NCBI RefSeq assembly: GCF_964204865.1
Contig: NC_135258.1
Coordinates: forward strand, 9,424,001 to 9,488,000
Source of the DNA: Styela clava
Taxonomy: Eukaryota
Reading direction: 5' to 3'
DNA length: 64,000 bases
Position numbers and translations under genes: made by a program. This document shows positions 1 to 64,000 of the stretch, one piece after another (the first letter of the stretch is position 1; each line of letters opens with the position of its first letter). The notes beneath the pieces are model-generated. The model was not told the origin of the DNA and searched no databases. It worked only from the letters and a program-made list of their open reading frames with translations.

Positions 1-26
1 CTATATTCAAATACAAGAATATCTAC

Positions 27-359
27 AGTCGACTCCCGGCGCTTCGCTAAAAAAAATTTTTGAATTCGGCTTCGGGTTGGGAAAATGTTCGACTCCTACT
101 CACGATCCGAATAAGATGAAAAAAGTAATTTTGATGACGAAAGCTCTTGCATTTAAGAGTTTCTTCAGTAAACTGTTAAAAGCACTTAGTAAAGTTTTTT
201 TTGAGTTTCTGTATAAAAGTTTGACTTATTTATATCATTATTGAAAGTTTGCAACTTCGACTATTTCAGAATTGTGATTCCAGGAAGTTTGGAAATGCAA
301 CACCGGCTCCGAATCCATTGAAAACCGACCAAACCCTACTTCCTACTCCACACTCTTGA
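27..359. repeat. Partial dispersed repeat/MITE with (C)GACTCC / CTACTCC subterminal motifs
   Basis: Recurrent gactcc/ggctcc/ctactcc motifs ending in ctactccacactcttg resemble one arm of GGAGTCGGAGTC-type MITEs. Degenerate and probably truncated by the window edge. Confidence 0.35.
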
Positions 360-1755
360 AGATATTGTCGTCTTGTATTTTTTTATATAATTTGTCATGT
401 TTACATATATTAGTAAACTGCTACCGTATCAATGTTGTTTCTTGGAATTATATATATATCATAATATTCTAAAACATGTCGTCAAAACAACTGGTTGAAT
501 TAATTGATTTTATAATATTATCTGCCTGTGAGATAATAATTAAGCATAGGGTAGTCATAAAATAAACATTTCAACTAGAAGTATGCACAACACAATAGCA
601 CTGAGCAAGCGTAAGTTATCTGAGAAGAATGTGACGACAGAATACAATTATCTGAGGCCCGATTTTGTTTGGTGATGTCGCTTTGCCTATTTCTCCGTTC
701 TGTTGCATTTTAAGCTTGCAATGTAAATGTTTATTGAGAAAAACGTCATTTGTGTAAATTAACTAACAATGCATTTTGTGTCGATTCAATGCCTCAGTCT
801 TATCAATGTTTGCATACGTTAACACGTCCGACAATACTAAGACCTCGTAGAGGTGGTCCAACTGCCTCCATACTACATAGGGCTTATACATATAGAACGC
901 AATATGTACAATTCGCTGAAATAAAATGGGATGATACCTGATCCTAAAAGATTGTCGTAACATTCATCCTTACGGTATTGGCAAAGCCTGAAAATACCAT
1001 TCAAACATTATGGATGTGTCTTATAAGGTTTTGCCTATAAGATAAAGTGTCTTGGTCATCTTCAATTTCATATGAATTGAATTTACGAAAACTTAGCAGT
1101 GATAATTCGATATTCAAAATGCTGATAATTTTGATACTTATATTTATATTATGTTTATATAGTTATATTATACTGATTACTTATATTTTTTTTAAATTGT
1201 GGTTCAACACCAAACACATATTTTAACGGCGTCATTTTCAATTTACCATATATAAATGGTATAATCGAAAGCAACATAATATCACAGCATATATATCAGA
1301 ATGCATGTTCTAATACTCACAATACACAAGGGAGTTTGGATTTCATTTTTAATTCACAATTCGAAATATCAGCAGATCTAAATAGGTAATAAAGAAAAGA
1401 CTATTTCCGCAGGACGATCAAAGAAAGCTTGCCACTTCGTCCTTGCTGAATGGAAGGAAATAGGATAATTTTCTGCGTACAAATCTGTTACGAACTTTTC
1501 ATTTGAAGGAACGATAACAATCATCGGTGCTACTTTTGTATGCGATCTAAGCGGCTGTGTGATCTCGTTCATTTTAGGTAAATGGGTTTGGTGCTGAAGT
1601 TTATGAGAATGTCTTTATGAGAATAAACATATACCTTACGGGTAAGTAAACGGCTAGAAAGAATTTGGACCTCCAATACCTAATCGTAACAGATATACTT
1701 TAGCATGCACGGTTTAAAAGAAATACCACTATAACAGTAAGCTTATTCGATTTAC

Positions 1756-2381
1756 CATCAACGTATAGTGTCGGCATCCCGTAGTTGCTACATGTGAATC
1801 CTCCCGTTTTCAGAGACATGCATTGCCACCATAGTCCATCAAATGTTGGTATACGGCCATACAATGGATCAGACACCTATAAAATTGAATGTTTCGTTTG
1901 GTCAGACCTATAGGGAAACTAGCTAAAGGACTTGTGATATAAATGCAGCTGTGGGATTCGAATTCACGCTATTGAAGTGAATGATGTCTTGAACGTTTTG
2001 CTGAGTTTACTTTTCACGAAGATTAGTTATAACTTAGGTTGAAAAATTTAATTACAATAATGAAAAGATATTGAAAGACGGTTCAAGGTACGCAATCAAA
2101 TATACAATATTAAAGTATTGGTATATTGATGCGTATTTTTATCAAGAATTTACATACAGTTTCTGTAATTAATGATCATACTTTTGGATAAAATTGTGAT
2201 TCTTCGCTGATAATTATATTACGCAATACGCCTAAAGATAGAAAAAGCAGTATTGAGGCTCAATTTTACTTACTTGCCAACTGCTTTTCCTCCAGTATGG
2301 GATCCCTGTCGCTACCAGCAAACCATAATGTCCTAATACATTTAACGCAAGGCTCGCATAATATATAGGCTTTTTTGCCAT
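1756..2381 (-). CDS. Claudin-family protein, exons 1-2 (partial; downstream exons not located in the window)
   Basis: Exon 2381-2274 (ATG to gtaagt donor) encodes MAKKPIYYASLALNVLGHYGLLVATGIPYWRKSSWQ, i.e. TM1 plus the conserved W. Exon 1876-1756 (ttttatag acceptor, gtaaat donor) encodes VSDPLYGRIPTFDGLWWQCMSLKTGGFTCSNYGMPTLYVD, carrying the W...GLWxxC-x9-C first-extracellular-loop signature. Splice phases are compatible. Missed by the ORF track. Confidence 0.85.
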
Positions 2382-5300
2382 TGTGGTTTCTGTTGATCAT
2401 AAATTTCTATTAAGTCTATTTTATGTTACTAAAAGTGTACAATTAGTTTTGACAAGAGATCGCAGAACGTTGTTATCTGTCTGATATCATTTATTCTTTG
2501 AAGAAATTAACATCTTTGTTTTGTTAGCCTGCTGTTCGTCCGCATACAAATCAAACGAGCAAGCACACGAATAGAAACTAACAAAAATAAAAGGCTACGT
2601 TCGTATCTGAATTAACTTCTTATGTCATTCTCATCTATCAGCGAATACAGACTATTGTCTCCGAAAGTTGATTTTAATGATGTGGTCTATTCTAACAACA
2701 GGGCATTCGCTGTCAGAAGAAAGAACTTCAGGGTCACTATCCTAATGTACATCGTACTTCTGAGACAGGTAAATGAAAATTAATAGCACCTATATGGTTA
2801 AGTCATTATGAAGTACCTATCACAAACTCAGACCAGATAAAACAACATATGCAACAAACAGCATGTGTATATATGTAGTTTAAAAAAAAAGCTAATAATT
2901 AACTTGTTTGCTATTCGTTCACGTTATTGCATAATGTTTGACGATTGTCGTATTTTTATTTTAGCGTTCAATGTGTTAATGTGTTATATATCCTAAACAT
3001 TGGGATGGGGACGCGCTGGAACATATGGTTGGATTGGTTAGGCGTTCAATCAAGGACATCGCGTAACGCTGCCACGATATTACCTCATATCTCTACTCTA
3101 TTACTTAGAGAGTTGGAGAGAACATTCATAATTCGGTTTATCAGCTTTATTTTCCCTGGATGATTCATCAAAATCATTTCAATTTTATTTTCGTCAAACC
3201 GATCCTGATATGGCTAAAGTTACATTCGATGCCGTATGAACTTATGTCTACTTGATCTGAAAAGCAGTAACCCTTGAACCTGTGTTTCCGCGATCCTACG
3301 AATGTGCCCCAAATCGGGCGTGTGATACAACAGTATGGCCCGAACGAGAGTGCGAGGTTCTTGACTCATAAGAAGATCTGTCGCCGGTGAAGACGGTCTG
3401 AAAATGACAGAAAATTATAGAAACACCGACCATCCAAATTACTGTGAGTAATTCAATAAAGAAGGACCATCGTATACCATATGTCAGTAGTGTCTTCACC
3501 CACAACCAGTAATGGGATTCAAAATTTTGAGAACAGGTCATCATTTGTATCGAACTTACCAACAACAGGTTCTCTCATTTCAGAAAATGTGTGTATGTGA
3601 CTATATAAGTTACATTGATATGGTGCGCTTTGCATAAATCCAATACATAACTTTCGAAACTCCAAATATAACGCTTGTCGTCAGCTGTGGTTCATGTTAC
3701 CAATTTGATGCGCTCGTCTAAAAAAAGAAGAACGTGTCCGCTGATTATCCCTGAATCAGACCACTGCGCGCAGCCTTGGGGCAATGTTCGATAACTCTGT
3801 TTCTCATCAGTAGCCTATATATGCTAGGTAGTAAAATACAGTTCATTATATTATTACAGTACTGTAGTTCAAGTCCTACTATAAAAGTGTATCCCTGTTC
3901 TTTGGAAGTGAATATATTCAGCCCGAAAGAGGTAAATGAGAAGAAGATTTTACACACCGCATCAATAAATCGCCCGTAGATTTGATAACCTGTGCACAGG
4001 ATGAGCATAGGTTAAATATACTATGTGGAGAACGGTTAAATGAAACACGAGTCACACACTGATAAATTTGGTTGCAATATTTGAGCGACATTGTTACAAA
4101 TTTTGTGGGCGATTTTATCACCGTGGGTTGATATCAACGTAAAACAGCAATAACAACACGACAGAGGTGAGGCAGAGCAAAACGGATGTTCTGTTTTCCG
4201 GATTATCTCGGTTTCACCAAATCATGATCGTTTAAGCATGGGCCATATTTACTCATATTTTTACGTGTCGCATAGTATGACAGTTCTTTACAAACACGTA
4301 GCAGGTCGTTCTGATGATATATGTAACATGATATCGAATGTGTCATCGGCTTCCGCCAGTTAGTTGATGCTGGAGGACGATGCTCATGCTGTATAAATCT
4401 ATAGAAAACAGCAATATGCGAAACAATACATAGCTGACGATTATATCATTTTCCCGAAACTTATACATTCATTTTCAGCAAATGCCCAACTCAGTCGAAG
4501 CTTGTTATGAAGCACACAAAACATACTATCAATACCCAAAGTTTTACTCCAGATCACCATACTATTGAATCATATAACAATATAGCGGCACAAATATACA
4601 TCATAAATCGGAATGACCCAAAATAAACTGAAGCTTGCACTTGAAACATCCTCAATCAACATAATCGAAACTTATTAAAGATGTACACGCAATAAAGTTT
4701 TGGAACAGGAACTATGTTTTGTTCATTTTTTGTGCAGATGAGCTGGAGGTAGATTAACTAGGTAATCGGCGCACTTATATGAAATGAATATAAACTAGAG
4801 AAAATAAATGAATTTACTGTCGAACTTTTTTGTTACTATTTTTCAGCGCGGAATTCTCAGTTTTTATTTAGTTGATCAAACAGATACATTCTGATTTTGC
4901 GTACATACTGCAAATGAAAAATAGTACCATGAGATTTGTACAAAGTTATGGATAGAGGATATTTTTGTTGATGAATGCTCAGTATCATTATCACCGCATG
5001 TTGAAAAATATTTCTGATAGTGATCGCGGTAGAAGCAGTGGTAAATCAGCTAAGTGTAGACGCTTATAGGTAAAAATGAATATATGGATGCCTGTGCACT
5101 AACTCAGCAGCTAATTGTGGTGAGTGTTCAACTTTTGTAACATGTATAGACGCCCAACAAAAAGCTTTTTGACCTGATTATGAATATATGGCGTGAATCT
5201 TCTTTGAATATTGCAGTATATAACCTGAATTTTTCACAGAAACTATCTCCGAGTCCTATTTGGTTTATATGTGTCAATTGTTATATTTTTTTGTCAATTA

Positions 5301-6816
5301 TTTTCTGCGGATGCATGGTGGCACAAACTATCCTCGCCGTTCTTTGAAACGCGCTTCATGCCAAGAAAGTTCAAATGTTTATAGGCCTAAAGCTATTGCT
5401 TCCTTCCGTTTGCAACCGTATGTCATGCATTCTCGAGATTGTCAGTCTCTATTGAAATATAAAAAGTCCATTGGACGACGGATTATCCTTCAAGCAAACA
5501 GGGACGACCCGTGCATATGGTGGCGCGAAAAATCTCATAGCAGAGTCAGAACACGTTTCGGCTTCATCGAGACGAGCCGACGCAAGCTGCTCACAGGCTT
5601 TTCATCGCACAAGCCCACGTAACGCTAGTAACATGCGTGTCACAACTCGGTCATTATTCATATTTTTACTGCAGCTATTGCATGAGCTCTTTTTTCTTCC
5701 ATTTCCTTTCTGTCGCGTGCGTTATAAGGCTCGGTATAGCATAGCAGTGATGTATCTTAGCTTATAGCGTCAACTGAGAAATCGAGAGTATATAGCGCAA
5801 ATGACAAGTGCAGTAAGTGAATAGATAATTCATTCAATTACAAGCATCGCATGAAACAGGTTTTGATTATTTGTTTCTCACCATTGAATTTAAAACCAAT
5901 GACTTCTATTTTGCGATATATATATCAAATGAAGTGCATTTTTGCTACCGATTATACATTATCTACGCAAAAGGAAAGCCGCGATTCAACAGTAGTAGAG
6001 CTATTATGTTGAGAACAGTCTATAGACATGTAGTTACATTTGATCGTCAACCATTAGGAAACATTAAATCAGGATAAATTGTGTGGACCGTTTGCGGTTT
6101 TGAATATAGGCACCGCTGTCCATATTCATGTGGTAATAGCAGGCAATACCGACAGGAGAAAGTAACTTCTCATTGCATCGTAGTATTTTGAAATATTTCA
6201 GCCCTGAATTGCGGTATTCAAACATTGCAAGATATTTCAGTATTGCTAAATGCTACAATGAGCAAAGTAATATGCTCATATTATTGTAATTGCCTGTGAT
6301 TGAGCTAGCTTTGTTGCGGATTTCTATTACGGGAAGGTAAAGGAAGTTTTAGGAATAATCGAAAGTTGCTTTAAGGTTGATTGAATAAATCTGAAAGCAG
6401 ATAAGAAACCTAAACACGTGAAAAATACATCTATTCGTGAATTTCTATAAAAAAATGACAGCATAAATGAAAATTAAGTTGAAAAAAAATTGACGGAAGT
6501 CGCAGAATATAAAGACTTCGGATAACAAAAAATGAGGTGTTCGGAATGGGGGTTGCTGTCGCAGCCCGTAACTTTTTTTTAAAGAAGCCTTTTTTTAACT
6601 AGAGGTATCATCAGTTTGTATATATCAGTATATATCAGTTTGTACCAGATGATATGAAATGAGGAAATGTTGATTTCAGAGACTTTCTGTGTGTAAAATT
6701 ATATATTGTCAACTCCATATGCATATTTCAAACTGTTTTCCTATTTCATAGCTATAGTTTTTGTAGTAAAAGAGCGCTGCGAGAGCTTCATGACTTAGTT
6801 ATCGCAAGAATCACTT

Positions 6817-6857
6817 TTATGTAATTTTATATTAATCGGAAATTCCCGTCTTATAAA
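6817..6857 (+). promoter_or_regulatory. Putative proximal promoter of the RTP-like gene: bZIP site, NF-kB site, TATA box
   Basis: TTATGTAA at ~6817-6824. GGAAATTCCC at 6838-6847 (reverse complement GGGAATTTCC fits GGGRNWYYCC). TATAAA at 6852-6857, about 170 bp upstream of the ATG. Confidence 0.45.
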
Positions 6858-7022
6858 CGGACAAAGAACAAAGAAGCACCTCCTATTTCACAGTATATAG
6901 AAAATCAAGAAATCCAGAGAAGAGGAGACGAAAAACAGTCAATTGTACATAACGAGCATAAAACCCATATACAGAAAAAGAAACAGAAAATATTTAAACT
7001 ATATCAAGAAAATATAAAGATA

Positions 7023-10000
7023 ATGATGGCTTCGACAATGACCATTCCTCAAGTAGCCGCTTTCCACGGCCCCATACCCCGCCCAATTCATGGGGCAATG
7101 CCGGGTAGTGTACCCACCGCAGCCATGCAAGGCAACTATGCCGCAGGACAAGTACCAGTTTCTCTACAAGGGCCGGTGAACGTTATGCCTGGACCAATCC
7201 CCACTAGCAACAACTCCCCTGCAACCATTAGTCCACCAGTACAAGCGCTCAGACTCCCAGTCGTTCCGGTCGGAGGAGGATGTTACAATGAGTGAGTTTT
7301 AATTTTATTAGAATTTATTCAAATAGAAGCATTTCTATTCTGAAGTTTTATAAACGATAACTTGAAAAAAGAATATTGTGATTGAAAATTTTAACCTCAC
7401 AGATTCTCGCTTGGTAGCGATATTCAGCGATTCAATACAAGACGATTTTTCGAGAACGACATGCAAAATATTAATTTCTACTCAACACTACGATTGTGCT
7501 TTACTTTCTCTTTTGTATGCAGTTTGTCAAATATCATTTCATCATCGCTTGCAGAATCAAAATTAGATTCAAGCGCATTCCGACCCAGAGTATGTTGCTA
7601 AAATCTGAAACCAATTTGTAGCTGATTGCTAAGCTATGAAAGAAGAATCTAACGCTGATTCAAACTTGACTGTGGCACATAGTTCGTTATTGTGCAGACA
7701 TCAACGCACTCCGTGTTCAAGATAACACGTTGAAGATGCACGAACTGTACAATAATGTGCTTTATTGTTTTCCGCATTATTGACATTGTACTACAATTCG
7801 TGTACTTCGATTGATTGAATGTGTTTTGTTGAGTGCAACATGAAATGATAGATTCTATGGCAATTCTATGCACAAAAATGTTATAGCTAAATTGCTTAAT
7901 ATAAGATTTGCCGCAGCAGAAAAGTATTGTTTTCTTCGAAATGTACAAATTAAAATTTTTGACATCCTTGTTCATTGAGCTCATTTTTATTTTTGAATAT
8001 ATATATAAAAATCCCATTAAATGTTATTTTTTCATAAAATTCAACAACAATTTTGAGACTACAAATAATATTGTAAGTTGCTGATGATGTATGGAATGTC
8101 TCAGCTTTAAAATAACGTTTGTATCCGTTGTGATTTGAATATGGATCATGATAATTCTCCTTCTTGTAACGTACGGAGTGTGGCAGGGAAGTGCATTGTT
8201 TCCACTTCAATCCGATCTTTACTCTTCTGTATCAATATGCAAATTCAACAACACCAACACTATCATCGGCCATGCATAAAATATCGTCAAATTGTTCTCT
8301 ACAGTACATTGAATCATTCACCCAAGCCTGATCTAGTGTTACGTTTAAACAATTGACATAGTTGCATTCGAAACGCGATTGACCCATTGAACGGAAAGAA
8401 TGCGCCTGCGCAGCCTTATTCTATCAGATCAAGTATATTCAATACATAACCAAATGATGTTCACAACTGACAAAGCATGGTGTATCATAATGAGCAGATA
8501 GGGCAACGCAAGTTCGTTTCTAGTTTTGACTCTTTTCCGCTTGTTGGATATATAGATAGTAAACAAAACGTGAAAAACATTTGGTACAACATTGCAGATA
8601 TTCACGCGATCGCGAGATGTTAGTAATGGAGAGGCTTAAATTGGATTTTAAGATAGTCAAATGTTAAAAAAAAATGATTTCTTACCGGAAATAACAATCT
8701 TCGAGTGACTGTATTATACTTGTTATTTTCCGCTTAAAACTGTGCGATAGCAAGTTATGAATCAGCTACCAGTTCTTGCTGAAATAAACGCTGTACTTCA
8801 ACATTAAAGTAAAAAATCGAAACAAAATAATAAAAATAAAAATTTACCTTTTTCAGTGGAATGGAAGTCGTATGGCACGGTGAATTCAGTCGTCTATTCA
8901 GCTCGTTCTTTCCTCCACATGTATGGTACTTGTCTATTACGAATTCAGCGCCGCAGGAGAAATGGAAATTTTACAGAGACAGTGCTAAAGTGCGATTTTG
9001 CTGCCAGGTAATACTTTTGAATAGGTTAAATTATTTGATAATCTTATGCACATCAGATTGTTAAACATTTCTTAAATAATGAATGACAGTCAGTGTAATT
9101 TCACTTTTTACCACGTTCTCAAAGTTCACTCTTTGTGAGGCTGTTCTGGATACCGCCAACCTCATTATCAAAGTTTAAGCATGTGTATATTCGACTCTAC
9201 CGGTATTTTAATTATACGTACCGGTACCCGTGTCGGCCCCTTGCGGGCACTCCCTTCTCATGGCCCGCGAATATTCTTCCGCTTCTAATTTTTTCCCCGT
9301 TAATCAACTTTGGGAACCACTGCTCTATACTGATGTCTAAAACTTGTAAATTTTCACTAGCCTCTATGGAATGGCCAACAACTAACTAAATAACTAAAAC
9401 CCATGTGTTCTATTTATTAATAGTATTGGTAATTGTATTATCAGGATTGTGGCAACGGGTGGACTTCGATGAAAGGAAGAGTGACTTTTTGGTTTCATTT
9501 GAATGCAGCGACTAGCGAAGGATTCGTCCAATTCAAACTTTATGGCCAAGTCTGCAAAAAGTGCAATTCTGGAAAGTTTGAATATGTAATGTGGTATCCG
9601 GAAGAAGTCTCTAAGGTAATATTTCACGAACGCGTTGAATGTATAACGACAGTTTGGGGTGCTTCCGAAGTATAAGTGCACCAAGATGGCGCACAACCTG
9701 AACATTATATGTGAACCAGGTTTGGGTTATCAGGTTGTGCGCTATCTGGTGCACATACTTCTGGAGCGCCCAGTTTGGTATCATTGAAGTATTTAAAAAA
9801 AATTTTCGTTACTAAACCATATTACCGAGACAACCTCGGCAGAACAGAGCATAACAAATTATTATAAATCCAAGAACGCCAGTAACTACACGCCGCTGAA
9901 GAGCGCCTGTACCCGCTGGAATGAGCGGATTTCCTGTTCTAATTTATGCCCTACACATTAGGATCATCATCGCATATACCCGGTCGGAATTTTATAATAA

Positions 10001-11407
10001 TATACAACCAGTAAATTAATTGTTTTTTTCATGTGTTGAAATTTATTTTGGACATCTACAAACCTACACAGTGTTAAAGAACTTTGGCATTTAAACACCC
10101 ACAGAATAAATACGGAAAGCGATTATAGACATTATGCTAAGAATAACATTGAATAATGATGTCCCTATTTTGACCCGAAAAGGTTATTGCTTTCCCAATA
10201 ACTGAAACAAGTCATACTATTTCTAATTATTTACCAGACAAACTATTTGAAGAATTATATATTGAAAAATTGCATTTCTTCAATGACATGATCCGAGTAA
10301 AATAACGAACAATGCATTTCCTGTATTCATTTAATTTTCTACCACACATAGTACAGTAATTGCGTATTTTTTTTATAATGGTCCGTTCGAATTTTTAGGT
10401 GATGTGTAACTTGTACAACAAAGTCGGGCAAACATTCTATGGTTTCATGCAACCCCCAATACGTATCGATAGAAGGCCTGGACGCCCAAGAAATCAGCAT
10501 AATGCAGAGTTATGCCAAGCTTGTCGTGATGGAGAATGTGATCAGGTACTTTTACTGATAATATACGATGCTAACTTGAATGCACAACATATTTGCATAA
10601 GTATCAGAGTTCAATCAAGCCATGTAAAATTTTCAAATTCATTTCCAGGGAAGACCGGTGAAAGCTTTGTACAACTATATGCAATCACCAATTAATTTGA
10701 GAGCGCCGAATCAAGCTATACCTGGACGTCCACCATTCCCACCCACCTCACTAGGCCCGGTTAATCAAATGCCAGTAGTTATTAGTCAACAACCGATGCA
10801 TCACGCGGGGCAACTTATCATGCAAAGTCCTCTAAATTCAACACCGCCACATTCTTGTGCATCATTCATCACTGCTCCAGTGACTTTGACCTCAGGAATT
10901 CAACCGATATTGACTTACTCTATTGTGACCGGTCAAACAAAAGAAGCAGCAAAACTTACTCCTGTCCCAGAAGATGAAACAAAATTTGAAGATTCATCTC
11001 AAGCTACAGCCAACGGAGACACCACTCCACCAACACCATCCACAGTTTCAGACGGCACTGCAAAATCTGTTCCAATTGACGCTGTTGCAGCCAAATTGGC
11101 ATCAATCAACATAAAATCCCCTTTGACAAATGGAGTCGCATCGATGAAAAATGGAAGAGCACCGAATTTGAGCATGACAAAACCTGTCTACAACGGTACT
11201 ACAACTATCAAAGCGCCATTGTCATCAAATGCAAAAAATAGCCCAAAGAAAGTATCACCACTCATCGAAGCAACCACCAACGGCCAGTCGGAGAAAAAAG
11301 CTGAAATGAAGCAGCCTCAAAGTCCTATTGCGAACGGATACTCCACGGCGGTTACAAGAAAATCAGTTCCTAAAGCACAGACCGTAAACGGAGTCGACAA
11401 TAAGTGA
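7023..11407 (+). CDS. RTP (receptor-transporting protein)-like zf-3CxxC zinc-finger protein, 5 exons, 498 aa
   Basis: Exons 7023-7291, 8857-9007, 9445-9615, 10399-10545, 10649-11407 are all GT-AG and phase-compatible (1497 nt). The spliced domain RFCCQDCGNGWTS...FKLYGQVCKKC...HNAELCQACRDGEC matches the RTP 3CxxC pattern (FxCxxCxxxWxS; GQxCxxC; HxxxxCxACxxGxC). The N-terminus is Pro-rich and the C-terminal tail is S/T/P/K low-complexity. Confidence 0.9.
9228..9322. mobile_element. hAT-like MITE fragment (terminus ...TTTGGGAACCACTG)
   Basis: The reverse complement of the CAGTGGTTCCCAAA hAT/Charlie-type terminus lies at 9309-9322, preceded by GC-rich ggcccc/ggcccgcg subterminal motifs. The other end was not found. 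Confidence 0.45.
9658..9770. mobile_element. Palindromic MITE, family A, copy 1
   Basis: ~45-bp inverted arms (ggtgcttccgaagtataagtgcaccaagatggcgcacaacctga / tcaggttgtgcgctatctggtgcacatacttctggagcgcc). 8-bp TSD CAGTTTGG at 9650-9657 and 9771-9778. Confidence 0.85.
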
Positions 11408-14400
11408 AAAAGTGGTGAGATAGGTCGTCTAAACACTAAAGTCTTTGCAAACATTGTTTTTGATTGTTGAATTTAAATTTCCCATTTTATTGCACCGGTC
11501 TTCTACTGCATCATGACCAGAATTTTCTGTTCTTGCAGATGGTTTTAACTCATTACGAACACTGTTTTTCCTTTCACCAAAATTTATACGTTTTAGTTAC
11601 AATTCGGCGCCCAACTGCGAATGCATTCAGCATGTGTAAAACAAAACGAAAATTGGCGACTCGGAAAATAAGTATACGCTAGATGGAGAGGAAGAGTTGA
11701 GATATTGAGGGTGGTGAAGCTTGATTATGAACATAAGAACTAGCCGGCAAAATTCCTAGAAGTTGCCTTTTCGTGGAGTTTCAATTTGAATATTTAGACA
11801 CACTGGTGCTGGCACTGAAAATGCCTTAATTTGACAGCTTATCTAACTCACTTGTGTCTATGATGTGTTTGTCTAACTATAATCGGACCAATAGGAATTG
11901 TAATCAGTAGTACAATGGTGTGTACCATAAGGAGATGCTTAAATTTGCATTATATTATGATCCCTCGCTCATTATCTCTTATATCAGGAACTTCCTCTTC
12001 AGCCATCTTGCTATTTCCCGTTTGCCAAGGCGCGGGTGTCCTATTACAACGTTAAAGATTGATTCCAACAAAACATATGACAGTAATTTGATCCCAGAAT
12101 ATTGAGCAGGCTGCTATCACTGTTGCATTCAGAAGGTCCACTGTATACACAACATAATACTAAAATATTACACAGTGAGTTATATTCAGAATCCAAACTA
12201 CCACCGCAATTCTTCAAGCCTTACTATATATAAGTGCCTCGTATACTTGTGTAAAATTTATGTATAATATATATTCGGAAATGAGAACAGCCGGTCATAT
12301 GAAAAATTTTTGAGTATTCGCTTTTTTAACATGACAACATTTTGCCAAGTCGCTTGCTAATTTGGTTTTGATGTGATGTTCCTCATGTATGCACATAACA
12401 CAACTCCACAAACACCCACTGCTATTCGCGTTACCCTATTTCCTAAGTAAGTATTGACTATCGCTCTTTAGCGTTTCCAATAGGCGGGTATGGACATCTG
12501 TACCTCATTACAAAGGAAGCAACTTTCCAAACGAAAACGCTAATCGATTGATTTCTTAGTAATTTATGTCCAGTAAACTCTCCAACATAGCGGTATTTAA
12601 CCCCTCCATGATCGAAAGAGATTATTGCTGTATCCCAGATATTAAAGTATATTCTTTTCACGTCGAGGCTACTTTGCACTCAAATTGTTTGTTTGTTTTT
12701 GTTGTTATTGATTGTTTTATTCGCACTCGTCATTATTATTGCTGTGTTTGACAAGTTGTTTCACACGTTTTGGGCTCTCAGGAATATTGTCGGACTTTCG
12801 TCCGCAGTTGTTCAATCGTGTGTTGTTATGAATATTATTATCATTGCCACCCTTTATGGTGGTATTTAAGTCAATATGATGCGTGGGGTTTTGGGGGTAC
12901 TAATATATATATAAAGCCTAAGTCTTATCATTTATACATAGCTGCTATGGCACGCTGCTAATGGAACTAACTGCTTAGGTGATTGAGAGTAACATCATTT
13001 TGTATGAAAAAGTTAAATGGTCTTTGCACAGTTTATAAAGCATATTTAATATTGTTTCTTGATTATGCACAAAGCTGATGTAAGAAAACTGTATTTGCTG
13101 CTTTTCCTGCATTATTGTACAGTATAAATATATTCAGAAAGATTTCGATGCTTAGACAATCCCAGAGTCCTATTATCAAAACGTACTATATTTAATACAG
13201 CACTATTTAAATATACCCTATACCGTCTTTATATAATCACTATATTTTTGCTTTGATATATATGGTTACACTACAGCGCTTACCAGTCTTCGCAGCTGTT
13301 CACTGCCAATGTGGTGTCGTCAAAGCATGGCCTCTCACCTTTGATAAAACGACTTGCCAGGTTTCGTAGTTTATAGATTGCGTTGATGTTTGGCGTTATT
13401 GTGTATCCGTCGCCAGTTCACGTGCAGTTCCTTTCGTCATTCGGCGCGTAGATTTGTATATAGTATTTTTTTGTTTAATATTGTGTTTTATGTTTACCAA
13501 TTTTTACTTTGTTTTAAATTAATCTGAATGGATAACCAACCGCTCCAATTTGAGGGCCTAAAAAGGCATGATTGCGACAAAATTCCTTGCTGCTATGACG
13601 GACGTTGTGTTCGATCAAAATTCTTTCCTTTTTCTTGTGCATTTGTACGCAATTCATGTCATTTTCCCATTGTATATATTACTTCACTGAGCAACCATAG
13701 GCCGACACCAATTGCAATATAGATAGACAATCATTATTTGTTAGGTTGTTTACATGCCGTTTAATGTTGTAATCATGGTTTGTTTTGATTATTATGAATA
13801 TTGCTAATATCATTTATTGGCAACTGGTATACTCACTTCAAGAAATTCTTCAACTGATCCTATTTTCTGCCTATATGTATCTTTAATCAATGTAATAAAT
13901 TATGATGTATGATTTCAATGCGTTGCAATACACTTGTATCAAGGTAAAGGCAGTCATGAATTCAGGGGGTTAGGGCGAACCCGTTCTTAGAATGCCGGAT
14001 AATTAGCGAACTCGTTTTTGTTTTTGGAAATGAGGGAACATGCTGTTGCTGAGCTCGAAGCAAATAGAACCCATCACTGGGTAGAGGCTTATGTTATGAG
14101 TGATACCCAATTCTACCCGATAGGCCTATATATATATATATATATATATTTAATAAGCGTGACTACTAAATATTTCATACGCAAAGCAAGATACAAAAAA
14201 AATAACTTAATATTCTTGCCAGTTGCCATAGTTCTGAAATATCTTAATTTCTCGATGGATAAAATAGGAGATACGCATAACAAAATAGAGAAGCGTCACT
14301 CATACAGATGTTTTAAGCGTTCTTCTCTTAGTTTTAGTTTACACACAGAAAAAAATTAACAAGGACGGAAATAAACCAATTTTGATATAAAAATTTTTCC

Positions 14401-14813
14401 ACGAATATATATTTAAAATTTCCTATAATAAAATATTTCAAATCTTACTCACAGCTAAGAAATAAAAAAGATAAACTTGTTTAGGCTACATTATAAGAAA
14501 AACACAGATTGCAAAAAGAGTGACAATAAAACTTTCTTAAAAGACTTCTTTTTTGTTATCCAACAATTTGATTACGTGATTATTATATCATAGCAATTGC
14601 TGAGTGTTTTTTTCTGTGTTTTTGTTCAATATTCTTCATATCATTTATATCTAGAGTTTTCCTTTTCCGATAGCGATACCGTTCTTATCTTAACTGTCAC
14701 GGTGAAGATAGTGAATTTAGGAGTTTCTATTATGGATATGCTTGCTAAATAATAGTAATTATTTAGGTAAGATAACCGATGATGTTCCTTTGTTTTTGGT
14801 GTAAGACTTGAGG

Positions 14814-14934
14814 GCCACGTCGACTTTTTTCCCCTAAATTTAAACTTTCGAAATCGACGCCAAACTCCGACATGCCTGCGGCTATTTTTGAAACATATAT
14901 TTACGCAGGGGAAGCGGCGACTGAACGCCACGTG
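14814..14934 (+). promoter_or_regulatory. Putative promoter of the Cys-rich RDEL gene with two GCCACGT (UPRE/G-box-like) cores
   Basis: GCCACGTCG at 14814-14822 and GCCACGTGA at 14927-14935 lie in a locally CpG-rich stretch 65-185 bp upstream of ATG 15000. Confidence 0.3.
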
Positions 14935-14999
14935 AAAATATATTCACGAGAAGTTAGTATAAGGTAAATCGAGTTAGTATCTAGGAGGTCTTGAGAAAG

Positions 15000-17900
15000 A
15001 TGTGGCAACCAATCGGAATACTCATGTTCCTCTGTTCATCAGGAGTGGTGTTGGCCCAAGATATGTCGAGCGATGCCATTCTGGTAAGTGCAATTCATCA
15101 ATATCCCTTAGTTCCTCAAGTAACTAAGGATTTCTGGAATAAGAAAAACCCTTTTTGCTTTGTTTTCTATAATCCTTCCAATATCAAAACAACAAATTCG
15201 ATGTAAATCTTGGGAGGAAATATTACTCTGTGTATATATATATATACAATTTACAGAGTAATATTTCCTCCCAAGATTTACATATATATCTATATATATA
15301 ACAATATGAAAAATAGAAATGAAAAACGTACATTCCCATTCCTTGTAATTTGATCAGGTGAAAATCAGCGAGGTAAATGAAAGGAAAGGGGACTTAGTTC
15401 CATGGTATTACGGTGCGCTCTATTGTGGTGAATATTTTTAAGATGCATCCAGCCATTTACCTCCATTTAATCAGTAGTCACTTTAAAAGATTTTGCACTT
15501 ATTTGATTGGAAGAAGGAACGATTCTGAATAACTATTCTATATTTAAAAGAATCTGGATAGGATCAGAAACCGAGACCATTGCTTAAATGCTGTAGAAAT
15601 CTCCAACTAATGCATTACTGAACTTTGTTGTATACAGAAAACGGCGTATTGTATGTGCAAATGCTGTGCAAAAGATAAAAGTAGTTGTGTTCGGCTCAGC
15701 TCGAGTGCAAACTACGAATGCGGTGAAAGCATGTGCAATGAAAATACATGTATTGTGTACGATAAAGCAAGGTGCAAATCGTTTTGCTTCTGCAAGTAAG
15801 TTGAATTGGCATGATGTTTAGTCACTATATCCTTGACAAGATTGTTCAGTCCACAATGGTAAATAAACGAACATGGGTTTTGATATACTGCGATATGTAA
15901 ATGTACAATGAAAGATTACATATTTATTCTACATAACGTTTTACTAAATATATCTATATTTGGTACTCCTGAAGTATGCGCACCAAGATGTCGCATAACC
16001 TGAACCCTAACCTGGTACACAACCTGAGTTCAGGTTGTGCGCCATCTTGGCGCGCATACTTCAGGAATCAGGAGGTCCCTATATTTATAGTCAGGTTAAC
16101 TGTATTTATATAGTCTTCAGCTCTTTTGTTCAATACTCTAATATTTGTTGATAATAATTTTATTCTTGGACTAATTAAAATATAGATCGGAACGGAAGGT
16201 TACTGGAAACGGCTCTCATTGGGTTGTTTATTATAGATTAAATAATAACAACTGACAATCACATTAGTGTATCACTAAAAAATCTTACAAGCACGGTATG
16301 TTACCCAGCTACTCATTTTAGGGGGTGAGGAGGTGTTTCTAAATTTAGGGGTGATAGATATCAGTTATTAGTGACTTATAAAAAGTATTATTAGTATTTT
16401 TTTGGGGGAGTTACACATAATTCGTTTAATTGTGGTAAAACTATGGTTACTGTGAATGTGTGCTAAATTTTTTTAGGATGGTAATGTTAATATTTCCGCC
16501 ATTACAGTTTCAAATTGAATTATTTGAATATCTGTTTGCATAAACTTATTTCGTTTGCACAGTAAATGCAAATCAGTACTTGAAAAAGACGATCCGCGAT
16601 GTGCAACAAGATTTCCACGTCCAGCAAATTGCGAATGCAAGGAAAAAATTGATTGTAAAAAACACAAAAAAAACCCGGAAAAACTTGATAAAATACTCAA
16701 AAACAAAGACGACCCAGATTCTGAATGTGCCATTCCTTGCTACTGCAAGTGAGTATTCATAGACCATATTATTTTGTTCTCTGTTAAAATATGCATAAGT
16801 AAGGTTTAAAAATATCCTAGAATTCCATAATGGTAGGCAACATAATACATATATATATATAAACAGATGAACTGCATAGACTTACATAGTTTATGGTATT
16901 TCATACAGAAATTGTAAAGCCACATTACCTCCTGAAAATCTTAGAATATGTTTGGAAACGGAGGCACCTGATTCACATTGCAAATGTGAAACCATAAAAT
17001 GTCCCGGACCTGGAGTTATAAAGAACTTGAATAAGGTATTGAAAATTTTATTCGTATAGTATAGTAGATGAGATTAAACAGCCATGGAAATATGATTATC
17101 TGCTGCTTACGATGACGAAAAAACTGGGGGAAAACTTTATTTATGAATTTTAATATGATAATCAACAGTAGCGTACGCCGGTTTTCGTTGAGGGGGTCAC
17201 TAAAAACTTGAAATTTTACGATACTAATACGGTGCCATATTTTTGTACGTTTATAATTTATCCAACGGAAAAGATTTATTGTGACGTTATATTCGATTTT
17301 ATTAAAAGTCATGATGACGTCATAAATAATTTTGAAAAAAGTTGCATAAACTATAAAGCAAGTATATTCGGTAATAACTTGTATTAAAAACACGTTAAAA
17401 CGTCCAACACTCCGGTAAAACATGGTATAAGAAAATGTTTAAATACTTGTTTCTATTCACAATGGCATTGACCATGGTCATCTGCCGACATCATAAATCT
17501 TGGGATTTAATTTTTTGGTATCGGAACGAAAGAAAATAATTTGTTTTTGATAATGTTACGCACTCGTGATGTTCATTGCTTGATCTTGATAGATTCGGCA
17601 AGTGAGAAAGAAAAGGGAAGAAGAAAAAGACGATAGTTTTAATTTTTCAGATGAAATAGATCTCATTTTAGATCCAGTAGAGTCCAAAGCTATGAAATGT
17701 CGGATGAAATGCCAATGCAGGTATGTACCAACAACGTGATATATAATACAAAGAAACACCACACATACACATACAAGTATATGTTGATAGCAAAAAGGGG
17801 TACAAGGAGAAGACGACGTAGAGTAAACGATTGGGGCTCACGTTTTGAAAAATGCACATTCTTCTGAGTATGATAAAATCCTATATTACCGAAACACATT

Positions 17901-19086
17901 TCAAACGGCTTCCTCCACCACCAAGTCCATGCATCTGGAAACAACCAACTAGCCTAGTAATCCTCCATATGGGCTGAAAACCAGACGGGAGGCCGTGGTT
18001 CGTGATATGACCATGTCGTATTATCGACTTTCCTCTCCCATCCTAATAATCTCTTCTCTATTTTTTCTGAACTGGGATGCTACATTTGCAAATAAACCGA
18101 GACAGATAGTTTTTCAGCATAACGTGAGTCAAAGACCACAAAGTTTGTAAAACAATGATAGCTGTATTCTTGACACATTTGCCATATTCTATTTGTCTTT
18201 CCAACCTGAAATGTTATTTTTCTTATAGTATATGCGCTGATGCACACGACAACGTACAAGAAACGTGTGAAAGGTTACTGCCTAAACCTCCAATTGATTG
18301 TCCTGAATGCGATCCAGATAAAGTTAACTGTCGCGAGAATACAATTGACGAGCAATGTCGAGTTTATTGTTTTTGCAAGTAAGTTTGCTATCCATTTTGT
18401 CCTTTTTTACTGGGAGTAACGATATATATCGAAAAAAATTCTGTTCATTGACGATAAGCAAACCAAGTCAGCTAAAGTTACATTCTGGTAAACGGGCAGA
18501 ATGATTCACATTCAAAGAAACAAACGTAATGGTGATTTATCTTCCATTGAATATATATTAGTCGAATATTTTCAAAGAATAATGCATTATGACTATGTTA
18601 GCATCGCAGGTTCAAAGGTCACACACCTCGGATGAAAACCTGAACATTGTTCATTGCGTGCACATTACCATATAGTCATATACTTTTATAGGATAAGATT
18701 TGATGTACCGAACGGCTAAATATCCTATATATTGTGCAATTGAAATGTGTGAAATTGGTTCGGGGATTAGTCTCTAACTCTTCAAAAAAAAAAAATGCGA
18801 ATCAAGCTTCAGAGTAAAATTTTCGCGTACTTATAAAATCACTAACGTTTTTACTTATTTCAGAAAATGCAAGGACGATTCTAGGATCCCGTTCAATTAT
18901 AAGAAATCATGCATCGACGTAGTTAATAAGCAGATAGGTTGTCTCTGCGAAGGAAAGGGAGACGATTGTGGCATAATAGAAAAAATGTCTGAGAGAGGGA
19001 CAGAAAGCTTCAAAACGACTAAGGATAAAAAAAGAGCTAAAAAAGGGAAACTTAAAAAGAAAAAGCAGGACAGAGATGAATTATAG
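15000..19086 (+). CDS. Uncharacterised secretory-pathway cysteine-rich repeat protein with C-terminal RDEL, 7 exons, 351 aa
   Basis: Exons 15000-15083, 15638-15795, 16563-16748, 16909-17035, 17593-17720, 18229-18378, 18864-19086 are all GT-AG and phase-compatible (1056 nt, no internal stop). Signal peptide MWQPIGILMFLCSSGVVLA/Q; 40 Cys in the mature chain; ends KKGKLKKKKQDRDEL*. The exon 5 acceptor (cttgatag) is the least certain junction. Confidence 0.85.
15201..15283. repeat. Perfect 31-bp inverted repeat (hairpin) with a TA-rich 21-nt loop
   Basis: atgtaaatcttgggaggaaatattactctgt (15201-15231) is the exact reverse complement of 15253-15283. Confidence 0.9.
15962..16078. mobile_element. 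Palindromic MITE, family A, copy 2
   Basis: Same arms as 9658-9770. 8-bp TSD CTATATTT at 15954-15961 and 16079-16086. The spacer contains aaccctaacc. Confidence 0.85.
17887..18041 (+). repeat. Dispersed repeat, possibly a SINE fragment
   Basis: Shares ttcctccaccaYcaagtcc..gcatctg.aa...aa..aact.gc and a cttcctc/ctttcctc end with 28250-28380. A reverse-oriented remnant may lie at ~31135-31210. Confidence 0.5.
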
Positions 19087-21344
19087 TCATTTTTGTTTTG
19101 AATTATTTAGTCAATAATTAGTCGAAATACCGATTATTGCTACACACTTGATATGCCGGATTACATTGAAATATTTATTGTAAATCTTTGCAAAAATCCT
19201 ACACGCTTTTCACAAATTATACAAGTATTATTAAATTAGTCTAGGGAATATTTTGACGGATTGTAGTTATTATGAATGCACTCAAGTCTGCACTAGTGAC
19301 AATATAAAATACCTCTGTGTGAAAGTTATTTTTGTGGAGTAAGAAGTGTTGGCGGACTTCGAATATGTATTGCCAGCAAAATTTTAAATTGCATTGGTTT
19401 TGTAACCTTTTGTACTCACTATATTAAACGGGACTTTGAAATTATAGTTTTTGTGATAAATGGAATATCTAAGTTAGTTGTTGTTGAAGAAGTACTAACA
19501 GTACCATGAATGCGAGGAACCAAAACTCGATAGAATCGACTAGATATGGGCTGGCCTTTCATGGTAGATAGGCCTACCAATTCATACCTTGTGTATTAGC
19601 AAAGTTGGAAAATCCGACACGTCGTAATTTTCACTTACGTTGCCAGGGATTCACATATACCGAACAGGGTCACACTGCATATGCTAACAATTAATCTTTT
19701 CCTACTCGATAGTAATAAATTTCTGTCTATTCGTATGAACAAGGACCATAATTCAAGCACGTAGAAAACGTAGCAGCGCAAGTAAAATGAAAGAACGCAC
19801 ATACAAAAAGATGTCCTAATTGTACCTACAAAAGAATGCAATAGCCAACCTACTAAAATCGAAGTAGGACTGGCATCTCAAAGCTCACCTGTACCGTGAC
19901 CACCCGCGTCTCAGTGCACGAAGGCGAAAATTTCAGCAGAGAATTGCAAAATTTGTCAGAAGTTTCGGAGGGGTAATAAATATTGGTATATCGGAGTTGC
20001 GCCGCATTTTCCCATCCACAAAAAAATATATGTATGCCGATTTTTAGAGTCCTGGTTTTAGAAATGACATTTAAGCTAAGCTCTAAGTTTGCGTAGTTGC
20101 ACGATAATGTACCAGAACGAGAGTTATACAATTACAAATTTACCTTCTTCCTACTTGTGAGCTAACAATCACAAATGGTGATCTCTTCAGGTATAACAAC
20201 ATCCCGAGACAAAATTTTACGTTTTTCTTTAATTAATATCTTTAAATAATGAACTAGAACAAAAAATTCAACAAGATTTCAATTCGATATTTTTTACAAT
20301 AAGTACAATACTACACAGTAGCATTCAACATGATGGGTGTAATGGAAGTATATCCAACAAGCAAAAAGTCATTATATCTTAAGCCCACGTCCGACCTAAG
20401 TCATCTAAATATATTTCACTGACATGCTATTTTAAACTCTTCATGAAGCACAAAGCATTTTTTAGAGTCACGGCTAATGAAAATTCATATTCAACAACAG
20501 TTATTAAATTGAATTATTTTCTTGGAATATTTGAACGCAAACGCACAAGTAAAACATTGATAAAAAGAAATTGTATAGCCTTAGCACATGATGATAACGC
20601 AAAACAAGAAAGCGATAGTGAGAAAGCTTTGAGAAAAACGAATTTACAAATTAAATTCATTCTATTTTCAGCCAAGGAAAAAGGGGTAAAATTCAGTTCC
20701 AATTGGTTAATATTCCACTGAAATGCTGAACATACTGAACCAATTGAAATGGAATTTTATTGATTAAAAATTTCAAATGCCGAAAAATCCATGCCGCCAA
20801 TACTAGAGTAAAAAACAGAAAATTCAAATTAAATTGCTAATACAGGAAAAGCAAAGAATGAAATACCATGCTTAATTGAATAGACAAAATTGAAAAAAAC
20901 AAAAAAACAGTCAGAATTGAATGCTGAACTGCTGAATTGAATCTACAAATCTAAAAAATCAAAGAAATTGGGAATACAGAAAAACAAACCAATTCATTGG
21001 CCAAAATAGGGTCACAGGAGAAAACATTTTATTTTTCAATACAAAAAGTATAATTTAAATCAAAAGGCATCAATACTAAATAATGCTGTCTTTCATTAAT
21101 ATATATATTAAATACCGTATCATCATTTGATCCTAATTGATAGAAGAGAACATGCAGAGCAATAATATTCTAAAGGCAGCAGCAGGTTATACTTTTGAGA
21201 GAAGAATTGCACAAAAAAAAAAAGTACAGAAGAAGTGAAAATAATGAGATAAAAAACAAGGATGAAAAAGAGCGAGTTATGGGATTACAACCAGAGGCGA
21301 TAGCTGGGGTTCATCTCTGTGATATTTTGTTTACTACTAGTTTC

Positions 21345-21581
21345 GGCACTCCCGAAGTATGTGTACCAGGTCAGGTCATGATTTTATTCTGATTTTCCCT
21401 ATTTTAGTTTTATTACGAGTTCGGGACTGTTTGTGTTAGCCAAGTGAATATACCCCCTGTCCATAGGCTTCAGTCCCTTTATACAACTTGATGTAAAAGT
21501 AGGCGAACAAAATTAGTTACTTCTATATTGGTACACATACTTCTGGAGTGCCATTAATCTAAGTAAAAATCTGGGAGTGCC
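21345..21581. mobile_element. MITE family A, long variant (copy 3), in or near the SLK 3' UTR
   Basis: Termini ggcactcccgaagtatgtgtacca and gggagtgcc. 8-bp TSD CTAGTTTC at 21337-21344 and 21582-21589. A second right-end motif (tggtacacatacttctggagtgcc) ends at 21552. Confidence 0.8.
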
Positions 21582-23317
21582 CTAGTTTCAATTACAATGC
21601 TATTAAAAAATAAGTATATGAGTAATACATCTAATTCTATAACAAACTTTATGCGTAATTCACCACATTTTAAGTAAAAATCATTGAAAACCAACAAAAA
21701 ATGGTCGAAGAAAGTTGAAAACAATCAGATATGGATTGTTTACAAAAACAAACACTGAAGAGTAAGAAGAGCCAAAAACAAAATTTGGTTTTATACACAT
21801 TACTTTATTCTGGTTGAGGAAATTAGTAAATAAGAACAATTGCAGATTCATTGACCGTGATGAACTAATATAAATAAGATATGAAACGTGGTTACAATAT
21901 ATTAAACTGACACTCGAGTAATAATTTGATAAACATATATTTGAAAATTCTTTCGTTATAAAAAAGCTTGAGAGTAGGAATTAATAATTGTAAATTTATA
22001 ATCTGGTAGTTTTTCTATGCAAATTTTTCCGAACAGTTATGCATCATTATAATGACCGATTATTACAGAATTCAATTTCATTTTAGGATCAATACGAATA
22101 CAGGTAACTAAATCAAGAATTATTTGTTTATCAATTATGCTGTAACATTTATTTTAATTTCAAAACTCAAATCCCATAGAAATAAAAAATTATAGAATTA
22201 TGTTTGCGGAAAAAAAATTTCTTTGGCTGTCTAAAATTGTGAGTCTCATTTTTGTAAAGCATCTAACAGAAAAATTCAATTCTAAATGAGCAAATTTGAA
22301 AATTGAAATAAAGTTTGTTCTTCACAATCGTGTAGCGTATAACATGTATTAAAAAAAGTGACAAAAAATTGTGGAAATTTGTTACTTTGAAAAACAAAAC
22401 AAAATCACCAGCAATGCTCTGTTACAGCTGGACGACCAACATCAAGCAAAGTACAATCTGATTATCAGTCCAACTGGAAATATTAATGACGAGTCAGTTG
22501 AATGAACAAGAATGAAATAATATCAAAGATCAAGCCTCACTTGAAAGATGCAATTCATTTCAATTTTCTAACAAAAAAAAATCTTTCAGAATTGGGCGAT
22601 ATGAATGAAACTAATAAAGTTGGGCATGAGAAATTTTCAAATAATTGAAAACAAATGTGGAAGCCGACAGGTAAAAGAATATAATTAGCCATGCATTTAA
22701 CAATGATATGTACATGACTCTGTATATAGCTGAGTATATGAATATAGAATGAGCATACATGGTCATAGTCAACATCAGGAAATATTTCAACATTAAAGAA
22801 CATCTCCTTGCTTAAGAAGTAAAAATAGTTATATATGCATTTTAGGCATTATTCATGTTCAGAAAAACGATTGTACATGATCTCTGTTCATAGAGCACCG
22901 CTGCAGAGTGTGGCATGCATGATTGCTACACCACCATGAAACAGTGGAACATTTTTTTCTTCCTTCAAGATACTTACTTTTTATAGAAAGGTAATACCAA
23001 TTCAAGTGTAATGTAAACAGATAAGTACTAAGATAATTTATTTCTTCACTTTTATGATATTTTGAAATACAGTATTAGTAATGTGGAGTTTTGAATTAAA
23101 TCAAATATACCCAAAATGGTTGAGGAGAATGAATGAGTAGGTCTCTAATTAATGAGAGTTTGTCTTGACGACAACGTACAAAAAAAATTAATTTGAATCT
23201 TTCATTTTCCAAAGTACTCCCACAAACCTCGCTAATGTCCTTGCATATACGCAAGTATGCAAACAATATGGAGGTATTATTTAATATCAAATTGAATTAC
23301 GAATACTTTCAATTACG

Positions 23318-56192
<32,875 letters not shown>

Positions 56193-57981
56193 TCATATAC
56201 TCCACCTAACTCTATATATTTAATACTGTTAATAGAAAGCTGTAAAATAAAACTGCGAATGAGTGTAAATTTATACTTAATAAGGATAGCTTTGGGTCTG
56301 GTCTACATTGATATACCTTGTTCCTACAATGAAACATAGAATATCAGAATAACACTCAATGACTCAGCTGCAGAAGTATAGTCCACTTATTACTAGAGGT
56401 GACGGGGCCCAGTCTTATTCCAACCTCTTACATAAAATCACTAATAAGTGATAATCTGAATCTTTATTATTCATCTATTTTGAATATCTCCAGTTAAAAT
56501 TATATTAGATATATTTAAACTCAAACTGAGGAAATAAAACGATACTGCATTGTATAACTACCATAATCTTGGAAATTATTTCATATTTCATAAATCGCAA
56601 TAAACAAAAAACATTTCTCTTCTACATTTGTATTTATATCATGAACTATGAAATCGTGTTTAGAGTTCCGGTAGTATGACCTACTATTTTGTGTGGGTGA
56701 AATTCATTTGACGCATTTTTGAATAATATTAAATAAGCATATATATCTACACATCAGTCTACGTAATCGGCTACCAAAAATCCTTCCAATATTGTTTTTA
56801 ATTATTTCCTCAAAAGTAATTATTTATCACGTCACTTAAGTTCCCAAAGTGCAAGTATATGACAGCTTCGACAACAGTACATTTAGTTCAAATACAAAAT
56901 TATACAAAATGCTATTTAAGTTAGAATAGAAGTAAACAATACATGGATAATAAAACTAATGATCTGAGATTGGTGTAATAGGTTCAGAGAATTACAGAAT
57001 CTGATAATGAAAATTTTATACTAAAAGTATTTTAGTTCAAATTTATGTAAAAGATTTTTATGAAACAAGCCAATCAATATTGTTGTTATATATTTATAAT
57101 TTGCTGTTTGAACAACAAAATCTCGATTTATACTTAAAAAAAATATCACAGAGTTCATGATAAGATATACTTTGCTGGAGATAAACAATAAAATTACTAC
57201 AGATCAATAACCAAAGTTATATATGATTTTTTTTAAACTTAATAAGTGACATTACAAACACAGTCACAGCAAGAAATTCCTGAAATTGAGTGAAATGACC
57301 TTTCAAGAACTTCTTTCTAGTAGTATGTTGTTATTGATCTGCAAGTGTTTTATCATTATTAACGCATACGTCACACAGTATTCTACTAACAGATGGCTGT
57401 ATACAAAATAAAAATACAAAATATTCTCAAATTCTACTCTTTCAAAGATTTTTGAACAACAAAAATAGCATTAGCATTTCAACTGTAATATTTCTTTTCA
57501 CTTGCTAACTGTATAAGACAATATATGAAAAAGTTATGAAAGATATTTGTTTTTAGATGTGTTTCACACACTTCTCACTATACATGACTCTACCCAAGTA
57601 AGTTTATGTATCACTAAAAGACCTACGATAATACTACAGATAAGACAAGAAATGTTTGAGAAGGCTGCCAATATATAGCTTGTGGAGGAGTCATGTTGTA
57701 TTCAAAAAGTTTGCATATGGAAATGTGGGAAAAATAAGATAAAGGTCACCGAATTGGATATCTACTCTTGACAGGAAGTAAACGGCCCCTTTGGTAACAC
57801 TAGACACTTCTGAAAGTTCCTGAACTCAAGAATCAAAAATATTGAAAATAGTTATTTTTGAATCTATTTGTTTTGGAAACTCCTGATATAGCCATATCCC
57901 GATCCATGTGGACCCTACAGTGACTATATTAGTACCGTGTCTACTGCCTGTGTAAAACTGCACAAAATAATGGTTTATTTC

Positions 57982-58686
57982 CGGTCTTACTACTTACTGA
58001 ATACAGCACGAAACAGCGCAAAATAGTGGGGAAACAGCGCGAAAGAGCGCAAAACAGAGGGAAACAGTGTGAAGCAGAAAAAAATTTTGCAATGAGTTCG
58101 GGGCACCTTGTTTTGAGTTGGATTACCACGGCAGCAAATTAAAAACACAAACCAACGTATGTAGCCAATAATGCTGTAATGGCCGGTCTGCCCCTGCTGG
58201 TGACACATTTTGGGTACCATAATTTAGAACATTTTCCATGTGGATATGGTTGGCTTTAGGGTTAGGGTTAGGTAAAAAGGGACCTCCAGAAGTATGTGCA
58301 TCAAGATGGCGCACAACCTGAAAATAGTATGTGTGTGTGTGTGTAGCGCCTTCAGGTTGTGCGACATATTGCTGCACATACTTCTGGTGCACCAAAAAGG
58401 TAGATAAAATTTCGCATGATAACCTATAATCCGGTACATAACCTTGTAAATATACCGGAAATAGCGCCATAAAACCATGGCGAGAGGCGCCGTGGTTCTT
58501 TCGTGGCAGGAGGTGGTAATGACTGCGTCTCCTGTTTTGCGCTGTTTCCCTCTGTTTTGCGCTGGTTTCCCTCTGTTTCGCGCTGTTTTCCTCTGTATTG
58601 CGCTGTTTCGCGCTATTTTGCGCCGTTTCGCGCTGTTTAGCGCTCTTTGCGGTGTTTCGCGCTGTATTCAGTAAGTAGTAAGACCC
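57982..58686. mobile_element. Foldback-type non-autonomous DNA transposon (Mutator-like) with a nested MITE
   Basis: 25-bp perfect TIR ggtcttactacttactgaatacagc / gctgtattcagtaagtagtaagacc. Subterminal 10-11-bp tandem units (gaaacagcgc / gcgctgtttc). 9-bp TSD GTTTATTTC at 57973-57981 and 58687-58695. Confidence 0.9.
58280..58393. mobile_element. Palindromic MITE, family A, copy 4 (nested)
   Basis: Same caagatggcgcacaacctgaa / ttcaggttgtgcg arms, with a (GT)n spacer. Flanked by an aaaaag(g) direct repeat of 6-7 bp. Confidence 0.8.
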
Positions 58687-60207
58687 GTTTATTTCTGAAT
58701 CTCTGTGAAAGTGCTACATACACGCAACAACAATTATGCTGTAAACTGTATTATAAATCTAAAGATAATACAGGCAATCGCAATTCCATGTTTTTTCAAT
58801 AACTCGTAAAACAAATATGTTAATCAGAAACCACACTGGAACCGAAATAATTCAGTTCAAATAAAATTCACCAATGCAGTGAAATCATAATATATACTGA
58901 CTTTACAAAGTTGAAAACAACCTATCGTAATCTTGATGAAAAGTATGATAATATATAGAATATTCCTATGCATAAATTATGCAATTCAAGAGTCTTGCTG
59001 CACACTAACACAAATGTTTTTTCTGTAATGTTTTGTCTGACTAAATTCAGACTTCCTCAGTCAAGCAGTTTACAATAATGACAAGAAAAGAACAATCATG
59101 CGGTTTAAATACGATGATAAATAAATTTTTTAAAAATTGAATTTTCAGATGAAATGTGACCAAACAATGATAAAAATAATTATTAATGAATAGCAAGAAG
59201 ATAATTAAAGCAACTGATAAATATGTTACATGTTTATGAATTTCACAAAAAAAACAGTAACTCCTGTTATCTGAACAATTATAACGGCAAGCATTCATAT
59301 AAACATCCTTGGCCTCAAAATGTATCAATAAATATACCTAACTAATTCAATAACCAACATCACTGCCCGGAACATTCTTAAAGTCAGACAATGAGAAACG
59401 CCTTTTGTATTGTAATGTAAATAATTCAGTTATGCTTCAATGGGCAGGACAGGATGTTTGAACAGTCACCCAAATTACAAAGCGTACTTCAGTACAAAAA
59501 TATTCTGATGTCATGTCTAAGAAAAGTAGTCAAGATTCCTTTCTATTATAAAAACCAAGATCTGATTGTGTAAAACTATAGTAAATTTCAGTTAATATAC
59601 AGTCTGCAAAATATTTCAAACGCAGATAATAGCATATTTGGATATGGAAGTCAACTATAGTTTTTGACCTGTCTTGAGAAACACTTAAAAATGATAAAAG
59701 CGAGGAAACCTCTTGGTCTTATTTCCAATATAAAGACAAAAAACCAACAAAGACCGAATGATATATAATTTATGAACTTTCGCACATTTTAATTCATTTT
59801 GTTTACATTTACATTGAATAATTTCATTCCATCTTCCTTTTGCTGAAGGACAGAATACAGAAATATAAAACCAGCAGACAGTACATATTCCACTAATTTT
59901 CTTTAGATTTATGGCGATGGGCAGCACGAAAATCAGGAAGTGAAAGACTGCAGTGATTGTTCAAACTATGTTCAACTTCATAAGTTACTAGTACCGGTAG
60001 ACTACCTAAGTCTACTTGTATTACAGTAACGGTATGCTGCTACAGAATACCGGTATCCGTAATTTATATTTACGGTACGCCGCAGCCGGAGCGAACCCGG
60101 TGGGTGTCTATTTTATCTGACGACATTGACCTCACGTTCCGATACTAAACTGAATTTATTCGCTCTATAGTGACATCTTCCGATTTAAAATTTCGACCCA
60201 AACTTAC

Positions 60208-60330
60208 GAACCGAAGATACTGAACAGAGCGAGAAAGAATTTATTGCTCTCGTCAAACCAGAAAGACAGATGATCATATACTATACATATATACAAAATA
60301 AGAATTCAGAGTTTTTGGTATATGACTGGG
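60208..60330 (-). other. Possible non-coding first exon / promoter region of SLK
   Basis: Consensus donor GTAAGT at 60207-60202 beside a CpG-richer stretch (60050-60260). The ATG exon has a strong acceptor (ttttattttacag) at 56240, implying upstream splicing. The 5' limit is a guess. Confidence 0.35.
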
Positions 60331-61078
60331 AGGTAACGATACTACCGATAAGGTCATCAGAGTCTGATATCACACAATATGAATAAATACTTAATAGGTT
60401 CAACATTTTTGACTCTCCTTATATTTTGTGAAAAAAAAGAAAGTTTTGTACTAACTTCCATGCTGATTTCAAAATATGAATTAATGACGGGCAAGCAGAA
60501 TAAAAAAATAAAATAGCTGAGAGTGAAGTCTCATAAACGGTTATGTGGGAAATGAAGATTGTACCAGAATTTGTTTGGAAGTCTTGGGCTCAATACACAA
60601 ATGTATGAAGATTCAATGAGCGATTATTGGTTTAAATGTGCTATTGGTGCAAAAGTTCCCCATGTAATGTTACTCTTGTACATAAGATTTAAAATTTTAC
60701 AAAGGCTCAATGAACAAGCAATGCAAGTTTTTCGAATAAAGATATACTCAAATGCCTGTTTGAGTTAATGCAACACAAACACCGCGGACGTAGTTACTTT
60801 TATCATTATAATTAGGTTCCAATCAAGATGTAGACTACCAAAATCATAAAATTATTTACATTTCAAATATCATGTGGCTTACTGACATTCGTAAATACAT
60901 ATACAAAAGCCGTCACTGACATGTGTTTACGTGAACCATCCTACGACGTTGAGTAATTGTCGCTCACATAATTACCCCTTCACAGGACGCGACCTGTGCA
61001 GGGTAACTATTAGAAGTACTTTGGCAAGCTTATTCCTACGCTTTGCACAGAACCCCAGCATTTGTTGAAACGCTGGAC

Positions 61079-61848
61079 CAGCGTTTCCCAAACTTTTTTG
61101 GCCACGGAACACTTACGCTTTTCATCTCGCCTCGCGGAACACCAAAAAATGAAAGGGTAAAATTGATAAAGAAATGGTGTAAAGTAGCGGTTCTCAAAGG
61201 GTGCGCTGCTAATGCGCCGTGGGGAGTTGCCAAATGCGCTGCGAACACTAACAGAATTGTGTTCAACATAACTAAAACATGATTGAATATTTTACATATT
61301 GCATTTATTATAAATGTTTTATTTCTTTTTATTGTAAATGCTGTGTATAGTAATCAATAAATTCATGTTACCTTTCTATGTCGCTTACTTCTATTACGTA
61401 GTGTTTGCCTCTAATGTTACGTAGTACCAATGGAAATAGAAGTACTTGCTGCAATTTTGCGAGCTGCGATTTATTTATCTGCTGAATCGAGTTTGGCGAA
61501 CATAATTAAGCTTTTCAGCATTTCAAAGTAAAACCAGGCAGATGTGAAGAAAAAAGAGTTGGCCCTTTGCCTTCATTATCTGGGTCTACGCGTTTGCCTA
61601 TTGCAAAACCAAAAAGATTGCCATTAATTTGATAATGAACTTGACAGTCAAAAAGCTAGGCCGACGGTTAACGAAAATGCCACTACATTCAGAAAGTTAG
61701 TCCGATTTAGGCCGAAGGTACGCGATATTGAACAGTCGCCAGTTGGGCGACAACTTCACGATCCCGAAATAGCCAATTTAGTCGTAATTTTGATCCCTTT
61801 TCCACGGAACACTCGGAAGATGCTCGGAACACAGTTTGGCATACGCTG
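61079..61848. mobile_element. hAT (Charlie-like) non-autonomous element
   Basis: TIRs cagcgtttcccaaact / agtttggcatacgctg, with cggaacac subterminal motifs at both ends. Near-duplicate flanks cgctggac / cgctagac. A second hAT-like terminus (tagcggttctcaaa) lies inside at ~61186. Confidence 0.75.
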
Positions 61849-62653
61849 CCGCTAGACTACTGGGCATACCAGGTTTTGCATGCCTTGAAGTATTTTTTTC
61901 AAATAACATATACAGTTCTACTTTTTGTTAATATTTTTTGTTGGACTTGCTTGTGGGTACGGGTGGGTATAGGTAAAAATTGATTCTTAATCATTCTGAA
62001 ACACTCGAGAGGTGTCGCGTGGTAATGGATCTTTTCCCATCATAGTTAACTTAATATAGTTAGCTCACGCTATTTTCTTCTTTGTTTATTTATGTTACAC
62101 AGTTCTCTCGTTGCTCTTGAGTGATGCGTCATGGTATTCTCTCAACGCAATATTGTGGCGCATGTAGTTCTCGGCTATCTGGCTGTAGCCGATGTCTAAG
62201 GAGGATGTAGGTTATCGGACTGGTATGATATCGTTCTATATTGTTTGAATGTCTCTTGCCTTTGACAGAAAACGATTGCTCCTGAGAGCAAAACTCATAA
62301 AATAACATCTTGAGACAAATTCATTTCTGTTACCAAATTTTAATTTCCAGTTATCATCGCAACTTTTTTTTAATTTATCGTCAACTAAAATACCGCCCGA
62401 CACTCGACCAGGCGTGTGTCGCGCTGGATCGATAGGAACGGATTCATCAGCGACTCAAAATCCAAAATATATGTATTTTATTGGGAGCGCAAAATAAATG
62501 TGACAAAGCGCATTGTTTGGCGTTATAACTTTGTATTCTCGGGAAACGGCTGTCGTGAAAAATAAAATTTGATCCAAATTAATCACAAATAATGTTTTAT
62601 CATCTAACGCCGGTACACATCATTTTCCGGTAAACTCGAAAAGTCATTTCAAT

Positions 62654-63827
62654 ATAGATAGATAGATAGAAGTTTATTCATCATCCAGTCATTAGCCAAT
62701 AAGTCAAACACAAACAACAACATTCGATAAGTAAAAGAAGAATAAATCGACTAACAACGGAATTGATAGGAGGTTGGAAGGACCATACGGTCACTAAATC
62801 GAAACAACTCTCCTGGCATAAAAAAGGTTGACAGATTACATTTTATATTATAGCAATTATAAAACCTTTTAACTTGTTGTAACTAACAATTGAGCAACAA
62901 GAGTAATGTGACACATATTGAGACAAATTTAAAATAGAAGCGGCAAGAAAAAGCATTTAGTTTTATATCACACAAAATAAAAACGTACAAGTAGAAAAGT
63001 TATGAATCAGTACTTATTCAGAAAAGACTGGAAATACTTCTTGGAAAAAACATTAAAACTGGAAATTTCCTTTAGGTTTTCGTTAATATCGTTCCAAATT
63101 CTCACACCCTGGTACTTTATGGAATTTTGGGCCCGCGAGGATGAAAATCGTGGTACAAATAATCCTCCCTTTCGAGATGAACGAGTACCATATGTATGTG
63201 AATTTTTTGTTGTAACAAAATATTGTTGTATTACGCGAGGGGCAGTGCTATTTACCGCTTGATACATGAGCCTTCCCATTTCATAAAAATATAGATCTTT
63301 TATTCTAAGAATACCAAGAATTTTGTAATTACTACTCAAATTTGCCCAGCGTGGCACCCCGTAGATGGCTCGAATTGCTTTATTTTGGATTAGCTGTAAT
63401 TTGTTAAGACTGGTTTTGTCACAACAACCCCAAGTTACGATACCATACAGAATACAAGAATGAAATAATGAATAGTAAATGATTTTTAAAGCATGCAATG
63501 TCAAATAGTGTCTAAGTTTGAACATAATCCCAGTCACTCTTGATAACTTGCTATATAGATATTCAGTATGAGCATGCTATTTAAATTTATTGTCAATAAT
63601 TATCCCAAGATATTTCATGCATGACACTTCAATTAACATTTTATCACCAAAAGATACATGGAAAGCTCTACTTATATTTTTTTGGTGAGAAAGCATATAG
63701 GTCGATTTAGAATAATTTACAGTCAATTTATTTGCTCTCATCCAGGCATCCACTTTGCTTATTTTATTATTTATGAGAATTTGAAGAATATGAGGGCAGT
63801 GGTGGCTTTTAGCAATACATGTGTCAT
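62654..63827 (-). mobile_element. 5'-truncated non-LTR retrotransposon (L2/Crack/Daphne-CR1 group), RT C-terminal part plus 3' UTR
   Basis: Continuous frame DTCIAK...VDAWMRANKLTVNYSKSTYM...KYLGIIIDNKFK*HAH...KLSRVTGIMFKLRHYL...YYSLFHSCILYGIVTWG...KLQLIQNKAIRAI...GVRIWN, with one in-frame stop (W to TAG, ~63578). The 3' end is AATAAA followed by a (CTAT)n tail at 62655-62670. Confidence 0.9.
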
Positions 63828-64000
63828 ATAAAATGAAGAATGTTTCACTATTCCAAAAAATTAAAATTGTTGCAATCGAAAAATCGCCTGTAAGATAAAT
63901 ACAAGAGAGCTATGCTCAAATATATGGACACTTAAAATAAAACGAAATATATTATCATTACTTCACCGAAAACCATAGGGTATCCTACACGAATCTGAAC

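Follow-up and report, generated by a model that had tools for sequence, protein, structure and literature searches.

A Styela clava gene for a predicted ER-lumen protein with five tandem eight-cysteine modules and a C-terminal RDEL

A gene at positions 15000-19086 on the plus strand of a 64,000-nucleotide stretch of Styela clava DNA (the window, NC_135258.1) raises the question of what kind of protein would join an N-terminal signal peptide, forty regularly grouped cysteines and a C-terminal RDEL, and whether any recognised family accounts for it. The locus consists of seven exons that join in frame into 1056 nt, that is, 351 codons and a stop, and all seven exons have AG and GT at their borders (canonical GT-AG). 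The spliced product is identical to the RefSeq entry XP_039249139.2, "uncharacterized protein LOC120326848 [Styela clava]" (351 aa), which an exon-only profile search retrieved among 1.84 billion proteins; expression and the junctions in the exon model rest on RefSeq's computed model. The product of the earlier assembly version also has 351 aa, and its 3 differences are conservative substitutions that leave every cysteine in place. The gene model is already public, and RefSeq carries the identical model as uncharacterized, hence this is not a hidden gene. A literature search found no paper naming LOC120326848 or its protein accession and none on RDEL in combination with cysteine-rich and ascidian, and a broader search on ER, KDEL and eight-cysteine terms returned nothing relevant.

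All features lie on the plus strand. Exon 1 (15000-15083) begins with a start codon with A at -3, carries the predicted signal peptide (15000-15059, residues 1-20) and the first 8 residues of the mature chain, and ends in phase 0. Exon 2 (15638-15795) holds the whole of a variant module 1 (15650-15751, residues 33-66), a 7-residue linker and cysteines 1-3 of module 2, and it is followed by a phase-2 intron directly after the C-x-C. Exon 3 (16563-16748) contains cysteines 4-8 of module 2, a Lys-rich linker of 23 residues and cysteines 1-3 of module 3, again with a phase-2 intron at the same position of the motif, while exon 4 (16909-17035) completes module 3 with cysteines 4-8, opens a 46-residue hinge and ends in phase 0. 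The remainder of this charged hinge and cysteines 1-3 of module 4 are encoded by exon 5 (17593-17720, phase-2 intron at its end), in which lie an RKKR (17605-17616, residues 190-193) and an NFS sequon (17641-17649), the sole N-x-S/T of the chain. Exon 6 (18229-18378) carries cysteines 4-8 of module 4, an 8-residue linker and cysteines 1-3 of module 5, with a phase-2 intron at its end. Exon 7 (18864-19086) supplies cysteines 4-8 of module 5 and a basic tail (18970-19083; net charge +8, with Lys or Arg at 15 of 38 residues) that ends in RDEL (19072-19083), directly followed by the TAG stop (19084-19086). An in-frame TAG lies immediately 5' of exon 5 and abuts its acceptor. A high-copy MITE is inserted in intron 2, and none is found in an exon.

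The chain contains 41 cysteines, namely Cys12 in the signal peptide and 40 others in five groups of eight. Modules 2-5 occupy residues 74-112, 136-174, 221-262 and 271-313, start with CKSFCFCNKC, CAIPCYCKNC, CRMKCQCSIC and CRVYCFCKKC, respectively, and all fit C-x3-C-x-C-x2-C-x(10-13)-C-x(9-10)-C-x(1-2)-C-x(4-6)-C. Module 1 is a CMCKCC variant with the spacing C-x-C-x-CC-x6-C-x10-C-x4-C-x4-C. Modules are 34-43 residues long, and cysteine makes up about 20% of each, alongside Pro, aromatic and aliphatic residues; over the whole chain K reaches 14.8%, D 8.8% and E 7.7%, Lys and Arg together 20%, and there are 3 His. When the mature chain was shuffled with its composition preserved, at least one full module arose in 29 of 100,000 shuffles and four C-x3-C-x-C-x2-C motifs in none of 100,000, which places the regularity of the modules far above chance. 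A preliminary description of this DNA had proposed a 351-aa spliced product with 40 cysteines in five groups of eight, the spacing rule and start strings of modules 2-5, the CMCKCC variant and a Lys/Asp/Glu-rich chain. The frame check together with the RefSeq identity confirmed the first of these, and the residue positions and composition agree with the others.

Modules 2-5 share an identical phase-2 intron position after their third cysteine. Comparison of the exons at the DNA level found no repeat between them, and the modules are 26-27% identical to one another. From these two results we infer that the module duplications are old and that the cysteines have been kept since. The modules would have grown by old tandem duplication of a unit of exon plus phase-2 intron, of which the cysteine framework alone has been retained.

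The two ends of the chain carry the signals that the preliminary description had read there. The sole 19-residue window with a Kyte-Doolittle mean above 1.0 is at the N-terminus, in the single hydrophobic stretch of the chain, residues 1-28; its h-region is IGILMFLCSSGVVLA, and V-L-A at -3 to -1 precedes the likely cleavage site. The C-terminal RDEL, also the end of XP_039249139.2, fits the PROSITE ER-target rule [KRHQSA]-[DENQ]-E-L, and by arithmetic from the residue frequencies fewer than about 1 in 10,000 proteins of the observed composition would end in [KRH]DEL by chance. This tetrapeptide is that of soluble ER proteins retrieved by the KDEL receptor, a functional class and not a homology family. 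The chain has the sequence signals expected of a soluble ER-lumen protein: a predicted signal peptide, no second hydrophobic segment and RDEL.

We then asked whether the protein has relatives, with full-length queries taken from the database proteins that the exon-based search had returned. In Pfam, hmmscan, run exon by exon and with the whole protein, returned no family at E<=10, a result to be read with the HMMER filters in mind, which drop most matches above E ~0.1 and may let a very weak likeness escape. An exon-wise match to DUF6085 (E 0.064) failed the cut-off and was taken as chance. Among PDB sequences, phmmer gave no significant match (best E 1.4, a proteasome subunit), and a profile of the half-module from Cys4 to Cys8 reached at best E 0.03 over 15 residues; its matches to variable lymphocyte receptors, cereal inhibitors and alpha-galactosidase (15-19 residues, E 0.03-5) were treated as chance. 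No relative was found in a collection of 5.8 billion protein clusters, and the ESM Atlas, queried with exon 3 and with residues 29-316, yielded no usable match. Exon 3 gave no candidate in a word-indexed collection either, which is a weak result given its length window of 34-107 aa. The second match of the search among 1.84 billion proteins was a tandem-repeat artefact with an unrelated cysteine pattern.

The animal's own 377-Mb genome was searched as well, and no paralogue was found. The DNA pattern of C-x3-C-x-C followed by a phase-2 donor occurred genome-wide at the four sites of this gene and at 13 others. Of the 13, 8 belong to one dispersed repeat, of which four examined copies have about 860 bp in common and encode an unrelated first exon with MFCFSICFC; these were rejected as paralogues. 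As far as sequence comparison reaches, there is no detectable relative, and the databases and the genome return just the protein of LOC120326848. The absence of a recognised family, as first described, is borne out by Pfam, PDB sequences, two very large protein collections, the ESM Atlas and the genome, and the sole full-length match is the uncharacterized RefSeq protein itself. Of the earlier proposal of a lineage-specific ER-lumenal family, the ER signals and the unrecognised status stand. The word family does not on present evidence, the gene being single-copy and known from one species, and the searches having found neither an orthologue nor a paralogue.

The want of an orthologue or paralogue that would show conservation might also mean that the locus is non-functional, that is, mispredicted, unexpressed or decaying. 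We consider this highly improbable. The reading frame runs unbroken through seven exons with canonical sites, the modules retain all 40 cysteines although they are otherwise ~27% identical, a predicted signal peptide and RDEL stand at opposite ends, the 351-aa model recurs in two assembly versions with 3 conservative changes, and the MITE sits outside the exons, in intron 2.

AF2 run without an alignment returned a mean pLDDT of 44.9 for exon 2 and 37.2 for the whole protein, which provides no usable model, and structural matches to models at a pLDDT of 37-45 would be meaningless. The hinge was drawn as two helices with pLDDT 50-70.

The explanation that we prefer, with a probability of roughly 55% for the whole of it, is that LOC120326848 is a real, single-copy and taxonomically restricted gene and that its product is a soluble protein of the early secretory pathway, a resident of the ER lumen built of modules with four disulfides each and returned by the KDEL receptor. 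The signal peptide would bring the chain into the ER and be cut off after V-L-A, and every module would be oxidised in the lumen to a small knot of four disulfides. The four-disulfide reading is suggested by the even number of eight cysteines per module, by the Pro, aromatic and aliphatic residues around them and by the compartment. A charged and probably helical hinge with its one N-glycosylation sequon would part modules 1-3 from modules 4-5. Molecules escaping to the cis-Golgi would be bound through RDEL by the KDEL receptor and sent back to the ER in COPI vesicles. As to the role, our guess is a non-enzymatic binding or scaffold protein of the lumen, whose rigid disulfide modules would display surfaces rich in Lys, Asp and Glu, along with a poly-Lys tail, for a metal or anionic ligand or for client proteins; metal binding, redox buffering and chaperoning as functions are guesses.

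The cysteines could instead form metal-thiolate clusters (Zn, Cu, Fe or V) of a metallothionein or CXC-like kind, which would make the protein a metal store or buffer in the ascidian ER lumen. Ascidians are known for metal accumulation, and vanabins are rich in Lys and Cys, as is this chain. The string C-x3-C-x-C-x2-C is, moreover, the last part of the CXC/CRC consensus (PMC10058331) and is also reported for plant metallothioneins. Still, we regard such clusters as rather improbable, as no Pfam model of metallothioneins, CXC/TCR or vanabins matches at E<=10, only 4 of the 9 CXC cysteines are fitted and each module has 4 extra cysteines that CXC domains lack. Disulfide domains typically show the composition seen here, about 20% cysteine among Pro, aromatic and aliphatic residues. 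The lumen of the ER is an oxidising compartment with PDI in it, and His is nearly absent (3 in the whole chain). It is decidedly doubtful, too, that the eight-cysteine unit is a fold without known relative and that the protein, specific to ascidians, stores or buffers a metal or an anionic ligand in the ER lumen, with thiolates, or else the Lys-rich surfaces and the poly-Lys tail, holding the ligand.

Conservation is the usual state of housekeeping proteins in the ER. An orphan that evolves fast and ends in RDEL departs from this pattern; it could be a product that is stored, or released under certain conditions, and the hinge bears on this point. Its R-K-K-R fits the furin-type R-x-[KR]-R and lies exposed between the two module blocks, and more dibasic pairs occur in linker 2 and the tail. 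If a convertase cut there, and perhaps at further dibasic pairs, modules 1-3 would be released for secretion, for instance as defence or matrix peptides; these modules would be without RDEL, and retrieval would hold for the C-terminal half alone. Secreted proteins of immunity or reproduction, and not those of ER housekeeping, typically show the fast evolution and orphan status that the null searches suggest here. However, the site of furin action is the trans-Golgi, and proteins with RDEL are retrieved at the cis-Golgi; one R-x-K-R in a chain with 20% Lys and Arg may be chance. We therefore judge such a precursor, including the separate fate of its two halves, to be unlikely.

At present the protein is one among many lineage-restricted cysteine-rich proteins of invertebrates. 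Soluble ER residents are otherwise deeply conserved, and among them this protein, if it is truly one of their number, would stand out: fast-evolving, confined to a single species, non-enzymatic and built on an eight-cysteine module that no database recognises. It would then also provide a small disulfide scaffold of a new kind, show cleanly how modules multiply through duplication of a unit of exon plus phase-2 intron, and possibly connect with what is unusual in ascidian metal or tunic biology. If the reading as a metal or anion store were true, it would give a first molecular entry point into how tunicates handle metals early in the secretory pathway.

Several known systems resemble the protein in part. 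The Tesmin/TSO1 CXC (CRC) domain of LIN54 and plant CPP proteins (PF03638) has the consensus CXCX4CX3YCXCX6CX3CXCX2C (PMC10058331), the end of which equals C-x3-C-x-C-x2-C. The Styela modules, by contrast, lack the five preceding cysteines and the conserved Y and continue with four further cysteines, and CXC proteins are nuclear Zn-binding DNA binders without a signal peptide. With the final four consensus cysteines alone present and no profile match at E<=10, the protein does not belong to PF03638.

Metallothioneins and vanabins are likewise cysteine-rich, with CxxxCxCxxC strings in the plant metallothioneins and many Lys in the vanabins. The Styela protein differs from both in its much larger size, its regular eight-cysteine modules with hydrophobic and Pro residues and its secretory signals, and no Pfam family at E<=10 assigns it to either. 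Laminin-type EGF modules, TNFR CRDs and LRRNT caps are similar in layout, being tandem modules of 35-45 residues with 4-8 cysteines and introns of fixed phase, but the cysteine spacing differs from each and Pfam gives no match, as for EGF-like, laminin-EGF, furin-like, TNFR, granulin, WAP and other disulfide-rich domains (0 families). The N-terminal C-x-C-x(n)-C of the lamprey variable lymphocyte receptor was matched weakly by C6-x-C7-x5-C8 over 15 residues (E 0.03-5, not significant).

Cysteine-rich soluble ER residents retrieved by the KDEL receptor include CRELD2 (REEL), MANF (RTDL) and ERp44 (RDEL). Their sequences are unrelated to that of the Styela protein, which matches no EGF/furin-like, saposin-like or thioredoxin model of Pfam, has a basic instead of an acidic tail before RDEL and has no detectable orthologues. 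Like them, however, it has a predicted signal peptide, a KDEL-type C-terminal tetrapeptide and no predicted membrane anchor, and its cysteines, as theirs are, would be disulfide-bonded or redox-active in the ER lumen.

We read window 14500-19600 on the + strand, with the exons of the preliminary description joined by script. The genomic reading gave seven + strand exons in one joined frame (15000-15083, 15638-15795, 16563-16748, 16909-17035, 17593-17720, 18229-18378, and 18864-19086), totaling 1056 nt, or 351 codons and a TAG. All internal exon borders were AG-exon-GT, the ATG at 15000 had A at -3 and was the earliest in its open frame, and exon 5 could not extend upstream because an in-frame TAG lies directly 5' of its acceptor.

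Other elements were also observed in the window. Intron 1 contains a perfect inverted repeat of 31 nt around an AT-rich loop of 21 nt (15201-15283). This repeat matched only itself in the genome on both strands and may be either a hairpin RNA or a local palindrome; no Rfam family matched in window 14000-20000. Intron 2 carries a palindromic element of ~108 bp (15955-16080) whose 39-nt arms show 92% complementarity. This is a very high-copy dispersed repeat, with 1791 first-look candidates in the Styela clava genome and 40 scored copies 96-99% identical across many chromosomes, and resembles a young MITE family. Further downstream, on the - strand, an open frame at 27179-27514 gave a near-threshold Pfam PKK (polo kinase kinase) match (E 6.4e-05; 23.5 bits, with the cut-off at 25), which suggests a putative exon of an SLK/STK10-like kinase gene.

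The product contains 41 cysteines: Cys12 is part of the hydrophobic stretch at the N-terminus, and the remaining 40 form five groups of eight. Modules 2-5 (residues 74-112, 136-174, 221-262, and 271-313) all fit C-x3-C-x-C-x2-C-x(10-13)-C-x(9-10)-C-x(1-2)-C-x(4-6)-C, and module 1 (residues 33-66) follows the variant C-x-C-x-CC-x6-C-x10-C-x4-C-x4-C. In 100,000 composition-keeping shuffles of the mature chain, at least one full module appeared in just 29, and four C-x3-C-x-C-x2-C strings in none. The chain is rich in Lys (14.8%), Cys (11.6%), Asp (8.8%), and Glu (7.7%).

RefSeq already lists the candidate gene, as an uncharacterized model. We searched 1.84 billion representative proteins (HMMER) with profile A2, whose four rows are the Cys4-Cys8 halves of modules 2-5. 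The sole true match was P0001, a 351-aa protein matched in four stretches (E 4.8e-45); the second match, P0002, was a tandem-repeat artefact. In the cluster look-up, P0001 corresponded to XP_039249139.1 and P0003 to XP_039249139.2, each titled "uncharacterized protein LOC120326848 [Styela clava]". P0003 is identical to the window-derived chain at every residue, and the earlier version, P0001, differs at three (V/I, E/D, K/N), none of them Cys. The NCBI pipeline had thus arrived at the identical product from seven exons, so this is no hidden gene. These results confirmed the preliminary description in every checkable detail: the spliced 351-aa product, the 40 cysteines in five groups, the spacing rule with its variant module 1, the Lys/Asp/Glu-rich chain, and the RDEL C-terminus, which is present in both the window chain and XP_039249139.2.

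Searches for relatives were negative throughout. Pfam gave just a chance DUF6085 match below cut-off exon by exon (E 0.064) and no family for the whole protein at E≤10. Against PDB sequences, the best matches were a proteasome subunit for the whole protein (E 1.4) and, for the half-module profile, the variable lymphocyte receptor N-terminal region and cereal inhibitors (best E 0.03 over 15-19 residues). In a 5.8-billion-cluster collection, the full-length query found only the candidate itself among 943 candidates at E≤1, and exon 3 found nothing within the length window of 34-107 aa; exon 3 and residues 29-316 had no usable match in the ESM Atlas. In the species' own 377-Mb genome, exon 3 matched only the candidate locus (next match E 2.2) and the half-module profile only its four exons (next match E 0.69). 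On these data the gene is single-copy, with no detectable orthologue. The proteome-scale query was the five-Cys half-module, a whole module being split by an intron, and annotated stolidobranch ascidian proteomes are scarce, so diverged orthologues in unannotated genomes are possible. The earlier reading as unrecognised and restricted to a lineage stands on these negative searches, with no characterised family matched in Pfam or PDB; "family" was not borne out, since neither paralogue nor orthologue was found. The functions suggested earlier (metal sequestration, redox buffering, or chaperoning) likewise gained no support.

A genome-wide DNA pattern, C-x3-C-x-C followed by a phase-2 donor, recovered the candidate's 4 sites and 13 others. 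Eight of the latter belong to one dispersed repeat (L008-L011 at G000:C2:5182397, C3:13488951, C8:9287987, C1:12318118, and other sites), whose four examined copies share ~860 bp, 88-89% identical, and encode a first exon ending MFCFSICFC. In this repeat an open frame ...SNSPSEGTGMFCFSICFC runs up to a GTAAGT donor; the repeat is either a first exon present in many copies or a gene borne on a transposon, and has no relation to the candidate.

Modules 2-5 are each interrupted by a phase-2 intron, within the codon that immediately follows Cys3 (at AA/N or AG/N), indicating that the duplicated unit was Cys4-8, linker, and Cys1-3 with its intron; an additional phase-0 intron lies within the long hinge. 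The module halves are just 26-27% identical (A2 alignment) and no DNA-level direct repeat was found between exons, indicating that the duplications are old. Every Cys position is nevertheless retained, the strongest indication in this analysis of probable purifying selection on the Cys framework. Beside this retention and the open seven-exon frame, a non-functional gene model, with which the lack of relatives would agree, is very improbable.

The N-terminus has a predicted classical signal-peptide layout, with h-region IGILMFLCSSGVVLA and V-L-A then Q-D. In a Kyte-Doolittle scan of the whole chain, the sole 19-residue window with a mean >1.0 lay in residues 1-28, and no later membrane segment was found. 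The mature chain (~37.7 kDa, net charge +11, calculated pI 8.4) has linkers of 7, 23, 46, and 8 residues between modules 1-5. Of its last 38 residues, which have a net charge of +8, 15 are Lys/Arg, and the sequence closes with Q-D-R-D-E-L. At the observed residue frequencies, fewer than ~1 in 10,000 chains would end in [KRH]DEL by chance, and with a signal peptide at the other end a coincidence is improbable. The earlier ER-retained reading is a strong prediction from the sequence.

The 46-residue hinge (residues 175-220; 10 basic and 10 acidic residues) carries a furin-type R-K-K-R string (residues 190-193, 17605-17616) and the chain's single N-x-S/T sequon, NFS (residue 202, 17641-17649), the two lying 8 residues apart between modules 3 and 4. 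Cleavage at R-K-K-R would make the candidate a precursor that frees modules 1-3 without RDEL; we consider this unlikely. Run without an alignment, AF2 reached a mean pLDDT of 44.9 on exon 2 (module 1 and three Cys) and 37.2 on the whole protein, so the models are not interpretable; only the hinge was drawn with some confidence, as two helices (pLDDT 50-70). A fold without known relative is possible for the module.

Proteins with a cleavable signal peptide are translocated into the ER, whose oxidising lumen contains PDI and Ero1. Those whose chain ends in [KRH]DEL are captured in the cis-Golgi by the KDEL receptor, and COPI vesicles carry them back; RDEL, found on ERp44 and HSP47, is one natural form of this signal. 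We propose, with a probability of roughly 0.55, that the candidate is a soluble ER-lumen resident whose modules would each form four disulfides, presenting charged surfaces through rigid modules and a poly-Lys tail in what we guess to be a non-enzymatic binding or scaffold role. Four disulfides would fit the eight Cys of every module, their share of ~20% beside Pro, aromatic, and aliphatic residues, and the near absence of His. Metal-thiolate clusters, which the string common to modules 2-5 might recall, appear quite improbable beside that composition.

The last part of the CXC/CRC consensus CXCX4CX3YCXCX6CX3CXCX2C (PMC10058331) reads C-x3-C-x-C-x2-C, a string also present in papers on plant metallothioneins, in line with the preliminary description. 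The candidate modules nevertheless fall outside the CXC family: they lack 5 of the 9 consensus cysteines and the conserved Tyr, carry four other Cys after the common string, and have no Pfam match; the predicted compartment also differs. The closest functional analogues are presumably CRELD2, MANF, and ERp44, soluble residents of the ER that contain Cys and have KDEL-like C-termini, although they showed no sequence relation to the candidate (Pfam, whole protein, E≤10) and its tail before RDEL is basic rather than acidic, which is unusual. Invertebrate genomes commonly encode orphan cysteine-rich proteins; it is the RDEL end that sets this one apart from the others.
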